Virus record (IMG/VR): IMGVR_UViG_3300038406_000088
Coordinates: 1 to 58,127 of that record
From: a virus
Length of the DNA stretch: 58,127 nt
Reading direction: 5' to 3' (one strand)
Shown here: positions 1 through 58,127 of the stretch, one piece after another
How positions within the stretch are numbered: the stretch's first letter is position 1
Layout of the letters: each line of letters begins with the position of its first letter
Made by a program: the position numbers and the translations under genes
The notes under the pieces: model-generated
Database searches by the model: none
What the model was told of the DNA's origin: nothing
The model's input: only the letters and a program-made list of their open reading frames with translations

Positions 1-127
1 TATAGAGAGAACAATGCAAAGTATCCCTGCAATCCCTGCAATCCCTGCAAGGCGAAGCCCGAAATCCGGTTACAGAAAGTGAGAATTTTGCCGTGGCGAT
101 TCGAGATCTACGACAGCAGATGCCCGT
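1..127. repeat. Terminal overlap identical to 58001-58127 (circular-assembly overlap)
   Basis: Bases 1-127 are repeated exactly at 58001-58127. The length equals a common assembler k-mer size. Confidence 0.9.
24..50. repeat. 3 tandem copies of TCCCTGCAA (same locus as 58024-58050)
   Basis: The string atccctgcaatccctgcaatccctgcaa was read directly. It is the reverse orientation of the TTGCAGGGA repeats at 57722-57942. Confidence 0.9.
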
Positions 128-608
128 GGACGGCGAAGTCAGCGTGAGCCCTTGGGAGTCGATCCTCACCGAGGTACGCCGTTCGGCGTACCGAGCATCG
201 TGGGTCGATGATCGAGTCGAGCAGGAGGCGCAGCGCGAACGCGAGTTGGAAGCGCAGGCGCACGACTGGGACCCCAAAGACTTCGAGATTGCGCGAGCGA
301 GGCAGAGCAGGGAGCTACGGGAGTGGGTCAAGCTCAGCAGGGAAGAGCGCTCGCACGGAGCCCAGGTAGCCCGTGCAGCCGTCTCAGCGGGCCTCTCAGA
401 GCGCTACATCGAGTCGGTGCAGGCGGAGGCACGGAACATCGCGAGCGTGCTCCAGAGGGCCCTACAGGCGGCCGAACTGAGCGATGAGCAGTGGATGGCG
501 GCCACGGCGGAGTTGCGGGTGGGGCTCGCGGAGATGGGGCGCGAGTTGAGCGCAAGGCACTCAAGTATGGGCGGCCGGTTCCCGGAGCGCCCTGGGATCG
601 AATCTTGA
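93..608 (+). CDS. hypothetical protein (Arg/Glu-rich, helical)
   Basis: 171-aa ORF with a GTG start. It is the first gene downstream of the repeat/AT-rich region. No recognisable motif. Confidence 0.55.
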   Translation: MAIRDLRQQMPVDGEVSVSPWESILTEVRRSAYRASWVDDRVEQEAQRERELEAQAHDWDPKDFEIARARQSRELREWVKLSREERSHGAQVARAAVSAGLSERYIESVQAEARNIASVLQRALQAAELSDEQWMAATAELRVGLAEMGRELSARHSSMGGRFPERPGIES

Positions 609-760
609 CAGTGTCTAGAAGGCGCAACTACGAGTGTGCAACTTACCTTTCGAGAATTTTTACTTCCCGCAAGCTAAGTTGCTTGTGATACGCTTGACCT
701 GCTAAAACGCTCCGCCAGCGCGGGAACGCTGCGGAGCAGGCCGACTGATTTGGAGTCAAC

Positions 761-1237
761 ATGAATAAGTATACACGCGATCAGGTCCGATTCTGGGATA
801 CTGTTCTCAAAACGGACACGTGTTGGTTGTGGAAGAAGCCACGTGAAGACGGCTACGGTCGGTTCTTCATGCAAGGCGGATTCCACCAGGCGCACCGAGT
901 GTCCTACGGGTGGGAGCACGGAGAAGTGCCGATCCACCTCGTGGTTGACCACTTGTGTCGAGTGCCCGCCTGTGTACGCCCCTCGCATCTAGAGCCGGTC
1001 ACCAATGCGGAGAACATGCGCAGGGCTGTACGTAAGCCACGCAGCACGGCTCCCAGCGTGGAAGAGCCCGCTGCCAAGCCCCAGCACAACGTGGGATCTA
1101 GGCCCCGGTACTGCACAGCGTGCCTGAAACCAGCTGCGGAGTGCGAGAACATTGTCAAGCGCGTATGTGCACCATGCCGTGAGGAGCACACAGCTAAGGC
1201 AATGGCAGCGCTCAACGCCCGCATGGGCGGTAGATAG
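761..1237 (+). CDS. HNH homing endonuclease
   Basis: Carries DTCWLW..GYGRF..AHRVSY..VDHLCRVPACVRPSHLEPVTNAENMRR, a typical HNH_3/AP2-type signature. Confidence 0.85.
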   Translation: MNKYTRDQVRFWDTVLKTDTCWLWKKPREDGYGRFFMQGGFHQAHRVSYGWEHGEVPIHLVVDHLCRVPACVRPSHLEPVTNAENMRRAVRKPRSTAPSVEEPAAKPQHNVGSRPRYCTACLKPAAECENIVKRVCAPCREEHTAKAMAALNARMGGR

Positions 1238-1276
1238 CCAGCGCGCCCGCCCAGAGCAACGCTGAGCCACGTACAC

Positions 1277-1309
1277 CCAAAGGGGGTCTCCCAGTGAGGC
1301 CCCCTTTGG
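1277..1309. terminator. bidirectional hairpin terminator
   Basis: CCAAAGGGGG-13 nt-CCCCCTTTGG lies between convergent genes. Confidence 0.6.
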
Positions 1310-1388
1310 CGTGCCCCGTACAGGACCATACAGCGGGTATGCAACAGGGGCACCCCATGGCGGGATGCCCCTGTGTGTAGCTATGTGG

Positions 1389-1610
1389 TTACGATCCGAA
1401 CATGCCGGTGTCGATCACGCCGTTGTCCCCCTCGTTGCGCTTGAGTGCGCGACGACGCAGGTCCCTGCGTGAGCGGTCGAAGGCCGCTTGATCTTCGGCT
1501 CGCGCCTTGCGCTTGTCCATCTCGGCGCGCTTGGCGTTGGAGTCACCCTTGGTGCTCTTGATACCCTTCATGACCTTGTCGAACGTGTCGTCTTTCTTCG
1601 CCATCATCAT
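1389..1610 (-). CDS. hypothetical small basic protein
   Basis: 73-aa Lys/Arg/Asp-rich ORF at the end of the leftward operon. Confidence 0.5.
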   Translation of the reverse strand: MMMAKKDDTFDKVMKGIKSTKGDSNAKRAEMDKRKARAEDQAAFDRSRRDLRRRALKRNEGDNGVIDTGMFGS

Positions 1611-1786
1611 GTCCTTTCGTCGTGAACGTCTAGCTTACCACAGCGCGAGGGAGAGCGGTGGTCAGGGTCGGTGTCCGATTTGAAAGGGTTTTTCTTTTTC
1701 GGGCCGATTGTCGGTGCAGAGCCCCTAAATGACCGGCGGGTGATGTCACTACCTCGATCGGCAAGCGCTTACACGTTTCCCCGAAG

Positions 1787-1812
1787 GAGAGGGCCCTTTC
1801 GGGCCCTGTCTC
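1787..1812 (-). terminator. hairpin terminator
   Basis: GGGCCC-tttc-GGGCCC stem sits directly after the stop codon at 1813. Confidence 0.5.
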
Positions 1813-2076
1813 CTACTTGCCGAGGTATTCGCGGCCCTTGCCTGTGAGTTCCCAAGTGACGATTTCGACGCTCACCGTGTAACCGGTCTTGTACGTGTGC
1901 GTCTTGACCCGTTCCGTCTGCACCTCGGTGATGAGGCCAGCTTTCACGAGTGCCTGCCCCGTGGTGACGCGGATGTAGAGGAGATCGTCAGTGGTCAGGT
2001 TCCAGTTGTTCGCGACCTTGCCGGGGTTGTCGGCGATGGTCTGGATGGCCGTGGTCTGCGCCTTCGAAAGCTTCAT
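1813..2076 (-). CDS. hypothetical protein
   Basis: 87-aa ORF with a plausible promoter upstream. Confidence 0.6.
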   Translation of the reverse strand: MKLSKAQTTAIQTIADNPGKVANNWNLTTDDLLYIRVTTGQALVKAGLITEVQTERVKTHTYKTGYTVSVEIVTWELTGKGREYLGK

Positions 2077-2114
2077 GGTGTTCCATCCTTACGTCGTTGA
2101 TCTTTGTAATACCA

Positions 2115-2144
2115 ACTCTAGCAGCCCCTTACCGACATCTGCAA
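2115..2144 (-). promoter_or_regulatory. putative SigA-type promoter
   Basis: The minus strand reads TTGCAG-N18-TAGAGT. Confidence 0.4.
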
Positions 2145-2167
2145 GGGGCCACCCGAACTTTCTCAGA

Positions 2168-2464
2168 TTACTTTCCGTCAGGATCTTGACCTGCGGTTTC
2201 GTCCAGTTTCTGGTCTGCCAGTCCTCGCAGGAGCTTCACGACGTACTCGGCTCCCTTGGCTTGTGCCTTGGTGAGCTTGGTACTGGACGCTTCCCAGTTG
2301 AACTCTTCCAAGATCTCCACGAGCCGGATCGCGTGGTTTTTGTGAGCCAGCTTCTCAAGCTGGTCGATCCGCGTATGGTACCGCTTGATCTGGTCTTCGG
2401 ACTGCTTGCGTTCGAACGCGATCACCTTGTACAGGGGCTTCTCGGTTTCGGTTTCCTCTGTCAT
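2168..2464 (-). CDS. hypothetical protein
   Basis: Start chosen at MTEETETEK, downstream of the hairpin at 2485-2510. The ORF track extends to 2512. Confidence 0.5.
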   Translation of the reverse strand: MTEETETEKPLYKVIAFERKQSEDQIKRYHTRIDQLEKLAHKNHAIRLVEILEEFNWEASSTKLTKAQAKGAEYVVKLLRGLADQKLDETAGQDPDGK

Positions 2465-2484
2465 CGTCTGCCATTTCGTCTGGC

Positions 2485-2510
2485 GCGGACGGGCCTTTCG
2501 GCCCGTCCGC
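2485..2510 (-). terminator. hairpin (terminator/attenuator)
   Basis: GCGGACGGGCC-tttc-GGCCCGTCCGC forms an 11-bp stem. Confidence 0.55.
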
Positions 2511-2514
2511 ACAC

Positions 2515-2748
2515 CTAGTCGGTTACCCGAATTTCGCGCATGAACCGGAGGATCTCCTGCTGGTCTTCGTGGGCGAGTGCTGAACGCGACATGCAGGTTT
2601 CAACAACAGCGTACGCACCAGCGGGGCGCATGTACTTGCTGAGTCCGTCGAACAGGAGGAAAGCGGCGACTGTTGCGGCGTCGGTACCCTTCGCGGCGGC
2701 GATGTAGAAACCGGACTTCAGTTCAGTGGCCTTAGACATGTCAATCAT
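2515..2748 (-). CDS. hypothetical protein
   Basis: 77-aa ORF downstream of a promoter. Confidence 0.55.
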   Translation of the reverse strand: MIDMSKATELKSGFYIAAAKGTDAATVAAFLLFDGLSKYMRPAGAYAVVETCMSRSALAHEDQQEILRFMREIRVTD

Positions 2749-2779
2749 CCTCGCGTCGTTGATCGTTGCTTACCTCCAA

Positions 2780-2808
2780 AGCCTAACACCCGCCCGCGCT
2801 GAGCGCAA
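2780..2808 (-). promoter_or_regulatory. putative SigA-type promoter
   Basis: The minus strand reads TTGCGC-N17-TAGGCT. Confidence 0.45.
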
Positions 2809-2942
2809 CCTTTCTAGCAAGATTTCTCGTGGAAAGTTTCCCTACCCCGGTGCGCACGGTAACACACCGAGCCGAAAGAGAAGGCCCAACCTCACGGACG
2901 GGCCCTCTCCGAGTGCACACCTACATGCACTTCGAGCTTACC

Positions 2943-3146
2943 TCACGCTTCGACCGGCCGCGCGATGATCACGTGGTTCCCGCCGTTTTCTTCATCGGGA
3001 ATGCTGTGCTGATGCGAGCCGTAGTCGACAGCGAAGCTGATCGTGTACCCGACCGCGCCCGCGCACTCTGAGCAGTAGTCCGGTGCTTCGGGGTCGATAG
3101 GGTGCGTGGTCTCGATAGACCATTCGCCTACGATGGTGGTGTACAT
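2943..3146 (-). CDS. hypothetical protein
   Basis: 67-aa ORF in the leftward gene train. Confidence 0.45.
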   Translation of the reverse strand: MYTTIVGEWSIETTHPIDPEAPDYCSECAGAVGYTISFAVDYGSHQHSIPDEENGGNHVIIARPVEA

Positions 3147-3155
3147 GCGCCTATT

Positions 3156-3530
3156 CTACCAGGCCAGAGGCCAATCGGCGGGGCGATGGTGGTTGACTTC
3201 GGCATGGAGTTTCGCGGCGTCGTGCGGCAGTAGCTCAGTCTGGAAGTAGCAGACGCATGTACTGCAATACACACCGTAGCTCCCATCTCCAAGTGGGTCT
3301 GCTCGGAACTCCCGAGGCTTGTACACGCGCTTGTACCCGTGGTAGCGCATGAAGCTGTCCATGGCATCCGGTTCGATACGCCTTGCGGTCTTGAACGGCA
3401 TACCGGTTCGGCTGTCGATCTCCCACCACGGGATTGACACGCCGTCACTGTCGAAGGTCATCTCAGGCAGTTCGGGGGTATCCCAGTTGTCAGGGTCATT
3501 CTGGTACCCGATGATCTCAGGCTTGCCCAT
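3156..3530 (-). CDS. hypothetical protein
   Basis: Start chosen at MGKPEIIGY. The longer ORF (to 3665) would overlap the upstream gene. Confidence 0.5.
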   Translation of the reverse strand: MGKPEIIGYQNDPDNWDTPELPEMTFDSDGVSIPWWEIDSRTGMPFKTARRIEPDAMDSFMRYHGYKRVYKPREFRADPLGDGSYGVYCSTCVCYFQTELLPHDAAKLHAEVNHHRPADWPLAW

Positions 3531-3699
3531 CCCAGTCCCCTTCCAGGTTGATAGGCTCGGAAGGGGTCGAAACGTGGTACCAGCGCTCAACGTTGGTGAT
3601 CTCGGCATCCATCCAGTTCCCGAGCATGGAGAACAGGGGGCCAGGGATCTTGTCGCCGTTCTCATCGCGGAGCGTGAGACGGAAATGTGTCTGTTCCAC
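3517..3699 (-). CDS. hypothetical protein
   Basis: GTG start after an AGAAGGTGGGAAG ribosome-binding site, overlapping the upstream stop by 1 nt. Confidence 0.45.
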   Translation of the reverse strand: MEQTHFRLTLRDENGDKIPGPLFSMLGNWMDAEITNVERWYHVSTPSEPINLEGDWDGQA

Positions 3700-3965
3700 T
3701 ACTTCCCACCTTCTGCGGGTAGCTGCTTGAGTCGATAGTCGATCTCGCGCCACACCACGTTGAGCGCGTCAACGGCTCCGGTGCGGTACTTTCCACCTTT
3801 GGTGTTGGCCTGGTCGCGTTTGATGTCAATCCAGTCTTGCAGGGATTCAAGTTCGGAGCGGGTATCGTTCACTTCCCACCCCCGTTCGGCTTGGGGTTGC
3901 AGGTCGGGCAGAGCGAAGAGCAGGCTCCGCAGCGTGTGTTCGTCATGATCGTGTCCTCTCGTCAT
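3699..3965 (-). CDS. hypothetical protein
   Basis: ATG start at MTRGHDHDE. Confidence 0.5.
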   Translation of the reverse strand: MTRGHDHDEHTLRSLLFALPDLQPQAERGWEVNDTRSELESLQDWIDIKRDQANTKGGKYRTGAVDALNVVWREIDYRLKQLPAEGGK

Positions 3966-4021
3966 GGAGTCTTTGGTCCAGTATAGCAAAACCCCGCACC
4001 TCTCGGTACGGGGCCTGTCTG

Positions 4022-4348
4022 CTAGTTCGACTTGGCGTAGATGCCTTCCGAGTGCCAGGTGGCGAAATACTGGGCCTCTTCGAGCGTGTCGAAGATCTTG
4101 TCAGGCTGGATGTTGCTGCCGCTGTAGCTGCGAATCTGGCCGTTCACGTAGCACCGGAGCGCGTAGCGCTGGGGCTCGATGTGGTGGGGAGCTTTCCCCC
4201 ACGGCCGGATGGTGAACTGGTGGGGAGTGATCCCCTTGACATCGCTGGTGCCGCTGACGGAGGTAGCCCCTCCGTTGAACTTGGACCAGATGATGTGATC
4301 CCGAAGTTCGTAGTTCTCGGGAATCGCGAAGCCGATACGGTTCGTCAT
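4022..4348 (-). CDS. hypothetical protein
   Basis: 108-aa ORF with an AAAGGA ribosome-binding site upstream. Confidence 0.6.
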   Translation of the reverse strand: MTNRIGFAIPENYELRDHIIWSKFNGGATSVSGTSDVKGITPHQFTIRPWGKAPHHIEPQRYALRCYVNGQIRSYSGSNIQPDKIFDTLEEAQYFATWHSEGIYAKSN

Positions 4349-4403
4349 GATCGTTCATCCTTTGTCTTTGTTCTACCCTGTTGTCTTGTAAGAACAACGA
4401 TAG

Positions 4404-4434
4404 CACCCCCTGAACGGTGTTGTCCAGGGGGGTG
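4404..4434 (-). terminator. hairpin terminator
   Basis: CACCCCCTG-12 nt-CAGGGGGGTG lies after the stop at 4467. Confidence 0.45.
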
Positions 4435-4466
4435 TCAGATATTTCTTTTCGGTTGTGTTTTCCCAG

Positions 4467-4793
4467 CTAGACGCCGTGTTCCTCTTCCAGTTCCTCGGCG
4501 AGATCGATCAGGTAGTACACATCGTCAGCACTTCCGCCGTCTGCCTTGATCGCCTTAACGCGTGCGCGGATCATCTTCGGCAGGCTGTGCCCAAGGACAT
4601 CAAGCACACTTTGCTGCAATATTTCCTGGTCAGTTCCGTCGATCGCATACGTCAGTAGATGATACGGGGGCTTATCCGGGCCGCGAAGCACGTTGTTCCA
4701 CAGGTGTTCGGCCGCTTCATCGAGTGCATCTTTTCCGAGGTATGAGTACGGCATGTCTTTGACGTCGATTGGACGCTGTTTGCGCTTCGCCAC
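4467..4793 (-). CDS. hypothetical protein
   Basis: GTG start chosen just after the upstream stop. The ORF track start is 4826. Confidence 0.5.
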   Translation of the reverse strand: MAKRKQRPIDVKDMPYSYLGKDALDEAAEHLWNNVLRGPDKPPYHLLTYAIDGTDQEILQQSVLDVLGHSLPKMIRARVKAIKADGGSADDVYYLIDLAEELEEEHGV

Positions 4794-4795
4794 GG

Positions 4796-4978
4796 CTACC
4801 CCCGCTTCGGCTTGTGCGTGAGCCAACTGCGCTTGACCCGGTCGTACGCTTCGTATTCGACGTTGTCAGCGACGTCTTTGCGCCCAGCGGGGGCCGCGAA
4901 CGGCGTCCAGGTCGACGCCGGTCGCGCGGGGGCAGACTTGGCCTGCCCGTAGTCGCGCTTCGGGACTTTTCGAGCCAT
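4796..4978 (-). CDS. hypothetical protein
   Basis: 60-aa basic ORF. Confidence 0.45.
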   Translation of the reverse strand: MARKVPKRDYGQAKSAPARPASTWTPFAAPAGRKDVADNVEYEAYDRVKRSWLTHKPKRG

Positions 4979-4981
4979 GAT

Positions 4982-5176
4982 TCACTCCTCCGTGTCGGTG
5001 TTGGCAGGCATACGCTCCAGAACACTCTGGAGACGTTCGCGGGTGTTCTTGAGGTAGCCCTTAGTGGCGTCGGTGTTGGGGAGCGAACCAGCTCGGAGGC
5101 GCAGGCTCATGACTTCCGATGCGACCAGGGCGCGAACGTCCGAGGCCTCTTGATCGGTCAGTTCGATGTTTACCAT
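4982..5176 (-). CDS. hypothetical protein
   Basis: 64-aa ORF. TAGGCT -10-like element upstream at 5208-5213. Confidence 0.55.
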   Translation of the reverse strand: MVNIELTDQEASDVRALVASEVMSLRLRAGSLPNTDATKGYLKNTRERLQSVLERMPANTDTEE

Positions 5177-5278
5177 GTCTTGTGTCCTCTCATCGTGTGT
5201 CCGGTTGAGCCTAACACCCCCCTCACGGAGGTCCGCAAGGGGGTGTCGAGGTTTTCTCAGATTGTGTGTTTGTGCAGG

Positions 5279-5551
5279 TCAGGGAACCATTCCCAGCGCC
5301 TTCGCGGTGTCGCACGGCCACGGAACGCCGTGGGCGTCCGCATCTCCGCACGTCGAGCAGGCCGGTTCGATGTAGCCGTATCGACCGTCAGGCAGCTCCC
5401 CCTGCACGCCTTCGAGGACGGGCGTATGCAGTCGCAACGCCGCGTCGATCATCGCCTTAGCTTCGGCAAGCTCGGCTCGCAGCGTCTCGGTGGGCATCGG
5501 GAAGTTGTACATGGGACCCGAGTCGCGGGTGGGGTACTTTCGTTCGGTCAT
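5279..5551 (-). CDS. hypothetical protein
   Basis: 90-aa ORF. Confidence 0.55.
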   Translation of the reverse strand: MTERKYPTRDSGPMYNFPMPTETLRAELAEAKAMIDAALRLHTPVLEGVQGELPDGRYGYIEPACSTCGDADAHGVPWPCDTAKALGMVP

Positions 5552-5561
5552 TGGTCGTCTC

Positions 5562-5723
5562 CTAGTAGTTCGGGGTTTTCCAGTAAATTTCAGAGATGAG
5601 TTCGTCGCGCTCTTTGCGCGCCTCGTCGCGTTCGCGTCTCAGCTCGTCGCGCTCCGCTGCGAGGTCGGCGATCATCCGCACGTGACCCTCGTTGCCAGCC
5701 CTGAGCATTTCGAGTTCGGTCAT
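5562..5723 (-). CDS. hypothetical coiled-coil protein
   Basis: Start at MTELEML after an AAAGGA ribosome-binding site. Glu/Arg-rich. Confidence 0.5.
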   Translation of the reverse strand: MTELEMLRAGNEGHVRMIADLAAERDELRRERDEARKERDELISEIYWKTPNY

Positions 5724-5794
5724 GTCGTTGTCCTTTGGTCTTGAATCGAATGCCGGACCCCGAAGGGTCCGGCTCCCCCGATGATGTTGCGAGA

Positions 5795-6250
5795 TTAAGC
5801 GTACCACTTGTCTGTAGAAGTCAAGACGTACCGCAAGGGCGAACGGCACCGACCGCAAACGTGCATGTCCATGTTACGGTTTTTACGGTGCCGGGGTCCG
5901 AAATCATGCCCGTTGGTGCACATGAGCTGGTACTTTGCTTCGGGCATTTTCACGCTGGCGTCCGCGCACCGCTGGGGTTTCGCCCCGACCTTGCGTGCCA
6001 TCGCACACCACTTCGGGCCGTGACCGTGACCAGGACCTACCAGAGCGTGCGCAATCTCGTGCAGGATCGTCTCATGCACCTCCGCAGGCGTGTTCAGCTC
6101 GACATAGTAGCGGGACAGCGTGATCCGTTTCTTGTTGAAAGTGCACTGCCCGCAACGGCGCTTGGCGTTGTCGAAGGCGAATGACCAGCCGTCAAGCTGG
6201 TACAACTCCATCATGTTGTGAGCGTGCATCGCTGCGTTATCGAGATCCAT
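5795..6250 (-). CDS. SprT-like zinc metallopeptidase
   Basis: HEIAH (HExxH) motif plus a C-terminal Cys/His zinc ribbon. Start at MDLDNA after a GGAAGGA ribosome-binding site. Confidence 0.7.
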   Translation of the reverse strand: MDLDNAAMHAHNMMELYQLDGWSFAFDNAKRRCGQCTFNKKRITLSRYYVELNTPAEVHETILHEIAHALVGPGHGHGPKWCAMARKVGAKPQRCADASVKMPEAKYQLMCTNGHDFGPRHRKNRNMDMHVCGRCRSPLRYVLTSTDKWYA

Positions 6251-6281
6251 CTTGCATCCTTCCGTCTTCGGTCTTGTCTCG

Positions 6282-6311
6282 ACAGTACACGACGCTTGCG
6301 AGCCTGCGCAA
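6282..6311 (-). promoter_or_regulatory. putative promoter of the leftward early operon
   Basis: The minus strand reads TTGCGC-N18-TACTGT. Confidence 0.45.
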
Positions 6312-6320
6312 CGGGGTGGC

Positions 6321-6349
6321 TTGCGCAATCTTCGAGGCAGGTGTATCGT
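6321..6349 (+). promoter_or_regulatory. putative promoter of the rightward small-gene operon
   Basis: TTGCGC-N17-TATCGT, divergent from the promoter at 6282-6311. Confidence 0.5.
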
Positions 6350-6380
6350 GAGACATACGACCACGACGAAAGGACCAACG

Positions 6381-6638
6381 ATGACAGTCAAGCTTCACGA
6401 ACTCCCGGCTCCGATCCGCAAGGTTATCGCGGCCAGTGAGCACGCGGCGCACCTCGCTTACGCGGACGCTCTCAACCACGAGACCACCGACTATGACGAG
6501 ACGTTCGCCCGCGTGCACTTCTCGTACACCGACATGTGCGAGCAACTCATGGTCTGCTACACGTACGGCTGCTACGAGCGGACCGACCTCGGGCAGTACT
6601 GCGACAAGCACAAGGCGCACGAGGTGATGGGACTGTGA
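6381..6638 (+). CDS. hypothetical protein
   Basis: ATG after a GAAAGGA ribosome-binding site. Cys/His-rich C-terminus. Confidence 0.55.
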   Translation: MTVKLHELPAPIRKVIAASEHAAHLAYADALNHETTDYDETFARVHFSYTDMCEQLMVCYTYGCYERTDLGQYCDKHKAHEVMGL

Positions 6639-6817
6639 GCGGCGTCAAGACGGACGGTTGGGAACTTGACCCCAAGCAGATCCGCAAGGTCATGGCGACC
6701 CTGTCCGATGATGAACTGCACGCGAACCTGAGCCACACGTGGCCGCGAATCAGGGAAGCTGCCGAAGCCGAAGCGGCTGCCCGGTGGGCCGAAACGATCA
6801 TGCCGAAGGATGCCTAA
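6635..6817 (+). CDS. hypothetical protein
   Basis: GTGA start/stop overlap with the upstream gene. Confidence 0.45.
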   Translation: MSGVKTDGWELDPKQIRKVMATLSDDELHANLSHTWPRIREAAEAEAAARWAETIMPKDA

Positions 6818-7218
6818 TGGGGATGTACACGCAATTGATGTTCAACGCTGAACTGCGGAAGGACACGCCGGACCAGGTGATTTCCCTTCTCGAATTCATG
6901 ACCGGGGATGAACGATACGGAATTGCTCCGAAAACTCCGGAACACACGCTTTTCGACACCGAACGATGGACGTTCATGCTGGTCAGTTCCAGTTACTACT
7001 TCGAACCGAATGCGTCGAAGACGTTCTTCCGCAAGGACGAAATCACAAAGTCGTATCACTTGTCTGTGCTTTGCGACCTGAAGAACTACAGCGGGGAAAT
7101 CGAGGCGTTCCTTGATTGGATCATGCCGTACTTGGACGACTCCAATCGCCGGGTACTGGGGTGGACCTGGTACGAAGAGAACGACGAACCCACCCTGATT
7201 CGAACGGAAGAACGATGA
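6817..7218 (+). CDS. hypothetical protein
   Basis: TAATG overlap with the upstream gene. 133 aa. Confidence 0.55.
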   Translation: MGMYTQLMFNAELRKDTPDQVISLLEFMTGDERYGIAPKTPEHTLFDTERWTFMLVSSSYYFEPNASKTFFRKDEITKSYHLSVLCDLKNYSGEIEAFLDWIMPYLDDSNRRVLGWTWYEENDEPTLIRTEER

Positions 7219-7448
7219 GCTACCCGAAGACGTACACGCTGCACCGGATCACGCCCGATGGCGTCGAGAAAGTGCAGAAAGACCTGACGATGCCGCAGGC
7301 ACGCGTTGCGCTGCGCTACGTGCTCACCGACAACAACGCGACCGACTACGAGAGTGCTCGGGACGCCGCTTCATCGATCCGCATGACCGGCGAGCGCCTG
7401 GAACGCTACGGGTATACGTTCTGGGTGGAACGGGAGCGGCAGGCATGA
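7215..7448 (+). CDS. hypothetical protein
   Basis: ATGA overlap with the upstream gene. Confidence 0.55.
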   Translation: MSYPKTYTLHRITPDGVEKVQKDLTMPQARVALRYVLTDNNATDYESARDAASSIRMTGERLERYGYTFWVERERQA

Positions 7449-7615
7449 CCGAAGACGAACGACTGGCTGAACGGGCGCGCCGCATCCACGGTGACAACCC
7501 GTTCAGCCCTGAGAACATGGCGCGCGACTCGAAACTGAAAGGCGTCGAGCGGGATGCTGTTCCGGTCGAACGGACCATCGATGCACTGAAACGACACAGG
7601 GAAGAGGACGAATGA
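7445..7615 (+). CDS. hypothetical protein (56 aa, below ORF-track cutoff)
   Basis: ATGA overlaps at both ends. Translates as MTEDERLAERARRIHGDNPF... Confidence 0.45.
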   Translation: MTEDERLAERARRIHGDNPFSPENMARDSKLKGVERDAVPVERTIDALKRHREEDE

Positions 7616-7800
7616 CGGACATGACCGAAGACGAGTACGTGTACCAACCGACGATGTACATCGTCGAGCTGACGCGAGAAGACGCGATCAACCTTGTACA
7701 CGCCGCGCACACGCACGCTGAGCGGCTGATACCGGTCGAATCCAAGCGACTGGTGGACAGCGCCAACCGCTTGGCGAGCCAGACCGTGCACTACAGCTAG
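7612..7800 (+). CDS. hypothetical protein
   Basis: 62-aa ORF. Confidence 0.5.
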   Translation: MTDMTEDEYVYQPTMYIVELTREDAINLVHAAHTHAERLIPVESKRLVDSANRLASQTVHYS

Positions 7801-7807
7801 CAAACCG

Positions 7808-8104
7808 ATGACGTACCACTGGGCTCACGCGCACTACGCGAAAACACAGCACGCGTACAAGAACCAGATTCCCGGACTTCCGTCCGCGTGTGGGCGTGGC
7901 AGGTTTCCCCAGGACGCCGCCACGCCCACCATTCCCGTACCGGCGTGCAAGTGGTGCTCCGCGATCACCAAACCACCGAACGCGGAGACGTTGGGCGGAT
8001 CGTTTGAGAAGGGATACCCATGGGCACAGCACAGCGACTGGCACCGGTCGCGGGCCGGAAAGCAACACCACTTGCCCGAACCGCGTTCGCGGTATGGGGA
8101 CTGA
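7808..8104 (+). CDS. hypothetical protein (uncertain)
   Basis: 98-aa ORF with Cys pairs. Its 3' end overlaps the better-supported start at 8020 by 85 nt. Confidence 0.3.
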   Translation: MTYHWAHAHYAKTQHAYKNQIPGLPSACGRGRFPQDAATPTIPVPACKWCSAITKPPNAETLGGSFEKGYPWAQHSDWHRSRAGKQHHLPEPRSRYGD

Positions 8105-8196
8105 TGACCGAAGTCGTCGGCGCGACCTTAGTCGTCGGCACATTGACCGTAACCGCGCTAGCGTCCGCCGCAACCGGCCTCGCGCTGGCGATCTGA
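8020..8196 (+). CDS. small membrane protein (58 aa)
   Basis: GAGAAGGGA ribosome-binding site. Hydrophobic C-terminal half, read by hand. Confidence 0.4.
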   Translation: MGTAQRLAPVAGRKATPLARTAFAVWGLMTEVVGATLVVGTLTVTALASAATGLALAI

Positions 8197-8202
8197 GAGG
8201 AT

Positions 8203-8496
8203 ATGAGCATGACAGAAGACAAGCAACCCGATGCTACTGACCATGCGTTCGCGCTGGTTGAACACGTCAACAAGTTCGCGAAGATCGCGCCGACGATGGC
8301 GGCGTGGGAACACGACAGGTCCGCGCTCGCCGAGCACCATGTGTCAGCGGCACGTGCGATCGTGTCTGGTGGTACCGAGCTACGCAAAGTGCTGTGGGCG
8401 CTTGAAACCGTGGCAGAGAACATCGTCAAGGCGCATGACGATGCGCAGGAGAAGCGCCTTGACGCGTTCTTCGAGACCACTATCGAGGGAGTGTGA
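8203..8496 (+). CDS. hypothetical protein
   Basis: 97-aa ORF with a GAGAGGA ribosome-binding site. Confidence 0.55.
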   Translation: MSMTEDKQPDATDHAFALVEHVNKFAKIAPTMAAWEHDRSALAEHHVSAARAIVSGGTELRKVLWALETVAENIVKAHDDAQEKRLDAFFETTIEGV

Positions 8497-8594
8497 ATCC
8501 CGAGGTGCTTGCCACGCTTGTCGGGCTGCTCGCCATGATCCTGTTCGTACTCGTCTGCTACATCATCGAAGCGGTTTGGAACCGGCGACGATGA
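8493..8594 (+). CDS. tiny membrane protein (33 aa)
   Basis: GTGA overlap with the upstream gene. One hydrophobic helix. Confidence 0.35.
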   Translation: MNPEVLATLVGLLAMILFVLVCYIIEAVWNRRR

Positions 8595-8716
8595 ACGAGC
8601 GGAAAGGTTGGGTCATCCTCGCTGTTGGCGTGTTCCTCTTCGCAGTCTTCTGGCTGGGGTTCGCGCTGGCGATGTACTTGTACAGCACGGATCTCGCAGA
8701 GAGGATCTTGCAGTGA
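8591..8716 (+). CDS. tiny membrane protein (41 aa)
   Basis: ATGA overlap. Translates as MNERKGWVILAVGVFLFAVFWLGFALAMYLY. Confidence 0.4.
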   Translation: MNERKGWVILAVGVFLFAVFWLGFALAMYLYSTDLAERILQ

Positions 8717-8982
8717 ACGCCGATGCGCTGATAGTGGCATGTACGCCCGCGCTGGTGTTCGTTGGGTCAGCGATCGCTTACTACGGTTTCACCGAACGCG
8801 GTGACCCTGATCCGGTTCCGAGGGTTCGCAGAGGCGAATCGGAGTATGAGCCGTGGGGCATTCCGTGCCGCGTGCGGGCGTACCGGCTTCCTGGTGACGG
8901 CATCCGCAGATCGTACAAAGACGCACAGCACGACACACGACAACTGATGAAGATCATTGACACGGAAGGCGGAAAACGATGA
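8713..8982 (+). CDS. hypothetical protein with an N-terminal transmembrane helix
   Basis: GTGA overlap with the upstream gene. Confidence 0.45.
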   Translation: MNADALIVACTPALVFVGSAIAYYGFTERGDPDPVPRVRRGESEYEPWGIPCRVRAYRLPGDGIRRSYKDAQHDTRQLMKIIDTEGGKR

Positions 8983-9212
8983 GACGATCACCCATCGACA
9001 TGATGACGGCAGCGGAGATTGCCGAAGAGTACGGGTTTCATCTGACGCACATCTATTCACTCACCGGTCCGACGAACGCGCACCGTGACGCGGAGCTATT
9101 TCGGAGTCGAGTAGAGACGGACCCGAGCTGGCGAGCGGCTTACAATCCGAAGGCGAAGTACGTCTACCCAAGGTCGGCCGTGAAGGCTTGGCTTCGGAAC
9201 CGGGCGAAGTGA
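8979..9212 (+). CDS. helix-turn-helix DNA-binding protein (possible small terminase or excisionase-like)
   Basis: MTAAEIAEEYGFHLTHIYSL resembles an HTH motif. It is the last gene before terL on this strand. Confidence 0.4.
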   Translation: MRRSPIDMMTAAEIAEEYGFHLTHIYSLTGPTNAHRDAELFRSRVETDPSWRAAYNPKAKYVYPRSAVKAWLRNRAK

Positions 9213-9219
9213 CACAGAG

Positions 9220-9249
9220 ACGGCCACCTCTTGCGAGGTGGCCGTTTTC
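9220..9249. terminator. bidirectional hairpin terminator
   Basis: ACGGCCACCTC-ttgc-GAGGTGGCCGT followed by TTTT. Confidence 0.65.
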
Positions 9250-9250
9250 G

Positions 9251-9835
9251 TTATTCGGATTGTTGCTTTTTCAGCCGCTGCTTTGCGTTCCATGCACGCT
9301 TTCGATCTAGCCTGCATGCTCTGCAATCCCTACCGCCGTTAGGTCGGCTGTACGTGTTTTCGGGGGTGTAAGCGTGCCCGTTGTCGCAGTGATCCTTGCG
9401 CGCGTTTTTCGCCGCGAAACTTTCACCGCGCATCATGTTTTCGTACGGCGTCACAGCTTCGAGGTGCAACGGGTTGCAGCATTTCCGGTTACGACACAGG
9501 TGGTCGAGCTCCATGCCCTCGGGGATTTTGCCCACAAGATGTTCGTATGAAAACCTGTGAGTGAGGATAGTCTTTGTTGCTGCTGTGAACATTGTCCCGT
9601 ACCCACCCGGGTTGGTACAGCCTGTCCAGTTCCAGCATGTTTCTGTCTTTTCGACACGAGTCATAAAGTGTTCGAACGTGATGCCGATGAACATCGGCTT
9701 AATCGGGGTCAGTTCTTTCCCCGTGTACTGCTGCTGATAATGACTGTTACACCAGCCCTTTGCCCACACGTCGCGTTGGCAACCGGAGAACGAGCAGGTA
9801 GACTTAGGCATATCGACTCCTTGTAAGTCGGTCAC
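9251..9835 (-). CDS. HNH homing endonuclease
   Basis: TCWNWTG..GYG..THRFSYE..LDHLCRNRKCCNPLHLEAVT plus Cys-rich ends. GC is visibly lower than the flanking sequence. Confidence 0.85.
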   Translation of the reverse strand: MTDLQGVDMPKSTCSFSGCQRDVWAKGWCNSHYQQQYTGKELTPIKPMFIGITFEHFMTRVEKTETCWNWTGCTNPGGYGTMFTAATKTILTHRFSYEHLVGKIPEGMELDHLCRNRKCCNPLHLEAVTPYENMMRGESFAAKNARKDHCDNGHAYTPENTYSRPNGGRDCRACRLDRKRAWNAKQRLKKQQSE

Positions 9836-9866
9836 ATCCCCGGTCGTTCGCGCGACGCGGGGATCT

Positions 9867-11459
9867 TTGCTGTACCTAGGGTATCATGACCTCATGGATG
9901 CTTTCGGTTTGGATCTGGGTTCCGCCATCACGGATGCCTTTGATGATCTCACGAAAGCCAAAGTCGACTATGTGAATGACCCCGTAAGGTGGGCAGCGGA
10001 ACGCGGCAAGGCGCACCTGTGGTCAATGCAGAGAACCATCCTTGAGTCTGTTCGAGATAATCGGCGAACGGCAGTCCATGCCTCGCACTCAGTAGGTAAG
10101 TCCTATGTTGCCGCCATGGCCGCATGTTGGTGGATTGACTCTCATGTCCCGGGTGAGGCGTTTGTCCTAAGTTCTGCCCCTACGGCCGCGCAGGTACGCG
10201 CCGTCCTCTGGAGGACGATTAATCGTATTCATGCCAAAGCGGAGCTACCGGGAAGAATGAACCAAGTTGAATGGGTATTGCCTACTGGTTCCGACTCCGA
10301 AGAATTGGTAGCTATTGGGCGTAAACCTTCGGAACACTCCGAAGCTGCGTTCCAAGGGGTCCATGCCCGGTATGTTCTCGTGATTCTTGACGAGGCGAGC
10401 GGCGTCCCCGAATCGCTCTGGACGGCCGCCGAAAGTATAGCGAGCAACAAGAATGCGCGCATCTTGTGCATTGGTAATCCAGACCTCACATCAGGCCCTT
10501 TTGCGGACGCGTGTAAGCCCAGTAGCCCCTTTAACGTGCTGCACGTCGGGTATCAGCATTCCCCAGCCATGACCGGCGAGGATGTTCCGCAGCATGTGCT
10601 GGAAGAACTGATTTCCCCCGAATGGGTCGAAGACCGCAGACAGGCATGGGGGGAAGATTCCGCCCTATTTCAGGCAAAGTGCTTGGGGGAATTTCCGAGC
10701 GCATCAGCCGATCCATGGCGCGTGGTTCCCGAGGCGAACGCTGCGCAGTGCCGCTACATCGAACCGGCGTACAACCCCGATGCCGTACGCATCGGCGGGA
10801 TTGACGTTGGTGGTGGTGGTGACCGTACGGTCCTCGTGGAGCGCGTAGGGAGCGCTGTGCGCCGTATCGAGAGCTTCGCAGACACTGACCCCATGAAGAC
10901 GGTCGGCCGTTTGGCGAACCTGATCCAGGAGTGGAATCTTGAAAAGGTCAAGATCGACGTCGCGGGCCTGGGCTGGGGCATCGCAGGCCGATTGAGGGAA
11001 GTCCTCAAGGAGCGCGGGAGCAAGTGCACCGTCAAGGGGCTGAACTTCGCTTCCCGCTCAACACAGCCGAAGCGCTTCCTCAACTTGAGAGCAGAAGCGT
11101 GGTGGAACGGTCGCGAACTGTCACGAAACGAACTGTGGTCGTTGGCGAACCTTGATGACGACGCTATTGCCGAGCTGACCATGCCGCGCTATGAGATCGT
11201 AGACAGCTCGGGAAAGATCAAGATTGAAAAGAAAGATGAGGTGCGCGAACGCCTCGGGCGCTCCCCCGACATCGCCGACGCGCTGTTGCTCGCGTTCTAC
11301 GACGGGACCGGGAACGCAGAGGCTCACGACCCGAGGCAGGCGTACGCGGGTGCACGGCTCGATGAGGTCGCGGGGACGTACAGCCACTTCGGCGGCCCGC
11401 AGATCGAAGGCTTGCCCTTCTCGATTCCGACGCCGCTCGGTGGCCGTCTGACACGCTAA
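9867..11459 (+). CDS. terL: terminase large subunit
   Basis: Walker A-like HSVGKS and Walker B VLVILDEASG, with a C-terminal nuclease-like half. TTG start at 9867; an alternative ATG lies at 9894. Confidence 0.85.
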   Translation: MLYLGYHDLMDAFGLDLGSAITDAFDDLTKAKVDYVNDPVRWAAERGKAHLWSMQRTILESVRDNRRTAVHASHSVGKSYVAAMAACWWIDSHVPGEAFVLSSAPTAAQVRAVLWRTINRIHAKAELPGRMNQVEWVLPTGSDSEELVAIGRKPSEHSEAAFQGVHARYVLVILDEASGVPESLWTAAESIASNKNARILCIGNPDLTSGPFADACKPSSPFNVLHVGYQHSPAMTGEDVPQHVLEELISPEWVEDRRQAWGEDSALFQAKCLGEFPSASADPWRVVPEANAAQCRYIEPAYNPDAVRIGGIDVGGGGDRTVLVERVGSAVRRIESFADTDPMKTVGRLANLIQEWNLEKVKIDVAGLGWGIAGRLREVLKERGSKCTVKGLNFASRSTQPKRFLNLRAEAWWNGRELSRNELWSLANLDDDAIAELTMPRYEIVDSSGKIKIEKKDEVRERLGRSPDIADALLLAFYDGTGNAEAHDPRQAYAGARLDEVAGTYSHFGGPQIEGLPFSIPTPLGGRLTR

Positions 11460-11461
11460 AA

Positions 11462-11489
11462 GGGCCCGACATCCCCCGATGTCGAGCCC
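11462..11489 (+). terminator. hairpin terminator
   Basis: GGGCCCGACATC-cccc-GATGTCGAGCCC lies after the terL stop. Confidence 0.55.
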
Positions 11490-11527
11490 TTCGCATAGCC
11501 TTGCGGCATGTTCAGTTTAGCAGGCTG

Positions 11528-11743
11528 TCAGTCTCTGTCCTGCTCTCGTGCGCACCATTGGCACACTGTTTCCAGGTTGTCATAGCTGTCCGGTTTGAAC
11601 CAGACACGGCGCACGACCTTGAGCATCTTCGCGGGCGGGGTCCGTCCGCAGTTGCTGGTGCACCGGTACCCGTCGCGCTCTTTGATGATCGGCGTGAACA
11701 GCTTGTGGTCACCACCGACAGGCGGCATCATCGTCATCGTCAT
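11528..11743 (-). CDS. small HNH-like (beta-beta-alpha-Me) nuclease, degenerate
   Basis: DGYRC..C...NLETVCQWC pattern. ATGA overlap with the upstream gene. Confidence 0.45.
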   Translation of the reverse strand: MTMTMMPPVGGDHKLFTPIIKERDGYRCTSNCGRTPPAKMLKVVRRVWFKPDSYDNLETVCQWCAREQDRD

Positions 11744-11979
11744 CGGGGCAGCCGCGAAACGAAGATCTCGGGAACGAGGGCACCGGGGTTGTCGGTCATC
11801 GACACGAGTCGGGTACCGACCGCGTTGGCGTAGGCGCGGGCACGCATCTCCCACGCGTTCATGAGGGTGGCGAACTTCGCGGCGTTGGTGAGGTCACCGG
11901 CCTGTCGGGCGCGGGCAGCGCGGTTCCGGTCGAGGTTGCGCATCGTGGTGGCCTGGTTGAGGAGAGCGAGAGCAGACAT
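11740..11979 (-). CDS. hypothetical protein
   Basis: Start at MSALALL after an AAAGGA ribosome-binding site. Confidence 0.5.
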   Translation of the reverse strand: MSALALLNQATTMRNLDRNRAARARQAGDLTNAAKFATLMNAWEMRARAYANAVGTRLVSMTDNPGALVPEIFVSRLPR

Positions 11980-12018
11980 GGTCTTTGTCCTTTGCGTCGT
12001 GTGTCTTGGTACCTCTCC

Positions 12019-12047
12019 AAGGTATGCCGTGCGGGACCGACCGTCAA
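12019..12047 (-). promoter_or_regulatory. putative promoter
   Basis: The minus strand reads TTGACG-N17-TACCTT. Confidence 0.4.
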
Positions 12048-12147
12048 GACCGGCGAGCAAGATTTCTCGAATTATTTTGTGGGACCCCGGTGCAGCGTGC
12101 GCGCCTGGCTTGGTGTAGGGTAGAGACAACGACGGAAGGACATAAAG

Positions 12148-12453
12148 ATGAACGTCAAGACCTGGGAAGTTGTCGAAGAGACGAACGCATGGACTGGTGA
12201 GGTCACCACCCGTCACCTTCGCTTCTACTCCAACACCGAACGCACCAACCGTACCTACTCGCAGGTGTACGAGCTGGCGGGACGAATCTACTGGTCAGCG
12301 AACATCTACATTGCTTTTCGTCCCGACCTCTCCCGCCTGTTGTCCGGCCGTTATGCCGCTGTCCCCGGTGCGCTCGCAGTGGCGAAGATGCGCGCCTCAC
12401 GGATTGCGCTGGACGCGCTGCGGAAGGCAGAGACGCGGCGACACGCCGTGTAG
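12148..12453 (+). CDS. hypothetical protein
   Basis: 101-aa ORF with a GGAAGGA ribosome-binding site. Confidence 0.55.
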   Translation: MNVKTWEVVEETNAWTGEVTTRHLRFYSNTERTNRTYSQVYELAGRIYWSANIYIAFRPDLSRLLSGRYAAVPGALAVAKMRASRIALDALRKAETRRHAV

Positions 12454-12467
12454 GTCAACCGAATAGC

Positions 12468-12497
12468 GCCCCGGACTGTACGAATGTCCGGGGCTTT
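12468..12497 (+). terminator. hairpin terminator
   Basis: GCCCCGGAC-9 nt-GTCCGGGGC followed by TTTCG. Confidence 0.6.
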
Positions 12498-12590
12498 CGT
12501 GTGCCCAAAAGTCAGAGCGGTGCTCTCGTCTGTGCTACCGTGACTCGATGAGTGACACGGTGATTACAAGCGAATCAAGAGGTGACAGCC

Positions 12591-13277
12591 ATGCCTAGCA
12601 ATTGGCGATTGGCGAAGAGTCTCGACGTTCTGCGAGACGAGATCAAATCGAAGTATTCCGGGACTACTGTCTGGACTATCGGAGACGCTGACCACCAGAG
12701 CGGGTACTCAGATCACAACCCCACGACTAAGGGCGTTGTCTGCGCTATCGACGTCAAGGCCGATGGCGGTATGGAGCTCCACGCCTTCGTGCGGCACCTG
12801 GTCACGAACCAGCACCCGAACCTGCGGTACGTGATCTTCAATCGGAAGATCTACCAGCGTAGGAACAAATTCGCTGCACAGGACTACAACGGCAGCAATG
12901 CACATGCGACCCATGTGCACGTGTCCGTTGGCAACGGCCCGGATGGCCGGAGCACGAGCGGCTACGACAGCACGGCATCGTGGGGGATCGATGATCTCGG
13001 CAAACCCCCCGCGCCCTCCGCGCCAGCGAAGCCGAGCAAGCCGAGTACCGAAAAGAACAGGTTGGGGGACAAGATGCCGACACTCAAACGCGGTAGCAAG
13101 GGAACCGACGTGCGCCGTCTGCAAGGGCTGCTCACTGCAAACGGGTACAAGACCAACATGGACGGCATCTTCGGGCCACAGACCGAAAAGAAGGTTCGGG
13201 CGTTCCAGTCGAAGCACGCGAAGCCCGTGGACTCCATTGTCGGGAAACTGACCTGGAATGCCCTGCTGGGTGTCTAG
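12591..13277 (+). CDS. endolysin: LAS/M15-type zinc peptidase plus a PG_binding_1 domain
   Basis: SDH..AIDV and HATHVHVS metal-ligand pattern. The C-terminus GTDVRRLQGLL..NGY..DGIFGPQTEKKVRAFQ is a classic peptidoglycan-binding repeat. Confidence 0.8.
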   Translation: MPSNWRLAKSLDVLRDEIKSKYSGTTVWTIGDADHQSGYSDHNPTTKGVVCAIDVKADGGMELHAFVRHLVTNQHPNLRYVIFNRKIYQRRNKFAAQDYNGSNAHATHVHVSVGNGPDGRSTSGYDSTASWGIDDLGKPPAPSAPAKPSKPSTEKNRLGDKMPTLKRGSKGTDVRRLQGLLTANGYKTNMDGIFGPQTEKKVRAFQSKHAKPVDSIVGKLTWNALLGV

Positions 13278-13580
13278 GTGCTGCCCGAACTGAGCCCTGA
13301 GGTATGGACCGCAGCGGGAATCATCGGGGCCGCGCTACTAGGCGGTATTGTAAGAAAGGTGTGGAATCCCTTGCGTAAGTTCGTCGCAACCGTCGATGCC
13401 ATCGCGGGCAGGCCGGAGCGCTACCCCGGTGACGAGGAGGCGCAGCCCGGACTTGCCGAACGCTTCGACAGGATCGACAAGTCGATCAAGGGCGTCAACG
13501 AGAAGCTGACGGCGATGCGATCCGAAGTCGACGCCGTGAAGACGCACGTACAGAACCTGGAAACGGAGTGCCCGTCATGA
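13278..13580 (+). CDS. lysis-associated membrane protein (N-terminal transmembrane helix plus coiled coil)
   Basis: One hydrophobic helix followed by a helical acidic region. Sits directly after the endolysin. Confidence 0.45.
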   Translation: MLPELSPEVWTAAGIIGAALLGGIVRKVWNPLRKFVATVDAIAGRPERYPGDEEAQPGLAERFDRIDKSIKGVNEKLTAMRSEVDAVKTHVQNLETECPS

Positions 13581-13774
13581 GCGGACCACGCGCAACCATC
13601 TACGCACTCGGCGCGGCGCTGATCGCAGTGTTCGCCTACTACACCGGAGCTACGTCGGAAGAGGTCGCGCTCTGGGCTGCACTGCTCGCAGCGACGATCC
13701 CGTTCGGCGCGCTCGTTCTCGCGACCGTGAAGACGTGGCCGCGCAAGCCGAAGGCGGAATCTGATAATGCCTGA
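13577..13774 (+). CDS. holin candidate (2 transmembrane helices)
   Basis: ATGA overlap. Two hydrophobic helices and a charged C-terminus. Confidence 0.5.
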   Translation: MSGPRATIYALGAALIAVFAYYTGATSEEVALWAALLAATIPFGALVLATVKTWPRKPKAESDNA

Positions 13775-14099
13775 GTGGTGGCTAGTCGCGCTGGCATCGC
13801 TCGCGGCTTACCGAGTGACACGACTAGTCACCTCCGACAAGATCACGGAACCGATTTTCGACCGACTGCGGTTCGGACTCGAACGCCGTTGGTACGAGAA
13901 GCACGGGCCGATCGGGTCTGATACGCACTTCAATTCGAAGCTGGCGTACCTACTCTCGTGCCCGTGGTGCCTCGGATTCTGGGTGTGCGGCGTGTTCACG
14001 GTGGTACTATCGGTGGCGTATGGACTCGATTACCCGATACTCACATGGTTGGCAATGTCAACCGTGGTCGGGTTCTTGGGACGCATCGACGGGGATTAG
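13767..14099 (+). CDS. DUF1360-like membrane protein
   Basis: AAYRVTRLVTSDKIT and CPWCLGFW motifs resemble DUF1360. Confidence 0.5.
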   Translation: MPEWWLVALASLAAYRVTRLVTSDKITEPIFDRLRFGLERRWYEKHGPIGSDTHFNSKLAYLLSCPWCLGFWVCGVFTVVLSVAYGLDYPILTWLAMSTVVGFLGRIDGD

Positions 14100-14107
14100 G
14101 GCAACAC

Positions 14108-15520
14108 ATGGGACTTCCGGCGTTCGGCACTACGCTCATAGCGTCCGCTTCCGTGCTGTCCCCTGCACGCGCCTACAACCCCCAGTACACCTCCGTACAG
14201 GATCAGCTCTGGGATTACTACTACCGGCTGGAAGAGTTCTCGGCTGCGGTCAACTGGAAGGGCAACGCGCTTTCGCGCGTTCGACTGCTCGCAGCTGAGT
14301 ACATCCCTGGTGGCGACGAACCGTTGCCGATCGCCGAAGGACCGGCCGCCGATGCGGTAGCTCGGCTCGCGGGCGGTATCGGCGGGCAGTCGCAGCTCAT
14401 GAAGCTCATGGGGATTCACTACAACGTCCCCGGTGAGGGTTGGCTTGTCGGCCACGAAGACGAAGACGGCGAAGAGATTTGGGCGGTATATTCCGCTGAC
14501 GAACTCCGCGTGCGCGAAGGCGTGTATCAGCTCCGCGTAGGCGAGTCGCAACGCGCCTGGGAAGCGCTCGGGTCTGACACGATGGTGGTCAGGTTCTGGC
14601 GTCCCGACGAGCGGTACTCGTACCGCGCGACCTCGGTAGCGGCGCACGCGCTCGGGTCAATGAGCGAGCTTGATCTCATCAATAAGCGCATCGTGGCGGA
14701 AACCGTATCGCGTCTGGCGTCGAACGGCATCCTGCTCTACGACCGTGGCAAGCTCTCGTTTCCGCAGACCGCGAACCCCAGCGGTGTGGAAGGGCAGGAC
14801 CCGTTCGCGCAAGTCCTCGTTGAAGTCGCGTCGCGCGGTATCAAAGACGCGATGAGCGCGGAAGCGGCGCTCAAGCTACCCGTGGGCGTCGACCTCGGGG
14901 ACAACACCGAAACCAAACTTGCTGATGTCATGATGGCGTTGGACCTGTCGAACCCGATCGATGACAAGCTCATTCCCCAACGCGAAAGCGCGATCCGGCG
15001 TCTTGCCACGGCGCTTGACCTTCCGAGTGACCTGCTCCTCGGCGTGTCCGGCATGAATCACTGGGGTGCGGCACAGGTTGAAGAGTCCGGCATCAAACTC
15101 CACATTGCGCCTGACGCTGAGATGATCTGCCACGCGCTCACGAAGGGGTACCTCACCCCAGTGCTTCGCGCGGGCGGGCATGACCTGATCGGCCCCAACG
15201 GCGGCCGTATCGTCATGTGGTACGACCCGTCGGAGATCGTGCAGCGTCCCGACAAGTCGGATGACGCGATCCTGGCGTATGACCGACTGGAGATCAGCGG
15301 TCGGGCGTTGCGTCGTGAGATCGGCATGTCGGAATCGGACAAGCCGAGCTCTGCGGACTTGGACGAGATGACCGATAAGCTCGAACGCCGCAGCATGGGC
15401 GCGGCGGCTGTCGCGAACCCCCCACAGGCTGAACCTGAGATGGGCACGGAGTCAACGGAAGGTGACGCAGGTGCCGAAGATCCCGCGAACACGCAGGCGC
15501 GGAACCCGGGTGAGGTCTGA
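14108..15520 (+). CDS. portal protein
   Basis: About 470 aa, positioned before MuF/protease, with an acidic C-terminus. Start chosen to avoid overlapping the upstream gene. Confidence 0.75.
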   Translation: MGLPAFGTTLIASASVLSPARAYNPQYTSVQDQLWDYYYRLEEFSAAVNWKGNALSRVRLLAAEYIPGGDEPLPIAEGPAADAVARLAGGIGGQSQLMKLMGIHYNVPGEGWLVGHEDEDGEEIWAVYSADELRVREGVYQLRVGESQRAWEALGSDTMVVRFWRPDERYSYRATSVAAHALGSMSELDLINKRIVAETVSRLASNGILLYDRGKLSFPQTANPSGVEGQDPFAQVLVEVASRGIKDAMSAEAALKLPVGVDLGDNTETKLADVMMALDLSNPIDDKLIPQRESAIRRLATALDLPSDLLLGVSGMNHWGAAQVEESGIKLHIAPDAEMICHALTKGYLTPVLRAGGHDLIGPNGGRIVMWYDPSEIVQRPDKSDDAILAYDRLEISGRALRREIGMSESDKPSSADLDEMTDKLERRSMGAAAVANPPQAEPEMGTESTEGDAGAEDPANTQARNPGEV

Positions 15521-17853
15521 TGGCTACCGTTCCGCTGCAAACCTTGGAAGAACTCGAACTCAGTTCCGAGGAGTTCGAGGCGCTGGTCATGGCCGGTCTG
15601 ACGGCCGCGATGATCGAAGTGATGAACACCGAGGACATCGACCGCGCGTTGCGTGAAGCGGATCAGACCGCGATGGACGCTATCGTGACGATCTGGGCTG
15701 CGTATGTGGCTGCCGAACTGTCACCTGCGCTTGAGCTGAACATGCTGAACGCGAGCGTTTCCACGATCGCCCATCTCGCCGAAGCGGTCGGCAATCCACT
15801 TACGCTGCTCGCTGACCAACCGCTCGACACCGAACTGTACCTACAGCAGGCAGTGAACCGCCTTGTCGGCATCGGCGATGCGCTGTGGTTCAATGCGCGT
15901 GCCGCGCTGGTTGAGGGTACCGAGCTTGGCGAGTCGATTCCGAAGCTCGCCGCTCGTGTCCGTGACGCGGTTGGCGTGACTGAAGGTCGCGCGCGGATGA
16001 TTGCCAGAACGGAAGTCCACGGCGCACGCAACACGGTAGCTATGGGCACCATGCAGCGATTCGAGTCTGCCTATGGCATCCCCGCCGGTGTCATGCGCAA
16101 GGAGTGGCAGGCGACCGAGGACACGCGCACGCGCGTAGAACACCGCGAAGCAGACGGGCAGACGGTTGCGTTCAGCGAGCCCTTCATAGTAGGCGGATTC
16201 CCACTGGCGTTTCCGGGGGACCCGACTGGACCGGCTTCACTCGTCATAAATTGCAGGTGTAGTCCTCTAGCGGTGTTCAACCCCGCTGATCTGAACCTGA
16301 ACGACAACGGCGCGGTACTCACACTGAACGCCGCAGCCTACGAAGAGGAGCAACCCATGCCTTGGCGAGTCGAGACGGGCAACGCGGAATGCGGAGCCGG
16401 GCAGTATGCCGTGGTCAAAGAGGCTGACGGAGAAGTCGAGGGTTGCCACGACACGGAAGAGGCGGCGCTCGCTCAAATGGCAGCGCTGTACGCGTCCGAA
16501 ACTGATCGTGCTGCACCGATGGCGCGGAATGTTGCCCCGTGGTCAGGCGTGATCGTGGTCGAAGGTGCACCTGCCTACGACGGCCAGGAGTACGCAGTTG
16601 GTGCACTCACGTGGCCCGAACTCGGCGCAACCGAATCACTTGAGATTCCGCTCGGCTGGAAGTACGAACGCGCGCATGGCGGCGTTGACAACGGCAACAC
16701 CGTGGATGTCGGGCGTGTTGACCACATCGAGCGCATTGGGAACGAGATCCACGCGCGTGGCGTGCTTGACCTGGATTCCCCTTGGGGCCGCGAGGCTGCT
16801 CGGCAGATGGGTACCCGGATGGATCCAGGATTCCTCGCGGGCATCTCCATCATCGATGACAGCGGCAACCAAGGTGATGTCGAAGTCGTCATGCCTGATG
16901 GTTGCGAAGAGCTGTCCGAGGACGCCGAAGGCTCCGAAATCGCACGCTGCATGACCGCTGAAAAAGTCATCTACCATTCCGGTAGGATTCGTTCCGCAGA
17001 CCTGGTGAGCATCCCCGCCTTTGTTGAAGCTCGCGTGTACCTGGACGACGAAACCGCTGTGCCCGAACCTACTGCCGATGATCTCGACGCGGAAGAACTC
17101 GTCACCGCTTCGGCGTACACGATCACGATTCCCGATCTTCCCCCGGTCGACTGGTTCGATGAGCCGAAAGAGGTTCCCGAGATCGGTGCCATCACGGTCA
17201 CTGACGACGGCAGGTTCTTCGGCTACCTCGCGCCCAAGCAGGTGGCGCACCGAGGTTACCGCGACAAGCGGGTCACGGTGCCTACGGGCAACGTCGACTA
17301 CGGCATTTGGATGAACCGCGCAACCATGGTTGACGACGGCAAGGGCGGATACACGAAGATCGCCACCGGCCCCATCACGATGGACTGCGGCCACGCGCCG
17401 ATGGGTCCGAAGGGCTCGGCTCGGCGCGAGCACTACGACAACGCGTGCTCGGTGGTCGCTACGGCTCGTGTTGGGGAGAACGCGCGCGGCGTGTGGATCT
17501 CGGGCGCACTCATTCCCGGTGTCGACGCTGGGCAGGTGGCGCGCATGATGGCGTGCCAGTTGTCCGGCGACTGGGGTCCGCACCGCGAGAAGCCGGGGAA
17601 GCGCGAGCTTGCCGCTGCGCTGCTCGTTCCGGTGCCAGGGTTCCCGACGCGTAGCCGGTCGTTCACGATTCAGGGCGGTGAACTCGCCAGAACGGTAACG
17701 CCGGTCCGATTCGGTACACACGCGGGCGTGGTTGAGCCTGTGGGGATGCGTGCCGCTGTCGACAGGATGGCTGCTCAAGTGGGCCGCGATCCTGAATCAA
17801 GAATGCGTGAGTTCGCCGTGAGCTTGCGCAAGACCTTGAGAGGTGATGAGTGA
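15520..17853 (+). CDS. MuF-like head morphogenesis protein fused to a capsid maturation protease
   Basis: The N-terminus carries ARTEVHGARN (MuF/SPP1 gp7-like). The C-terminal half carries LTWPE..PLGW..HGG..VGRVDHIER.G.EIHARGVLD..EAARQ, as in prohead proteases. Confidence 0.75.
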   Translation: MATVPLQTLEELELSSEEFEALVMAGLTAAMIEVMNTEDIDRALREADQTAMDAIVTIWAAYVAAELSPALELNMLNASVSTIAHLAEAVGNPLTLLADQPLDTELYLQQAVNRLVGIGDALWFNARAALVEGTELGESIPKLAARVRDAVGVTEGRARMIARTEVHGARNTVAMGTMQRFESAYGIPAGVMRKEWQATEDTRTRVEHREADGQTVAFSEPFIVGGFPLAFPGDPTGPASLVINCRCSPLAVFNPADLNLNDNGAVLTLNAAAYEEEQPMPWRVETGNAECGAGQYAVVKEADGEVEGCHDTEEAALAQMAALYASETDRAAPMARNVAPWSGVIVVEGAPAYDGQEYAVGALTWPELGATESLEIPLGWKYERAHGGVDNGNTVDVGRVDHIERIGNEIHARGVLDLDSPWGREAARQMGTRMDPGFLAGISIIDDSGNQGDVEVVMPDGCEELSEDAEGSEIARCMTAEKVIYHSGRIRSADLVSIPAFVEARVYLDDETAVPEPTADDLDAEELVTASAYTITIPDLPPVDWFDEPKEVPEIGAITVTDDGRFFGYLAPKQVAHRGYRDKRVTVPTGNVDYGIWMNRATMVDDGKGGYTKIATGPITMDCGHAPMGPKGSARREHYDNACSVVATARVGENARGVWISGALIPGVDAGQVARMMACQLSGDWGPHREKPGKRELAAALLVPVPGFPTRSRSFTIQGGELARTVTPVRFGTHAGVVEPVGMRAAVDRMAAQVGRDPESRMREFAVSLRKTLRGDE

Positions 17854-18005
17854 TGGGCTGCAACTGTGGCAAGAAAAAGGGCGGGGTGTCGGTGTTCTCC
17901 ACGGAGGAACAGGCGCGTATTGCCAAGCAACGGAACGTGACGGTCATGACTTCGGCTGGTTCTTCGAACGGTTCGAAGACGAAGACCGCTACGACGGACA
18001 GCTAA
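17853..18005 (+). CDS. hypothetical small protein (50 aa)
   Basis: TGATG overlap with the upstream gene. Translates as MGCNCGKKKGG...; sits between protease and capsid. Confidence 0.3.
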   Translation: MGCNCGKKKGGVSVFSTEEQARIAKQRNVTVMTSAGSSNGSKTKTATTDS

Positions 18006-18094
18006 TAGCACACGATTCCAAGGCGATTTCTCAATTTCGCCTGTGAATCGTGTGTAGAATCCGAGTATTCACTTCAATACACAGAGGGAACGCG

Positions 18095-19894
18095 ATGTCA
18101 AAGGACAACGAGGCGGGGCAGACCCTGCCGGACGGGGGCGACGAGCTTACCGCCGCATTGGCGGGTAAGTCCGAAGCCGAACTGTCCAACATGCGTGACG
18201 ATCTGGTCGCGGCGTTTGACGCCATCTACCAGGACGGCAAAGCGGATATCGACGCTGACGGTTTCGCGAAACTCGAAGTCATCAAGACGCAGATCCTCGC
18301 GGTGAACACCACGGCCGAAGAGGTCGCGACAACCAAGCGCGCGAACGCCGAACGGGCCGCCGCTCTCCGCGAGGCCATCAAGCCCGCGAAGACTGAGGCT
18401 GTCGAAGACGGTGAAGGCGGCACCGAAGCCGGGGACGACGCTCCCGAGGCTGCGGCTCCCGAAGCGAGGGAACTCGTTTCCGCTGGCATCGATGAGAAGG
18501 TGCTCACCGCTTCCATCACGACCGCCATCGGCGAGACCATGAAGGCGTTCGCAGGTGACTACCTCAAGCCGACGACCGACCTGAACCAGCGCGTGCGACT
18601 CGGCACGATTCAGCAGTACGCGCCCGACGCCAAGGTGCACGAGGCTCGCTCTGAGGCCGTGATCGTGGCTTCGGCCGACATCCCCGGCTTCGCACAGGGT
18701 GGCCGACTCGACAACATCACGCAACTCGGTGAAGCAATGCACCGACGCGCGAAGATGCTCCCGGTCGGGCGCACGGGCAACCCCGAAGCGGTTCCGGTCG
18801 CGAGCCTGGAGCGCGAGTTCACGTTCACCCTGAACAAGAACTCCACGCCTGACGACGTGAACGAAGTCCTCAAGGCCGCTGCTGATGAGGATGTCCTCGT
18901 GGCCGCTGGCGGATGGTGCGCGCCTTCGGAGATCTCTTACGATTTCTTCAACGTCGTCTGCGAAGACGGCATGATCGACCTGCCGACCGTGGGTCTGTCG
19001 CGCGGCGGCGTGCAGTACCCGACCTCGCCGAGCTTCGGCGACCTCGCGTCTGACCCGGGCATCGTCTGGACCTGGACCGAGGCCGACGACATCGAAGCGG
19101 TCGACAGCTCGTCTGTCTTCAAGCCGTGTGTGCGTGTCGAGTGCCCGACGTTCGTTGACCGGCGCGCCGACTGTGACGGTTTCTGCGTCACGGCCGGTAA
19201 CCTGATCGACTACGCGTACCCCGAACTGATTCCCAACTGGCTGCGGCTGGTCATGGCGATCCGTGCGAAGGCAACGAACGCGCGCATCATCGATCTGATG
19301 CTGAACGGCGGCGGCTCAGGTGACGCGATCTCCGCGTCCATCGCGGTTGACCACTCCGGCCTGCTCGGTGCGACCACTTCGGCGCTGCTCAGCTCCATCG
19401 AGCTGTCGGCGGTCGACTACCGCGAGAAGTACTCCATGTGCTTTGACGCGATCCTCGAAGTCGTCATGCCCCGTTGGGCTCAGGCGGTCATCCGCGCTGA
19501 CCTCGCGAACCGCGACGGTATCGACGTCTTCGGCGTCACGGACGGCATGATTGCCGACTGGTTCAACATCCGTGGCGTCCGCGTGCAGTTCGTCGGCGAC
19601 TGGCAGGTCCGGTCCGGCACGGACCCGGGCAGGGCCACCCCGGCCACCGGCTGGCCGCTGACCATGGATTACATGATCTACGCTCCGGGCACCTTCATCC
19701 GAGGCAACTCGATGTCGCTCGACCTCGGCGTTGTTCGTGACTCCGTGCTGAACTCCACCAACGACCACACGGCCGCATGGGCTGAGGACTGCTATGCGCT
19801 GCTGAAGCCGGGGCACGAGTCCCGCGTGGTCACGGTCGACATCTGCTCGTCTGGCGAGATCGGTGCCCGCACGTTCACGTGCGAGGGCTCGTAA
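18095..19894 (+). CDS. major capsid protein with a long N-terminal scaffold-like (delta) domain
   Basis: AGAGGGAA ribosome-binding site. The roughly 170-aa acidic helical N-terminus is followed by an HK97-like body. Confidence 0.75.
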   Translation: MSKDNEAGQTLPDGGDELTAALAGKSEAELSNMRDDLVAAFDAIYQDGKADIDADGFAKLEVIKTQILAVNTTAEEVATTKRANAERAAALREAIKPAKTEAVEDGEGGTEAGDDAPEAAAPEARELVSAGIDEKVLTASITTAIGETMKAFAGDYLKPTTDLNQRVRLGTIQQYAPDAKVHEARSEAVIVASADIPGFAQGGRLDNITQLGEAMHRRAKMLPVGRTGNPEAVPVASLEREFTFTLNKNSTPDDVNEVLKAAADEDVLVAAGGWCAPSEISYDFFNVVCEDGMIDLPTVGLSRGGVQYPTSPSFGDLASDPGIVWTWTEADDIEAVDSSSVFKPCVRVECPTFVDRRADCDGFCVTAGNLIDYAYPELIPNWLRLVMAIRAKATNARIIDLMLNGGGSGDAISASIAVDHSGLLGATTSALLSSIELSAVDYREKYSMCFDAILEVVMPRWAQAVIRADLANRDGIDVFGVTDGMIADWFNIRGVRVQFVGDWQVRSGTDPGRATPATGWPLTMDYMIYAPGTFIRGNSMSLDLGVVRDSVLNSTNDHTAAWAEDCYALLKPGHESRVVTVDICSSGEIGARTFTCEGS

Positions 19895-19930
19895 TCGAAC
19901 ACGAGACGAAAAGAGAGGAGGTGAGCGGCG

Positions 19931-20830
19931 ATGAGTCGCGGAAGATTCCAGATCCCCAGTGACGCACTGCCGTTCACTTCCCCTGCGTACGACCTGTTGA
20001 CCACCGCAACGCAGCTCGCACTGCCCGACAACGCTCATTGGAAGATGGGCCTACAGTGGCAGTCGATGTGTCCGGACGCAGATGGTACGTACGGGGAATG
20101 CACGAGTCCGGACGGGACACCGGTCCCCGCGCCCAAGGCTGATACTTGGAGCAGGCATACACGCGGAGCGACGCCGGTAACGGTGTACAGCCGCATCGAT
20201 TGCGCTCCGGTAGCGGAGTGGGACCAGCTTCCCGAGCAGAATCGGCAGGCGCTGCTACGTGCCGAAGCTGCCGAACTGGAACGCATCATCTGGACTGGTG
20301 AGGCGGAACAGGACAGCGGCAACGTTACTGTGTTCCCGCACCTTGCCGACGACGGACCGACCGTTATCGACGGGGATGACATCCTCCAGGTTGCCGCAAC
20401 GGTAGTCACGGACATCCCGCAGACGATCGAGGTCGGCATCGGGATGTTGGAAGACGCTATGCGGGACTGCTACCACGGCGTAGCCACCCTGCATGTGCCG
20501 ATTCGGCTCGGTGCGCTCATGGCGGAAGCCGTACTGCTGGCACCGCGCGCGGGCGTCATGTACACGTCGTCGGTCGGTTCGAAGGTGGTGCTCGGTGAAT
20601 ACCCGGGTACCGCTCCGGACGGGACGAGCACTGACGGTGTGACGTGGGTGTACGCCACAGGTGCCGTGTTCTTCCAGCGTGAGCCTACGCCGCACACCTT
20701 CACGCCTGTCGAGTCGTTCGATCGTGACGTGAACACGCTCAGCATGATTGCGGAGCGAACCTATGTCGTCGGTTGGGATTGCTGCCTCTTGGCGATTCCG
20801 ATCCTGAACGGCGAAGACATCACATCGTAA
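19931..20830 (+). CDS. second capsid-like structural protein (vertex or minor capsid?)
   Basis: 299 aa, immediately after the major capsid gene. The assignment rests on size and overall pattern only. Confidence 0.35.
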   Translation: MSRGRFQIPSDALPFTSPAYDLLTTATQLALPDNAHWKMGLQWQSMCPDADGTYGECTSPDGTPVPAPKADTWSRHTRGATPVTVYSRIDCAPVAEWDQLPEQNRQALLRAEAAELERIIWTGEAEQDSGNVTVFPHLADDGPTVIDGDDILQVAATVVTDIPQTIEVGIGMLEDAMRDCYHGVATLHVPIRLGALMAEAVLLAPRAGVMYTSSVGSKVVLGEYPGTAPDGTSTDGVTWVYATGAVFFQREPTPHTFTPVESFDRDVNTLSMIAERTYVVGWDCCLLAIPILNGEDITS

Positions 20831-20845
20831 GGGGGTTGATACAGG

Positions 20846-21514
20846 ATGTCACAGTGCGCTAATCCAATCAGAGGCGAAATCGTTCGCTTCACACTGCTTG
20901 ACCAGTGCGGAGTCCCCGTTACGGGTGATGGCTCCGCTCAGGTCACCACGGACGCGTGGACGGAAATCACCGTCACGCCCAACTATGAAGACGGTACCCG
21001 CCTTCTTCAGCTCAAGGCCAACGGGGAACCGTGCGTCAACGAGCAGAGCCCGTCATTCCTGAACTGGATTGATGAGGTCACGAACCTGTGCACGCTCGAC
21101 GTTGACCTGATCGCGCTGGTGTTCGGCGAAGACCCGATTGTGTCGGTTGCTCAGGCTGACTTCGTCGGTGTGCAGTTCGGTACCGGCCTGTTGAATGCGC
21201 GTTTCTCCAAGGAGATTTGGCAGCCTGTTGCGGGAGAAGATGCCTGCGACGCCGAAGGCAATCAGCGGTGGATTTATTGGGCGTTCCCGCACGAGTACAA
21301 CGCTCGTGTTGAAGCGCTCACGTTCACGAACGACGTGTTCACCTTCGGTTTCGCGAGCATGAGCAAGCCCGCGTCGCCGCTGTGGAACATCGGTGACCCG
21401 TGGCTGTCCGACTCGCCTGTCAGCACGTGGGAACCGGGGAAGCACTTCGCTTTCGCGATCACCACGGTTCAGCCTCCCGAGCCCGCTTGCGGCGCTGTGG
21501 AGATCGGTAGCTGA
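20846..21514 (+). CDS. putative major tail (tube) protein
   Basis: 222 aa. The N-terminal pattern (RFTLLDQCGVP..., GEPCVNE..., LCTLDVDLIALVFG) resembles siphovirus tube proteins. No other candidate precedes the chaperone genes. Confidence 0.45.
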   Translation: MSQCANPIRGEIVRFTLLDQCGVPVTGDGSAQVTTDAWTEITVTPNYEDGTRLLQLKANGEPCVNEQSPSFLNWIDEVTNLCTLDVDLIALVFGEDPIVSVAQADFVGVQFGTGLLNARFSKEIWQPVAGEDACDAEGNQRWIYWAFPHEYNARVEALTFTNDVFTFGFASMSKPASPLWNIGDPWLSDSPVSTWEPGKHFAFAITTVQPPEPACGAVEIGS

Positions 21515-21521
21515 TAGGATA

Positions 21522-21542
21522 GATGGGCAGATGTAGCCCATC
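21522..21542 (+). terminator. weak hairpin after the putative tail-tube gene
   Basis: GATGGGC-7 nt-GCCCATC. Confidence 0.3.
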
Positions 21543-21602
21543 ATGCCGGGGGAGCGTTTACCTAGTCACCGGGTTACGCTCCCCCATTTCCATGTCGGAA
21601 GG

Positions 21603-22238
21603 ATGACGATGCAGGACGATTCCGTAAGCCCATTTCTCGGTACTGGACATGGCCGATCGGGAACGATGTGGACTGCGGAGTTCTTCACGCGTATCGGTTT
21701 CCCCACGTACCATGAGCGACAATTCTCCCCAGTGCGATCGCACACGTTGACGCATCATGAGGTGTCGTGGCTTGCGATCCCGTTCCTGCCATCAATTCCA
21801 CGTGGCACGAGGATATTGCGCGTGGTTCGAAACCCGTACCATGCTGTTATGTCCGGGATGCAGATGGACTTCCAAGAGCGACCGGGAGCCACGTCGTTTG
21901 ACCGGTTCATGGAGCAGCATCGGCCTGATATCGCAGACGCACCAGACAAGCTGACACGCATTATCCGGTGGGTGGCGTTGTGGGACTCACCGCTAGATCA
22001 GACGCCACATAAGGTGATCCGACCTGATGCTGACGCGTTGGACCGGCTAGGCGAAGTGGTCGAGTACGCGACGGGCATATCGGTCTCTCAAGAGCACACG
22101 GCGCACGCGTGCGCACAGCTCGGCAGCAAGGTGAACACGAAGGCAGTGCGCAGGAACCCAACCACACGTGAGGACATCGATGGGCATCCCGAAGGCTGGC
22201 GAATCCGGGAACGAGCGGAACGGTTCGGGTATGCTTGA
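21603..22238 (+). CDS. sulfotransferase-like protein
   Basis: GTGHGRSGT resembles the PAPS 5'-phosphosulfate-binding loop. VVRNPYHAVMS resembles the RDPxDxxxS 3'-phosphate motif. Confidence 0.55.
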   Translation: MTMQDDSVSPFLGTGHGRSGTMWTAEFFTRIGFPTYHERQFSPVRSHTLTHHEVSWLAIPFLPSIPRGTRILRVVRNPYHAVMSGMQMDFQERPGATSFDRFMEQHRPDIADAPDKLTRIIRWVALWDSPLDQTPHKVIRPDADALDRLGEVVEYATGISVSQEHTAHACAQLGSKVNTKAVRRNPTTREDIDGHPEGWRIRERAERFGYA

Positions 22239-22294
22239 GTCGGTGATCCCGCAACTGATACACTCACATGTTCTTAGGATGGAGGAGGACAAAG

Positions 22295-22831
22295 ATGCAC
22301 GACAACACGACATGCAAGATTGATGGATGCAACTCCAAGGTTTCTAGGCGCGGGTGGTGCAACGCTCACTATCTGAAGTGGTATCGACACGGTGACCCTA
22401 ACCGAGATTACAACTCAGAAACTGAAATCACGGAAAGATTTTGGTCAAAGGTTGATGCGTTTGGGGATTGCTGGGAGTGGTTGGGAAGCAAAACTGCTGC
22501 AGGTTACGGTGTCTTTTCTGAGAGAAACTGCAAGGTGTATGCACACAGGAAGGCGTACACGGTCTTGATAGGTCCGATCCCTGATTCGCTGGTGATCGAC
22601 CATCTGTGCAGAAATGTTTCGTGTGTCAACCCCGATCACCTCGAAGCTGTTACGCAGGGCGTTAACGTAAAGCGGGGGATCGCACCAATGGCGGTAAACG
22701 CCAAGAAAACACACTGTCCTCGTGGACATGAGTACACGCAGGAGAACACGTATCGTAAACCTCGAACAAACTATCGTGAGTGCCGACAGTGCACAAGGGT
22801 TAACGCCGCGTCTCGTGGGGGTGCGTCGTGA
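22295..22831 (+). CDS. HNH homing endonuclease
   Basis: GGAGGAGGA ribosome-binding site. CKIDGC..RRGWCNAHYLKWYRHGDP, CWEWLG..GYG and IDHLCRNVSCVNPDHLEAVT motifs. Lower GC. Confidence 0.85.
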   Translation: MHDNTTCKIDGCNSKVSRRGWCNAHYLKWYRHGDPNRDYNSETEITERFWSKVDAFGDCWEWLGSKTAAGYGVFSERNCKVYAHRKAYTVLIGPIPDSLVIDHLCRNVSCVNPDHLEAVTQGVNVKRGIAPMAVNAKKTHCPRGHEYTQENTYRKPRTNYRECRQCTRVNAASRGGAS

Positions 22832-23478
22832 CAATTCCTCACGTGATGCACCACATCTGGCTAGGTAGTCCGTTGCCGGAACATCTTGCCTCGAACATCC
22901 GGGAGTGGCAAAGACTTCATCCCGAGTGGGAATCATTGGTGTGGGGCGACAAAGACTTCGGCTGGCTGCAAAACCAAGCACTGTTTGACCGGGCAGGCGA
23001 TCTGGTCCCTCGTGACGCTGTTTGGCAGTTCAAATCTGATTTGTGTAGATACGAAATCCTGTTGCAGTACGGCGGATGGTACTGTGATACAGATACCCGT
23101 CCTCTTCGTGCGATCGATTCCGCGCTAGCTGGGCATGACGTGTTCGCGGCGATGGAAGATAGCAATTACGTGGGAAATACCTATCTGGGTTGTACTCCTG
23201 ATCATCCGATAATGCGTGAGATCATCGGGGCCATTCCCAGAAACGTCAACCGTAACCAAGGTAAGCGTCCGAACGTGCTTACGGGACCTAAATTCATCAC
23301 TCCGATCTGGAAGCGGAACGGGGGGTATGCGGCACAGCCTCACCTTTGGTACCCATATAGCTACACTCACGTGAAAAGCGGAACTGTTCCTACCGATTAT
23401 CACCCGGAAGCGTTTGCGGTTCACGAGTGGTTTCACACCAAGAGCGTTATGGAGGCAAGACGTGCTGTCACTCGATGA
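22828..23478 (+). CDS. GT32-type glycosyltransferase (DXD sugar-binding region)
   Basis: HHIWLG...P, SDLCRYEILLQYGGWYCDTDT matches the Gly_transf_sug signature. Lower GC. Confidence 0.75.
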   Translation: MTIPHVMHHIWLGSPLPEHLASNIREWQRLHPEWESLVWGDKDFGWLQNQALFDRAGDLVPRDAVWQFKSDLCRYEILLQYGGWYCDTDTRPLRAIDSALAGHDVFAAMEDSNYVGNTYLGCTPDHPIMREIIGAIPRNVNRNQGKRPNVLTGPKFITPIWKRNGGYAAQPHLWYPYSYTHVKSGTVPTDYHPEAFAVHEWFHTKSVMEARRAVTR

Positions 23479-24088
23479 ACTCGCCGAACTCGACGGGCTG
23501 ATTCCCCGCGAAGTCGGCGAACACCTGCTCAAGCTCGCGGCGCGCGTGCCAGTCGATCAAGCCATCGTGGAACTCGGATCGTACCGAGGCAAGTCCACGT
23601 GCTACCTGGCGACCGGAGCGCGGCAGGGCAACGGCGCGCACGTCTACGCCGTTGACGCGTGGTCCGAGGAGGTTTCTGCGTGGCGCAGCAAGATTCTTGA
23701 TCGGCTGCCTTCCCCGTTGTACGCGGACTTCCGTGCGCAGGTCTCGAAGGCCGGTTTCAGCGACGAACACGTAACCGCTGTCAAGTCACTGTCGACCATG
23801 GCCGGTGACCACTACGAAGGGCCGCCGGTCGGCCTGCTGTACATCGATGGGGACCACGCGAAGCGCGCCGCTATCGCCGATCTCCGTGCATGGCGATCGC
23901 ACCTCACTGACGATGCCCTGGTGGTCTTCGATGACTACGCCATGACGAATAATCCCGGTGTCAAGGTCGCGGTTGAAGCGCTCACCGAATCCGGCGAGCT
24001 TGCCGACGTGCAAGAGGTCGTGTCGCGCATCGCGGTATGCAAGCTCGGTGCCGTTCGTGGCACACGAAAGCCGGGAGTGGGGAAGTGA
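23462..24088 (+). CDS. class I SAM-dependent methyltransferase (Methyltransf_24-like)
   Basis: VELGSYRGKST, YIDGDH and VVFDDY motifs. GTG start overlaps the upstream stop. Confidence 0.7.
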   Translation: MLSLDELAELDGLIPREVGEHLLKLAARVPVDQAIVELGSYRGKSTCYLATGARQGNGAHVYAVDAWSEEVSAWRSKILDRLPSPLYADFRAQVSKAGFSDEHVTAVKSLSTMAGDHYEGPPVGLLYIDGDHAKRAAIADLRAWRSHLTDDALVVFDDYAMTNNPGVKVAVEALTESGELADVQEVVSRIAVCKLGAVRGTRKPGVGK

Positions 24089-24666
24089 AGTCAATCAACT
24101 ACACGCCCGCAGGTTACTGGGATCGCAGGTACCGCGAGGGTCGAACATCTGGCGCGGGCTCCGAAGGCGACGAAGGCGCGTACAAGGCGGCGTACGTCGA
24201 ACGGTTCATCATTGATAACGATGTTGAGAGCGTGATCGACTGGGGGTGCGGAGACGGGCAGGTACTCGCACAGATCGAGCTGAACGGCGCTCGATACACC
24301 GGCATCGACGTATCTGAGACGATCGTCAAGCGCATGCGTGAACGGTTCCCGCATCGTCGGTTTCTATCGTCAACCGACGCGCATGATCGTTGGTCGCACG
24401 AACTGGGGCTCAGCATGGACGTGCTGTTCCACCTGCCCGACGACGCCGATTACTTCGGCTACCTTGATCAGCTTTTCGGCAGTGCGACGCGGTTCGTGGT
24501 CATCTACGCCACGAACTACGCGGGTGGCCGAACGGCGCGGCACGTCTTCCGACGCGAGTTCACGCCCGACATCAAGGAGCGGTTCCCCGACTGGAAACTC
24601 ACGACTGTTGAGACGCCGCTCCGCGAAGGGCTCGCGTCGTTCTTCGTGTACGAAAAGAAGGCATGA
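24085..24666 (+). CDS. class I SAM-dependent methyltransferase
   Basis: VIDWGCGDGQVL and GIDVSE motifs. GTGA overlap with the upstream gene. Confidence 0.7.
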   Translation: MKSINYTPAGYWDRRYREGRTSGAGSEGDEGAYKAAYVERFIIDNDVESVIDWGCGDGQVLAQIELNGARYTGIDVSETIVKRMRERFPHRRFLSSTDAHDRWSHELGLSMDVLFHLPDDADYFGYLDQLFGSATRFVVIYATNYAGGRTARHVFRREFTPDIKERFPDWKLTTVETPLREGLASFFVYEKKA

Positions 24667-25493
24667 TGCGACTCTCAGTGAAGATCATGGCGCACAAGAA
24701 GCGTGCGCGGCATATCCCCGGCCTCCTCGAACGACTCGGACTCACCGATAAAGACGTGATCTGGGATCGTCGCAGTGACAGGTGGGATACCGGCCGTCGC
24801 GCATGGGAAGCGGTAGACCAGACGGCCGACTTCGGATGCGTGCTCCAGGATGACGCATTGGTGCCGCTTGACTTCATCGCAGGCATGGAAAAGGCGCTGA
24901 CCTACCTGCCCGAACGCGCGCTCGTATCTCCGTACACGGGAACACGCAGACCTTCGGCAAGCCGTGTCGAACGCGCTGTGATCGAGGCGCGCAAGGCGGG
25001 TGTGTCATGGATTCGTATGCCGTCGCTGAACTGGGGTGTCGGCATCATCGCGCCGACAGACATCATCGATCGCATGTTGCCGTGGTGCGACAAGCAGCAG
25101 TACCCGAACTATGACCGCCGTATCGGCCGATACGCCATCGACGTTCTCGGCATCCCCACGTGGTGTACGTGGCCCTCACTCGTGGATCACCGCGATGACG
25201 ACAGCCTCGTGGGACACGGGCAAGGCCGCAAGGCGCATCAGTTCCTCGGTGAGGACGTTTCCGCGCTCAGCGTGAAGTGGGACAGCTCTTACGTTGATCT
25301 CTCCCCGAAGATGGTCGTAGGGCGTCGTTTCCCGAAACGGCCCGTCGCTAGCGTCTTCAACCCGCAGCCTGCCGAAGAGGTGTCGGGGGTGCGAGCGGCC
25401 CGCGTGGCGAGCAACCGACAACGTGCCGCTTCGGTGCTACGCGTACCAAGGCAAGGCGGAACACCTGATGTACCGCCGAAGCGCCCGGCATAG
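24663..25493 (+). CDS. GT-A-like glycosyltransferase (putative)
   Basis: LQDDA (DXD-like) and SLVDH motifs. ATGA overlap. Basic, disordered C-terminus. Confidence 0.5.
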   Translation: MMRLSVKIMAHKKRARHIPGLLERLGLTDKDVIWDRRSDRWDTGRRAWEAVDQTADFGCVLQDDALVPLDFIAGMEKALTYLPERALVSPYTGTRRPSASRVERAVIEARKAGVSWIRMPSLNWGVGIIAPTDIIDRMLPWCDKQQYPNYDRRIGRYAIDVLGIPTWCTWPSLVDHRDDDSLVGHGQGRKAHQFLGEDVSALSVKWDSSYVDLSPKMVVGRRFPKRPVASVFNPQPAEEVSGVRAARVASNRQRAASVLRVPRQGGTPDVPPKRPA

Positions 25494-25533
25494 CGTCTCA
25501 CAGGCGGTACACTGATCTGCACGGGGGTTGGCA

Positions 25534-26730
25534 ATGGCGATAGCGCAGTACACGGACAAATTCTGGTATCCAGATGGCACGCTGGCGACAAACATTGCGG
25601 TGCGTATCTTCCCGCTGAACTCGAACATCCTCGCGCCGCTGTTTGCTGATCTTGCCGCTACGGTTCCGTTGGATAACCCGCTCACGACCAGCGGAACCGG
25701 TGACATATCGTTCTTCGCCGAAGAGGCCGAATACTGGCTGCACATCGACACCGAGACGTTCCGTATCCGGGTCGGTCCCGAACCCATCGACCCGGCCAGT
25801 GAAATTGCCGCAGCCGTCCTATCGACGGGCATCACGGCCGGGGGCGACCTCTCCGTGAACGCCGTAAGTTCCTCCGCTATCGACATCGCCCCGCTCACCG
25901 GGTACATCACTGATTTCACGCCCGACCCGTTCGCGCCGACTATCACCCGCATCACGTACCCGGGCGGGACGGTGGAAATGGACGCGGGTGCGCTGGCCCG
26001 GACGGCCACGGCGTGGCTCATGGACGCGGGCCAAGTGATCACACAGCAAGCGCTACCGCCCTCGAACGCGCAGCGCCGCACCCATATTTTCCTTGGCGTG
26101 ACCGCACAAGTCGGCGGCGTCATCATTGTCGACCAGTCGCTACCGGTCATCATGCAGCAACCCGCGAACCAGCTCACGGACCTCATGACCGCGCTCGGGG
26201 CGTTCAACATCTCCGGGAACCAGATCACCCCCAACGGCGTCAACCGCATGATCGACCACGCCGCCGGGACCCTGTTCTCTCAGGCGTTCAACCACTTCGT
26301 GGGGTCGGTACAGACGGACGACCCGCACGTGTCCATCAGCGGCGCGCATTCACCGGTGAACTTCCGCTACGCCACTCGTGACGTGAATGTACTGTTCGGA
26401 CCGTTGACGAACCTGGTCGACGTGGCGAATTACGATGTCGGCGGCGTCGTCACGCCTGTCGGCGGCGGCGCGAACACCAGCACCATTCACCGTGTGTTCA
26501 TGTTCGCGAACAATAACCCGGATGACCAGATTGTTTTGCAGTACGGGCAAACCACGTATTCGAGCCTCGCCAACGCCGTCAACTCTATCGGCGCCGGAAC
26601 GTTCATACCGAACCCGCTCATGCGGGCCGCCGCGTTCCTCGGGTATATCTGTGCCACCCGCACCGCCACGAACCTCTCCGACACCGCGCAAGCCGTGTTC
26701 GTGGCCGCAGGAAAGTTCGCCACGCCGTAA
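25534..26730 (+). CDS. hypothetical virion protein
   Basis: About 398 aa, between the island and the connector genes. No motif recognised. Confidence 0.5.
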   Translation: MAIAQYTDKFWYPDGTLATNIAVRIFPLNSNILAPLFADLAATVPLDNPLTTSGTGDISFFAEEAEYWLHIDTETFRIRVGPEPIDPASEIAAAVLSTGITAGGDLSVNAVSSSAIDIAPLTGYITDFTPDPFAPTITRITYPGGTVEMDAGALARTATAWLMDAGQVITQQALPPSNAQRRTHIFLGVTAQVGGVIIVDQSLPVIMQQPANQLTDLMTALGAFNISGNQITPNGVNRMIDHAAGTLFSQAFNHFVGSVQTDDPHVSISGAHSPVNFRYATRDVNVLFGPLTNLVDVANYDVGGVVTPVGGGANTSTIHRVFMFANNNPDDQIVLQYGQTTYSSLANAVNSIGAGTFIPNPLMRAAAFLGYICATRTATNLSDTAQAVFVAAGKFATP

Positions 26731-26739
26731 GGAGGTCCC

Positions 26740-27594
26740 ATGCCAGTTATCAATCCTATCCCGACAGCCGCAACGGCTGGAGGTGCAGCGTTCGGTTCGT
26801 GCCAAGCGTGGAATCTGTCGTGCGCTACTTTCCCCGAATCGGTGACGCCGGAGCTTGAAGCCACGGCGGCAATGATCGCCACCGAAATCCTGTGGAACCG
26901 AACGAAACGCCAGTTCGGCGTCTGCTCGGTGAAGCTGCGACCGTGCCGGAAAGACTGCCTCCCCGCTGGTCCGTGGATTCCCACGACGGGCGGGTGGTAC
27001 GACTTCACCGGCTCATCGTGGCCGTTCCCGCAGCCCGCACTCATCGGCGGCGCGTGGATCAACATCGCGTGCGGATCATGCTTCTCCGACTGCTCGTGCT
27101 CGCACATCTCCGAAGTGCGCCTTCCATATCCGGTAGCCTCGATTACCGAGGTCAAGGTTGACGGCGTTGTGCTGCCTTCCACGGCTTATCGCGTGGACAA
27201 CTTCAACCTCCTCGTTCGCATCGACAGTGAGGAGTGGCCGCGGTGCAACGATATGAACCTCGAAGACACCGAGGTAGGTACGTGGTCGGTGACCGCCGAT
27301 TACGGGCAGGAGGTTCCCGAGCTCGGCAAGCTCGCAGCTGGTCAGCTCGCGGTGGAGATCGCGAAACGGTGCGTGAACGCCTCCGGTTGCGTCCTACCAT
27401 CCGGCACCGTGCAGGAGGTGACGCGGCAAGGCGTCAAAAAGGTGTTCTTCGATTCAGAGACGGCTTTCAAAGGCGGCATGACGGGTATGTACTGGCCTGA
27501 CCTGTTCATCAAGACGTACAACCCGAGCGGCACTGGTATCGCCACGATCTTTGATATCGACGGGTCACGACCACGGCGGGCAGGTACCTCCTGA
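26740..27594 (+). CDS. head-to-tail adaptor (putative)
   Basis: Position, plus a gp6-like segment ATEILWNRTKRQFGVCSVKLRPC. Confidence 0.5.
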   Translation: MPVINPIPTAATAGGAAFGSCQAWNLSCATFPESVTPELEATAAMIATEILWNRTKRQFGVCSVKLRPCRKDCLPAGPWIPTTGGWYDFTGSSWPFPQPALIGGAWINIACGSCFSDCSCSHISEVRLPYPVASITEVKVDGVVLPSTAYRVDNFNLLVRIDSEEWPRCNDMNLEDTEVGTWSVTADYGQEVPELGKLAAGQLAVEIAKRCVNASGCVLPSGTVQEVTRQGVKKVFFDSETAFKGGMTGMYWPDLFIKTYNPSGTGIATIFDIDGSRPRRAGTS

Positions 27595-28157
27595 TGGTGT
27601 TCACCAATGCGAACCCCTTCGCGGGGTACGAACTCGCCGAGCACCTGCGAGACTGCATCGTTCCCTACCTTGAGGGCACGACCACCGGCCTGCCCGGTCG
27701 GGTGTGCATCACGACGGGGCAAATCGCCTGGGACGACTGCGAGTGCGGGCAGCTCGTTGTCTCGCTTGACAGGCCGTACGAGTCGGGCACGTTCCCGAAT
27801 CCCTGGGATGCGACGGAGAACGCAGGCACGCGCAAGTGCGGTGCTCCGCTGTTCGTGTTCCAGTACACGGTGTCAATGCTCCGGTGCTCACCGACCGGTG
27901 ACGACATGGGGAACCCTCCCCCGTGCTCTGAGGTCGACGCAGCGGCGCGCGTGGCTATCGAGGACGCGTGGGCGGTACGGGCCGGACTCATGTGCTGCCT
28001 ATGCGCGGGCTCCACGCGTACTGACGGGGTGAAGCTGTTCGACCGGTACACGATCGGTCCTCAAATCATGGTGGGGCCTATGGGAGGCTGCCAGGGCTCC
28101 GCGGTCACGGTGCAGATCGGTGTGCCCAACGGCGGATACCCTTGCGATATCAGTTAG
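27594..28157 (+). CDS. head-tail connector protein (putative), Cys-rich
   Basis: Position, with an ATGA-type overlap. Confidence 0.4.
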   Translation: MVFTNANPFAGYELAEHLRDCIVPYLEGTTTGLPGRVCITTGQIAWDDCECGQLVVSLDRPYESGTFPNPWDATENAGTRKCGAPLFVFQYTVSMLRCSPTGDDMGNPPPCSEVDAAARVAIEDAWAVRAGLMCCLCAGSTRTDGVKLFDRYTIGPQIMVGPMGGCQGSAVTVQIGVPNGGYPCDIS

Positions 28158-28164
28158 GGGCGTC

Positions 28165-28500
28165 ATGGCGACATCAAAGGTTCGGCATTCAACCAATTAC
28201 GGGAACATCCGCGTACTGATGACCTCTCCGACTTCCGGTGTCGTGATGAACCTACGCGCTCGCGCGCTCGCCACGCAGGCAGCCGCTAAGCGCCGACTCA
28301 ACTCCGATCCGCGTCGCATCGATACGGGACTGCTGGTGAACTCCATTCAGATTCGGGAGTACATCCGAAACGGTGCTATTGTTGATCGGATCGGTACCGA
28401 TGTCGAGTATGCCAACTACGTGCACCAAGGCACTCGGTACATGGAGCCCAACCCGTTCCTGGTTGACGGACTTCGGGAAGGCTTCACGCAGTTTTCCTAG
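28165..28500 (+). CDS. HK97 gp10-like tail/neck protein
   Basis: YANYVHQGT motif. Sits before the chaperone genes. Confidence 0.55.
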   Translation: MATSKVRHSTNYGNIRVLMTSPTSGVVMNLRARALATQAAAKRRLNSDPRRIDTGLLVNSIQIREYIRNGAIVDRIGTDVEYANYVHQGTRYMEPNPFLVDGLREGFTQFS

Positions 28501-28512
28501 AAAGGTGACATC

Positions 28513-28845
28513 ATGACTCGTAAGAGCTTTACCACTCGCAAAGACCGCATCGATTTCGACATCGATGAAGAGGTGTTCTACCTCCGGCCGAACGTTTCCG
28601 CAGGTCAGATGTTCAACGTGTCGTCCCTCAAGGGCAAGATGGACGCGGCGATGGGTGACCCCGACAGCAACGCGGGAAAAGTGCTCATGCAGGAACTCAG
28701 GGAAGTCTTCGAAGAGGAATCGTTCAATCGATTCGAACGGCGATTTTGGGGCGAGTACGGACCCATCGATATCCAGACGTTCAATGAAATCATCGAATGG
28801 ATCTTCGGCGAAGCACTGGGAAAAGAGCCTACCCCGCAGTCCTAG
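28513..28845 (+). CDS. tail assembly chaperone (G-like, unshifted product)
   Basis: Sits before the tape measure gene and contains a slippery heptamer near its 3' end. Confidence 0.7.
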   Translation: MTRKSFTTRKDRIDFDIDEEVFYLRPNVSAGQMFNVSSLKGKMDAAMGDPDSNAGKVLMQELREVFEEESFNRFERRFWGEYGPIDIQTFNEIIEWIFGEALGKEPTPQS

Positions 28846-29225
28846 CACTGACGGACCTTGTTCTGAGTGAGAAGGTCTGGCCTGTTTTCGACGGTTGGTG
28901 CGCCTCCCGAGGTATCGACCATGAGGATATGCGTTGGGATCGATGGCTCAACCTGGTGTACTACTTCGCCACCCGGAACGCCTCAACCGAGGACAAAGAG
29001 AAGTTCGACGCGGCGATTGCCGAACAGGTAGCGGAGTGGAATCTACGGAAGTCGCAACCTGCTATCGCCAAGGCACTTGCGGCTCCGAAGAGTGGGAAAC
29101 CGGAACGCAAGCGCGCGCCGAAACCCGCATGGTATGGCGACGACAAGACGAACACCTTCAATTCGAAGGCTGCAATGGCGACGTTGACCGCACCGGGAGT
29201 GAGCGGCAGGAGACGCGGGAAATAG
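28513..29225 (+). CDS. tail assembly chaperone, -1 frameshift fusion (G-T-like)
   Basis: A -1 slip at G_GGA_AAA (28818-28824) joins frame 1 to the frame-3 ORF ending at 29225. Confidence 0.65.
28590..28609 (+). repeat. 20-nt exact repeat GAACGTTTCCGCAGGTCAGA (copy A)
   Basis: Identical to 42006-42025. A 15-nt core recurs at 40302-40316, and a 16-nt copy lies inverted at 40240-40255. Confidence 0.9.
28818..28824 (+). promoter_or_regulatory. -1 programmed ribosomal frameshift slippery site GGGAAAA
   Basis: X_XXY_YYZ phasing was checked by hand against frame 1 (CTG GGA AAA). Confidence 0.65.
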
Positions 29226-29268
29226 GCGGTACACTGTGAGCGCAGGTTAACGGGGTTGAGGTGCGGTA

Positions 29269-31734
29269 ATGGCTGGTCCGCTCGATGAAGCGTTTGTCGA
29301 GATCACTGCCGAGCTTGACACTCGGCAACTACAGCGTGCCGCGCGGTCCGCCAGCCGCACTGTTGAGCGGTCGCTCACACGAGGTGTTGACCGCGCCGAG
29401 AGGTCGATTGCACGGGGCAGCGGGCGAATCGGGTCACAGGCCGGTGAAGATTTCGGCGACGGGTTCGGTTCCGGACTACGCGACACGTTGTCGTCTATTG
29501 CTGACATTAAGCTTCCGGTACCAGCTTTTGCCGCATTGGGCCTCGCACTCTCCGCCGCAGCGGCATCCGCCGTGCAGTTCGCAGCCGCGTTGGCACCTGC
29601 GGTAGGCATCGTGGCGGCGTTGCCGTCCGGCATCGGCGTGCTATCCGCAGGGCTGTCTACGCTCAATGTAGCGACGCTCGGAGTAGGGGAAGCATTCGAG
29701 GCAGCGGCCACGGGCAGCGCCGAAGAGTTTCAAGAAGCCATCGAGGATATGGCACCTGCGGTGCAGGATGCCGCTCAGGCCATCCGGGACATGATGCCGG
29801 AACTTGAAGAGCTACGCGACACCGTACAGGATGCGTTCTTTCAGGACTTTGATGATGTTCTGAACTCGCTTGCGGAGACGCTGCTTGGTCCGGTCACCAC
29901 AGGCATGACCGCAGTCGCCACCGAAGCCAACGGCGTCATTACCGCCCTTGCGGGCGTGGCAACCTCGGCGCAGGGTATCGAGTTCGTCAATCAGAGCTTT
30001 GACATCATGGCGACGATCCTTGCCCAGATGCAGGAGCCACTGACGGCGCTATTCGCCGCGTTGCTGAACGTCGGTACCGCGCTCAATGCGGCGTTCGGGG
30101 ATACCGCAGGGCAGGGCATCGCCGACGTGACAACACGGTTCGCGGAGTTCTTGAACCAAGCCGCCGACTCTGGGCAAGCCGTAGCGTGGGTGAGCGACGC
30201 TCTCGCCGTGTTCCAGGCGATCGGCGATATCCTCTCCCCGATCATCGGTATCATCGGGTCGATCGGTGCCGCTGCGCAGGCAACCGGCGGCAACATCCTC
30301 GGTGTGTTCGGGCAGGCCCTACAGGTCTTCGATGACTTTCTCGCATCGGCGCAAGGGCAGTCGGCGCTGATCTCGATCTTCGAGGCGCTGAACCAGGTGG
30401 GAGCGGCGTTCGGTACCGTCCTGGCGAACATCGCCCCGGCATTGCCCCCGCTTTTCAGCGGTTTGTCTAGTATTCTCAGTGCGGTTATCCCCCTCCTGGG
30501 ACCTTTGTCTAAATTGGTCGGTTCTGTCCTAGGTGCGCTTGCGCCCATTCTTGGCGCGGTTGCATCTGCCATTCAGCCGCTCATCGGACCTTTGACAAAA
30601 GTGCTTGATCTGCTTGGACCGATCCTTGTTGACGCGATTACGGCGCTTATGCCGATTATCGAGCTACTTGCCGATTTGCTCGGCGGTGTGCTAGGTGTCG
30701 CAATTGAGCTAGTTGCATCCGTTTTGGAGGCACTAGCCCCGGTTATCTCTGCTGTACTCGAAGCGCTGCAGCCTTTGATCGAGTCACTAGAACCGCTATT
30801 TCAGGTGCTCGGCGTTGTCGCAGATCTGATCGGTACTGTCCTTGGCCCGATCATTCAGGTACTCGGCGCTGGCTTGCTGTGGCTTGTAGATAACGTGATT
30901 ATCCCGTTTGTGATCCCCGTGATTGAACTGCTGATCAACCTACTTGCGGCTGGCCTCGGAGCAACGATTCAATGGGTAGTTCAGCAGTTCCAGGGGGCAG
31001 GCGAAGGACTAGCGGTTATCTTCAACTTCATCCGCGAGGCCGGGCAGGTGCAAGTTGATGCCATGATTGCCGCTTGGCGTGTGTTGAGTACGTCTTTCCA
31101 AGTGGCGTGGAGCGTTATCAACGCTCGGGTGTTCACCCCGCTCAAAAACGGGATCAACACGGTTAAAAGCGTCGTTTCGGCTGCTCTGTCTGGTATCCGG
31201 TCGAGTTGGGACAGCTTCGTCAGCTTCATCAAGGGCATCCCGGGCAAGATCAGCGGCGCACTCAGCAGCATGTTCTCACCTCTGGCGACGGGGTTCAAAT
31301 CCGCTATCAACTCAGTCATTCGCGGGTGGAACAGCCTGTCGTTCTCGGTCCCCTCGGTCGACCTCGGACCGCTCGGCAGCGTAGGCGGCTTCACTGTCTC
31401 GACACCGAACATCCCGCTACTTGCCTCTGGCGCACTGGCGACGGGGCCGACCCTGGCCATGGTCGGCGAAGGCCGGTTCAATGAGGCGATCCTTCCGCTA
31501 GGCGACCCGCGCGTAGACAGCTTGCTTGCTTCGGCATTGAGCCGTGCAGGAGCCGGTAACCAGGACGCGCGCGGCGGTGGAGACACGATCAATGCCACAG
31601 GTGTCAGCGGTGACAATTACTTCGTAGTGAAGATCGGCGATCGGGAGATTACTGATATCGTTGTGGAGAAGCAGAACGAGATGAACCGCAACCAACTGCG
31701 CAGGGCTCGCGCGGGTACCGGAAGGCTCGCATAA
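29269..31734 (+). CDS. tape measure protein
   Basis: 821 aa, Ala/Gly/Leu-rich with internal periodic repeats, following the frameshifted chaperones. Confidence 0.85.
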   Translation: MAGPLDEAFVEITAELDTRQLQRAARSASRTVERSLTRGVDRAERSIARGSGRIGSQAGEDFGDGFGSGLRDTLSSIADIKLPVPAFAALGLALSAAAASAVQFAAALAPAVGIVAALPSGIGVLSAGLSTLNVATLGVGEAFEAAATGSAEEFQEAIEDMAPAVQDAAQAIRDMMPELEELRDTVQDAFFQDFDDVLNSLAETLLGPVTTGMTAVATEANGVITALAGVATSAQGIEFVNQSFDIMATILAQMQEPLTALFAALLNVGTALNAAFGDTAGQGIADVTTRFAEFLNQAADSGQAVAWVSDALAVFQAIGDILSPIIGIIGSIGAAAQATGGNILGVFGQALQVFDDFLASAQGQSALISIFEALNQVGAAFGTVLANIAPALPPLFSGLSSILSAVIPLLGPLSKLVGSVLGALAPILGAVASAIQPLIGPLTKVLDLLGPILVDAITALMPIIELLADLLGGVLGVAIELVASVLEALAPVISAVLEALQPLIESLEPLFQVLGVVADLIGTVLGPIIQVLGAGLLWLVDNVIIPFVIPVIELLINLLAAGLGATIQWVVQQFQGAGEGLAVIFNFIREAGQVQVDAMIAAWRVLSTSFQVAWSVINARVFTPLKNGINTVKSVVSAALSGIRSSWDSFVSFIKGIPGKISGALSSMFSPLATGFKSAINSVIRGWNSLSFSVPSVDLGPLGSVGGFTVSTPNIPLLASGALATGPTLAMVGEGRFNEAILPLGDPRVDSLLASALSRAGAGNQDARGGGDTINATGVSGDNYFVVKIGDREITDIVVEKQNEMNRNQLRRARAGTGRLA

Positions 31735-33839
31735 TGGCTACGTTGACCGCACAGTACTTGCCAAGCTTGGGACGTGTCCGGCTTACCCTCGGTGCTCCGA
31801 CTCCGAACATCAGGTACCAGCTCCAACGCTCTACTGACGGTGGCACCACGTGGGTTGACGTGCGCGGCGGGTCCGGCATGGGCACGCAAGGCGTCACTGC
31901 CGTAGACGACTACGAGTACACGCCGAACGCCGATAACCTGTACCGCGTGCTAGAGCCGGTCTTCTACGACTCATTCAACCGCGCATATCCAAATGGAGGC
32001 ACGCTCGAACTGACCGGCTCTGCGACCAGCTATGCCAGCACGCCGGACGCTGCCTCACTGGACCTCACAGGAGATCTTGACATCCGCGTTGATGCCACGA
32101 TGACGTGGCACAGCATGACCAGTACGCTACTCGGTAAGTATGTTACTACCGGCAATCAGCGCTCATACCGAATGGTCATCATCCCCGAAGGAAAGATCCG
32201 ACTCGTCTACTCCACGGATGGATCTAACGCGTTCCTGTTCACCTCAACCGTACCTGTGCCTATCACGCAGGGGCGACTTGCCGTTAGGGTCACGCTTGAC
32301 GTAGACAATGGGGCCGGTGGGCACACGGCTACCTTCTATACGTCCGTAGGCGGTGTGGACAACGGATGGGTGCAGCTCGGAACTCCAGTAACCAGTGCTG
32401 GCACGCTTACGCTATTTTCGGGTACGGCACCGCTAGAGGTTGGATCAAGTACCAACGGTACACAGAACCTGTTGACAGGGCAGGTGCACGCGGCGCAGCT
32501 TCGTTCCAGTATCGGCGGAACCGTTGTCGCGAACCCTGATTTTTCTGCACAGGCTCCCGGAACCGTCAACTTCGTTGACTCAACCGGCAAGACCTGGACG
32601 GTACACGCAGGTGCATCCATCATCACGATCGCACCGGTACCCGGTACCGACTGGGGTACCACAGACACCGGGCAAGCCTGGAACACCGGCACCTCTTCCA
32701 GCGGTTTCGCGGCGTGGGTGAACAACGGCGTTGGCGTAGTCCGGAGCACGCAGCCGAACGGACACATCGTTGAGCAGTTGACCGATGCCATCCCCGGACT
32801 AGAAGATGGCGATCTCACTTGGTCCGCAATCTTCCCCGGTTCACATGATTCCATGGACGTATCGGTCGAATGGGGCGCGGGGCTCAGGTCTACCGACTTC
32901 GCCAACATGTACGAATCGAACCTGCGGTTTCGCACCGAAGCTGATGACTTCGCGGTTGAGCTGAGTATCGGGAAGTTCGTCGCGGACGTATACACGCAAC
33001 TGGGAACCGCCACGGTCGGCATTTGGACCCCTGGCATCCCGTGGCATGTACGTTTTCGCGTGCAGGGGACCAGTCTTGCGGCGAAGGCGTGGCATGAAGG
33101 CGGCAGCGAGCCTTCCAACTGGACTGTGTTCGTAACCGATACTTCTATCGTTGCTGGTACCGCTGTGAACATGCGGTCTTTCAAGGCCAGCGGTGACGCG
33201 TTCGAGCAGTGGTTTGGGCCGATGTCGGCCGATACGATCCCGCCGACTGTCGGTGCCACGGCTGCAATCACCCCGACGCAGCTAGAGACGTTTCTCAAGT
33301 CGATCACGTACCCGCTCTTGAACCGGGAACTGGATTGCGTGAACTGGGATGCTCTCAGCCGTGACTCGCGTGCGGGATTCTTCGACATCAAAGGGCGTCA
33401 CGAGATCCTGGCGATCGCCGACGTGGGATCATCCGGATCGTTCACGCTGACGTTCGCTACGGAGGATGACGCCACGCTTCGCGGTGTGCGCTCACTGCTG
33501 ACGTACGGGGGCATCCTGTACCTGCAACCACCGGGCGACGTTGAGGAGGACTGCCCCACCGATTACTCCGGCATTCCTGACGGGTACGTGATGTGGGACG
33601 GGCACGAGGAGCGGCACTCACTGCCGGGAACGAACATCAGGGGTTGGAGCGTCGGCTTCGTGCGGGTGGCCGCTGTAGACCTGAACGGCGTCATCCCCAC
33701 TACCATCACGTGGCAAATGCTTTGGGACATGATCGGAGCAGACGGCACCTGGGAAGACGTGTGGGCCACGTGGCCGACCTGGCAAGATCTTTGGCTAGAA
33801 GAGGGTAGCGCGAGCTCGTTCGGGGGGGAAGTGCTGTGA
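31734..33839 (+). CDS. minor tail protein with a LamG/concanavalin-like segment
   Basis: Position after the tape measure gene. The lectin-like segment is at about aa 90-200. Confidence 0.6.
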   Translation: MATLTAQYLPSLGRVRLTLGAPTPNIRYQLQRSTDGGTTWVDVRGGSGMGTQGVTAVDDYEYTPNADNLYRVLEPVFYDSFNRAYPNGGTLELTGSATSYASTPDAASLDLTGDLDIRVDATMTWHSMTSTLLGKYVTTGNQRSYRMVIIPEGKIRLVYSTDGSNAFLFTSTVPVPITQGRLAVRVTLDVDNGAGGHTATFYTSVGGVDNGWVQLGTPVTSAGTLTLFSGTAPLEVGSSTNGTQNLLTGQVHAAQLRSSIGGTVVANPDFSAQAPGTVNFVDSTGKTWTVHAGASIITIAPVPGTDWGTTDTGQAWNTGTSSSGFAAWVNNGVGVVRSTQPNGHIVEQLTDAIPGLEDGDLTWSAIFPGSHDSMDVSVEWGAGLRSTDFANMYESNLRFRTEADDFAVELSIGKFVADVYTQLGTATVGIWTPGIPWHVRFRVQGTSLAAKAWHEGGSEPSNWTVFVTDTSIVAGTAVNMRSFKASGDAFEQWFGPMSADTIPPTVGATAAITPTQLETFLKSITYPLLNRELDCVNWDALSRDSRAGFFDIKGRHEILAIADVGSSGSFTLTFATEDDATLRGVRSLLTYGGILYLQPPGDVEEDCPTDYSGIPDGYVMWDGHEERHSLPGTNIRGWSVGFVRVAAVDLNGVIPTTITWQMLWDMIGADGTWEDVWATWPTWQDLWLEEGSASSFGGEVL

Positions 33840-34786
33840 CCGACAGGACCAATAACGACCTGGCGGCGTTGCTGACGCCAGCGCCTTCGCGCGGTGTCCA
33901 GTTCAGTCAGGCGAAAGTACTCACCTGGAATAATGAGACGCTGCACAACACCTTGGAATGGCGCGGCATCACGATTACCGACGTTCCGATCGTAGAGGGT
34001 ATCAACGCGCTCGTGATCCGGCCGGGTGATGTCGTCGGTATGCTCGGGTGGGCCCCTGAGAACGCCAAGGGTGTCGGTACCTGGTGGATTCTCGGGAAGC
34101 TCTCCAATCCCGGTGAGTTCGTTGCCGATCTGAATGTCACTGCTAAACTATTTACGTTCGTCACCGAAGACGGATACCCACTTGCCTTCTTCGGGAAAGA
34201 ACTCGACGGCGATCCCGCGTGGGCACTATTCTACGGCGGTATTGACGAGCAGCGCGCTTTGACCATTCTCAATGGCGAATCGCTGTACGCGCACTACCGT
34301 GACGGCACTGTCGCGTGGAGAATTCAAGGGACGCTAGGTAGCCAGTTCTTCGCCATCAACGACGAGTCTGGCAACGAAGTGTTCTCTACGGATGGAGCAA
34401 GCCAGACCGGTCTAGCGCGTCCTTACCTGAACATCCCTATGACACCCTCTTCTGGAACGTCTGTTGTCATCGGTGGCCCATTCTGGCCTGCGTTCACTAA
34501 CGTGAACTACCAGGAGGTGTTCCACGGGTTCAGCACGATTTGGCATCCGCGCATCTCTGTCGGCGTACAGCAGAGCGTCACGGCCGGTACCGTGGAATGG
34601 CAGCTTCGTCTTGACGGTGTTACGGCTGGGTCCGGCTCGGGTGGTACAAACGCCACGTTCAACGTGCCGGGGTGGGGGTCCACTACCAACCCTGGCGCTT
34701 TGCGTTCAGTGCAGCTCTTCGCCCGGAACACCTCAGGGACACAGTCGCGTGTGAACGTCGATCGCTGCTACGGATTGCAGTCGTAA
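33836..34786 (+). CDS. minor tail protein
   Basis: Position, with a 4-nt overlap. Confidence 0.55.
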   Translation: MTDRTNNDLAALLTPAPSRGVQFSQAKVLTWNNETLHNTLEWRGITITDVPIVEGINALVIRPGDVVGMLGWAPENAKGVGTWWILGKLSNPGEFVADLNVTAKLFTFVTEDGYPLAFFGKELDGDPAWALFYGGIDEQRALTILNGESLYAHYRDGTVAWRIQGTLGSQFFAINDESGNEVFSTDGASQTGLARPYLNIPMTPSSGTSVVIGGPFWPAFTNVNYQEVFHGFSTIWHPRISVGVQQSVTAGTVEWQLRLDGVTAGSGSGGTNATFNVPGWGSTTNPGALRSVQLFARNTSGTQSRVNVDRCYGLQS

Positions 34787-35898
34787 TGGTCACCGCTGCC
34801 GACTTCGCAGAGCTTATCGCCGGATCCCATACCGCGCGTTTCCGCGCCACGCTCGTTGAGGGGTACCAGACCGGAAGCGATCCTTCCGGCCTGGCGGTTC
34901 GTGTCGTCAGCGGCGGGGTCGAATTCGACGCTTCGGCCGACATTCGAGCCACAGGCGGCGTGACTGTCGTGCAGGAATGGCCTACCGCTCGTGACCTGGG
35001 CTTCGCGCCGTACGGCAGTGAGGTGTTTCTCGCTCGTGGGGTCGAGACCGGTGCGGCGGGCGTGCTGTGGGCACCGCTCGGGTACTACCGGATCAGTGCC
35101 ACCACACAGTCTGATGCGGCCCGTGGCCCACTGTCGTTGGACCTTGAGGATCGCATGGCAACGATCATCGACAGCCGGTTCATGTCGCCGCGCCAGTGGC
35201 TCACTGGCACGCTGGTAGGCGACATCATCGATGAGGTTGTTCTTGAGGTGTACCCGGATGCGGTGATCGTCTGGGATGACGACTCCGATCAATCACAACT
35301 CGGACGCTCGTTGATCGCGGAGGAGTCTCGTCTAGAGATCATCAAGACGTTGGCTGACGGGCTTGGTAAAATCTTCTATTGGGATGAGATCGGGCGTCTC
35401 GTTTTCAAAGACATTCCCTCTGAAACAGACATCATCTGGACAGTGAACGCCGGTCATGACGGGGTCATGGTTGAGGCCAACCGGTCGCTGTCGCGAGAAC
35501 GCGTCTACAACGCGGTCGTTGTCACCGGTGAAGGTGCGGACCAACTCACCCCGGTTCGCGCGGTGTCTGTCAACGCTCAGGAGTCGAGCCCTACCTTCTT
35601 TGGTGGTCCGTTCGGGCGGATACCGCGCTTCTACTCTTCGTCGTTCATCACCACGCAGTCGCAGGCCGAAAACGCGGCGGTCAACCTCCTGCGGCAGACG
35701 CTCGGCGCACCGTACGATGTCGGCCTGTCTGCGGTACCCAACCCTGCCGTAAGACCGTATGACGTGATTCGAGTGGTGTACAACGACGGCACGCGGGAGA
35801 CGCACATCGTTGACCGCGCGTCGATTCCCTTCGATGTGTCATCTCCGATCGCGATCGCCACTCGGCAATCTACCATCATCCACGTGGGGGTTCTCTAA
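34786..35898 (+). CDS. minor tail protein
   Basis: TAATG overlap. Start at MVTAADFAEL. Confidence 0.55.
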   Translation: MVTAADFAELIAGSHTARFRATLVEGYQTGSDPSGLAVRVVSGGVEFDASADIRATGGVTVVQEWPTARDLGFAPYGSEVFLARGVETGAAGVLWAPLGYYRISATTQSDAARGPLSLDLEDRMATIIDSRFMSPRQWLTGTLVGDIIDEVVLEVYPDAVIVWDDDSDQSQLGRSLIAEESRLEIIKTLADGLGKIFYWDEIGRLVFKDIPSETDIIWTVNAGHDGVMVEANRSLSRERVYNAVVVTGEGADQLTPVRAVSVNAQESSPTFFGGPFGRIPRFYSSSFITTQSQAENAAVNLLRQTLGAPYDVGLSAVPNPAVRPYDVIRVVYNDGTRETHIVDRASIPFDVSSPIAIATRQSTIIHVGVL

Positions 35899-36449
35899 TG
35901 CCTATGACACCGACGTACGGGTTCGAGTACGAAACCCCGTTGACGAAGCCGGGAATCACGCTGACGGGTGACTCGGACGGATCGTCACCGATTCTTGCTG
36001 AACAAGTTGAGACTGCGCTTGCTGGCATCGACGCGCGTCTCGCTTCGGCCGAAGGTGACATCGCTGCACTGCAAGCTGTGTCGCCGAGCGATACCGGTTG
36101 GATTGCGCTGGGTGTTACCGCAGGTAGCGGCTACTCGGTGACTACGAACCTCTATCGTAGATGGGGACCGGTCGTTTCGATCCTCATCAACCTGGAGCGC
36201 ACCGGCGGTGCCTTTGCGGCCAACAGCCAGGGCGGCATCGCCGATACCACGATTTGCACGATCAGCACCGCTGAGGCGCGTCCTGACCAGCGGTGTCAAT
36301 GCGTCGCTAGGATCACCTTGACCTCAGGCATGTTGGATATCAACACCACAGGGATTATCACGATCACGGATATGCACTCTGACTCGCTGGTCAACACGAA
36401 CGACATCATCCGCATTCAACACACCTACTTCGTGTCGACGTTCAACTAG
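35898..36449 (+). CDS. minor tail / fibre protein (paralog 1)
   Basis: The N-terminus MPMTPTYGFEYETPLTKPGITLTG..PILAEQVE..L is shared with the next gene. Confidence 0.55.
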   Translation: MPMTPTYGFEYETPLTKPGITLTGDSDGSSPILAEQVETALAGIDARLASAEGDIAALQAVSPSDTGWIALGVTAGSGYSVTTNLYRRWGPVVSILINLERTGGAFAANSQGGIADTTICTISTAEARPDQRCQCVARITLTSGMLDINTTGIITITDMHSDSLVNTNDIIRIQHTYFVSTFN

Positions 36450-36458
36450 GGGATACCG

Positions 36459-36944
36459 ATGCCGAACACGAGCAACTACGGATTCGACTACGAGTCGCCT
36501 ACGTCCCTACCAGGGACAACGCTCACCGGGGGGCCTACCTCATCGCTGCCGATCTTGGCCGTACAGGTGGATGCTGCCCTGGCTGCATTGAACACCACGG
36601 TGGTAGACCAGGCATCGTCGATCGCTGACCTCGATGCACGGATCGACACCAATCAAACGAACATCACGAATCTGACCAACTGGACACGTCACGGTACGGT
36701 GCTCGTCAACTTCACGTCGTCGGGAAGCTTCACGACAGTCGTGAACTTCGGGTTCACGTTCCCTACTGTCCCGGCTGTGGTGACGAACATCGATTCGGGC
36801 GCGGGACCGACAGCACGTTTCGAGACACGAGCAATCACGTTGACGACAACAGGCTTCACGCTCTTCGTGTACTCCAGCGTTGTCGGTGGTACGGCCACAT
36901 GGGTTGACGTTCCTGTGAGCTGGGTTGCTAACTATCGTCCGTAA
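36459..36944 (+). CDS. minor tail / fibre protein (paralog 2)
   Basis: The N-terminus MPNTSNYGFDYESPTSLPGTTLTG..PILAVQVD..L parallels paralog 1. The C-terminus diverges. Confidence 0.55.
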   Translation: MPNTSNYGFDYESPTSLPGTTLTGGPTSSLPILAVQVDAALAALNTTVVDQASSIADLDARIDTNQTNITNLTNWTRHGTVLVNFTSSGSFTTVVNFGFTFPTVPAVVTNIDSGAGPTARFETRAITLTTTGFTLFVYSSVVGGTATWVDVPVSWVANYRP

Positions 36945-37353
36945 GTACCTGACGCTTGCGGCAACGCCATGTGACGGCACAGCTCGCGCATACCTGCCAC
37001 TCCTCATCTTCTGCTGTGATGACGAGGCTTCCCTTACAGACCGGGCACGCGACACGATACCGGAGGCGGATCATCGCGCGCCGCTGCTTGGGCGATAGTC
37101 CACCCCATACGCAGTAGGCAAACCCGCCGTTCATCTGGTCGCTGTCGAGTCCCGCGAGCAGGCATTCACGCCGCACCGGGCACTGCTTACAGAACGCTGC
37201 TGCGGTAGGGCTGACAATGCCGTCGTTGGGATCTGCATCCCATGGGTCGATGCGTGCCGCATATCCGCGACATGCAGCTTTGTTCCGCCAGTCGGGCCGT
37301 GGCACCTTGCTTTCACTAGGTGCCCCTGACAGTTTGTCACCGTGTTGTGTCAA
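36928..37353 (-). CDS. whiB: WhiB-family regulator with a C-terminal zinc-ribbon extension
   Basis: C..CxxCxxxxxC cluster, the VWGG turn, then CPVC...CASC. Confidence 0.7.
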   Translation of the reverse strand: MTQHGDKLSGAPSESKVPRPDWRNKAACRGYAARIDPWDADPNDGIVSPTAAAFCKQCPVRRECLLAGLDSDQMNGGFAYCVWGGLSPKQRRAMIRLRYRVACPVCKGSLVITAEDEEWQVCASCAVTWRCRKRQVLTDDS

Positions 37354-37364
37354 GTTGTTCGCCT

Positions 37365-37634
37365 CTATCTTTCCCCGTAGCGCTTATCGGCTCGCAACAG
37401 GTGCAGCGCACGAAGTCCTGATACCCACATGGCCGCAGCCAGCGTCAGGATCACGGTGGGGAGCACCCACGGGTGCTCGTACATGAACTGCTCTCGCGGA
37501 GTCCAATGCACCATGTCGATAGTGTCGTTCGACAGTTTCACGGCTACCGCCAGTGCGATTACCGTGGTGAGCGTGCAGAGTGCTGTACCGCCTGCCCATG
37601 CTGATAGTTCAACTTTGAACCGATACCAGTTCAT
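37365..37634 (-). CDS. membrane protein
   Basis: 89 aa with 2-3 hydrophobic helices. Confidence 0.5.
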   Translation of the reverse strand: MNWYRFKVELSAWAGGTALCTLTTVIALAVAVKLSNDTIDMVHWTPREQFMYEHPWVLPTVILTLAAAMWVSGLRALHLLRADKRYGER

Positions 37635-37867
37635 CGGAGTCGACGCGCCTTCCCGCTGTCCTCGAACCGTTGCGCCAGACGCTCAGCGTGCCGAATGGAG
37701 CGGCACGAGCGCGTGTCGATGGCCTTGGTCCCCCACTTATCGTCAACGGACTGCACCCACAGATTCGCCTTACCGGTCGTTGTCGCCAGCAGGATGAACC
37801 TGTACCTGAAACTTTCCGCGTTGTACCTGTTCGGGCTCTCTGCGTCTTTCTGCCATTCGAGTCTCAT
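37631..37867 (-). CDS. hypothetical protein
   Basis: 78-aa ORF with a 4-nt overlap. Confidence 0.5.
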   Translation of the reverse strand: MRLEWQKDAESPNRYNAESFRYRFILLATTTGKANLWVQSVDDKWGTKAIDTRSCRSIRHAERLAQRFEDSGKARRLR

Positions 37868-39690
37868 CGGTCATTCCTCCTGTTGAACGCTGCCTCAAGT
37901 TTATCTCTGCGGTATCCTCGCACCTTCTCACCGTTGCCCATTGCGAAGGCGTTCGGCTCAACCTCGACGCCGTGCACGCGCATACGCACGTGCACCTCAG
38001 TGTCAGCGACACCGAGCGCGATAGCGAGCCGAGCTGTTGACACACCTTGCAGCCCCTCGGACAGTTCAAGCGCGACCACAAGCGCATCTTTCGCGTCGAC
38101 CACGGGGGCGAGCGTCTTCGCCCGACGCCACGGCGAACGCGGTTCAAGCGCCTTCACGTGCTCTTTCGTCATGTGCCACACGCGGGTAGGGTCCGGTGTC
38201 CGGTCCTCACCTTGCACGCGAACCAGCGACCACCCGCCCTTGAGGAGGTCTTCTGCGTGCCATCCCTTAGCGGTGGCGTCCTCGCCAAGCACGTTGCGAG
38301 CCTCGGTGGGGGACGATACCGCCATGCACACCTGCGAGGTCAGCTGAGCCGAGATAGCGGAGTCGAGACCCTTACCGGGGCCGGTCACTGTGGGTTTCTG
38401 CGTGGCCCACCAGAGCGGAATCTCTGCCGATCGTGCGCGTCGAGCGATCGAACGCAGTCCGGTCACGGCGTCGGGCACTTCCGACATGAGTTCTGCACCC
38501 TCATCGACAACAACAACGATGCGCGGACGTTCTGGCGTAGGCTCCCAGGTGTCGAGGCTTTCGGTACGCATGATCGCCTCACGCTCTTTCATCTCGGTCA
38601 CTAGATCGCCAATGACCGACTGGATACCGTCTGCCTCGGATTCGACGCGAGCGACATGTGACCACAGCGCGCCTTCTACTTTCAGGTCGATGATGACGAT
38701 CATGGTGTTCGGGAGCGCGAGCGCTTCCGCCATGAGCACACGCAACGCCACCGACTTGCCAGCACCGGACATGCCCGCGACACTGAGCCGGTCGGTCACG
38801 TCGACACTGACGACTTCGCCCGTGTCCGCGTTGAGTCCCAGTCCCTTTCGTTCCGGTGACCAGGTGAGGTCAAGGTCCCGCACGCGAGTGCGGATGCGAA
38901 GGACAGCCCGGTCTGCGGTACCGCCCGGCTTGACTTGCGTCTTGACCTCATCAGGAACCGCGAGCAGTGCTCGCAGTTGATCGACCTGGGTGTCCAGCTT
39001 TGCTGGCGTCCACAGTCCCGCGAACTCCATGGGGATCAAGATGCCGGACTCATCGATGACCGGAGCACCGGGGAACACCTCGTGCAGCTTGCGATCGGCG
39101 GCGTTGGCCTCCCAGGTGTGCACCCGATCGATGATCGCGGATTCGTGCCTGTTGGGCTTGAGACCCGCCTCAGCGTGTTTCCGGGAGAACAGGCGCGTCT
39201 TCTCTTCGACGGGGGCGAGCGTGGTCACCGACTGCACCGGCTCCGCGTCGTCGCGGTGCGTCCAGCCCAGCCACGCCAGGTATCCGTACGCAGCAGGCCA
39301 TGCGAGGAGCGCACCGGGGTTGCCTTCGATGAGCATCCACGGGGGAACGATGAGCGCGCTCGCAGGGACAGCGAGCGTGAGCGCGCATCGGAGCGCGCGC
39401 GTTCCGAATGCGCGCGTGCTCACCTCAATGTCGGTGAGCGCGTTCGCGCGCGCGGGAGGCGCGCTGTGCGCGCGCCTGTTCTTCGACATGCGCGCGTGCG
39501 CGCGCATCGCTCGTTGATGCTGAGCGCTGAGCGCGCGCGCATCGCGCTCCTTGATGTGCGCCTCGATGCCTTCCGCGCGCGTCCATGCGCGCGCATCTTC
39601 GGCGAGCGCGCGCGCACCCCGCAGGGTGTAACCCCACGAGGTGCGCGCCATGCGCGCGTATGCGCGCTCGTTGTTCTCTTCGGCGCTCAT
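37864..39690 (-). CDS. FtsK/SpoIIIE/TraB-like DNA translocase
   Basis: Walker A GMSGAGKS and Walker B VVVVDEGAEL. N-terminal hydrophobic segment and an Arg/Ala-rich N-terminus. Confidence 0.8.
   Translation of the reverse strand: MSAEENNERAYARMARTSWGYTLRGARALAEDARAWTRAEGIEAHIKERDARALSAQHQRAMRAHARMSKNRRAHSAPPARANALTDIEVSTRAFGTRALRCALTLAVPASALIVPPWMLIEGNPGALLAWPAAYGYLAWLGWTHRDDAEPVQSVTTLAPVEEKTRLFSRKHAEAGLKPNRHESAIIDRVHTWEANAADRKLHEVFPGAPVIDESGILIPMEFAGLWTPAKLDTQVDQLRALLAVPDEVKTQVKPGGTADRAVLRIRTRVRDLDLTWSPERKGLGLNADTGEVVSVDVTDRLSVAGMSGAGKSVALRVLMAEALALPNTMIVIIDLKVEGALWSHVARVESEADGIQSVIGDLVTEMKEREAIMRTESLDTWEPTPERPRIVVVVDEGAELMSEVPDAVTGLRSIARRARSAEIPLWWATQKPTVTGPGKGLDSAISAQLTSQVCMAVSSPTEARNVLGEDATAKGWHAEDLLKGGWSLVRVQGEDRTPDPTRVWHMTKEHVKALEPRSPWRRAKTLAPVVDAKDALVVALELSEGLQGVSTARLAIALGVADTEVHVRMRVHGVEVEPNAFAMGNGEKVRGYRRDKLEAAFNRRNDR
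39381..39668. repeat. alternating-GC motif patch 1 (about 15 runs containing GCGCGC)
   Basis: Hand count. Includes the palindrome ATGCGCGCGCAT and a purine/pyrimidine alternation longer than 20 nt at 39487-39507. Confidence 0.85.
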
Positions 39691-40148
39691 CAGAATCCGC
39701 CAAGAGCCTCAGCAACGAGACCCTGCACAATGACCGTCAGGCCGCCGTACAGTACTTGAGCGAGCCCGAAAACCCACCCGTCCGCGCCGTGCGCAGCGAT
39801 GGGGCCGATCAGGAGCGCCCAGATAGCGGCGTTGTTGTAGTCGGGATCGCTCCAGATGTCCGCCACGGTCGCCACGATGGCGAGCACGCAGATAACACCC
39901 ATAACGGCGTGAGCGGGCACAGCACCGAAGTTGCCCAACAGGCTGGTGAATCGGTCTGCGATCCACGTTGACCACGTGGATGCGTAGATGAGGAACGAGG
40001 CGAAGATACCAAGCCCGAGAGCCACGTACGCCGCCTTCGTGCCCCGGCCCCACTTGTAGTTGATGATGTGCGCGGCGATGAACAGCACCACGGCGATCGG
40101 GCCGGTAGCGGGGTTGTTGGTGGCGTCTACAGCTGCCATAACTTCCAT
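39690..40148 (-). CDS. membrane protein (about 4 transmembrane helices)
   Basis: 152 aa, very hydrophobic. Overlaps the FtsK-like start by 1 nt. Confidence 0.6.
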   Translation of the reverse strand: MEVMAAVDATNNPATGPIAVVLFIAAHIINYKWGRGTKAAYVALGLGIFASFLIYASTWSTWIADRFTSLLGNFGAVPAHAVMGVICVLAIVATVADIWSDPDYNNAAIWALLIGPIAAHGADGWVFGLAQVLYGGLTVIVQGLVAEALGGF

Positions 40149-40192
40149 CAGTGCATCCTTTCGTCTGTGTCTTAGGTCTGCATTAAATTATA
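40149..40192 (-). promoter_or_regulatory. promoter (-10 TATAAT) plus conserved leader
   Basis: The minus strand reads TATAAT...CAGACCTAAGACACAG..GAAAGGATGCA..ATG. A paralogous copy lies at 43979-44016. Confidence 0.5.
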
Positions 40193-40239
40193 CACCTGCC
40201 CGGCACGGCACACCAGGTGGGATGCCCTCGTGGTCGCGG

Positions 40240-40316
40240 TGACCTGCGGAAACGCTTCGAGAGCGGTGCTCTCGGCACACCGTGCCGGTGTGCCAAAACA
40301 GCGTTTCCGCAGGTCA
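40240..40316. repeat. 16-bp perfect inverted repeat enclosing two hairpins (three-way junction or cruciform)
   Basis: TGACCTGCGGAAACGC pairs with GCGTTTCCGCAGGTCA. The inner hairpins are at 40258-40274 and 40274-40294. Confidence 0.8.
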
Positions 40317-40332
40317 ACCGTGGTTTAGTGGT

Positions 40333-40386
40333 GTGCCAGCGGGTGTGCCGCTGGCACGGTCCCGGCACACCTTCCCCAAGGGTGTG
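40333..40386 (-). terminator. two tandem hairpins after the stop at 40402
   Basis: GTGCCAGCG-7 nt-CGCTGGCAC and CACACC-9 nt-GGTGTG. Confidence 0.4.
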
Positions 40387-40401
40387 TCGGTCGCTGTGCC
40401 G

Positions 40402-41643
40402 CTAGTACCCGAGCGCCTTGCGCACCGGGGTGAGCCACTTGCCCGCGTGTCCGATGGACTTCTCGGTGGCAGCAGCCAGCCACTTCTGCGTAGGGAGCTT
40501 GCCCCGCTCCGCCACGAACGCAGTCATGCGGACCTTGACATCCTCGGGGATGGTTTCCTGTGCGGTGATCGCCTCGATCATGGCGTCGTTGCCATGCGCG
40601 CGCGTGGCAGCCTCGTGCGCGCTCACCGTCTCCGATGCGCGCGTGTCCTCGGTGAGTGCGCGCGCATCGTCAGGAACATGCGCGCTCACTTCGAGTGCGC
40701 GCGCGGGAGGCGCGCTCACCGGTCGCACGGCGCGCGCGTTGTGCGTGCGCGCGCTCATCGATGCGCGCTCGTTCCAAGGGTTCATGTGCGCGACCGCTTC
40801 GGGAGCGAGCGCGCGCGCACCGACATAGCGCGCGGCGATGCGCGTCTGAATGCGCGCGCGCACTTCCGGCGTGAGGATGCCGAGCGCATCCGCGCGCGCC
40901 CATGCGCGATCGTATGCGCGCTTGTAGAACGCGCGCGTGATCTTGGGTCCGACGTTCGCGGCGTACGCGCAATTGACGATCTGCGTGATGAGTCGTTCGG
41001 TAAGCACCGTGTTCGCGTCCTGCGACGTAGCCTTGCCACGCTTCATACGCCACCAGGTGACCAGAGCGGACGGCTTGTGCGGACGCCCGAAGGTGATGAC
41101 CACGTGCCACGCGACAGCCGCCAGGAGCGGCCACAGCGCGAAGATAGGGCTACCTCCACCCCACCAGGCGATCACTCCCATGAGTGAGGCCATCATCCAA
41201 ACACCGGCTTCGTACCGGTTGAACCCTTCGCCCCTGGTCATGTGCCGAAGGGACAGCGCGCCCAGGATCGCAAGCCACGCCTCGAAGACGATCACAGCGG
41301 AGATAGCCGCATCAACGGAGGTGAGCCCAATGTGCTGGATAGCAGTGATCGTGGCGTGCGCGCTCAAGTTGGTGGCCGCGAGCGCGACGAGCGCGACCGC
41401 GCTCATGAGCGTGATGCGCAGACGCGCGTCTGCGCGCGCGCCTGATGCGCGCGCATCGGCCTTGCGTTGCGCGCGCGCTTCCATGTCGGGGCGCTTGATC
41501 TCTCCCCAAATGCGCGCGCGTTCCCGTGCGCGCTCGCGCGCGCCCTGAGAGGTGCGCCAGAGGATGAGCGCGAGCATGAGCGCGCCGAGCGCGCACGCGC
41601 TCATGAGTGCGCCTGCTGGTGTTGACGTGAAATCGTTCATCAT
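40402..41643 (-). CDS. polytopic membrane protein (DUF2637-like?) with Arg/Ala-rich termini
   Basis: The central section has about 5 hydrophobic helices. Start chosen at MMNDF after a GAAGGA ribosome-binding site. The family assignment is from memory only. Confidence 0.5.
   Translation of the reverse strand: MMNDFTSTPAGALMSACALGALMLALILWRTSQGARERARERARIWGEIKRPDMEARAQRKADARASGARADARLRITLMSAVALVALAATNLSAHATITAIQHIGLTSVDAAISAVIVFEAWLAILGALSLRHMTRGEGFNRYEAGVWMMASLMGVIAWWGGGSPIFALWPLLAAVAWHVVITFGRPHKPSALVTWWRMKRGKATSQDANTVLTERLITQIVNCAYAANVGPKITRAFYKRAYDRAWARADALGILTPEVRARIQTRIAARYVGARALAPEAVAHMNPWNERASMSARTHNARAVRPVSAPPARALEVSAHVPDDARALTEDTRASETVSAHEAATRAHGNDAMIEAITAQETIPEDVKVRMTAFVAERGKLPTQKWLAAATEKSIGHAGKWLTPVRKALGY
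40594..40937. repeat. alternating-GC motif patch 2 (about 16 runs containing GCGCGC)
   Basis: Hand count, with recurring (A/G)TGCGCGC context. Confidence 0.85.
41355..41605. repeat. alternating-GC motif patch 3 (about 8 runs containing GCGCGC)
   Basis: Hand count. Confidence 0.8.
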
Positions 41644-41683
41644 GAGTCCTTCATCTTGGGGGACTCCCACCATAGCACGAAAG

Positions 41684-41712
41684 AAAGCGGGCACCCAAGG
41701 GGTACCCGCTTT
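41684..41712 (-). terminator. intrinsic terminator-like hairpin
   Basis: The minus strand reads AAAGCGGGTACC-cctt-GGGTGCCCGCTTT followed by CTTTCTTTCG. Confidence 0.6.
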
Positions 41713-41955
41713 AAACGAGCGGCGGGAGTCGAACCCGCTTTGATACTCAACAGGACACTAGCCGATACCCTGCCTTCAAACTGCCCTTGCCGATCGGACG
41801 GCTCAGGATTCCGCCGGTACTCATCTCGTGTGGTGAACACCCGACCCATTACGATCGTCGTCCACACCCCGGAAGAGATACCTTCCGAGGTCCTGTACCC
41901 CGCAAGCGTAAACGCTCAATAACGTTCCCTACACGGTGCTGACCGGTACCTCATT
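41713..41955 (-). ncRNA. structured RNA with a tRNA-like T-arm (ncRNA or attenuating leader)
   Basis: A promoter lies upstream and a terminator downstream. GCGGG-TTCGACT-CCCGC T-arm at 41722-41738. No credible ORF. Confidence 0.45.
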
Positions 41956-41961
41956 GTCCTA

Positions 41962-41990
41962 AGCCTAACAGGTGTCCCCGATGCTGTCAA
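41962..41990 (-). promoter_or_regulatory. consensus-like promoter
   Basis: The minus strand reads TTGACA-N17-TAGGCT. Confidence 0.6.
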
Positions 41991-42005
41991 CACCGGGGTA
42001 ACCCT

Positions 42006-42025
42006 GAACGTTTCCGCAGGTCAGA
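42006..42025 (+). repeat. 20-nt exact repeat GAACGTTTCCGCAGGTCAGA (copy B)
   Basis: Identical to 28590-28609. Spans the stop codon of the gene at 42021-42584. Confidence 0.9.
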
Positions 42026-42584
42026 CCAGGTACCACAGGTACTTGGTACCTTCGGTGTTCTCCGTGCGGACCTTCCCGTCACTCTGGAGACGGCGCAGCG
42101 AGGTGTACACGTTCGCCTCCTTCTCGCGGAGTTCCGTAGCAAGCTGGGGCTTCGAGAGCCCTTCCGGGTTCTCGGCGAGCAACTGGAGAATCGTAGCGTT
42201 GCGCTTCGCCACCGCAGCGGACATCGGACGGCCGCGCTTGGGTTCGGGCGTGTACTCGGTGTCGACGCGGTGGGTGCCCCCTTCGAGTCGGCCGCCATTG
42301 GGGTCGGACTCGGCCTCGGCAATTGCCGCCATTGCCTCAGGGTCAGCGAGAATGGCTGCCGTCTCCTCTTCCGAGGTGTACTCGGGTTCAGGCGAATCCG
42401 CGTGAACCAACGCAGCCGCTTCCGCAGCCGCTGCCTTCATCGCTTCGAGATCAGGCTTCGGCTCCGCAACCGGGGTGGGCGTCGCACGAGGCGCAGCCTT
42501 CGGCGCAGGCTCTTCCGCCTTCCGCTGCATCTCCGCGCGCTTCTCGAACGCGTTCTTTTTCTGTCGGTTTGTCGCCACGTACAT
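42021..42584 (-). CDS. winged-helix DNA-binding protein with a Pro/Ala/Glu-rich N-terminus
   Basis: The C-terminus ILQLLAENPEGLSKPQLATELREKEANVYTSLRRLQSDGKV resembles MarR/ArsR-type winged helix-turn-helix domains. Confidence 0.5.
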   Translation of the reverse strand: MYVATNRQKKNAFEKRAEMQRKAEEPAPKAAPRATPTPVAEPKPDLEAMKAAAAEAAALVHADSPEPEYTSEEETAAILADPEAMAAIAEAESDPNGGRLEGGTHRVDTEYTPEPKRGRPMSAAVAKRNATILQLLAENPEGLSKPQLATELREKEANVYTSLRRLQSDGKVRTENTEGTKYLWYLV

Positions 42585-42605
42585 GAGTTTACCTCCAAAG
42601 AGTGA

Positions 42606-42631
42606 AAGGGGACCCCAGTCGGGGTCCCCTT
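42606..42631 (-). terminator. hairpin terminator
   Basis: AAGGGGACCCC-4 nt-GGGGTCCCCTT followed by a T-rich tail on the minus strand. Confidence 0.6.
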
Positions 42632-42637
42632 GGGTGT

Positions 42638-43171
42638 TTAGAAGCCGGGATCGATCGTGCTGCCACCGGCCATAGCGGGAGCGCCGCCACCAACAGGGGG
42701 GAACTCGGTAACCGCGATAGCGCCGTCACGCGGAGCGCTGAAAGACCAGCTCACCTCGACCTGAGGGTTGCCTTCGCGGTCCATCTTGACCTCGTTGTTC
42801 TTCCGGTTGTCCGTGGCAACCTTGGTCTTTGCCGTCACGGTCTTGCCGATGATCGCACGCGCCACCTGGTCAAGGGTGGGCCGGTGCTGCAAGACGGTTT
42901 CGTCCGTGATGCCGAACGCCTTCATGTTCTGCATGAAGATGTTGATCGTCTTCTCGGTCTGGTAAATCTTGTGGTAGAACGTCGTCGGACGCTTACCGGC
43001 GTGCTCGCCTTCGGTGATCTTGAGTCGAGTCTCGATGAAAGCGTTGCCGTTCTGGTTCTCCCCGGCTTCGGCCGACTCGATCCGGCACTGGTAGACACCC
43101 ACGGGGGCGACCTCAGTGTGTCCGTTCTCCTTCGCCTTAGCGACCAGGACATCCCACGGGACAGTAGTCAT
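42638..43171 (-). CDS. ssDNA-binding-like protein (DUF669-like)
   Basis: Sits next to the AAA ATPase and Cas4 nuclease. Gly-rich linker and C-terminal IDPGF tail. Confidence 0.45.
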   Translation of the reverse strand: MTTVPWDVLVAKAKENGHTEVAPVGVYQCRIESAEAGENQNGNAFIETRLKITEGEHAGKRPTTFYHKIYQTEKTINIFMQNMKAFGITDETVLQHRPTLDQVARAIIGKTVTAKTKVATDNRKNNEVKMDREGNPQVEVSWSFSAPRDGAIAVTEFPPVGGGAPAMAGGSTIDPGF

Positions 43172-43183
43172 GTTCTGTGTTCC

Positions 43184-43978
43184 TTACTCCGGCACGAAGC
43201 CGGGGAAGATTTGGCCCATCATCTTCGTGATGTTGGGGTTTTCAACGGTGTTGTTCTCGAACCGGTCTTCGAAGTGCGAACCGGTGATGTAGTTCGGGTT
43301 CGGCTTCACCATGAGCGAGCGAACCAACGGGCTGTCAGCGGCAATGATGCCATCCGCGTTCGGGACCTGCTTGACCGTGAGGCAAGCCGTGGTGTTCATC
43401 CAGTAGGCGATGCCCTTTCGAAGCGCGCCCTCCATGTTCGGTACGTACTTGCCGTCCGACCGAAGGTCACCTTCGGCAGTGAACACCGCGACCCGGAACG
43501 GGTTGCGCACGTCCTTCACCATGTCACGGAACCGCTGCACCTTCTCGGACATGCGGGTCAGGAGCTGACCCCAGTCCGAATACTGCTGGTTCCCGGACTG
43601 GAAACCGGGCAGCGCTTCTTTGCAGCGTTTCTGGAGTTGCGTCACCGAGTCGACAACGATCGACTGGAACGGGTGGTCAGGCTGGATAGTCCACCCGATG
43701 ACCTGCTCGACGGTTTCCCATCGGAGCACGTCGACCACGCAGATGTCCCAAGTCCCGTCCGCCTTCGGTGGCGCTTCCTTGGGGTCCCACCACACGACGC
43801 GGTAGGGCTGGTTCGGGTTGTTGGGGTTCTTACGCCCCTCGAACGCGTTCCAGCTCCCCTCCGCGTCGAGCGCGAGCACCGGCCCGGGGCAGCTCGCCCC
43901 AAGCGTCGACTTGCCGCGCTTAGTTTCGGCGTAGACGAGAAATGTCGCGTTGTGTCGCGGGTTTCTGTCTTGTGTCAT
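43184..43978 (-). CDS. RecA-like AAA ATPase (AAA_24/Sak4-like)
   Basis: P-loop YAETKRGKST near the N-terminus. Confidence 0.65.
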   Translation of the reverse strand: MTQDRNPRHNATFLVYAETKRGKSTLGASCPGPVLALDAEGSWNAFEGRKNPNNPNQPYRVVWWDPKEAPPKADGTWDICVVDVLRWETVEQVIGWTIQPDHPFQSIVVDSVTQLQKRCKEALPGFQSGNQQYSDWGQLLTRMSEKVQRFRDMVKDVRNPFRVAVFTAEGDLRSDGKYVPNMEGALRKGIAYWMNTTACLTVKQVPNADGIIAADSPLVRSLMVKPNPNYITGSHFEDRFENNTVENPNITKMMGQIFPGFVPE

Positions 43979-44016
43979 TGCATCCTTTCCCTTTGTCCTA
44001 GGTCTGAATTATATCA
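43979..44016 (-). promoter_or_regulatory. extended -10 promoter (TGaTATAAT) plus conserved leader
   Basis: The minus strand reads TGATATAATTCAGACCTAGGACAAAGGGAAAGGATGCAATG. Confidence 0.55.
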
Positions 44017-44970
44017 TGCGGCGTAGCGGGCAAGCGGGTCACGCTCGCTGAACTCCTCCCGCACCATGTCCTCAGCTCGTGACCCGTCATCGAACATTGG
44101 GCACAGCGTGAAGAACTGGCACCGCCAAGAACAGGTGTCGTCAGGGCTCGGCTCAGCGATGTGCGCCTGCTCTTCGACCGTGGCGTCTTTGAGCAACGCC
44201 TCAAGTTCGAAAATCTTCGTGATCTTCCGCTTCATGTGCAGTTCGTACGAGGCGATCTGGTCGTCGTTGTGGTTTACCTCGAACCGGTCATAGAACGGCG
44301 GTTTCGCCTGCTTGCCGCGCTTGACCTTTTTAAGGACGTTGTACAACGCGCCGTCGCTCCACGTGCCAGCCGGTTGCGTCATGCGTTCCAGCCACGCGTA
44401 GTGGAGCATCTGCGGGTTCATGTGCAACGTACTCAGCGCGGAGGTGAGGCTAGCTGCCGTCTTGTGGTCAACGAACTTCCGCGCGCCGTCCATCAGCCGA
44501 AGCACGCGAGCGTCCAACTTGCCGACGACTTCGAACTCACCGAACCGCTCCACGATCTCAGGCGCGAACTCCGAACCGCGAACCGACACGATCTCCTCAA
44601 TCGCGGTGAACTCGATACCGGCATCGACGCCGGACTCGGCAACCCAATCGGCGTAGCCTTCCAGCATCGCGCGTTCGAGTTCACAGTCCTTGTCAAAGGC
44701 TTTGGACACCTCCACATCGGGATACACACCCAGTTCGGCGCAGTTCTCCAGATACGCCTGCCAGTCGGCATCCTGGGCGGCCTTGAGTACATCAAGGTAC
44801 GCCTCAGGGTTCGGCCCGTAGAACGCCTCCAATCCGGTGTGCACGCGACTGCCGGACCGGAGCGGCCCCGAAGGGTTGAGCGCGACCGGCGACAAGCGTC
44901 TGTAGTCACTCAACCACCACCTGCGAGCACAGGCGAACGTCTTAAACTCACTCTGGCTGAATCTTCGCAC
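44014..44970 (-). CDS. Cas4/RecB-family PD-(D/E)XK exonuclease
   Basis: N-terminal Cys plus C-terminal CSWRCQFFTLC cluster, with a D..DHK nuclease core. Confidence 0.7.
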   Translation of the reverse strand: MRRFSQSEFKTFACARRWWLSDYRRLSPVALNPSGPLRSGSRVHTGLEAFYGPNPEAYLDVLKAAQDADWQAYLENCAELGVYPDVEVSKAFDKDCELERAMLEGYADWVAESGVDAGIEFTAIEEIVSVRGSEFAPEIVERFGEFEVVGKLDARVLRLMDGARKFVDHKTAASLTSALSTLHMNPQMLHYAWLERMTQPAGTWSDGALYNVLKKVKRGKQAKPPFYDRFEVNHNDDQIASYELHMKRKITKIFELEALLKDATVEEQAHIAEPSPDDTCSWRCQFFTLCPMFDDGSRAEDMVREEFSERDPLARYAA

Positions 44971-45118
44971 GTTCCCTCTCCTCCTTCACTTCGGCCTCGT
45001 ACCTCGGTGCCCAGCGTTCCACGAACGTTCTGAGGTTCGCGATGCGCTTGCGTTTCTTCTCTTTGGCGATGTACTCGGGCGTTGCCCGTGGGTCAGAGTA
45101 GTTCATGCTCGGTGGCAT
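44948..45118 (-). CDS. hypothetical basic protein (56 aa)
   Basis: TGATG overlap with the helicase stop. Read by hand; below the ORF-track cutoff. Confidence 0.4.
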   Translation of the reverse strand: MPPSMNYSDPRATPEYIAKEKKRKRIANLRTFVERWAPRYEAEVKEERERAKIQPE

Positions 45119-47058
45119 CAGTCCCCCATCAATCCGGTTGCTTCGATCCGGGCCGCTTCCGCGTCCAGATCATCGGTGGTCTTGCCCAGCGCGAGGAGCT
45201 TAGCGCGGTCGCGCACGATCTCCTCAAGCCGTTCCGCTTTGTCGTACAGTCTTTCGAGTTGCGTCTCTTCGATCGTGCCAACGGCCACCAGGTCGATGAT
45301 CGTCACCTTGTCATGCACTTCGGAGCCGATGCGGTGGATGCGATCGACGCCCTGGTTATTGTCGATGGCGCTCCAGGATCGTTGAAGCCGAACCATGGTG
45401 TCAGCGCGCGTCAGATTCAGCCCGACGCCACCGGCTTTGTAGGTCAGCAGGATGTAGTCGATCTTGCCATCCTGGAACGCCTGCACTGCTGCGTCACGCT
45501 CATCCCCTGACACGCCACCGGTCACCCGAGCGAACGGGATACCGGCATCGGTCATCCGCGTGGCCGCGAGGTCGATGAGCTGCCGGTGCTCAGCAGCGAT
45601 GACCATGGGCTTGCCCGGCTCGTCTTCGATGATCGACATGAGTTCATCGATCTTCGAGGATTTCGGGCTGTCGGTAAGCGACACGATCCACGTAGCGGGG
45701 TCTTCGGGGGTCTCCCCCTGGTCGACCTCACAGTATGCGGACGCGAATTGCAGCAGTCGGGTCGCCCCCGCAAGGTTCCCGTTGGCGACGAGAACCGTTC
45801 CGTCCTCAAGCACCGTGACGAGCCGTTCGGCAATGTCCTTGTACGCCTTCGCCTGCTTGGGGCTCATCTCGACATCGCGTCGCATGAACACCTTGTCGGG
45901 CAGCTGCTTGAGTACATCGGCCTTGATCATGCGGCGGAAGTGCGGGTCAAGGATCTTGAAGAACTCCTCTTTCGTCTCGGGCTTGAGGCCGACAATCGAC
46001 ATGCCGCCGAAGTGGTTGTACTCGATCCGGGCGTAACGGTCGATGAAGGCGGACTTCGAAGGGAACACGTCAGGCGCGATAGCGTGCCCGATCGACCACA
46101 GGTCACCAGGGTGGTTCGCCACCGGCGTACCTGTGAGCGCCCAGCGGTATTCGACAGTCGGACCGTGAAACACGTTCCAGATAGCGCGCGTCTGCAAGGC
46201 GTTCGGGTCCTTCACCCTGTGTGCTTCATCGAGTACGCACACCTTGAACGGGATGCGGTTCAGTTCCTTTTCGTGTACCTCGCAAGCGGACTCTTTCAAG
46301 TCCGGTGTTCCCGGCTGCGTCTTCGTCTCGCACTCCATACAGCGCTTGAGGCGCGTCGAACCGTAGGGGGACAGACGGGAATGCAACTTCATCGCTTCGA
46401 TGTTCACGATGATGACAGCATTGTCGGCTTCGGCTGCTTCGTTGATCTGCACGCGGCGCTTCGCAGCACTGCCCTGAATGACAAACGGGTTCGCCTCAGG
46501 AAGCCACCGCTTGATCTCGCGTTCCCAGTTCCGTTTCAGGGAGTTGGGGCACACGATGAGGGCCGGGTACGCACCCCCGCCGTACTCGGGCAGGATCATG
46601 TCAACGCGCCGCATGGCTGCAATCGTCTGAAAAGTCTTGCCGCTGCCCATCTCGTCACCAAGTAGTGCACTTCGGGCAAGCACCATGAAGTCAGCGCCCG
46701 GAATCTGGAACGGGTACAGCTTCTCATCGTGGTCGTTGACCGACTGGTAGTCAGGGTGTGGTGCCATCGCTTCGCGAAGTTCCAACACCCGGTCACGACG
46801 GTCACGAGCGGATCGCGCCCAAGCGGCAAGCTCGGGTTCGACCACGATGCGGTCACCGAACAGTTCGCGCAGCACGATGCACGCGGCGTAGGACTTCGGG
46901 AGCGTCCAGCGCTTTGCTTTCCGGTCCCACTTCTTGCCTGGGATCATCTTGATCTGATAGGAGTCGTTCCAGAGCGTTTCGTCAGGCTCCCCGTTCGCCT
47001 TGCGGCTGAACAAGGTGATCCGGTCGTCTTCGCCGATCTCGGCATAGATCTCATTCAT
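45118..47058 (-). CDS. SNF2-family helicase
   Basis: Motif I DEMGSGKT, motif II DEAH, motif V/VI GGVGLNLT and QGVDRIHRIGS. A Cys-containing insertion lies between them. Confidence 0.9.
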   Translation of the reverse strand: MNEIYAEIGEDDRITLFSRKANGEPDETLWNDSYQIKMIPGKKWDRKAKRWTLPKSYAACIVLRELFGDRIVVEPELAAWARSARDRRDRVLELREAMAPHPDYQSVNDHDEKLYPFQIPGADFMVLARSALLGDEMGSGKTFQTIAAMRRVDMILPEYGGGAYPALIVCPNSLKRNWEREIKRWLPEANPFVIQGSAAKRRVQINEAAEADNAVIIVNIEAMKLHSRLSPYGSTRLKRCMECETKTQPGTPDLKESACEVHEKELNRIPFKVCVLDEAHRVKDPNALQTRAIWNVFHGPTVEYRWALTGTPVANHPGDLWSIGHAIAPDVFPSKSAFIDRYARIEYNHFGGMSIVGLKPETKEEFFKILDPHFRRMIKADVLKQLPDKVFMRRDVEMSPKQAKAYKDIAERLVTVLEDGTVLVANGNLAGATRLLQFASAYCEVDQGETPEDPATWIVSLTDSPKSSKIDELMSIIEDEPGKPMVIAAEHRQLIDLAATRMTDAGIPFARVTGGVSGDERDAAVQAFQDGKIDYILLTYKAGGVGLNLTRADTMVRLQRSWSAIDNNQGVDRIHRIGSEVHDKVTIIDLVAVGTIEETQLERLYDKAERLEEIVRDRAKLLALGKTTDDLDAEAARIEATGLMGD

Positions 47059-47061
47059 CCT

Positions 47062-47580
47062 TCATCCTTCCGTCGTAGGTTCCATCTTAGCATCCCGTAC
47101 CAGTTCTGACCAGCGGGGATAGTCAACGTCCTTGAGGAGCGCGAACGCCTGTCGGGCGGCGTCGTTGGCGTGACCCATGCCGGGGGTGTACCAGCCGACC
47201 TTGCGCAGCATGTCATCTGAGGCGAACTTGAGGTTAGCTTTCGCATAACGCACAAGTCCGTTACCTTGTGTAATGTGCGAAGCGGCTCGGACCATGCCGG
47301 TAACTTCAAGGGCGTCGGTGTTCTGCGTAAGCTTTGCGGTTTTCGAAGTGATGATGAATCGCTCTACAGCGTAGTAACGACGCTGATCCCAACAGTGTTT
47401 ATCGAACTTGATGCCGCCTTGCCGAAGCTTGCCCCACACGTTATCGGCGGGAACTTGCAACGGTGTGATTCGAACGTCTTCACAGCAAGGCGAATCGCAA
47501 CGTTGGTACACGAAGATCCCAGTCATGGTGCCTGGATCAACACCGATAATCGCATATGAGTCATTCACACTAAATGTCAC
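47062..47580 (-). CDS. RuvC-like Holliday junction resolvase
   Basis: IIGVDPG and HANDAARQA motifs. GTG start at 47580 or 47568. Confidence 0.6.
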   Translation of the reverse strand: MTFSVNDSYAIIGVDPGTMTGIFVYQRCDSPCCEDVRITPLQVPADNVWGKLRQGGIKFDKHCWDQRRYYAVERFIITSKTAKLTQNTDALEVTGMVRAASHITQGNGLVRYAKANLKFASDDMLRKVGWYTPGMGHANDAARQAFALLKDVDYPRWSELVRDAKMEPTTEG

Positions 47581-49384
47581 GCTTTTCCGCCCATCGCTTA
47601 GCTGTTGCCCCGCCCGCGGTAAGTGGGATGGACAACAGGCTGTCATCATTCATAACGTCTTTCATGGTCGCGATAACGTCTGAGACCTCGCTGTCGGGCA
47701 CATCTGCGATCACTTCGTCGTGCACCACCAGCGCAAGATAATCCCCGATGCCTGCTGCGTCCAACTGTAGGAGCGCGCCCTTCATGATCTCAGCAGCAAC
47801 GCCTTGGATCTGGTGGTTCACGAGCTGGTAGAACAGGTTCGGGTTGTGTTGTTGGAACCTTCGCCCGGTGAGCGGAGACTTCACGTACCCCACGCCATCC
47901 TCGCGGTACCGCTGCGAGGCGAGACGCTGAATCGTCTGCTGATGTGCGGGCACACCCGCATACGTGCCGTTGAAGTCAGCGGCAAGCTTCTCGATCTCGG
48001 CGAGCGGTCGCTTCGTGGTCGTCGCCAGCTTGTCGTTGCCCGCTCCGTACAGCGTGGCGTAGGTGTAGCTCTTCGTAAGGTTGCGCTGCGGACTCTTCTT
48101 GGTGATCGTCTCGTCCTGGTAGATCTTTTTCGTGAGCGCCACGAAAAAGTCTTCATCTGAGAGAAATGCCTCCCTAAGTCCTGGATCTCCCGAAAAGGAC
48201 GCCATTACCCTTAGCTCGATTTGATCGTAATCGAACAGGACAAACGTGCTATCAGGCGACGCAACGATGCAGTTTCGAGCGATCTTGCTCAGCGGGTCCG
48301 ACTCGTCCACTCGGGTGAGCTGTTGCAGGTTCGGGGATGAACTGCTCATACGGGCAGTTTTCACCCCAAACGCGCCTGCGGACTGCTCTTTGTACCCGAG
48401 TGTATTTATTGAAGTATGAATCCTCCCATCGAAGGATGAATACTCCAAAAACCTCTTAAGGTACGTCGAGTTGATCTTTTCCGCCTGCTTGCGTTGCTGC
48501 AAGAGCGCTGCCAACGGGTGGTCGATGCCCTCAAGCGCGAACTTGTCCAGCGACCACGCGCCGCCGTCCGTCCGCTTCCACAGCTTCACGCCGTCCGCAA
48601 TGAAGAGGTCGGTCACCTGCGTAGCCGAGCCGAGATCAATGCCGAACTCATCGAAGCCGCGCTTCGTGAGGTCGACGTGCAGTGCGTCTAGCTCGGTACG
48701 CTTCGCCTGGGTGTACTCGCGGTCGCAGGCTACGCCCTTCATCTCCATCTTGTCGGCCAGCCAGCCAGTTGCGAGTTCGAGGTCATAAGCCCTGGGTGCG
48801 ATAGCCATTACCGTGGGTGCATGATGCTCCCACAGCAACGCGGTAATCACGCAATCGAGTGCTGCATATTGCCAATACGCCGCACACGGACCGGTGGCAC
48901 TGATGGGTACCGTCGCCCACGTATACCCCCCAGAGTGCATCAAGGAGTCCAAAGAACCTTGCATTGCCGCCGCTCGCGGGTCAATGTGCTTCGCAGACTG
49001 CTGCTTGAGCCCGATCGACACGGACGGGTCAACGATGTGACACAGCATCATCGTGTCATCGGTCAGGTGCGGGGGCAGGTGGATGTCGTGGTTTCGGAGC
49101 ATCGCGAGATCGAAACGAACATTGTGGCCTACGAACCTCCCCTTGCGCGACCACCGGTCAATGATCTCCTCGACCAGTCCCTTCCAGCGGTCAATCGGGA
49201 TAGCCCAGCCGTCGCTAGCGGTCCCAAACTGCACGAGTCTTACCTTATCGCGCAATTTGTCAATTCCGGTCGATTCGCAGTCGACCGCCAAGCGCTCGCA
49301 GGTGAGTCCCGAAAGCCAATCGAGGCACGCCGCAACATCTTCGTACGTCTCCACCAAATGGAGACTAACCCCCTCAAGAGCCAT
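47570..49384 (-). CDS. polA: DNA polymerase I (family A) with 3'-5' exonuclease domain
   Basis: ExoI VDCESTG, motif A DYDQIELRV, motif B RNLTKSYTYATLYG, motif C VHDEV. Confidence 0.9.
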   Translation of the reverse strand: MALEGVSLHLVETYEDVAACLDWLSGLTCERLAVDCESTGIDKLRDKVRLVQFGTASDGWAIPIDRWKGLVEEIIDRWSRKGRFVGHNVRFDLAMLRNHDIHLPPHLTDDTMMLCHIVDPSVSIGLKQQSAKHIDPRAAAMQGSLDSLMHSGGYTWATVPISATGPCAAYWQYAALDCVITALLWEHHAPTVMAIAPRAYDLELATGWLADKMEMKGVACDREYTQAKRTELDALHVDLTKRGFDEFGIDLGSATQVTDLFIADGVKLWKRTDGGAWSLDKFALEGIDHPLAALLQQRKQAEKINSTYLKRFLEYSSFDGRIHTSINTLGYKEQSAGAFGVKTARMSSSSPNLQQLTRVDESDPLSKIARNCIVASPDSTFVLFDYDQIELRVMASFSGDPGLREAFLSDEDFFVALTKKIYQDETITKKSPQRNLTKSYTYATLYGAGNDKLATTTKRPLAEIEKLAADFNGTYAGVPAHQQTIQRLASQRYREDGVGYVKSPLTGRRFQQHNPNLFYQLVNHQIQGVAAEIMKGALLQLDAAGIGDYLALVVHDEVIADVPDSEVSDVIATMKDVMNDDSLLSIPLTAGGATAKRWAEKRDI

Positions 49385-50072
49385 CTTTATCCCTCATCTT
49401 TCGTCGTTGTCGTCCTCTGCGCTGTCCTTCATTCTTGCATGTACGACATGCTCGGTGTCCGTAAGTGTTGTAGATGGTGTTTTCTTCTGTGTACGCGTGA
49501 TTATTGGGGCAGTGAGTGATTTTTGAAGCACTCAGAGCTGCATGCAATCCAGCGATGCCTCTTCTGGTGTTTTCACCAGTCGTTACCGGTTCGAGATGAT
49601 CGGGGTTTACACAGGACTTGTTCTTGCACAAATGATCTATCACCAAGGATTCTTGGATCGGCCCTACTAGATTTTCCCACGCAAAACGGTGCGCATACCA
49701 CCATGTGTAGTGCACCCGGAATTTTCCATACCCGCGCCGGTCGCGCGTTCCAACCCATTCCCAGCAATCACCATCGGCATCAACATGTGCCCAAAAACGT
49801 TCTTCCGGTGATCCGTCGATGCGCTTGCGTACTTGGTACTCTGGGTTTCCGTATCTGTGCCACCTCTGATAGTGCTTTGAGCACCAGCCTCGCGTAGCCT
49901 TCTTGCTTTCGCATCCTTCAATCGAGCATCTGTTATCGTTGAGCACGACGGACACCTCTATAACTCGCTGTTCGTCCACGTCCTCGGCGGGTGCAACCGC
50001 GCGAGGACTCTTCTTTACATAGTATACATCAGTCCGGAGCTCCGAAGAGCCCCGCACCCTAGCTGGATACAA
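49374..50072 (-). CDS. HNH homing endonuclease
   Basis: CSIEGC..RGWCSKHYQRWHRYGNP, CWEWVG..GYG and IDHLCKNKSCVNPDHLEPVT motifs. Low GC. Its stop overlaps the polA start by 11 nt. Confidence 0.85.
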   Translation of the reverse strand: MYPARVRGSSELRTDVYYVKKSPRAVAPAEDVDEQRVIEVSVVLNDNRCSIEGCESKKATRGWCSKHYQRWHRYGNPEYQVRKRIDGSPEERFWAHVDADGDCWEWVGTRDRRGYGKFRVHYTWWYAHRFAWENLVGPIQESLVIDHLCKNKSCVNPDHLEPVTTGENTRRGIAGLHAALSASKITHCPNNHAYTEENTIYNTYGHRACRTCKNEGQRRGRQRRKMRDKDGS

Positions 50073-50289
50073 CCTGGTTTCGACTGATGTAGTAAGCAGG
50101 AATCGTCACGGGCCACATCGCCCCTACACCGACAGACACGATAATGGCTGACCATATTTCGTCCTCTTCCATATCCTCGTGTCTTGTTGCTGGTATTGTC
50201 CCCATTACGTTTTTTACCGGTTGAAACAGGATAATTCCTGCCCCTATGGACGATAGTAGATATCCGATTATAAAAAGGGCATGCCACAT
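50059..50289 (-). CDS. membrane protein (2 transmembrane helices)
   Basis: Start at MWHALFIIGY. Low-GC segment. Confidence 0.45.
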   Translation of the reverse strand: MWHALFIIGYLLSSIGAGIILFQPVKNVMGTIPATRHEDMEEDEIWSAIIVSVGVGAMWPVTIPAYYISRNQVVSS

Positions 50290-50338
50290 CGCGGCGGCCT
50301 TCCGATTGCCTTGGCTGGTGTGTCTCAATCATAGCGAA

Positions 50339-50367
50339 AGACCCGGTGCCCCATCGACACCGGGTCT
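50339..50367 (-). terminator. hairpin terminator
   Basis: AGACCCGGTG-9 nt-CACCGGGTCT followed by TTCG on the minus strand. Confidence 0.6.
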
Positions 50368-50379
50368 GACGTCTTATCG

Positions 50380-50583
50380 CTAGCTATAATGCTTGTTGTG
50401 GTGCCCGATGTGCAGCATCTCGCAGGAATCGCAACGGTAGATGTCCCAGTCCGCTGCCTTCTCGCCTTCGCGCTGCATCATGTATCTTCGCGCCTTACGG
50501 GCCACCTTGCGGTCACTGTATCCGCGCTTGCCCGACTCGTGGCATATCGTAATGAATTTGAGCCTAGGTGGGCCTCCTGCCAT
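50380..50583 (-). CDS. hypothetical basic Cys/His protein
   Basis: About 67 aa with C..C..H..H near the C-terminus. Confidence 0.45.
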   Translation of the reverse strand: MAGGPPRLKFITICHESGKRGYSDRKVARKARRYMMQREGEKAADWDIYRCDSCEMLHIGHHNKHYS

Positions 50584-50759
50584 CACACCTCGCCGTTCAC
50601 GATCGCTTCGATATCAGTCCGGTAGAACCGGTTGTGACCGCCTGGCGTTTTGATCGCCCGAATGAGTCCCCGTTCTGCCCAGCGCGTGACCGTCTTGGCA
50701 TCGACGCGCAAAGCCTTCCCGACCTCACTCGGTGTCATGAGTTCCTTGGTTTCGCTCAT
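50583..50759 (-). CDS. excisionase/MerR-type HTH DNA-binding protein (58 aa)
   Basis: Hand translation gives MSETKELMTPSEVGKALRVDAKTVTRWAERGLIRAIKTPGGHNRFYRTDIEAI, an HTH_17-like pattern. Confidence 0.6.
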   Translation of the reverse strand: MSETKELMTPSEVGKALRVDAKTVTRWAERGLIRAIKTPGGHNRFYRTDIEAIVNGEV

Positions 50760-50768
50760 GGTGTCCTC

Positions 50769-50966
50769 TCAGTACTCACGCACGATGGCCTTGAGGAGTT
50801 CATAACCCTCATAGCCGAATTCGACTTGCACCCGGTTCCCGTTGACATCAGCAGCCGTCATGACCCACATGCCGCTTGGGTACGCCATGGTGGGCGTTCG
50901 CTTGGCGAACGTAAACCGCTGGTTTTCGATCAGATGCTCTGACCCTTGATACTCGACTTGGTTCAC
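50769..50966 (-). CDS. hypothetical protein
   Basis: GTG start after an AAGGAGAGAAG ribosome-binding site. Confidence 0.45.
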   Translation of the reverse strand: MNQVEYQGSEHLIENQRFTFAKRTPTMAYPSGMWVMTAADVNGNRVQVEFGYEGYELLKAIVREY

Positions 50967-51190
50967 GTCTTCTCTCCTTGTGTCTTCGACATGCACGGGA
51001 TGCACAGGTCTGCCTGTAGCAATCTGACAATGTACTGTCGGTTGCCCGGAGCAGTCAGACCGGTAACGTCCAGGACGTTCCCGTCCGGTCCCCGGAGTGT
51101 GTCCCCGATGAATGCGGCGTGCCAGTAGTTCGGGTGCTGATTGGTGCCGAGCTTCGTTCCGCAGCCGTCGCACTTGATTTCGGTGCTCAT
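50963..51190 (-). CDS. zinc-ribbon protein
   Basis: CDGC...CIPC pairs. Confidence 0.5.
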   Translation of the reverse strand: MSTEIKCDGCGTKLGTNQHPNYWHAAFIGDTLRGPDGNVLDVTGLTAPGNRQYIVRLLQADLCIPCMSKTQGEKT

Positions 51191-51193
51191 CGG

Positions 51194-51352
51194 CTAGAAC
51201 CAGTCGTCATCGATGATCAGCACTGAAACACCCCAGTACAGCAGGAACACGACCGCAGCGACCACCCAGGGCCACGGGTTGTCGTATCCGATCAGATGCG
51301 TGACAAGTGCTCCGATGAGCGCGAGAACGATCGAAGCGATGAGGTGACCCAT
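51194..51352 (-). CDS. tiny membrane protein (52 aa)
   Basis: Hand-read ORF with two hydrophobic stretches. Confidence 0.4.
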   Translation of the reverse strand: MGHLIASIVLALIGALVTHLIGYDNPWPWVVAAVVFLLYWGVSVLIIDDDWF

Positions 51353-51486
51353 CACTGCCTACCGATCCACTGCCCGAATTCGAGGAGAATCCAGAACAGC
51401 AACGTCCCGAACCCGATCACGGCCGGAATGAGCACGAGGATCACGCCGATAGCGCAGCCGTTGAGCTTCGGTTTGTCGTCGGTCAT
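51352..51486 (-). CDS. tiny membrane protein (44 aa)
   Basis: Hand-read ORF with a TGATG overlap. Confidence 0.4.
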   Translation of the reverse strand: MTDDKPKLNGCAIGVILVLIPAVIGFGTLLFWILLEFGQWIGRQ

Positions 51487-51819
51487 CTACTTTCCTCCCA
51501 GCCCGGGAAAGTTTGCGTTGTCGAGTCCCGTGAAGAACACCCCGTCACCGGTCCGGTGTTCTCCTGCGTGTCCCTTCACAAAGATGCACGGTTTCGATGC
51601 CCCGGTGTATTTGCCGTCAAGGTATCCATGCAGGCTGACGTTGCACGGCAGCACTGGTTCAGATTCGGCCTTCGGCGCGGCTTTCGCCAGTTCGGCGTAC
51701 ACGGCAGCCTTCGCAATGGCTTTTCCGATGTCGTTGCCCGGTGACTCTTTCCACGTGGTTTCTAGCCACGCTTCGGCCTTGTCCGCGTAGTAACGGAAGT
51801 CTTTCAGTTCGTCACTCAT
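51487..51819 (-). CDS. hypothetical protein
   Basis: 110-aa ORF. Confidence 0.55.
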   Translation of the reverse strand: MSDELKDFRYYADKAEAWLETTWKESPGNDIGKAIAKAAVYAELAKAAPKAESEPVLPCNVSLHGYLDGKYTGASKPCIFVKGHAGEHRTGDGVFFTGLDNANFPGLGGK

Positions 51820-51968
51820 CGTTTCTTTGCTCGCTTTCGCATCATTCGTTCAACTCGCGTCATGTCTCGGTGTTCGATCCACTTGAGGATGCCCCAGAAC
51901 GCAGGAACCGACAGCATGAGACCGATCATCCCGCCGATCAGCGCCGCTAGCAGTCCGGTGTCACTCAT
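51816..51968 (-). CDS. tiny membrane protein (50 aa)
   Basis: Hand-read ORF with an ATGA overlap. Confidence 0.4.
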   Translation of the reverse strand: MSDTGLLAALIGGMIGLMLSVPAFWGILKWIEHRDMTRVERMMRKRAKKR

Positions 51969-52141
51969 CAGTACATCACCGGTCCCTTCATCAACTTGGC
52001 CTGCTCGGTGTACATCTCGGCGACGCTAAGGTATGACTTTGCAGACTCGTTACACCCGTTTTTAGCCTTCTCACTGGCTGATTGCAACGCCTCATCGGCC
52101 TTGCGCATGTAGTACTCGAAACTCTTCGATCCATCACTCAT
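51968..52141 (-). CDS. hypothetical protein (57 aa)
   Basis: Start at MSDGSKSFEYY. Confidence 0.45.
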   Translation of the reverse strand: MSDGSKSFEYYMRKADEALQSASEKAKNGCNESAKSYLSVAEMYTEQAKLMKGPVMY

Positions 52142-52355
52142 CGTTGTTCGTCTCCAGTTCGCAGTTGTCTGGGCAGCACATGTGAAACTCGCGCACGGTC
52201 TTCGTGACCGAACAGTGTGACCAGTGGTGTCCCTGGTAGCCAGAGCATCCACCACACCTACCGCAGTGGTAAGCGTAGTTGTGACACCCTGACTTGCAGT
52301 TGTCGTTCGGCCCCTGCGTAGCGATCGGGCCTCGGTACTTCGACTGCTCACTCAC
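52134..52355 (-). CDS. Cys/His-rich small protein
   Basis: GTGA overlap. 11 Cys in 73 aa. Confidence 0.45.
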   Translation of the reverse strand: MSEQSKYRGPIATQGPNDNCKSGCHNYAYHCGRCGGCSGYQGHHWSHCSVTKTVREFHMCCPDNCELETNNDE

Positions 52356-52549
52356 TCTGACCACTCCCGCAACAGAACGATGTTGCTCACGTGCAGACTC
52401 CCGAGTCCCGAATTCCGCTCTTTGATACCGGCTTCGATCTCCTCGACTGCCTCTTGACTGTCGATCGGCGCACCCCATCTGTCGATGAACACGCGCCCAC
52501 TGCCAGTAGCGAAGTTGTATGCGATCATGTACCGATACCACTTAGTCAT
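52352..52549 (-). CDS. hypothetical protein
   Basis: Start at MTKWYRYM. Confidence 0.45.
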   Translation of the reverse strand: MTKWYRYMIAYNFATGSGRVFIDRWGAPIDSQEAVEEIEAGIKERNSGLGSLHVSNIVLLREWSE

Positions 52550-52889
52550 CTTCGACCTCTCCCGTCCTCTCGATCCATAGCACCTGGTACGCAACCGGCG
52601 TTCCTCGGAACACGAGACGCGTCGAGTGCTGGATAGTGTCGCCATGTACCAGGTCGTCATACTGGACAGACCACGCTTCGGCGTGTCCTTCGCACTCAGC
52701 GCGCAGCTTGTCAGACAGGTTCTTGAACTCTGCTCGGGCTGCGTCCTGGTCATCGTTGATCACGCAGTACGTGATATCGAAACGGCCGACGTTCAGCGGG
52801 AACTCTTTGGTGTAGTGCAGGAACGAGGCAGCGGACTGCAACCCGCGAACGAGCTGGTCACGCTTGGTTTCAGGTTCAGTGTTGAACAT
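52542..52889 (-). CDS. hypothetical protein
   Basis: Start at MFNTEPE after a GACGGAAGGA ribosome-binding site. Confidence 0.5.
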   Translation of the reverse strand: MFNTEPETKRDQLVRGLQSAASFLHYTKEFPLNVGRFDITYCVINDDQDAARAEFKNLSDKLRAECEGHAEAWSVQYDDLVHGDTIQHSTRLVFRGTPVAYQVLWIERTGEVEDD

Positions 52890-53058
52890 GATGATCCTTC
52901 CGTCTTTGATCGTGATCGTGGGGTGATGTTTCTGGGAGCAGTCCCACCCCTCTAAGACTGCTCCCGCTCGGTAAGCACCGAGTTCCTTCGCCCGAAAGCA
53001 TTGGAGAGACTTGTCAAACCTACCATGGTGCGCCCGTTCGTGCAACATGGGGCCGGTG

Positions 53059-53640
53059 TCACGCGAACATGTCATCCTCGGGCGCCAGCGGCACGATGTC
53101 CTCGAACCGTTCGAGTACGCGGTCAATCGACTTGTCGACAGCGGCAGCGGCACGAAACGCGATGGCGTTCGGGAGCGGAATCTTCGGCGGGTGCCCGTTC
53201 TTGCTCTTGACGTAGAGCGATTTGAGGACTTCAAGCGCGTCCGGCGTCCACGTGGTCGACACCCGCTGGTCCTCACCGGGGATCGTGGACTTGCCGATGG
53301 TGAGTACCAGGAACATCGGAACGTTGTCGTCAGTGTTCACGCCCATGATCGCCACGTCGGCCCAACGGCACGCGGAGCACGTCTGGCCACGCGGCAGCAC
53401 CGTACCCGGCATGTGTCCATTGTGGGTTCCGTTCCGATGACGAGAGGACCCGAAGCCCAGTACTCGGCCGGTGAACGCCTGACCGGAAACGGTGAAGTCC
53501 TTCACGGTGGGGTCATCGAACTCGCACTCTTCGGCGGCGAACTCCGCGAACTCGTCCGAAACAACGTCCAGAGTTCCTTCGCCATTGTCCCAACCCTTGA
53601 CGGTAGCCTCGCGCGTCTCGTCATCTCGGTACACATCCAT
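53059..53640 (-). CDS. hypothetical protein
   Basis: Start at MDVYRDDE. Acidic N-terminus. Confidence 0.55.
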   Translation of the reverse strand: MDVYRDDETREATVKGWDNGEGTLDVVSDEFAEFAAEECEFDDPTVKDFTVSGQAFTGRVLGFGSSRHRNGTHNGHMPGTVLPRGQTCSACRWADVAIMGVNTDDNVPMFLVLTIGKSTIPGEDQRVSTTWTPDALEVLKSLYVKSKNGHPPKIPLPNAIAFRAAAAVDKSIDRVLERFEDIVPLAPEDDMFA

Positions 53641-53641
53641 G

Positions 53642-53782
53642 CTAGTTCTCCTCATCTTCGTGTCGTTCGTCGGTTTCGTACCAGTCGTCCTGGTGAGATT
53701 CGCGCGCCGCTACGGCAAGGTGTTCCCGGATCGCCTTGAGGACCGCAGGGTCCTCATACATCCCCATGTCAGTGTTGCTCAT
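53642..53782 (-). CDS. hypothetical acidic protein (46 aa)
   Basis: Hand-read ORF with a GAAGGGA ribosome-binding site. First gene of the leftward replication-side operon. Confidence 0.4.
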   Translation of the reverse strand: MSNTDMGMYEDPAVLKAIREHLAVAARESHQDDWYETDERHEDEEN

Positions 53783-53833
53783 GGTGTGTCCCTTCATCAT
53801 CTTTCGATCTTCTCAATCGTGTCGGTAGTTGCA

Positions 53834-53907
53834 AGGCCGGATCGCTTCCCTCGCCCAGGCATGAGCACTGTTAGTAGTTAGTTCGTAACTTCTAATCGAT
53901 CCGGCCT
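53834..53907. repeat. 11-bp inverted repeat AGGCCGGATCG/CGATCCGGCCT flanking a 52-bp AT-rich spacer
   Basis: Read directly in the divergent intergenic region 53783-53972. Confidence 0.8.
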
Positions 53908-53972
53908 CGCTACGCAACACTAGCACATGGTGTAAGCTGGTGGAACAACGACCAACGATGAAAGGATGCAGT

Positions 53973-54857
53973 GTGGCTACAGTCCCATTCTCAGATACAA
54001 GTGCAGGCGGGCAGGCTCCCAGCGCGGGAGCGGTGGCATACGCGTGCTCGCAACTCGGTTTCAAGGTGTTTCCTTTGGTACCGAACTCGAAGAGGCCAGC
54101 GATTGAGGGCTGGAAGGCGAAAGCCACGTCCGACCTTGACCAGATTCGAGAGTGGTGGGCCGGTGGCGAGTTCACCGGCTGCCCGGTCGGCATCGCCACC
54201 GGCCCTGGCTCGGGCGTGTGGATCTTGGACATTGATACCAAGCACGGGATCAACGGATTCGAGGTGTTCCACGACCTCGCGAAGGCGAACGGCGCTGGCG
54301 TCGAAGAGTTCACCCGAACCATGACCGTAGCCACTCCCTCAGGTGGGGCTCACCTGTATTTCCGGTGGGACGAGACAGCGGACGCCGAAGGCGGCGTGCG
54401 CAGCGACTCGTCCGGTCACCTGGCACCAAACCTGGATGTGAAGGGCATCGGAGGACTCGTGAAAGCTCCCGGCTGCGGCGGCTACCAAATCGTTCCCAGG
54501 GGCGGCATTCGGAGTACCGTTATCACCCCCGCTCCCGAGTGGCTGGTGAAGCTCACGCGCAAGCCGCCCGCCGAGCAGTACGCCAACGAGCCGCAGTATG
54601 AACCAGGCAGCAACGCCGCTGAGCGCGAAGCGAACCGCATCCTTGACCGCATGGGGGAAGCGGCTCCCGGCACCCGCAACAAGGCGCTGAACCTGGCGTC
54701 GTACCTCCTCGGGAAGACCGGCGTCATGAGCAGGGATGAGGCTTGGAGACAAGTTCGGACCACCATGTTCTCCATTGGCGCGAACGACAGTGAGGCGGCT
54801 CAGCGGCAGTCTTTCGAGTCCGCTTGGGCGTCGGGAGTGCGGGACCGGAACGTGTGA
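53973..54857 (+). CDS. bifunctional primase-polymerase (Prim-Pol)
   Basis: FPL.PNSKRP, GVWILDIDTKHG and TPSGGAHLYF motifs. GTG start after a GAAAGGA ribosome-binding site. Confidence 0.7.
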   Translation: MATVPFSDTSAGGQAPSAGAVAYACSQLGFKVFPLVPNSKRPAIEGWKAKATSDLDQIREWWAGGEFTGCPVGIATGPGSGVWILDIDTKHGINGFEVFHDLAKANGAGVEEFTRTMTVATPSGGAHLYFRWDETADAEGGVRSDSSGHLAPNLDVKGIGGLVKAPGCGGYQIVPRGGIRSTVITPAPEWLVKLTRKPPAEQYANEPQYEPGSNAAEREANRILDRMGEAAPGTRNKALNLASYLLGKTGVMSRDEAWRQVRTTMFSIGANDSEAAQRQSFESAWASGVRDRNV

Positions 54858-54884
54858 TAGGATGCTTGCTAAGGAGGTGACGCA

Positions 54885-55064
54885 ATGAGCGAAGAGAAGA
54901 TCACCGTTCGCATGGATCGGTCCTCGTGGAACCAGATCACCCGTGACCTGGAAAAGTTCTACGCCATGGATGTCGAAGAAACGGAAGTCTGGGAATCCGT
55001 CGAGATCAAGCGCGACGACGACACCTGGTCTTCACCGGCCGAGGATTGGAAGATCGGCCTATGA
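54885..55064 (+). CDS. hypothetical protein (59 aa)
   Basis: AAGGAGGTGA ribosome-binding site. Hand-read ORF. Confidence 0.5.
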   Translation: MSEEKITVRMDRSSWNQITRDLEKFYAMDVEETEVWESVEIKRDDDTWSSPAEDWKIGL

Positions 55065-55228
55065 ACAAGGAACAACGCGTCGAACGCGCACGAACAGCTG
55101 CCGCTGCAAGGTGGGCAGGCAAGACCAGCGCCGACAAGCGGAAACAACGCCTGGTCATGCTCGAAGCGCAGGCCGAAAACCTCGGGTATCGGCTGGTGCC
55201 CGTTGACGACGACACGAAAGAGGACTGA
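55061..55228 (+). CDS. hypothetical basic protein
   Basis: ATGA overlap. Start at MNKEQRVERA. Confidence 0.45.
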   Translation: MNKEQRVERARTAAAARWAGKTSADKRKQRLVMLEAQAENLGYRLVPVDDDTKED

Positions 55229-55231
55229 ACG

Positions 55232-55450
55232 ATGAAGCGTGAACTCAGCGGTTCGCCCGACTGCCAGAACTACGGGTACACACCCGACCCGTGCTCTCCG
55301 AACTGCACAGTGGCCCGATGCGCGGCCAGCGACCCGTACCTGTACCCGGACCCCGCTGTGAACGGGTGGGATGATCGGACCATGTTCGGCACGGACGGCT
55401 ACTCGACCCCCGACACCGTTCGCGGTGCCGACTGGAAGAAAGAGGACTAG
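55232..55450 (+). CDS. hypothetical protein
   Basis: 72-aa ORF. Confidence 0.5.
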   Translation: MKRELSGSPDCQNYGYTPDPCSPNCTVARCAASDPYLYPDPAVNGWDDRTMFGTDGYSTPDTVRGADWKKED

Positions 55451-55453
55451 AAG

Positions 55454-55615
55454 ATGGCACTCTGGCACAACCGACAGCCCAACCCCGAACGCAACGAACC
55501 CACCACCCGCACTTCACGAGACAACTGCACCGCAAGGCGCGATTCACAGCGGGAAACACGCACCGACAACGCGCAGAAAGACATGAAGCGCAAACCGTTC
55601 GAAGAGGGGCGCTGA
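55454..55615 (+). CDS. hypothetical basic protein (53 aa)
   Basis: Hand-read ORF that fills the gap before 55617. Confidence 0.35.
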   Translation: MALWHNRQPNPERNEPTTRTSRDNCTARRDSQRETRTDNAQKDMKRKPFEEGR

Positions 55616-55616
55616 C

Positions 55617-55943
55617 ATGACCACCAAAATGACCGACACCCAACGGCAGGACATGCGTCGTGAAATCGTCCTGCGCGAGATCAACCAAGGAGCGCTCGCG
55701 GGGATGCCCAGCGACATCACCGCTTCCGCTGCCGATCTCGTCTTGAACGCACTTGACGCTTTCGACAACTGGTCACGCGACACATGCCCTCGTGATCTCA
55801 TCGAAGCCGAAGCGCTGGAACTCCAGGCGATCATCTACCAGGCCACGCCTGGCCGCAAGACGACGTACGGGGATGTCGCTCACCAGCTTTCCGAGCACGC
55901 ACGCCTGGCACGTGAAGACCATGCCGAATCCCTGAGCTCATAG
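55617..55943 (+). CDS. hypothetical protein
   Basis: 108-aa ORF. Confidence 0.55.
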   Translation: MTTKMTDTQRQDMRREIVLREINQGALAGMPSDITASAADLVLNALDAFDNWSRDTCPRDLIEAEALELQAIIYQATPGRKTTYGDVAHQLSEHARLAREDHAESLSS

Positions 55944-55950
55944 GCAGCAA

Positions 55951-55980
55951 GAAACCCCCGGGTGTGAGCCCGGGGGTTTC
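55951..55980 (+). terminator. hairpin terminator
   Basis: GAAACCCCCGGG-6 nt-CCCGGGGGTTTC forms a 12-bp stem. Confidence 0.65.
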
Positions 55981-56032
55981 CCATCCCGCTGTACTTCATG
56001 CGTCGACTGCAACGACAACGAAAGGAACGTAC

Positions 56033-57688
56033 GTGGACAACGATACCACGCCATCGAACAACGGCAACATGGGCAAAATGAGCGAATTGGACCTGCAACA
56101 ATACATGCTCGGGGAACTCGCACCGAAGCAGCCCGCCGAACCCGTGCCCACCAGCACCGGTGGTGACCAGCTCACCATGACCCCTGACGGGCATCTCACC
56201 ACGCACATCACCATCCCTGACACGCTCAAACTCCTCCCTCGGTGCCTCGACTTCGGCGAGCCCGTTCCTGGACCCCACAGGCCGGGAGCGGTCGCGCGTC
56301 TCATCGCGCACATGCTCGCCGATGACGAGGGTGTGCACCTCAGGCACTGGAGGGACGGTTGGTACATCTGGCGGGACCAGCGAACCGGAGGGCGATACCG
56401 ACCCTTCGGGCAGGTCGACAACAAGTACGCCGTTCCCGACATGGTTCGTGCGCTCATGGACAACGCCACCTATCAGCACGAGACGCAGCGAAAAGGCGTA
56501 GAGGTCAAAGACTGGGACCCCAACAACCGGAGTGTCAAAGAGGTCACCGACGCTCTCGCCGCTGCCTCTCGCCCCGATGAGACCATGTCCGCAGGAACGT
56601 GGATCGGCAACGACGCCGCGACGCGGGAACTCGAAACACCAGGCAACGAGGTCACCTGCGTCGCCAACGGGTTGCTGTGGTGTCCCACGTCCGGAGGCGC
56701 GGACGCTCGCCAGCTCATGCCGCACACACCCGCGTTCTTCACCGATGCCGCCGTGGCCGTCGACTACGATCCCGAAGCCGAATGCCCGCTGTGGCTGAAA
56801 TTCCTGGACGAGCTGTGGCCTGACGACCACGCCTCGCAGCGGCTCCTGCAGGAATGGTTCGGATACGTCCTCACACGCTCGACATCGCTGCAGAAGATCC
56901 TGGTCCTTGTCGGGCCGCGCCGTTGCGGCAAGGGGACAGCCGCGTGGGTGCTTGAGGAACTGCTCGGCGGTCGCAGCGAAGTCGACCATCCGCTCATGTC
57001 CACGTTCGGCGACAAGTACGGGCTGTCTAACATGCTCGGGAAGCGCCTTGCCATCTTCGGTGACGCGCGCATGGAGAAGTCCGAGGCGTCGATCGTGGAA
57101 AAGCTCCTCATGATCTCGGGTGAGGACCCCGTGACCGTGGAACGCAAGTACCTCTCGCCGGTCATCACCAAACTCGACGTGCGTCTCATGATCATGTCCA
57201 ACTCCATGCCCGACCTCAGAGACACCACGGGCGCGCTGGCCGGTCGATTCCTGCCGCTGCCCATCAGGATCGAAGGGTTCTACGGCAAGGAGGACCGAAA
57301 CCTGAAGCACAAGCTCGGGTCGGAACTCACCGGCATTCTCAACTGGGCGCTGGAAGGCGCGGACCGGCTGTGGGCCAACGACGGGAAGTTCACCGTGGGG
57401 GAGAACGTTAAGGACGCCATGAGCAAGGCCGACCGTTCCGGTAGCCCGCTTAAGGCGTTCGTCATGGATCGGCTTGTGTTCGAGGCGGGCTCCGCAGCCA
57501 CCAAGGACAGCGTGTACTGGGCTTACGAGGCGTGGTGCGAGGCGGAGGGATACCACAAGAAGGGCAAAAACGTGTTCTTCCGGGAACTGTTCGCCATCTA
57601 CCCGAGCCAGCTCGGCGACGGGAGGCACACGATCCAGGGGAAGCAGCAGACGGTGCTCACCGGGGCGTATCTTAGCTCCGAATTCTGA
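56033..57688 (+). CDS. P4/D5-type primase-associated SF3 helicase
   Basis: Walker A GPRRCGKGT and Walker B-like LAIFGDARME. GTG start after a GAAAGGAA ribosome-binding site, downstream of the hairpin. Confidence 0.7.
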   Translation: MDNDTTPSNNGNMGKMSELDLQQYMLGELAPKQPAEPVPTSTGGDQLTMTPDGHLTTHITIPDTLKLLPRCLDFGEPVPGPHRPGAVARLIAHMLADDEGVHLRHWRDGWYIWRDQRTGGRYRPFGQVDNKYAVPDMVRALMDNATYQHETQRKGVEVKDWDPNNRSVKEVTDALAAASRPDETMSAGTWIGNDAATRELETPGNEVTCVANGLLWCPTSGGADARQLMPHTPAFFTDAAVAVDYDPEAECPLWLKFLDELWPDDHASQRLLQEWFGYVLTRSTSLQKILVLVGPRRCGKGTAAWVLEELLGGRSEVDHPLMSTFGDKYGLSNMLGKRLAIFGDARMEKSEASIVEKLLMISGEDPVTVERKYLSPVITKLDVRLMIMSNSMPDLRDTTGALAGRFLPLPIRIEGFYGKEDRNLKHKLGSELTGILNWALEGADRLWANDGKFTVGENVKDAMSKADRSGSPLKAFVMDRLVFEAGSAATKDSVYWAYEAWCEAEGYHKKGKNVFFRELFAIYPSQLGDGRHTIQGKQQTVLTGAYLSSEF

Positions 57689-57720
57689 CTACGCAGAGTG
57701 ACGAAAACGGGGGTCGGTAC

Positions 57721-57763
57721 CTTGCAGGGATCGGGGGTCGATCCCTGCAAGCTATCCCTGCAA
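57721..57763. repeat. 13-bp-arm palindrome CTTGCAGGGATCG/CGATCCCTGCAAG plus one further ATCCCTGCAA
   Basis: Read directly. Confidence 0.9.
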
Positions 57764-57856
57764 GTTGGGGTGTTTGGCTTCAGAGAGTTATCGATTCTAA
57801 GCTGTATGTGTTGTACTGAAAAGACTACATAGCGTAGTCGAGCTGATTTTGGGGCC

Positions 57857-57942
57857 TTGCAGGGATGCTTGCAGGGATACTGCAGGGATGCTTGCAGGGA
57901 TAAAACACCCTCTGACCTGGTACTTGCAGGGATTGCAGGGAT
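57857..57942. repeat. six TTGCAGGGAT repeats (one is CTGCAGGGAT)
   Basis: Copies start at 57857, 57869, 57880, 57892, 57924 and 57933. The first four are spaced 11-12 bp apart. Confidence 0.9.
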
Positions 57943-58000
57943 AAAACCTAACCAGTTCAGGAGTGTGTAAATATACAGTGTACGGAGTAGTGTTGTTCTG

Positions 58001-58127
58001 TATAGAGAGAACAATGCAAAGTATCCCTGCAATCCCTGCAATCCCTGCAAGGCGAAGCCCGAAATCCGGTTACAGAAAGTGAGAATTTTGCCGTGGCGAT
58101 TCGAGATCTACGACAGCAGATGCCCGT
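58001..58127. repeat. terminal overlap identical to 1-127
   Basis: Exact 127-bp identity with the window start. Confidence 0.9.
58023..58050. repeat. three tandem inverted-orientation copies (ATCCCTGCAA-TCCCTGCAA-TCCCTGCAA)
   Basis: Read directly. They follow the roughly 37% GC stretch at 57961-58020. Confidence 0.9.

Follow-up and report, generated by a model that had tools for sequence, protein, structure and literature searches.

A candidate virion-glycosylation cassette with an optional sulfotransferase-like enzyme in the structural operon of an actinophage-like virus

Introduction

Virion glycosylation systems have been described in the mycobacteriophages Che8 (gp108-110), Corndog (gp35-38) and also Myrna (Freeman et al. 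2023, Cell Host Microbe 31:1216, by way of PMC12363180 and PMC11600133). The glycosyltransferases Che8 gp110 and Corndog gp38 are reported to be essential for capsid glycosylation (PMC12363180), and the Corndog methyltransferase together with three glycosyltransferases modifies the capsid and the tail tube (PMC11600133). Here, we analyse the DNA of an uncultured, actinophage-like virus (IMG/VR record IMGVR_UViG_3300038406_000088, positions 1 to 58,127, hereafter the window, 58,127 nucleotides). Comparison of sequences and predicted structures suggests, with a probability that we put at about 0.6, that it carries a Che8/Corndog-type cassette for O-glycosylation of virion proteins, located in a variable slot flanked by the tail-tube gene on one side and the head-tail adaptor gene on the other.

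Results

Five enzymes encoded within the structural operon

Terminase, portal, MuF/protease and capsid genes precede the cassette, and tape measure and tail protein genes follow it. The major capsid (hexamer) protein gene (18095..19894, +) matches phrog_777 at 3e-130, and the major tail (tube) protein gene (20846..21514, +) matches phrog_792 'major tail protein' at 7.7e-38. The downstream edge of the insertion slot is the head-to-tail adaptor gene (26740..27594, +; phrog_783 at 1e-58), separated from the cassette by a variable 400-aa gene. In tblastn searches, the tail-tube and adaptor gene products match gp18 (major tail protein, 5e-11) and gp19 (1e-24) of the Gordonia phage Ligma, respectively. 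A previous sequence-only reading had placed the cassette inside the structural operon, and this is borne out by cassette-free relatives, in which the tail-tube gene directly abuts the adaptor gene.

The ORF list and the Pfam and PHROG matches confirm the six ORFs of that reading, with their domains and coordinates. All lie on the + strand. A sulfotransferase-like (ST) gene, recognized by family motifs, Pfam and fold (21603..22238; ORF from 21543 or 21603, start ATG at 21603 or 21609), is followed by an HNH gene, a GT32-type DXD glycosyltransferase gene (22828..23478; PF04488), two class I SAM methyltransferase genes, MT24 (23462..24088, ORF 23414-24088; PF13578) and MT2 (24085..24666, ORF 24037-24666; PF08241/PF13649/PF08242), and ORF6, encoding a GT-A fold glycosyltransferase (24663..25493; phrog_854). 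The true starts are likely GTG 23462, preceded by GGAGG, for MT24 and GTG 24085 for MT2. The tight packing reported earlier, with overlaps of 4-17 nt, agrees with the measured 17 nt (GT32/MT24), 4 nt (MT24/MT2) and 4 nt (MT2/GT-A). Of the two gaps said to flank the HNH gene, the one on the ST side stands (29-56 nt), but the other disappears, with 4 nt of overlap, should GT32 start at GTG 22828.

Two stable hairpins (21522..21585, +) follow the tail-tube stop codon. The region 21510-21610 has an MFE of -46 kcal/mol (z = -4.4), and 0/200 shuffles fold equally well. A simple terminator scan made no call at these hairpins because they are not followed by a T-run. They may act as an attenuator or terminator, keeping expression of the enzymes below that of the structural proteins.

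The HNH gene had been counted as part of the modification island, a view that we abandon. Its product matches PF13392 (45.9 bits) and phrog_826 (1e-48), and is 52% identical to a second HNH protein encoded at 49374-50072(-). In one relative (L098), otherwise collinear at 92-94% identity, the HNH gene is missing and the breakpoints fall inside a 72-nt ST-GT32 spacer, delimiting an insertion of ~520 bp (22282..22795, +; CDS 22295-22831, ORF as listed 22268-22831). In the cassettes of other relatives, HNH genes occupy different positions and are also found on the opposite strand. The HNH gene is a free-standing selfish homing endonuclease that landed in the ST-GT32 spacer, outside the modification pathway, and the cassette therefore comprises five enzymes, not six.

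Among 80 IMG/VR capsid relatives, the GT32-MT24-MT2-GT-A series was found between the tail-tube and adaptor genes at every locus with a capsid at least 61% identical and sufficient downstream sequence. By contrast, the ST gene is present in some sublineages only and missing from most cassette-bearing relatives. Judged by gene content, the cassette is a core of GT32, MT24, MT2 and GT-A with an optional sulfotransferase-like enzyme. The conserved four-gene core, the patchy ST gene and the HNH insertion unique to this genome support the stepwise acquisition proposed earlier, although on different grounds, since it is this presence/absence pattern and not the GC content that argues for it. The GC figures first given were approximately right (58.6% for ST, 51.2% for HNH, 52.8% for GT32, 62.7-63.8% for MT24, 60.5% for MT2 and 62.5% for GT-A, against 60.2% for the whole window), but the mosaicism is modest, and the GC content of GT32 is somewhat below that of its neighbours in many relatives too.

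Core glycosyltransferases and methyltransferases

ORF6 has no match in Pfam and matches phrog_854 'glucosyltransferase' at 5e-37. Its tblastn homologues include Che8 gp110 (2e-9), Corndog gp38 (3e-4) and phiAsp2 Pas35 (8e-33), and Q62-D63-D64 is invariant. The AF2 model reaches a pLDDT >90 over most of residues 1-216, the C-terminal tail (residues 217-276) being disordered and basic. This model gave 64 fold matches in the PDB at E <= 1e-3, all of them GT-A enzymes among the matches listed. [quoted passage not shown]

GT32 (PF04488 at 43.7 bits; DXD motif D87-T88-D89) is kept in all cassette-bearing relatives. Its sequence matches in the PDB are the protein-glycosylating glycosyltransferases SetA and Och1, described as toxins and as protein-O-glycosylating. 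MT24 matches PF13578 (Methyltransf_24) at 79.7 bits and is 38% identical to phiAsp2 Pas34, originally annotated 'putative O-methyltransferase'; this core cassette gene probably encodes a SAM-dependent (O-)methyltransferase. MT2 matches PF08241 at 29.4 bits, and its nearest deposited phage homologue is gp76, encoded in a glycosyltransferase/methyltransferase cassette of the M. abscessus prophage prophiGD91-2. No transmembrane-like segment was found in any of the five enzymes (maximum KD19 1.13).

The PHROG and RefSeq labels of these families, 'DNA methyltransferase' for MT24 and 'glucosyltransferase' for GT-A, raise the question of whether the enzymes hypermodify the phage DNA, with glycosylated and methylated bases evading restriction. 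Some phage glycosyltransferases are known to decorate 5hmC (bioRxiv 10.1101/2023.12.21.572611), and the ST-MT-GT modules of other lineages are sited among DNA replication and recombination genes, outside structural genes. This latter setting also speaks against a virion function, but the validated Che8 genes are likewise found among replication genes. However, a Pfam scan of about 40 ORFs of the window revealed no hydroxymethylase, TET or thymidylate-synthase-like domain, MT24 is of the Methyltransf_24 O-methyltransferase type, in line with the original annotation of its phiAsp2 homologue, and the sequences of MT24 and MT2 both lack a (D/N/S)PP(Y/F) motif. In addition, capsid proteins are the substrates of the homologous glycosyltransferases in Che8 and Corndog (PMC12363180). 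Taken together, these observations make DNA hypermodification highly improbable.

The cassette might also modify glycans or glycolipids of the host cell envelope during infection rather than the virion, for example a methylated or sulfated surface polysaccharide or a trehalose/GPL-type glycolipid, blocking superinfection or aiding release. Actinobacterial pathways for envelope glycolipids characteristically include sugar O-methyltransferases and sulfotransferases, MT24 matches PDB 6g7d (1.7e-9), which we take to be the M. hassiacum polysaccharide methyltransferase MeT1, and the location of the ST-MT-GT module outside structural genes in other lineages would fit as well. MeT1 is a mannoside 1-O-methyltransferase (PMC9883506). 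We nevertheless consider an envelope target unlikely: membrane segments are absent from all five enzymes, neither a flippase nor polyprenol-linked machinery was seen, the tested members of the GT-A family glycosylate capsids (PMC12363180), and the co-variation of the cassette with the C-terminal serine of the capsid and tail tube would be left unexplained. Furthermore, none of the ORFs scanned proved to encode an integrase, and lysogenic seroconversion therefore seems unlikely.

Capsid and tail-tube C-termini

Freeman et al., in 2023, reportedly found glycans placed on the protein C terminus. In the window, the capsid ends in ...TFTCEGS-COOH and the tail tube in ...GAVEIGS-COOH, an ending in GS being found in only 7/546 six-frame ORFs. 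The capsid and tail tube end, respectively, in ..KTGS and ..SDGS in Che8, ..LVGS and ..KGDS in Corndog, and ..SSGS and ..EEAS in prophiGD91-2, as opposed to ..VTP and ..PAA in the cassette-free Ligma. When distinct variants are counted, a C-terminal serine is present in 11/11 tail tubes with the cassette versus 3/25 without, and in 8/13 capsids with the cassette (5/13 not ending in serine) versus 1/24 without, an association confounded by phylogeny, as the cassette-bearing loci form one clade and Fisher p-values therefore overstate independence. No C-terminal serine was found in phiAsp2 Pas27-Pas36, which comprise virion and neighbouring proteins, even though MT24 and GT-A have their nearest relatives among deposited sequences in this phage. 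[quoted passage not shown]

The sulfotransferase-like protein

Taken singly, the sulfotransferase-like protein has no Pfam match above threshold (13.7 bits against PF00685, cut-off 22), and no homologue was found in 50,697 deposited phage records. The TGxGRSGT and RxxR(N/D)PxxxxxS motifs are invariant across 22 homologues, of which 10 match PF13469 and 7 match PF00685. RNPxxxxxS aligns with R130-S138 of SULT1A3, both PAPS-binding motifs are correctly spaced, and the invariant H37-E38 pair is a candidate catalytic base. Foldseek searches with the AF2 model (pLDDT 92.6) returned sulfotransferases as top matches in both PDB and BFVD (E about 3e-3, TM 0.4-0.55), the best BFVD matches being sulfotransferase-family proteins of Xanthomonas phage FoX4, Hokovirus and cyanophages. 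Across most of the contexts inspected, among them five lineages beyond the clade, the gene adjoins Methyltransf_24 and glycosyltransferase genes, and domain relatives are fused in single polypeptides to GT2, GT41+TPR or FkbM methyltransferase domains; this adjacency and these fusions argue for a glycan-tailoring role.

Glycosylation may be the right reading without this protein sulfating the glycan: sulfation might fall on a protein residue or a host metabolite instead, or the protein could use another nucleotide in the manner of P-loop kinases or be a dispensable passenger. Consistent with this possibility, its absence from most cassette-bearing relatives means that the core function does not require it, its matches to sulfotransferase models and structures score marginally, the P-loop kinases gluconokinase, Fap7 and RapZ are also among its fold matches, and two context types, L005 and L106, have no glycosyltransferase gene beside the gene. 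By contrast, the invariance and spacing of the PAPS-binding motifs, the dominance of sulfotransferases in both fold searches, and the recurrent neighbours and fusion partners favour glycan sulfation and make its absence improbable. A sulfated, methylated glycan is plausible. As no PAPS-synthesis gene was seen among the ORFs scanned, sulfation would depend on the host.

Discussion

We propose that late transcription of the structural operon would include the cassette, with read-through into the enzyme genes probably attenuated by the two hairpins. The soluble GT-A enzyme and GT32 would then build an O-linked glycan from host nucleotide sugars, with the C-terminal serine of the capsid (...EGS) and tail-tube (...EIGS) subunits as the proposed acceptor. 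The two SAM methyltransferases would methylate the sugars of this glycan, and the sulfotransferase-like protein, where the sublineage carries its gene, would sulfate it using host PAPS.

Like Che8 and Corndog, the window combines a homologous GT-A glycosyltransferase (gp110, gp38) with accompanying methyltransferase(s), and capsid and tail-tube subunits ending in serine, mostly G-S. The Corndog cassette is also inside the structural operon, but upstream of the capsid gene, whereas that of the window is placed between the tail-tube and adaptor genes. An HNH endonuclease gene close to the cassette is shared with Che8, Tweety and prophiGD91-2. In contrast to Che8 and Corndog, the GT-A enzyme is accompanied by GT32 and by two class I methyltransferases, one of them of the Methyltransf_24 type; at the thresholds used, these partners showed no similarity to Che8 gp108/109 or Corndog gp35-37. 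A sulfotransferase-like gene is added, and the capsid and tail lineage is Ligma/Sourvirus-like, in an uncultured clade.

Pas33-Pas35 of the Actinoplanes phage phiAsp2 (glycosyltransferase, O-methyltransferase and glucosyltransferase) include the closest deposited homologues of MT24 (Pas34, 38%) and GT-A (Pas35, 39%), encoded by adjacent, translationally coupled genes just 3' of the tail genes. However, Pas34 is a 596-aa multidomain protein, and GT32, the second methyltransferase and the sulfotransferase are lacking. Genes 73-81 of prophiGD91-2 encode four glycosyltransferases and two class I methyltransferases, followed by HNH, with gp73 resembling GT32 and gp76 resembling MT2 (partial similarity, 30-38% identity), but this cassette is upstream of the terminase gene, outside the structural operon, and without a sulfotransferase. 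The ST protein shares with PAPS-dependent sulfotransferases (Sulfotransfer_1/Sulfotransfer_3; cytosolic SULTs, heparan sulfate 3-OST/NST) a 5'-PSB-like loop, GRSGT, a 3'-PB-like motif, RNPxxxxxS, and, in the predicted model, the overall fold, although it is much smaller (about 205 aa) and scores below Pfam thresholds. The methylated and possibly sulfated coat that a sulfotransferase and a second methyltransferase would imply had been put forward as undescribed. A two-methyltransferase cassette already exists in prophiGD91-2, and the sulfotransferase-like protein, for which the deposited phage records gave no sequence homologue, is the only new component.

The island in the tail-tube/adaptor slot

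The structural operon, delineated by Pfam and PHROG gene assignments, runs from the terminase (9867) through the portal (13958), MuF/protease (15520), capsid (18050), phrog_779 protein (19931) and major tail protein (20846) genes, encloses the island (21603-25493), and continues with a 400-aa tail-fibre-like gene, the head-tail adaptor (26740) and the tape measure (29269). The six-gene composition proposed in the sequence-only reading was confirmed, with all six ORFs on the + strand and Pfam or PHROG assignments for five. ORF1 (21603-22238), which encodes the sulfotransferase-like protein ST, has no Pfam, PHROG, NCBIfam or PDB sequence match when searched alone. It is followed by genes for an HNH_3 protein (22268-22831; PF13392, 45.9 bits), a Gly_transf_sug/GT32 protein (22828-23478; PF04488, 43.7 bits, cut-off 23) with a DXD motif in its translation (D87-T88-D89), a Methyltransf_24 protein (MT24, 23414-24088; PF13578, 79.7 bits), a class I methyltransferase of the Methyltransf_11/25/12 type (MT2, 24037-24666; PF08241, 29.4 bits) and ORF6 (GT-A, 24663-25493), which matches the phrog_854 'glucosyltransferase' at 5e-37. 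Junction sequences indicate probable starts at GTG 23462 (behind GGAGG) for MT24 and GTG 24085 for MT2, with which the overlaps are 17, 4 and 4 nt. Two strong hairpins lie directly after the tail-tube stop codon (21522-21585, +; GAUGGGC..GCCCAUC and GGGGGAGCGU..ACGCUCCCCC; joint MFE -46 kcal/mol, z = -4.4), and they argue for a start of the ST ORF at 21603 or 21609, not at 21543.

Against 50,697 deposited phage records, megablast found no close DNA relative of the region, and distant blastn against deposited phages returned short capsid matches only. The gene layout resembles that of the cassette-free Gordonia phage Ligma, in which the major tail protein gene gp18 is directly followed by the adaptor gene gp19, homologues of 20846-21514 and 26740-27594 in the window. 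A tRNA scan detected no tRNA genes. Window genes were mapped onto 80 fetched IMG/VR loci with capsid relatives (L-numbers; the best 80 of 477). Every one of these loci whose capsid is at least 61% identical and whose downstream sequence is long enough carries the core, GT32-MT24-MT2-GT-A, in the same order in the tail-tube/adaptor slot, and loci with <=57% identity are without core genes, the tail-tube gene abutting the adaptor. These cassette-free relatives bear out the claim that the island was inserted into the structural operon.

The 400-aa gene between cassette and adaptor (25528-26730, +) matches phrog_16641 'tail fiber' (6e-74), and its first 80 aa are similar to the phrog_24355 N-terminus. 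We rejected it as a cassette member: it is missing in many cassette-bearing relatives and found in the cassette-free L080 and L084, and is therefore a separate variable gene in the same slot. Further downstream, a small protein of the distal tail region (36459-36944, +) has a weak H-type lectin match (PF09458, 22.7 bits, cut-off 24) and may be a carbohydrate-binding tail component.

Core enzymes

ORF6 retrieved, by tblastn, Che8 gp110 (2e-9) and Corndog gp38 (3e-4), both reported as essential capsid glycosyltransferases of mycobacteriophages (PMC12363180). It is 39% identical to Pas35 of the Actinoplanes phage phiAsp2, is also homologous to the Tweety-type cluster F 'glucosyltransferase', and matches no Pfam family. 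Its AF2 model has a pLDDT >90 over most of residues 1-216, followed by a disordered basic tail (217-276), and gave 64 PDB fold matches at E <= 1e-3; among the matches listed, these are GT-A enzymes throughout, including Mimivirus R655 (2e-8), POMGnT1, GnT-I, KfiA and ppGalNAc-T2. An acidic DXD-type motif, Q62-D63-D64, is invariant. By its modelled fold, ORF6 is a GT-A glycosyltransferase. In the PDB, GT32 finds its sequence relatives among toxin domains that glycosylate proteins, namely Legionella SetA and Och1.

MT24 resembles phiAsp2 Pas34, described in its original GenBank note as 'putative O-methyltransferase', and matches PDB 6g7d (1.7e-9), which we take to be the M. hassiacum enzyme MeT1. 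MeT1 is a mannoside 1-O-methyltransferase (PMC9883506). RefSeq and PHROG (phrog_2675) label this Methyltransf_24 family, including phiAsp2 pas34, 'DNA methyltransferase', apparently a misannotation that has been propagated. Among deposited sequences, MT2 is closest to gp76, from the four-GT, two-MT cassette of the M. abscessus prophage prophiGD91-2. Neither MT24 nor MT2 has detectable similarity to Corndog gp35 or Tweety gp103. In Corndog, an O-methyltransferase and three glycosyltransferases modify capsid and tail-tube proteins (PMC11600133).

A C-terminal serine co-varies with the cassette

Capsid and tail-tube proteins end in ..KTGS and ..SDGS in Che8, ..LVGS and ..KGDS in Corndog, ..SSGS and ..EEAS in prophiGD91-2, and ..CEGS and ..EIGS in the window, with identical C-termini in L004; those of cassette-free Ligma end in ..VTP and ..PAA. 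Within the window, a terminal GS occurs in only 7 of the 546 six-frame ORFs. Across the IMG/VR set, a tail-tube C-terminal Ser (GS, ES or FS) is present in 11/11 distinct C-termini with the cassette versus 3/25 without it, and a capsid C-terminal Ser in 8/13 versus 1/24 (Fisher p = 6e-7 and 2.5e-4, respectively, with no phylogeny correction and the cassette-bearing loci forming one clade). The homologous C-terminal segment shifts from ..CGAV(V/T/L)L(A/V) to ..(A/C)GA(V/L)EI(G/F/E)S, which makes the Ser a carrier-specific substitution. Freeman et al. 2023 are said, in their abstract, to place glycans C-terminally on capsid and tail-tube subunits, and the Ser pattern fits such an attachment. A literature search for a detailed description of the attachment site found nothing useful.

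Five of the 13 capsid variants with the cassette end otherwise (..ITC, ..VCA, ..CGA, ..AEA and ..CAP; L032, L036, L039, L053/L054 and L059); the tail-tube proteins of these loci always end in Ser, and perhaps the tail tube alone is modified there. At the 'capsid pentamer' position, the phrog_779 protein (19931-20830, +) ends in ..EDITS; its relatives end in TS, TP, AP or EL, with no consistent Ser rule, and it has no direct tblastn match to the Ligma pentamer protein.

These C-termini also bear on whether the cassette modifies the host envelope instead. We disfavour that explanation, as the cassette co-varies with the C-terminal Ser, the homology is to capsid-acting glycosyltransferases, and the enzymes appear soluble, none of the five containing membrane-like segments. 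We favour a virion-glycosylation system, to which we assign a probability of roughly 0.6.

HNH insertion and stepwise assembly

The window aligns collinearly with L098, an ST-bearing locus, at 92-94% identity; the exception is a ~520-bp stretch at roughly 22282-22795 that corresponds to the HNH gene, and the comparison places the insertion site in the ST-GT32 spacer of 72 nt. Three HNH_3 genes are present in the genome (Pfam, PF13392; 761-1237, +; 22295-22831, +; 49374-50072, -), and the cassette copy is 52% identical to the one at 49374-50072. HNH genes also lie inside or beside the cassette in relatives, at other positions and on the opposite strand (L020:4143-4532(-), L029:15472-15789(-), L048:14152-14541(-)), a pattern suggestive of an insertion hot spot for homing endonucleases. 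The HNH domain and the presence/absence polymorphism at an otherwise collinear site are those of a free-standing homing endonuclease. Given the L098 polymorphism, the paralogues and the shifting positions and strands, we conclude that the HNH gene is a homing endonuclease gene that arrived in a separate, later event; having counted it among the modification genes was mistaken. Joint arrival of HNH and GT32 as one low-GC block was likewise discarded: the L098 GT32, 100% identical in amino acids to that of the window, occurs without HNH.

The ST gene is found, within the window's clade, only in the window itself, L019-L021, L098, L101, L004 and L017; L023-L030, with capsids 92-94% identical, are without it and have a ~100-nt spacer in its place. 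Stepwise acquisition, as proposed earlier, thus draws support from the presence/absence pattern. The GC mosaic first offered as its evidence (measured here as ST 58.6%, HNH 51.2%, GT32 52.8%, remaining genes 60.5-63.8%, window 60.2%) is weak, because in many relatives, too, GT32 tends to have a slightly lower GC content than the adjacent genes, and we dropped a recent transfer of GT32 argued from this mosaic on the same ground. The window and L098 share one GT32 allele, which has only 59% identity to L019:4693-5349, with flanking genes 86-100% identical between window and L019 except MT2 (75%); this points to allelic replacement of GT32 by recombination within the clade.

A sulfotransferase-like family linked to glycan-building enzymes

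ST has 29 homologues, all metagenomic, and tblastn found none in the 50,697 deposited phage records. An alignment of 22 homologues shows invariant F-L-x-T-G-x-G-R-S-G-T and R-x-x-R-(N/D)-P-x5-S motifs, plus H37-E38; the corresponding window residues, T14-G15-x-G17-R18-S19-G20-T21 and R73..R76-x-P78..S84, are fully or almost fully conserved. The profile motifs align to PKSGTTW and RNPKDVAVS of human SULT1A3, and ST thus has both the 5'-phosphosulfate-binding loop and the 3'-phosphate-binding motif of PAPS sulfotransferases. The window protein stays below the curated Pfam threshold (PF00685, 13.7 bits, cut-off 22, E = 0.043); within the family, 10/22 members match PF13469 (best 1.5e-5) and 7/22 match PF00685, at E <= 1. 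Foldseek with the AF2 model (pLDDT 92.6) returned almost exclusively sulfotransferases as top PDB and BFVD matches, at only E = 2e-3 to 1e-2 and TM 0.4-0.55, headed by PAPS sulfotransferases (PDB, E ~3e-3) and viral 'sulfotransferase family' proteins (BFVD).

Outside the window's clade, ST lies directly beside Methyltransf_24 and GT2 genes in five lineages (L006/L015; L007/L016/L107; L008/L009; L102/L103; L104/L105), and this adjacency is absent only in L005 and L106 among the contexts examined. A profile search of 1.84 billion representatives yielded 2,284 ST-domain relatives at E <= 1e-3. Ten longer matches, of multi-domain length, were scanned with Pfam; six have a partner domain, each time a glycosyltransferase or methyltransferase: GT2 in P0214, P0286 and P0295, TPR plus GT41 (O-GlcNAc-transferase-like) in P0209 and P0266, and an FkbM methyltransferase in P0257. 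The ST domain is thus linked to glycan-building enzymes by its gene neighbours as well as by its fusions. In L007 and L107, the module includes a UDP-galactopyranose mutase gene (GLF; L007:3846-4979, L107:14410-15537) and the terminase gene follows immediately downstream; the mutase suggests a galactofuranose-containing glycan in this lineage.

The ST-MT24-GT2 loci L102-L107 lack structural genes and instead encode replication and recombination functions. Such a setting for an ST-MT-GT module would suit DNA hypermodification, with the cassette acting on phage DNA. We disfavour this because the ~40 larger ORFs scanned with Pfam include no base-hydroxymethylating enzyme (dNMP hydroxymethylase, TET/JBP dioxygenase or similar) and the methyltransferase is of O-methyltransferase type; a location away from structural genes is also that of the validated Che8 genes. 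Under virion glycosylation, the glycan may really be sulfated, though we put this at clearly below even odds. ST may have another acceptor or be dispensable, its gene being missing from most cassette-bearing relatives. No PAPS-synthesis gene was seen among the ORFs scanned, and no relevant paper on sulfotransferases in actinobacteriophages was found.

Proposed model and significance

We make a tentative proposal, which we rate below even odds: a widespread clade of uncultured actinophage-like siphoviruses would carry an O-methylated glycan on the C-terminal Ser of capsid and tail-tube proteins, sulfated in some members by a family of ~205-aa glycan sulfotransferases that had escaped recognition, is carried mostly by phages and also turns up alongside Methyltransf_24/GT2 modules across several unrelated phage lineages. 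The cassette would be transcribed late through the structural operon, the hairpins after the tail-tube stop codon probably attenuating read-through to the enzyme genes. GT-A and GT32 would build the O-glycan on the C-terminal Ser of tail-tube and capsid subunits, MT24 and MT2 would methylate its sugars, and ST, where present, would use PAPS supplied by the host.

To our knowledge, the first report of glycosylated phage virions dates from 2023 and covers only a few cultured mycobacteriophages, where glycosylation reportedly shields the particles from antibodies. Here, judging from the best 80 of 477 capsid relatives, the same principle seems to be a fixed part of the structural operon throughout an uncultured clade. 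If true, this would give a simple sequence rule for glycosylated phages, a gp110-like glycosyltransferase plus a capsid or tail-tube C-terminal Ser, usually G-S, and the first bacteriophage particle known to bear a sulfated glycan coat. Sulfation may be new chemistry, performed by an enzyme family foreign to the deposited phage records. A negatively charged, methylated coat would alter virion surface charge, host adsorption and immunogenicity, with relevance to phage therapy and to phage movement through soil and mucus. The fusions of ST to GT2, TPR-GT41 and FkbM domains offer a functional context for >2,000 unannotated sulfotransferase-like representatives.

Comparison with known systems

The window shares several features with the Che8/Corndog-type systems: ORF6 is its homologue of gp110 and gp38; a methyltransferase is present in the Corndog and Tweety cassettes, as MT24 and MT2 are here; the C-termini ..EGS/..EIGS parallel ..GS/..DS; and the Corndog cassette, gp35-38, likewise lies inside the structural operon, unlike the validated glycosylation genes of Che8. 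Virion-glycosylating cassettes of glycosyltransferases and methyltransferases are already known, and prophiGD91-2 is a deposited precedent for a cassette with two methyltransferases. What is new is an uncultured clade in which a four-gene cassette is conserved and fixed at the tail-tube/adaptor slot, another set of partner enzymes, a recurrent ST-like accessory gene without homologue in deposited phages, and a C-terminal Ser signature that co-varies with the cassette.

Follow-up and report, generated by a model that had tools for sequence, protein, structure and literature searches.

A selected YGCGCGCR word repeated about 40 times within two membrane-protein genes of an uncultured phage family

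In the TraB/Spd systems of Streptomyces plasmids, the sps element is a palindrome inside the coding sequence of spdA2, where it dictates an SRDD/E motif in the peptide and serves as a binding site for SpdA2 (PMC4170104), and clt regions include TraB-bound repeats and may overlap the tra gene (PMC4447253, PMC3583192). Genes of the traB type are moreover kil genes requiring tight control (PMC4447253). Here we analyse three dense arrays of a short palindrome in an FtsK/TraB-like translocase gene and a nearby membrane-protein gene of an uncultured virus (IMG/VR record IMGVR_UViG_3300038406_000088, 58,127 nt, hereafter the window).

Three patches at a TraB-like phage locus

The features of the locus, in window coordinates, are as follows:
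37864-39690, minus strand: gene for a 608-aa FtsK/TraB-like DNA translocase, assigned by Pfam, PHROG, PDB profile and Foldseek
37870-38085, minus strand: C-terminal H-beta-H-H-wing domain of the translocase (aa 536-607), from the secondary structure of the model
39354-39667, no strand assigned: patch 1, 16 alternating-GC runs (6-10 nt) in codons 8-113 of the translocase gene
39690-40148, minus strand: gene for a 152-aa membrane protein between the two motif-bearing genes, with no GCGCGC
40187-40371, no strand assigned: control region in the intergenic DNA separating p3 from the 152-aa gene, with repeats, an inverted repeat and TATAAT
40402-41643, minus strand: p3, gene for a 413-aa membrane protein, bearing patches 2 and 3
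40596-40937, no strand assigned: patch 2, 16 runs in p3 codons 236-350
41256-41261: outlier run near patch 3
41358-41594, no strand assigned: patch 3, 10 runs in p3 codons 17-96
42021-42584, minus strand: gene for a 187-aa protein whose C-terminus bears a weak winged-helix signature, upstream of p3

GCGCGC occurs 111 times in the window, with 66 of these matches inside the three patches (883 bp in total); the interval 39300-41650 holds 68 of the 111, together with 26 of the window's 27 copies of GCGCGCGC. Our recount gave 15 runs in 39381-39668, 16 in 40594-40937 and 9-10 in 41355-41605, close to the approximately 15, 16 and 8 of the original prediction, with just one run in 40938-41354 and none in 39669-40593, so that the membrane-protein gene between the patch-bearing genes does lack the motif. 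The hexamer is indeed sporadic elsewhere: outside the patches it is at background (44 observed versus 52.7 expected). ATGCGCGCGCAT is found at 39585 and 41445. All patch copies are coding, the two genes that carry them belong to one leftward transcription unit, and no copy of the word was found in the adjacent intergenic regions. The segments encoded by the patches are 24-25% Ala and 13-16% Arg, and correspond in the AlphaFold model of the translocase to two long Arg/Ala-rich helices and the start of the TM region (patch 1), and in the p3 model to helices 234-276 and a low-confidence linker, 276-347 (patch 2), and to TM1 and the Arg/Ala-rich helix preceding TM2 (patch 3).

The translocase matches Pfam FtsK_SpoIIIE (3.4e-12), PHROG 17958, FtsK in a PDB profile search (1.8e-17) and, as its best Foldseek match, the dsDNA-bound FtsK motor 6t8b (1.8e-16). 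From the N-terminus it has a helical hairpin (helices 3-38 and 42-67 in the model), two TM helices (87-144) and a disordered linker, followed by an FtsK-type motor and, at the C-terminus, a winged-helix-like domain. Among cellular proteins it is closest to the TraB of a Streptomyces AICE, in whose locus a Spd-type DUF2637 gene and small genes lie upstream, the synteny seen in the window, where the 152-aa and translocase genes overlap start to stop in ATGA; no SpdA homologue was found encoded by the phage. As to p3, it has no match in Pfam or PHROG and represents an orphan family with homologues only in ~60-kb contigs of the same phage group.

The intergenic control region holds six of the window's eight exact copies of GGCACACC/GGTGTGCC (40207, 40274, 40287, 40330, 40342 and 40364), a 17-bp perfect inverted repeat (40240-40256 and 40300-40316) and, on the minus strand, TATAAT at 40187-40192. 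The GGCACACC array, an asymmetric 8-mer repeated six times, is conserved in 18 relatives and looks more like a TRS than the GC word does.

The YGCGCGCR word is itself under selection

Every patch exceeds what composition or coding would produce. Dinucleotide-preserving shuffles gave 10.4, 10.7 and 7.5 GCGCGC in patches 1, 2 and 3, as against 24, 26 and 16 observed, a value reached in 0 of 1000 shuffles. When codons were resampled with the peptide preserved, 4.2 were expected versus 25 observed in patch 1, 3.9 versus 26 in patch 2 and 3.1 versus 16 in patch 3, the observed value again being reached in 0 of 1000, and all 18 orthologues tested behaved alike (2-10 expected, 11-29 observed). The claim first made from the letters alone, of selection beyond that on the peptide, thus holds for the nucleic acid in the window and in these orthologues.

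Codon choice points the same way. The motif uses all three reading frames (28, 20 and 21 occurrences); Ser preceding Ala is AGC in 87% of cases versus 19% elsewhere, the base preceding CGC-GCN is G in 81% versus 40%, and Ala-Arg is written GCG-CGC in 86% versus 27% in the remainder of the two patch-bearing genes and 11% in the window's other genes, while Ala away from the motif takes normal codons. For the translocase N-terminus, the codon pattern first noticed was reproduced: Ala-Arg is GCG-CGC in 7/7 cases and Arg-Ala is CGN-GC(G/A) in 11/11, and Ala not beside Arg is GCG six times, GCC twice and GCT twice.

The patches are kept in all ~50 relatives (protein identity 58-99%), where individual sites turn over but density is retained. 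Third-position conservation is 0.92 in the core versus 0.63 outside the patches, with amino-acid conservation no higher, and core synonymous sites are under purifying selection. The word survives where peptide and frame differ, as where V-S-A-H and V-R-A-P are alternatives at one and the same place, and more distant homologues of similar Arg/Ala richness show no GCGCGC excess: neither the equally Arg/Ala-rich N-termini of Woodruffvirus FtsK-like proteins (2 versus 2.0; 3 versus 3.0) nor that of an AICE TraB (1 versus 1.4).

The selected word is a symmetric octamer, YGCGCGCR, palindromic and alternating in purine and pyrimidine; its free flanking positions are symmetric (pyrimidine in 85% at -1, purine in 89% at +1) and both orientations are enriched. 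Sites have a median spacing of 19.5 bp, and in patch 2 seven consecutive sites lie ~21 bp apart, a 21-nt register that was also examined in relatives; site spacing showed no 3-nt periodicity, and power near 11 bp was weak. Altogether, these analyses show that the Y-GCGCGC-R word itself is under selection and that the three patches together make up a single conserved nucleic-acid element of ~40 copies. Since selection keeps the word throughout this family of uncultured phages, the Arg/Ala-rich sequences of these proteins are shaped by a DNA (or RNA) signal, and their composition is at least partly its by-product.

Candidate readers and competing explanations

A polar loading signal of the KOPS, SRS or TRS kind, as originally suggested, finds no support: flanks are symmetric, both orientations are enriched and sites are clustered, so that the word is neither polar nor genome-wide. 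By analogy with sps and clt, we tentatively favour, while giving it rather less than an even chance, a reading in which the patches offer a dimeric DNA-binding protein of a TraB/Spd-like module a platform of many sites. The copies, written into tolerant cytoplasmic segments of the two membrane proteins (Arg/Ala-rich helices and a probably disordered linker), would act in double-stranded DNA and be bound by a symmetric, sequence-specific protein. Spaced at roughly two helical turns, numerous weak sites might then load or tether phage DNA at a membrane-bound translocation complex, or alternatively nucleate a repressive complex on potentially toxic genes, in parallel with the clt repeats and sps palindrome that serve TraB/Spd systems of Streptomyces plasmids.

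Three putative readers are encoded at the locus. The first is the C-terminal winged-helix region of the FtsK-like pump (aa 536-607), which may recognise DNA; its sequence gave no Pfam match, and its assignment as a winged helix is suggested by model topology and by distant homologues (43-46% identity) that bear MarR_2, HTH_24 or HTH_IclR at their C-terminal end. This stretch is also the gene's most nucleotide-conserved part among relatives. The second is the C-terminus of p3 (aa 352-411, nt 40411-40590), modelled with confidence as a small HTH-like domain of four helices; a Foldseek search returned nothing significant. The third is the upstream 187-aa wHTH protein, which has Pfam matches under the curated cut-offs (HTH_IclR 0.0055, HTH_24 0.02) and might read one or other of the arrays. 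Against such a platform, ~40 copies is far above the numbers known for clt (4-9) or sps (2-3), the all-coding placement is equally predicted by a role in RNA or translation, and the conserved six-copy GGCACACC array already suits a translocase or regulator site. A self-complementary word also strongly stabilises RNA or ssDNA folding, so that its action would not have to be at the level of duplex DNA.

It is indeed at the RNA or ssDNA level that the strongest alternative, an unlikely one in our judgement, would operate: as Y-GCGCGC-R is self-complementary, any copy can pair with any other, and the arrays would fold the mRNA or an ssDNA intermediate into very stable GC hairpins that could lower or schedule the synthesis of toxic membrane and translocase proteins, or shield the transcript. 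The confinement of all copies to the coding DNA of one leftward transcription unit, with none in flanking intergenic DNA, fits this, as do predicted folding much stronger than in nulls matched for codons (z -5.9, -3.5 and -3.9, with ~0 in control segments), neighbour spacings of <=14 nt in 12 of 39 cases, which would give tight hairpins, a sense-strand frequency of GCGCGCA twice that of its complement and the tight control required by traB-type kil genes (PMC4447253). Many sequences would give stable structure, however, but here a single exact word is conserved and variation of the covariation type is absent; preference at the flanks has the exact symmetry of a duplex palindrome; patch 2 occupies the 3' end of p3, an unlikely place for translation control; a search of Rfam matched no family; and comparable GC-palindrome arrays of unrelated high-GC phages, spaced at ~20 bp, are in non-coding DNA.

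A non-B DNA role, in which Z-prone or supercoil-responsive tracts absorb transcription-made negative supercoiling near promoters or serve as a topological signal, is clearly improbable. The alternation on which this idea was first based is real: it is strict, reaches 22 nt at 39486-39507, the longest stretch in the patches (more than 20 nt had been noticed there), and, of the 28 alternating runs of at least 12 nt in the window, 15 fall in 958 bp of patches. Flanks are selected to prolong it by one base per side, run length is variable (mostly 6-10 nt) with no fixed site length, and an intergenic promoter region lies between patch 2, upstream, and patch 1, downstream. But 71% of tracts alternate over less than 12 nt and 12% reach at least 14 nt, and no selection for alternation was detectable beyond the codons overlapping the run (10.20 versus 10.12), which weakens the Z-DNA reading; a few long tracts would be expected under such selection, versus the 40 short ones seen. 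Tracts as short as (CG)3-4 do not adopt the Z form at physiological superhelicity, and we know of no Z-DNA function in phages.

We consider it less plausible again that the patches are targets of a phage or host protein specific for GCGC or GCGCGC, be it a methyltransferase, a nuclease or a protein that depends on modification. Clustered GATC-type sites do regulate P1 pac or oriC, a densely clustered short palindrome is of the type read by restriction-modification-type enzymes, and restriction pressure has clearly left its mark on other GC hexamers of this genome (GGCGCC 2 versus 18 expected, GCCGGC 0 versus 18, CCGCGG 3 versus 30); GCGCGC, GCGC and CGCG, on the other hand, are not avoided outside the patches, the latter two likewise standing at expectation, the scanned ORFs yielded no methyltransferase, and the terminase genes are far away. 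Slightly less credit is due to recombination, whereby patches would mediate module exchange, or gene conversion would homogenise copies in concerted evolution with no reader. Mosaic junctions do flank patch 2 (a variable island at aa 221-240 and a switch of partner relationship near aa 340-360 of p3), patches 1 and 2 share an identical 20-mer, and the phage carries recombination proteins of its own, a Sak4-like one and an exonuclease; units of 6-10 nt, however, are too short for conversion, the symmetric flank rule, three-frame usage and turnover at retained density are left unexplained, and any conserved block draws homologous exchange, so that recombination explains a consequence, not the cause. 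Finally, that Arg/Ala-rich helices and ordinary GC-rich codon usage make the motif is scarcely credible: the Ala and Arg contents and the modelling of the FtsK N-terminus as real helices speak for it, but it is refuted by every test (shuffles, codon context, frames, synonymous conservation and homologues).

Comparison with known translocation and repeat systems

The window word resembles KOPS (FtsK) and SRS (SpoIIIE) in its 8 bp and its tie to an FtsK-family motor with a winged-helix reader, but those signals are asymmetric, genome-wide and strand-skewed, whereas it is palindromic and limited to 883 bp. With Z-DNA-forming (CG)n tracts it shares alternating G/C and flanks that prolong purine/pyrimidine alternation, although here tracts are mostly short and length is not favoured by selection. 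The Streptomyces phages YDN12, TP1604 and Xkcd426 (Woodruffvirus) have a homologous motor (33-37% identity, residues ~177-524), an Arg/Ala-rich N-terminus and, just upstream, a membrane protein with a C-terminal HTH, but carry CCGTTCC x6 in intergenic DNA upstream of the FtsK-like gene. Related TraB-type loci have asymmetric 7-8-mers in 6-9 non-coding copies and no GCGCGC clusters; as Woodruffvirus and AICE relatives of the translocase lack such clusters, the element is no general requirement of these pumps.

The clt/TRS regions of pSVH1, pJV1, pIJ101 and pWTY27 are likewise clustered short repeats beside or overlapping an FtsK-like translocase gene; they act in cis, and their TraB is a membrane-anchored FtsK-like dsDNA translocase with a C-terminal winged helix. 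The published repeats, however, are asymmetric 5-9-mers present 3-9 times, for the most part outside coding DNA and frequently in direct orientation (PMC4447253, PMC3583192), unlike the symmetric, far more numerous and entirely coding GC word. It is the GGCACACC array that is closer to clt in form and even in sequence (pJV1, CCGCACA[C/G][C/G]; pWTY27, TGACACC). The sps of pIJ101 spdA2 (Thoma et al., 2014; PMC4170104), CGTCACGTGACG, which we verified in pIJ101 at 8140 and 8173, is like the patches a short, repeated coding palindrome in a spread-associated gene of a TraB system, dictating a recurrent peptide motif and conserved past the protein's needs; its reader, SpdA, belongs to the same module, and synonymous recoding was used to test it (PMC4170104). 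It is 12 bp long and present in 2-3 copies in one frame, as against 8 bp and ~40 copies in three frames and two genes for the window word.

GCGCGC patches in a translocase gene and its neighbour

GCGCGC is concentrated in three patches of the window, patch 1 (~39354-39667) in the FtsK-like gene, and patches 2 (~40596-40937) and 3 (~41358-41594) in p3, a nearby membrane-protein gene. The 883 bp of the patches contain 66 of the 111 copies in the window, and 39300-41650 holds 68 of the 111 together with 26 of the 27 copies of GCGCGCGC. The original prediction had put the runs containing the hexamer at about 15, 16 and 8 per patch, with none in the 152-aa gene in the middle; our recount gave 15, 16 and 9-10, none or one in the inter-patch DNA and none in the 152-aa gene. 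The palindromes it described were also recovered (two copies of ATGCGCGCGCAT), as were a purine/pyrimidine alternation of more than 20 nt (a 22-nt tract at 39486-39507) and an exclusive dicodon usage in the FtsK-like N-terminus (Ala-Arg as GCG-CGC, 7/7; Arg-Ala as CGN-GC(G/A), 11/11). The longest alternating run of the window, CGTGCACGCGCATACGCACGTGCAC (25 nt, 37971-37995), lies in the part of the FtsK-like gene encoding its winged-helix-like domain.

Dinucleotide-preserving shuffles of patches 1, 2 and 3 yielded 10.4, 10.7 and 7.5 copies, compared to 24, 26 and 16 observed, a count reached in 0 of 1000 shuffles. Genome-wide, the hexamer outside the patches was at background (44 copies, 52.7 expected), neither avoided nor enriched, and GCGC (493 vs. 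491 expected) and CGCG (586 vs. 604) were also near expectation. The FtsK-like patch (39446-39465) and the p3 C-terminal patch (40697-40716) share one 20-mer, GCGCGCGCGGGAGGCGCGCT, which encodes SAPPARA in both; this suggests that a segment was duplicated or converted between patches.

With ~60% G+C, the window amounts to an essentially complete genome of a siphovirus-type actinophage, organized as follows:

Rightward: terminase, portal, capsid, tape measure and tail genes
Leftward block: primase-polymerase, HNH endonuclease, DNA polymerase I and helicase genes
Leftward block, further: exonuclease, Sak4-like protein, SSB and a 187-aa protein with a weak winged-helix signature (42021-42584, minus strand)
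40402-41643, minus strand (leftward): p3, 413-aa membrane protein
40240-40256 and 40300-40316, gap between p3 and the 152-aa gene: perfect 17-bp inverted repeat
Same gap, minus strand: TATAAT
39690-40148, minus strand (leftward): 152-aa membrane protein
37864-39690, minus strand (leftward): FtsK-like protein, 608 aa
End of the leftward block: two small proteins and a WhiB-like protein

Neither an integrase nor, among the ORFs scanned, a methyltransferase was detected in the window, and the patch region matched no RNA family (Rfam, E up to 1) and no tRNA (ARAGORN). Megablast of the locus and tblastn of p3 detected no close relative among deposited phages and plasmids, and a p3 profile had no match in one-genome-per-species collections, hence no prophage copy or host to name. 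Related contigs, ~50 in number, are present in IMG/VR; many measure 59-63 kb, and their FtsK-like proteins are 58-99% identical to that of the window. Outside the patches, GGCGCC (2 vs. 18 expected), GCCGGC (0 vs. 18) and CCGCGG (3 vs. 30) are scarce, which looks like restriction-site avoidance and might be a hint at the enzymes of the host.

Purifying selection on the word, independent of coding

Resampling synonymous codons with the usage of the window gave 4.2 copies in patch 1, 3.9 in patch 2 and 3.1 in patch 3, against 25, 26 and 16, a density attained in 0 of 1000 trials; permuting each patch's own codons also fell short (15, 17 and 11, respectively), and a codon-null excess was likewise found in 18 of 18 orthologues tested. 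The density is therefore not reproduced by codon shuffling in the window or in its relatives. The motif starts about evenly at codon positions 1, 2 and 3 (20, 21 and 28 occurrences), so that one DNA word has three readings: E-R-A, A-R-x and (V/M/L)-S-A-H. Codon choice follows contact with the word. Where Ser precedes Ala, the patches use AGC 87% of the time, compared to 19% elsewhere in these genes and 18% for the other Ser codons of the patches, and G precedes CGC-GCN in 81% of cases versus 40%. Arg-Ala is written CGC-GC(G/A) in 85% of cases in the patches (34% elsewhere in these genes, 23% in 34 other window genes) and Ala-Arg GCG-CGC in 86% (27% and 11%, respectively), while Ala without motif contact shows an ordinary codon mix.

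In 16 divergent orthologues, fourfold sites of the motif core had a third-position conservation of 0.92, compared to 0.76 for the flanks of the core, 0.73 for the rest of the patches and 0.63 outside (Mann-Whitney U, p = 8e-29), and amino-acid conservation in the patches was no higher than elsewhere. The word stays where the peptide changes, as in GTG-AGC-GCG-CAC (V-S-A-H) and GTG-CGC-GCG-CCT (V-R-A-P) at the same place in different relatives, and new copies arise at non-homologous positions in divergent tails. Of 84 site clusters, 25 occurred in 13 or more of the 16 genomes and 27 in three or fewer, and hence a conserved core of sites coexists with turnover that keeps the density. The N-termini of Woodruffvirus FtsK-like proteins and of TraB from an actinomycete integrative and conjugative element (AICE) are equally Ala/Arg-rich and encoded in genomes of 68-70% G+C, yet contain GCGCGC at codon expectation (2 vs. 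2.0, 3 vs. 3.0 and 1 vs. 1.4). A peptide-only explanation is therefore refuted by the codon nulls, the use of three frames, the context-dependent codons, the synonymous conservation of the core and the Arg/Ala-rich homologues without excess, in agreement with the selection on DNA beyond the peptide that the original prediction had proposed. The symmetric word, in ~40 copies over three patches of one module, is under purifying selection independent of coding in a family with >40% protein divergence, and accounts, at least in part, for the Arg/Ala richness.

Other causes of the constraint fared no better. An effect of tRNA supply or translation speed is ruled out by the context dependence of the codon bias; overlapping antisense genes, despite six of six reading frames being open in the patches, would constrain whole patches (0.73) and not the motif core (0.92); microsatellite slippage and neutral decay do not fit positions and synonymous sites kept over >40% protein divergence; and a packaging site is unlikely with the terminase genes ~30 kb away.

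In an unbiased k-mer search against the codon null over 16 genomes, GCGCGC ranked first (912 vs. 250), followed by GCGCGCA (292 vs. 42), its complement TGCGCGC (146 vs. 35) and then GAGCGCGC/TGAGCGCG. The free synonymous base 5' of frame-1 cores is a pyrimidine in 85% of cases (C 58%, T 27%), with G at 5% against a background of ~40%, and that 3' of frame-3 cores is a purine in 89% (G 47%, A 42%); given this symmetric preference at free sites, the selected unit is the strictly alternating octamer Y-GCGCGC-R. Selection on the length of the alternation was not detectable, the mean being 10.20 observed and 10.12 when non-overlapping codons were resampled; G/C runs are chiefly of 6-10 nt, and 29% of the tracts reach at least 12 nt and 12% at least 14 nt. 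The median distance between neighbouring sites is 19.5 bp, with no 3-nt periodicity and weak power near 11 bp, and seven consecutive sites in 40596-40750 follow at ~21-bp steps, a spacing limited to these seven. A tandem array or iteron with a 17-22-bp unit was rejected on this limited regularity and because TRF reported 2-copy micro-arrays only and a repeat search found just the short GC core in common among copies.

A collection-wide scan for three close GCGCGCGC words recovered the phage family of the window and unrelated contigs, the latter with pentapeptide-repeat genes, simple tandem arrays (several contigs) or GGCGCGCC arrays, none in the gene context of the window. GGCGCGCC occurs 20-25 times at ~20-25-bp steps in a non-coding gap beside a Sak4-like ATPase gene in one contig (L063, ~9100-9900) and in a similar array at the end of another (L127, 3687-4123); a third (L076, 12570-12944) has GC runs in a non-coding stretch upstream of terS/terL that carry on into a small ORF, rich in Arg and Ala, at the contig end. 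As their contexts differ and no gene context is shared, these matches suggest only weakly that GC-palindrome arrays are a recurrent element type in high-GC phages.

The translocation module and intergenic arrays

The FtsK-like protein contains an FtsK-type motor, as judged from Pfam, a PDB profile and Foldseek matches to FtsK-dsDNA complexes (E = 2e-16). Its AlphaFold model (mean pLDDT 81) places two long N-terminal helices (3-38 and 42-67) before two TM helices, a disordered linker, the motor and an H-beta-H-H-wing domain (536-607), which with its predicted wHTH-like fold is a candidate DNA-binding domain. Pfam winged-helix matches at the C-terminal end were seen only in homologues of 43-46% identity, and direct BLASTP gave no alignment between the domain in the window and the Pfam-positive wHTH of a homologue. 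Among relatives, the 3' end of the gene is its most nucleotide-conserved part (0.86-0.98 over the last 20 codons in every pair compared).

The closest cellular relative of the FtsK-like protein, and one of the homologues of 43-46% identity, is TraB of a typical Streptomyces AICE (L061), whose genes run in the order GntR regulator, DUF2637 Spd-type membrane protein, small genes, TraB, Prim-Pol, DUF3631, excisionase and integrase, in synteny with p3, the small membrane protein and the FtsK-like gene. p3 belongs to an orphan family confined to the phage group of the window, and neither p3 nor the 152-aa protein matched a family in Pfam or PHROGs. The p3 model (pLDDT 67) is helical to about residue 276, followed by a low-confidence linker (276-347), encoded by the motifs spaced at 21 nt, and a confident four-helix, HTH-like domain at the C-terminal end (352-411), for which a Foldseek search of the model against the PDB gave no significant match and hence no confirmation; its analogue in Woodruffvirus, encoded upstream of the FtsK-like gene there, has a MerR/HTH_17-type HTH at the C-terminus. 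Altogether, the motor, the AICE synteny and the two models point to a TraB/Spd-like membrane DNA-translocation module with up to three putative DNA-binding domains. FtsK-like translocase genes are annotated in Streptomyces phages, and our literature search found no function assigned to them.

The HTH-like end of p3 is mosaic (40402-40640, codons ~335-413; compared with related contigs L022, L010, L007 and L018), with at least three C-terminal alleles shuffled among otherwise near-identical phages, the window being of the L007/L018 type and L022 of the L010 type. p3 also has a variable island at aa 221-240, and its final helix, W-x-T-P-V-R-K-A-L-G, is retained.

The 253-bp gap between p3 and the 152-aa gene harbours a second array, six of the eight exact copies of GGCACACC in the window (GGCACACC/GGTGTGCC) lying in both orientations within 40187-40371, and it is kept in 18 of 18 relatives examined. 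In form and sequence it resembles the published clt repeats of pJV1 (CCGCACA[C/G][C/G]) and pWTY27 (TGACACC) (PMC3583192), as well as arrays beside related translocases, CCGTTCC x6 in phage YDN12 and CCGCTACC x9 in the AICE. By this analogy it appears to be a more TRS- or operator-like feature of the locus than the GC patches, and may be an operator or translocase site of the module, which lessens the need for the patches as a translocase recognition site. All six CCGTTCC of the 7.5-kb YDN12 locus (L057) fall within ~350 bp from 5166 (5166-5400), mostly intergenic and just upstream of the FtsK-like gene, and at the same place in phage Xkcd426 (L058, about 5152) the shorter CGTTCC is clustered, with six of the ten copies of the locus; these clusters may be a regulatory or recognition array. 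The nine CCGCTACC/GGTAGCGG of the AICE occupy ~150 bp of non-coding DNA (11051-11204) between the DUF3631 and excisionase genes.

The gap upstream of p3 (41644-42020) carries TTGACA with a candidate -10 TAGGCT, a tRNA T-arm-like GCGGGTTCGACTCCCGC and a clean terminator hairpin. ARAGORN found no tRNA in the whole window, and relatives have from 1 to 27 tRNA genes at this place (27 in L014, 26 in L016 and L021); the lineage of the window thus seems to have lost a tRNA array and kept a remnant or a small RNA.

Possible roles of the patches and comparison with known systems

We tentatively favour, while holding it short of probable, the patches as a multi-site platform for a dimeric DNA-binding protein, because a palindrome of ~8 bp is a classical dimer target, the flank rule is strict and selection on length was not detectable, and because neighbours lie about two helical turns apart and TraB/Spd systems offer precedents in clt and sps. 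At such a platform, phage DNA would be tethered to the membrane complex or loaded there; alternatively, the platform could seed a repressive complex on these kil-type genes. The main rival, action of the patches as RNA or single-stranded DNA, is rather unlikely in our estimate, even if the word is self-complementary, predicted folding of the patches is 3.5-6 SD beyond codon-matched nulls, and every copy is coding, the neighbouring intergenic DNA having none. Z-DNA or another supercoil-responsive state would fit the alternation, the patches resembling Z-DNA tracts in being G/C-rich and alternating purine/pyrimidine. A B-Z transition needs a tract of roughly 12 bp or more, however, and with most tracts short and no detectable selection on length we regard this state as improbable. 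A target for an enzyme or methylation is more improbable still, and its restriction-avoidance or decoy version is at odds with a hexamer that, unlike GGCGCC, GCCGGC and CCGCGG, is not depleted elsewhere (44 vs. 52.7). A role in recombination, with mosaic junctions flanking patch 2, ranks as the least probable of these.

As an example of overprinting the locus is unusually clean: ~40 copies of one 8-bp palindrome, spread over three frames, are under selection, and the effect is large enough to influence which amino acids make up two proteins throughout the family. The same locus brings together a pump and two membrane proteins as its partners, along with three candidate DNA-binding domains and two conserved arrays of different kinds. 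Spd/TraB-like proteins have been suggested to aid the spread of phage DNA within the mycelium (PMC4447253), a suggestion that would gain support if the arrays were loading or tethering sites. In a bolder scenario, to which we give little credence, a lytic actinophage family would combine a plasmid-like TraB/Spd machine with its own cis handle, the ~40 three-frame palindromic octamers in the machine genes, and the membrane complex would seize replicated phage DNA for virion-free transfer from one hyphal compartment or cell to another, the signal itself having imposed an Arg/Ala-rich sequence on its protein users. Were RNA or DNA topology the level at which the signal acts, it would likewise represent a novel type of regulatory overprinting. 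In either case, annotation should allow for a DNA signal that leaves low-complexity Arg/Ala stretches as a by-product in proteins of high-GC phages.

Among known systems, KOPS and SRS, to which the patches had been likened as polar signals, are asymmetric 8-mers in one orientation, dispersed over the replicon and strand-skewed, whereas the word here has a palindromic core with symmetric free flanks (Y 85% at -1, R 89% at +1), is enriched in both orientations of its extended form (292 and 146 vs. nulls of 42 and 35) and is local (66/111 in 883 bp), at background elsewhere. It is not a member of the KOPS/SRS class and probably does not work like one. The analogy to TRS/clt holds for context, patch 1 lying inside the gene of a TraB/FtsK-like membrane translocase and clt repeats being able to overlap a tra gene (PMC4447253, PMC3583192), but not for anatomy: clt/TRS, which are recognised by the winged helix of the translocase and needed in cis for DNA transfer, consist of ~3-9 element-specific asymmetric repeats of 5-9 bp, typically non-coding, as opposed to ~40 symmetric copies that are all coding, and their description fits instead the intergenic GGCACACC x6, the CCGCTACC x9 of the AICE and the CCGTTCC x6 of YDN12. 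In the case of sps, the palindrome is part of spdA2, where it fixes an SRDD/E peptide, and SpdA2 is the protein that binds it (PMC4170104). A link in sequence through a CGCGCG core, expected from the SRDD peptide, was discarded, as the pIJ101 record shows a 12-bp palindrome of CGTCACGTGACG type, compared to Y-GCGCGC-R here. sps and the window word thus differ in sequence, in scale and in reader, tblastn of the pIJ101 SpdA2 ORF having found no SpdA homologue in the window (best E-value 0.29). Their likeness is in architecture only: palindromes within the coding sequence of spread-module genes, here the FtsK-like gene and p3, that translate into recurrent peptides, here xRA, ARx and SAH.

Follow-up and report, generated by a model that had tools for sequence, protein, structure and literature searches.

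Which RNA, if any, is made from a phage transcription unit that carries no gene, and what would it be for? The question is raised by the minus strand of IMGVR_UViG_3300038406_000088, an IMG/VR record of 58,127 nucleotides that was analysed over its whole length (the window), where a unit of about 300 bases runs from a promoter at 41990-41962 to a terminator hairpin at 41712-41684. The initial annotation described it as a tRNA-like structured RNA unit and offered as readings an RNA in the manner of YrlA or tmRNA, an attenuator or riboswitch leader and a relic attP core. The unit itself proved to be real, conserved and non-coding and to include a tRNA-like element, but none of these three readings found support. 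What that description had missed is that the locus, by comparison with its relatives, is the tRNA-array site of a phage clade in its most reduced form. The virus is uncultivated, apparently lytic and actinophage-like. The features of the region are as follows, in the order of the minus strand.

41990-41985, minus strand: -35 hexamer TTGACA, by direct reading; TTGACA, TTGACG or TTGACT in 19 distinct relatives
41967-41962, minus strand: -10 hexamer TAGGCT, of the TAnnnT type, after a 17-nt spacer; same spacing in relatives
41953-41833, minus strand: module 1, four-hairpin structured RNA, from a consensus fold and covariance models
41953-41951 with 41942-41940, minus strand: P1 of module 1, loop GGUACCGG, consensus fold
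41936-41921 with 41916-41899, minus strand: P2 of module 1, consensus fold
41891-41882 with 41875-41866, minus strand: P3 of module 1, consensus fold
41865-41853 with 41846-41833, minus strand: P4 of module 1, consensus fold
41825-41714, minus strand: module 2, 112-nt tRNA-like element, from a consensus fold with its second copy
41738-41722, minus strand: canonical T-arm GCGGG-UUCGACU-CCCGC within module 2, by direct reading
41712-41676, minus strand: intrinsic terminator closing the array, a 13-bp hairpin (41712-41684) with flanking A-tract and U-tract, from its arms, energy and compensatory changes
41677-41641, minus strand: conserved leader of the membrane-protein/FtsK operon, near-invariant in 20 relatives
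41677-41669, minus strand: extended -10-like element TG-n-TATGGT; the hexamer is TATGGT or TACAGT only in 20 relatives
41652-41647, minus strand: ribosome-binding site GAAGGA in the conserved leader
41643-41641, minus strand: start codon ATG of the membrane-protein/FtsK operon, in the conserved leader

Promoter, terminator and coding content

The promoter, the terminator hairpin and the T-arm could each be read directly from the minus strand where the initial annotation had placed them. The promoter TTGACA-N17-TAGGCT, which it had called near-consensus, is also conserved: the -35 element and the 17-nt spacing are retained across 19 distinct relatives, in which the -10 hexamer is TAGGCT, TAGGGT, TAGGTT, TAGGAT, TAGAGT, TATGGT or TATTGT and always conforms to TAnnnT. 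When both strands of the 58-kb window were scanned, TTGACA-N17-TANNNT gave a single match, with 0.13 expected by shuffling (at least one match in 13 of 100 shuffles). A generic promoter scan overlooked this promoter because TAGGCT agrees with TATAAT at just three of the six positions. Transcription is predicted to start at about 41955, and the homology of the relatives to the promoter block stops at 41955/41956 (BLAST).

The arms of the terminator (41712-41700 and 41696-41684) are 13 nt long, contain one G-U pair, enclose a 3-nt loop and are followed by CUUUCG. The hairpin has a free energy of -23.2 kcal/mol (z = -6.2), and among 20 relatives ten distinct upper stems with compensatory changes were found, so that what had been described as a terminator-like hairpin is borne out. 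A generic terminator scan did not list it because its U-tract is interrupted (UUUCUUUCG). A stable GC-rich hairpin, an interrupted U-tract and a conserved structure make it a predicted intrinsic (Rho-independent) terminator, which would keep array transcription out of the membrane-protein/FtsK operon. An extended -10 promoter of its own at 41677-41669 probably serves that operon, to judge from the near-invariant leader and from distant relatives, which carry TATGAT at the same offset as the hexamer of the window.

Between promoter and terminator lie, in this order, module 1 (41953-41833) and module 2 (41825-41714). The direct repeat ATGAG(G)TACCGG reported in the initial annotation is real, and its copies at 41954-41943 and 41824-41814 lie at the 5' ends of module 1 and module 2, one each. 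The sole minus-strand open reading frame in the interval (41867-41640, GTG start, 75 amino acids) is not regarded as a gene, since it crosses module junctions that are non-contiguous in relatives and runs through the terminator; the earlier view that the unit holds no ORF is upheld on these grounds.

The locus in related phages

The comparison set consisted of about 36 related IMG/VR phage contigs, with 32 and 39 related IMG/VR loci. BLAST against the related loci showed two conserved blocks, a left one at 42100-41955 and a right one at 41712-41601, with a variable middle. The promoter, the terminator and the downstream leader are kept in all close relatives, and the cassette site between promoter and terminator is hypervariable, holding small ORFs and from 0 to 30 tRNA genes (by ARAGORN 0-5 tRNAs where the relative is close, 21-30 where it is distant). 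Sharing position, promoter and terminator with them, the locus is thereby shown to be homologous to the tRNA arrays of related soil phages. At 318 nt the array of the window is the shortest at this locus, the relatives having 399-2234 nt. Some other close relatives have arrays that are tRNA-free or degenerate, with 'tRNA-???' calls by ARAGORN. Oversized tRNA-like genes of 87, 93-95 and 127 nt also occur in the relatives, one of which was called as a tRNA-Arg with a 45-nt insert (ARAGORN, default intron score).

In searches of cultured phages and plasmids neither the region nor the module 1 copy of a distant relative had a DNA match, the neighbouring membrane protein had none either, and PolA alone was matched (about 33-36% identity).

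Module 1, a conserved RNA with four hairpins

The several stable hairpins noted earlier in the interval turned out to belong to a separate structured RNA with strong covariation. Three covariance models (R1, R2 and R3) recovered the RNA once in the window and also in 13-14 related contigs, and members are present in both subclades. The window copy, itself among the sequences from which the models were built, scored 84-151 bits with R1-R3. It has the family features, namely the P3 and P4 hairpins, the conserved GGACC...GGGU, an A bulge, a GG bulge and the covarying stems. All 175 cells of the first alignment were paired, and the P3 and P4 stems of the window copy form all of their 22 pairs. A model-fitted alignment of 11 sequences had 98% of cells paired and compensatory changes at 24 of 40 pairs. 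A 69-position core covariance model was used for the comparison that included distant members; in the gapless MAFFT alignment of the core 96.4% of cells were paired, with 16 of 28 pairs compensatory, and slid controls reached 36-44%. The family-level structure of module 1 is thus shown by covariation to be real. The conservation of structure in relatives, which the initial annotation had named as a test of an expressed RNA, was found both here and in the compensatory stems of the terminator.

Among the covarying pairs of the core alignment are those of a kissing helix that would join the loops of P3 and P4, for which nine of 14 family members have the full 6-bp complementarity. In the window the loops read GUAUCU and GUAAUG and allow at most three contiguous pairs, so the 6-bp complementarity is missing from this copy. 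A pairing of the P1 loop with the P3 loop (GGUAC with GUAUC, 5 bp) might replace it, and is too weak to claim.

No Rfam family matches module 1, either in the window or in the members from relatives, at gathering or permissive thresholds, at which chance matches only were seen. As judged by these alignments, module 1 is a previously unannotated conserved RNA family of about 120-150 nt. It is absent from about 60% of related arrays and must therefore be dispensable. Where it occurs in relatives its tRNA punctuation is shown by its neighbours: the 3' end of an upstream tRNA or tRNA-like gene adjoins it in 10 of 10 relatives, and in eight of 11 loci the 5' end of a downstream one does so too. Module 2 of the window begins at the next base after module 1, and the promoter with the predicted start stands in for the upstream tRNA.

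Module 2 and its T-arm

The T-arm of module 2 is canonical, with a 5-bp stem and a UUCRANY loop followed by an acceptor-like 3' strand, as had been described from the sequence; two copies of the 11-mer GGTTCRANTCC were counted in the window, where 0.24 would be expected. The 'acceptor' helix that closes the module consists of 7 bp, GAUGAGU (41825-41819) with GCUCGUU (41720-41714), and the same helix was recovered by a T-arm/acceptor search. It contains three G-U pairs and is separated from the T-stem by one extra nucleotide.

According to IMG/VR pattern scans module 2 is common to the window and IMGVR_UViG_3300030742_000024 only, and a metagenome scan gave 15 chance matches and no homologue. 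Between the two copies all six substitutions in predicted helices preserve pairing, and four of the seven pairs of the closing helix show one-sided, wobble-compatible changes. The folding z-score of module 2 is -0.11, no better than shuffled sequence, and its minimum-free-energy fold does not include the T-arm. As it is known from two genomes only, its structure is not established.

Interpretation of the unit

The unit is probably a minimal tRNA-array operon, in the most reduced form known, with a transcript cut by tRNA-processing enzymes and a tRNA-like handle at its 3' side. Deletion or recombination would have joined the promoter directly to module 1. The host-type promoter TTGACA-17-TAGGCT would start the transcript at about 41955 and the hairpin at 41712-41684 would end it, giving a primary transcript of about 270 nt with no ORF that the host tRNA-processing machinery would mature. 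A cut by RNase P where the tRNA-like element begins would produce the 3' end of module 1, the 5' end of which would arise through 3' processing of the upstream tRNA in relatives and through the transcription start in the window. The tRNA-like element would itself be a non-decoding remnant, kept or tolerated as a processing handle. From the sequence we infer that the unit is transcribed, how its transcript is processed and what, if anything, the two RNAs do. In favour of this array explanation count the identity of the locus as the array site of the clade, the conserved promoter and terminator, the covarying structure of module 1, its punctuation by tRNAs and the pair-preserving substitutions in module 2. 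Against it count the P3-P4 complementarity of module 1, which covaries in most of the family and of which the window copy keeps three of six base pairs, the shuffled-like folding of module 2, its extra nucleotide and three G-U pairs, its occurrence in two known genomes only and the absence of module 1 from about 60% of related arrays.

It is also possible, although we put it forward tentatively, that module 1 represents a new class of small phage RNA, about 120-150 nt long, with a conserved GGUACC loop and two neighbouring hairpins held together by a covarying 6-bp kissing interaction, which the host RNase P and tRNA 3'-end enzymes would cut out of the array transcript by tRNA punctuation and which would have a function of its own in infection, the array having been pared down to promoter, RNA, handle and terminator. 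If module 1 were such a functional punctuated RNA, the oversized tRNA-like elements of the clade (87-127 nt) would be processing or decoy modules and not decoders.

The opposite case is a pure relic, that is, the leftover of a deleted tRNA array transcribed by way of its surviving promoter and terminator, with both modules inert and the T-arm a fossil tRNA. No other array is as short, a canonical tRNA is missing, its module 1 lacks the covarying kissing-loop complementarity, its module 2 has a weak, G-U-rich closing helix, a poor cloverleaf and a z-score no better than shuffled, other close relatives have tRNA-free or degenerate arrays, and most relatives do without module 1. The window copy of the unit looks partly degenerate, and the lost kissing interaction, the z-score of module 2, its restriction to two genomes and the dispensability of module 1 are consistent with decay of the unit in this genome. 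Nevertheless we consider complete inertness doubtful: every P3 and P4 stem pair is intact in the window copy, the fusion has set module 1 a few nucleotides from the predicted start with a tRNA-like element exactly where relatives carry a tRNA, and every helix substitution between the two copies of module 2 is pair-preserving.

The remaining explanations concern what module 2 or the terminator might be. That module 2 is a genuine, unusual decoding tRNA, enlarged by insertions or by something like an intron, which would be aminoacylated and take part in translation, is improbable. It has the canonical T-arm and the 7-bp closing helix, and the oversized tRNA-like genes of the relatives, including the tRNA-Arg with an insert, would be precedents. 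At a lowered threshold ARAGORN moreover proposes a weak 79-nt cloverleaf in it, with U33 and a purine at position 37. However, the acceptor of that cloverleaf has two mismatches and differs from the conserved closing helix, its D-stem is entirely G-U, and its anticodon is AGU in the window and AGC in the other copy. ARAGORN reports neither a tRNA nor a tmRNA in the window region with its defaults, in intron mode or in tmRNA mode, and Rfam gives no tRNA match (RF00005) at E ≤ 10. A canonical decoding tRNA was rejected on these results, the sub-threshold 79-nt model being all that was obtained, and they agree with the initial annotation, which could fold no canonical cloverleaf and placed the 5' partner at least 110 nt away (it lies at 112 nt). 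Beyond the T-arm module 2 has no similarity to any of the 242 distinct tRNAs of the clade, global alignments to which scored no better than shuffled controls, and the last tRNA of the distant arrays (Cys-GCA) is not visibly related to it. We know of no small-intron splicing system in bacteria, which counts against an intron-bearing tRNA.

Whether the unit is functional or decaying, the riboswitch, attP, Y-RNA and tmRNA readings can be set aside. A terminator-controlled leader, in which a structured sensor sets the read-through of 41684-41712 into the membrane-protein/FtsK operon, had been suggested, and the terminator does lie 40 nt upstream of the start codon. Moreover AAAGCGGG is duplicated in the 5' strand of the T-arm and the 5' arm of the terminator, as is CCCGC, so a 5-bp alternative pairing between the 3' strand of the T-arm and the 5' arm of the terminator could be drawn. 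An antiterminator formed in this way was ruled out by energetics and non-conservation, as the terminator hairpin (-23 kcal/mol) far outweighs those five pairs. The putative sensor is not conserved either, the content upstream being exchanged (0-30 tRNAs) while terminator and leader stay near-identical; no riboswitch or T-box model in Rfam matches, and the conserved TGnTAnnnT downstream of the terminator suggests an independent promoter. Such a leader is thus very improbable.

Scarcely credible is the view that the T-arm segment is what remains of an attP core derived from a host tRNA 3' end. Many cellular tRNAs do have a 3' part identical to the T-arm and acceptor strand, and a genome-collection scan with the 23-mer GCGGGTTCGACTCCCGCCGCTCG, which took up the tRNA comparison that the initial annotation had proposed, found it in the 3' part of tRNA genes in 40 genomes, including the tRNA-Cys of many Nocardia (actinobacteria). 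The 23-mer is generic, however, since unrelated tRNAs (Leu-TAA, Cys-GCA and Gly) from unrelated phyla share it. The identity ends before the last acceptor base, where cellular tRNAs go on with C and then A, T or C (mostly followed by CCA) and the window with TTTAA. The large ORFs yielded neither an integrase, as already stated in the initial annotation, nor a recombinase, the genome has its own replication set, and in relatives the locus is a tRNA array.

Just as remote is the reading of module 2 as a YrlA-like Y RNA or as the tRNA-like part of a tmRNA, both of which share with it a T-arm and a long-range helix closing a larger RNA: searches with ARAGORN and Rfam, both proposed as checks at the outset, gave nothing at Rfam gathering thresholds, no match to the tmRNA, YrlA and T-box models at E ≤ 10 and no tmRNA in ARAGORN tmRNA mode at an 80% threshold, and there is no tag-peptide ORF and, in Pfam scans of 20 ORFs, no Ro/TROVE partner protein.

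Relation to known systems

Phage tRNA arrays, as found in mycobacteriophages, in other viruses and in the clusters of T4 and T5, share the logic of this locus, one co-oriented cluster behind one promoter, and relatives of the window have 27-30 tRNAs at this very site. In PMC5966550 and PMC6409571 such arrays are described as single co-oriented clusters that vary highly among related phages, and PMC10264068 proposes for them roles in codon supply or in the evasion of tRNA-targeting defences. The version in the window differs in that it has no canonical tRNA, and a structured RNA that is not a tRNA remains together with one tRNA-like element. Phage tRNA arrays are usually seen as lists of tRNA genes; this locus also carries a conserved, covarying non-tRNA RNA. 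With 0 to 30 tRNAs at one site the relatives form a natural series, which suggests that a tRNA-free 'array' can persist as a putative transcription unit. If the unit is merely decaying, it gives a clean snapshot of the loss of a tRNA array.

RNAC and RNAD of phage T4 are still unexplained after decades. They are small stable non-tRNA RNAs that are co-transcribed with the tRNA cluster and have no known role (PMC3014915). By analogy they appear to be the best functional counterpart of module 1, and perhaps of module 2. No relationship in sequence or structure is expected. Module 1 has an architecture of its own, in which four hairpins go with a conserved GGUACC loop and with kissing between the loops of P3 and P4. 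If it is functional, module 1 would be a new RNA family on a very short list of small RNAs from phage tRNA regions. GOLLD and ROOL are also structured RNAs of unknown function that lie beside tRNA genes in phage genomes. These are 500-800 nt long and are in Rfam, whereas module 1 has about 120-150 nt and no Rfam match.

In PMC3399842 tRNA-Other of Bacillus cereus is described as tRNA-derived and non-decoding, with part of the cloverleaf kept. Unlike such pseudo-tRNAs, module 2 is 112 nt long and has no detectable homology to the tRNAs of its clade outside the T-arm. In MALAT1/mascRNA and in the tRNA punctuation of mitochondria, a tRNA or tRNA-like fold placed right after an RNA lets RNase P set the 3' end of that RNA. 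Those systems are eukaryotic or organellar, whereas for the phage unit processing is predicted; a functional module 1 would add the case of a bacterial virus to the use of tRNA-like elements as punctuation in RNA processing. The weak matches to the Rfam mascRNA model that were seen in relatives reflect just the minihelix of acceptor and T-arm.

Genomic setting and layout of the unit

The window covers most of the genome, of about 60 kb, of an uncultivated phage, and is organised as follows.

~9.8-37 kb, plus strand: structural genes (terminase, portal, major head, Mu-F-like, tail fibre)
~37.8-50 kb, leftward: replication and host-takeover block (FtsK/SpoIIIE-like, DUF669 SSB, Sak4-like, PD-(D/E)XK exonuclease, SNF2 helicase, family-A DNA polymerase, HNH endonuclease)
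53.9-57.7 kb: primase-polymerase
42584-42021, minus strand: HTH-like gene, upstream neighbour of the unit
41643-40402, minus strand: membrane-protein gene (413 aa), downstream neighbour of the unit

The unit sits in the 377-nt gap separating the HTH-like gene and the membrane-protein gene. The closest cultured phages, with hosts in Micrococcus, Microbacterium, Arthrobacter and Gordonia, are related through PolA only (~33-36% amino-acid identity), and the phage and plasmid collections gave no match to the unit region or to its neighbour gene. The features of the unit are listed below.

41990-41985, minus strand: -35 element TTGACA, with a 17-nt spacer to the -10 (direct reading)
41967-41962, minus strand: -10 element TAGGCT (direct reading)
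41953-41833, minus strand: module 1, a discrete element of four hairpins (consensus fold of four close copies)
41825-41714, minus strand: module 2, which carries the T-arm
41738-41722, minus strand: T-arm GCGGG-UUCGACU-CCCGC, of textbook form (direct reading)
41712-41684, minus strand: terminator hairpin of 13 bp with an interrupted U-tract (direct reading)

A tRNA-array locus

Relatives were collected from IMG/VR with the two flanking proteins (32 and 39 loci) and, for more distant ones, with a profile search. Compared with these by BLAST, the intergenic region fell into three parts: a left block (42100-41955; end of the HTH-like gene and promoter) kept in nearly all relatives, a right block (41712-41601; terminator, leader and start of the membrane gene) kept in all close relatives, and a middle that is different in each genome. 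In this middle ARAGORN called 0-5 tRNAs in close relatives, with some odd calls ('tRNA-???', anticodon UUA, 95-nt genes), and 21-23 tRNAs within 3 kb in distant relatives, or 27-30 with longer flanks. These calls identify the middle as the phage clade's tRNA-array site. The locus is very probably a minimal tRNA-array operon, an identity that is well supported. Most relatives have the promoter, then a small ORF, then tRNAs; in the window the homology to their promoter block ends at 41955/41956, where a different module starts. Of 17 distinct arrays the window's is the shortest, with 318 nt from -35 hexamer to terminator; the others span 399-2234 nt.

Four close relatives have ARAGORN calls of tRNAs whose anticodon is UUA ('tRNA-Stop'; L001 2677-2750, L005 485-558, L018 2678-2751 and L020 2677-2750), and one distant relative has a call of tRNA-SeC(UCA) (L158 4029-4102); these are possible stop-codon suppressor tRNAs. 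A permuted tmRNA called at L158 4245-4799 shares sequence with that array's tRNA-Ala and tRNA-Cys genes and is probably a false positive built from tRNA parts. A 438-nt spacer within the array of another distant relative (L022 1254-1691) reads as an ORF which, translated by eye, resembles an HNH homing endonuclease, and the window's own HNH gene (49374-50072, minus strand) adjoins the gene for DNA polymerase. Homing endonucleases could account for a cassette-like shuffling of the arrays. In addition, GCGCGC-rich (ATGAGCGCGC-like) runs occur in the window at 41510-41620 (5' part of the membrane-protein gene) and 39445-39667 (close to the end of the FtsK gene); distant relatives have them between last tRNA and terminator (e.g. 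L028 ~2890-2960). These runs yield spurious miRNA and IRES matches in Rfam.

Module 1, a covarying RNA family

The 'several stable hairpins' of the initial annotation proved to be a discrete covarying element, module 1. In its consensus fold P1 bears the loop GGUACCGG, the long P2 hairpin is irregular, and P3 and P4 are adjacent hairpins. Covariance models built from the four close copies found exactly one copy in the window and copies in 13-14 of ~36 related contigs, four distant tRNA-rich genomes included. All 175 cells of P3-P4 are paired across eight distinct sequences, and a model-fitted alignment of 11 sequences has 98% of cells paired, with compensatory changes in 24 of 40 pairs. When the core was aligned ungapped by MAFFT, with no fitting to any structure, 96.4% of cells were paired (compensatory changes in 16 of 28 pairs), against 36-44% in slid controls.

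P3 and P4 each have a six-base loop, and the two loops are complementary to each other and covary (CGUUAC/GUAACG, CGUUGC/GUAACG, CAUCAC/GUGAUG and CGUAAC/GUUACG), against 3 bp on average for mismatched partners, which indicates that they would form an intramolecular kissing interaction. Conserved unpaired features are GGACC 5' of P3, GGGU closing P3, and an A bulge and a GG bulge in P4; there is also an invariant G-U pair. No Rfam family matched any member. The closest described analogues are RNAC and RNAD, unexplained small RNAs of the T4 tRNA region (PMC3014915).

Module 1 is an unannotated, covarying RNA family that is punctuated by tRNAs and has kissing loops. It is a more interesting result than the adjoining tRNA-like element that prompted the finding, module 2, which is probably a remnant.

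tRNA punctuation and proposed processing

Upstream, all ten relatives that have a full-length match show a tRNA or tRNA-like gene whose 3' end lies within a few bases of the start of module 1. Downstream, the 5' end of another such gene lies within a few bases of the end of module 1 in 8 of 11 loci; this gene is tRNA-Val, Met, Lys or Ala, or else a tRNA-like element of excessive size. The window has the promoter in place of the upstream tRNA, with the predicted transcription start 1-3 nt 5' of P1, and module 2 is the downstream partner, starting at the next base after module 1. On the simplest reading tRNA-processing enzymes would excise module 1 from the transcript, and this reading is the basis of the mechanism we propose. 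In the two loci in which no tRNA comes directly after module 1, its place is taken by a conserved element of 50 nt (L012 2161-2215, L019 2717-2773) with GGGGGAC/GUGCCCC as closing helix; it may be a truncated tRNA-like hairpin.

That the RNAs of the unit are processed as proposed and are still important in this genome is far less certain than the identity of the locus, and this explanation as a whole is favoured only somewhat. Its main rival is that the unit is simply decaying, which we regard as rather unlikely. The window's module 1 keeps all stem pairs and has lost the loop-loop complementarity (GUAUCU vs GUAAUG, 3 bp), as have the L012-type copies.

Promoter, terminator and leader

The promoter of the initial annotation, TTGACA-N17-TAGGCT (41990-41962, minus strand), has counterparts in 19 distinct relatives, and the window contains a single TTGACA-N17-TANNNT where 0.13 would be expected. 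In those relatives the -35 is TTGACA, TTGACG or TTGACT, the spacer 17 nt, and the -10 TAGGCT, TAGGGT, TAGGTT, TAGGAT, TAGAGT, TATGGT or TATTGT, TAnnnT without exception. Actinobacterial principal-sigma -10 elements have this form. The terminator-like hairpin was equally borne out (-23.2 kcal/mol, z = -6.2). Its base AAAGCGGG...CCCGCUUU is unchanged in relatives, and its five upper pairs exist in 10 distinct versions, nine of them fully paired through compensatory C-G to A-U and U-A to C-G exchanges. Chance by itself is insufficient to account for the promoter, T-arm and hairpin features.

The 45-nt leader 3' of the terminator is nearly without variation among relatives. Directly after the terminator, and 26 nt 5' of the membrane-protein start codon, it carries TG-n-TATGGT (41677-41669, minus strand), which is probably the membrane-protein/FtsK operon's own extended -10 promoter; TATGGT becomes TACAGT in two relatives and is TATGAT at the same offset in the distant subclade. 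This predicted promoter, together with the wholesale replacement of all sequence 5' of the terminator in relatives, argues against the attenuator or riboswitch that had been suggested; the terminator would rather close the array and sense nothing.

A palindrome, GGGGTACCCC (GGGTTACCCC in the window; 42003-42012, minus strand), abuts the -35 and also lies just 5' of it in relatives. Further copies of GGUACC lie in module 1 (P1 loop), at the start (5' end) of module 2 and in the window's terminator stem. The motif could serve the upstream HTH-like protein as operator, or it could mediate RNA-RNA contacts.

Module 2 and other tRNA-like elements

The T-arm was found as first described, and so was the lack of a cloverleaf: ARAGORN called neither a tRNA nor a tmRNA anywhere in the window, and Rfam gave no tRNA match. 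With its threshold lowered to 80%, ARAGORN proposes a cloverleaf of 79 nt, labelled 'Thr-AGU' for the window and 'Ala-AGC' for L009, with a mismatched acceptor and an all-G-U D-stem. The minimum-free-energy fold leaves out the T-arm and does not surpass those of shuffled sequences (z = -0.11), and outside that arm there is no similarity to any of the clade's 242 distinct tRNAs. These results speak against a working tRNA, and module 2 is treated as a non-decoding tRNA-like element, possibly a pseudo-tRNA, whose acceptor-plus-T-arm minihelix could serve RNase P.

Only one other contig, IMGVR_UViG_3300030742_000024 (L009 2826-2932), holds module 2, at 92% identity; pattern scans of IMG/VR and a metagenome collection found no more copies. 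The closing helix has 7 bp (GAUGAGU/GCUCGUU in the window, GACGGGC/GCUCGUC in L009), and one-sided, wobble-compatible changes affect four of them; a hairpin common to both copies, GGCAGGG/UCCUGUU, has two more, and the remaining differences are stem-neutral. Pairing is thus kept in all six helix substitutions, which, from two sequences and transitions only, is suggestive at best. The T-loop 11-mer occurs twice in the window against 0.24 expected; the second (GGTTCAAATCC, 31292-31302, plus strand), inside the 29269-31734 ORF of the structural-gene block, is taken as a chance match.

The proposed attP relic falls, since no integrase was seen among the window's large ORFs and relatives hold a tRNA array at this site. 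The 23-mer of T-arm and acceptor strand is moreover generic, with exact matches in 40 genomes and several different tRNAs:

Leu-TAA: alphaproteobacteria, Aquificota
Cys-GCA: Nocardia
Gly: Candidatus Saccharibacteria (CCC), Natronosporangium (TCC)

Identity to cellular tRNAs ends short of the final acceptor base, and the matches are best read as convergence on a common tRNA 3' sequence, with no specific attB. The YrlA and tmRNA readings are dismissed, as their models found no match (Rfam, ARAGORN); Rfam gave nothing at gathering thresholds and chance matches only at E <= 10.

Other tRNA-like genes of the clade are also oversized. A 127-nt gene (L009 2637-2765; also L014 and L021), directly 3' of module 1 in L009 and L014, combines a perfect acceptor of 7 bp (GGGUGUG/CACACCC) with three T-loop-like motifs, at spacings of 34 and 51 nt; the intron mode of ARAGORN scores it, at default, as tRNA-Arg(CCG) with a 45-nt insert. 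Genes of 87 nt (L031 ~2575-2661, L032 2525-2611) and 95 nt (L010 2711-2805, L032 2681-2775) have good acceptor and T-arms, with extra hairpins replacing the normal D-arm or anticodon region. Expanded tRNA-like RNAs seem to form a whole set in this clade.
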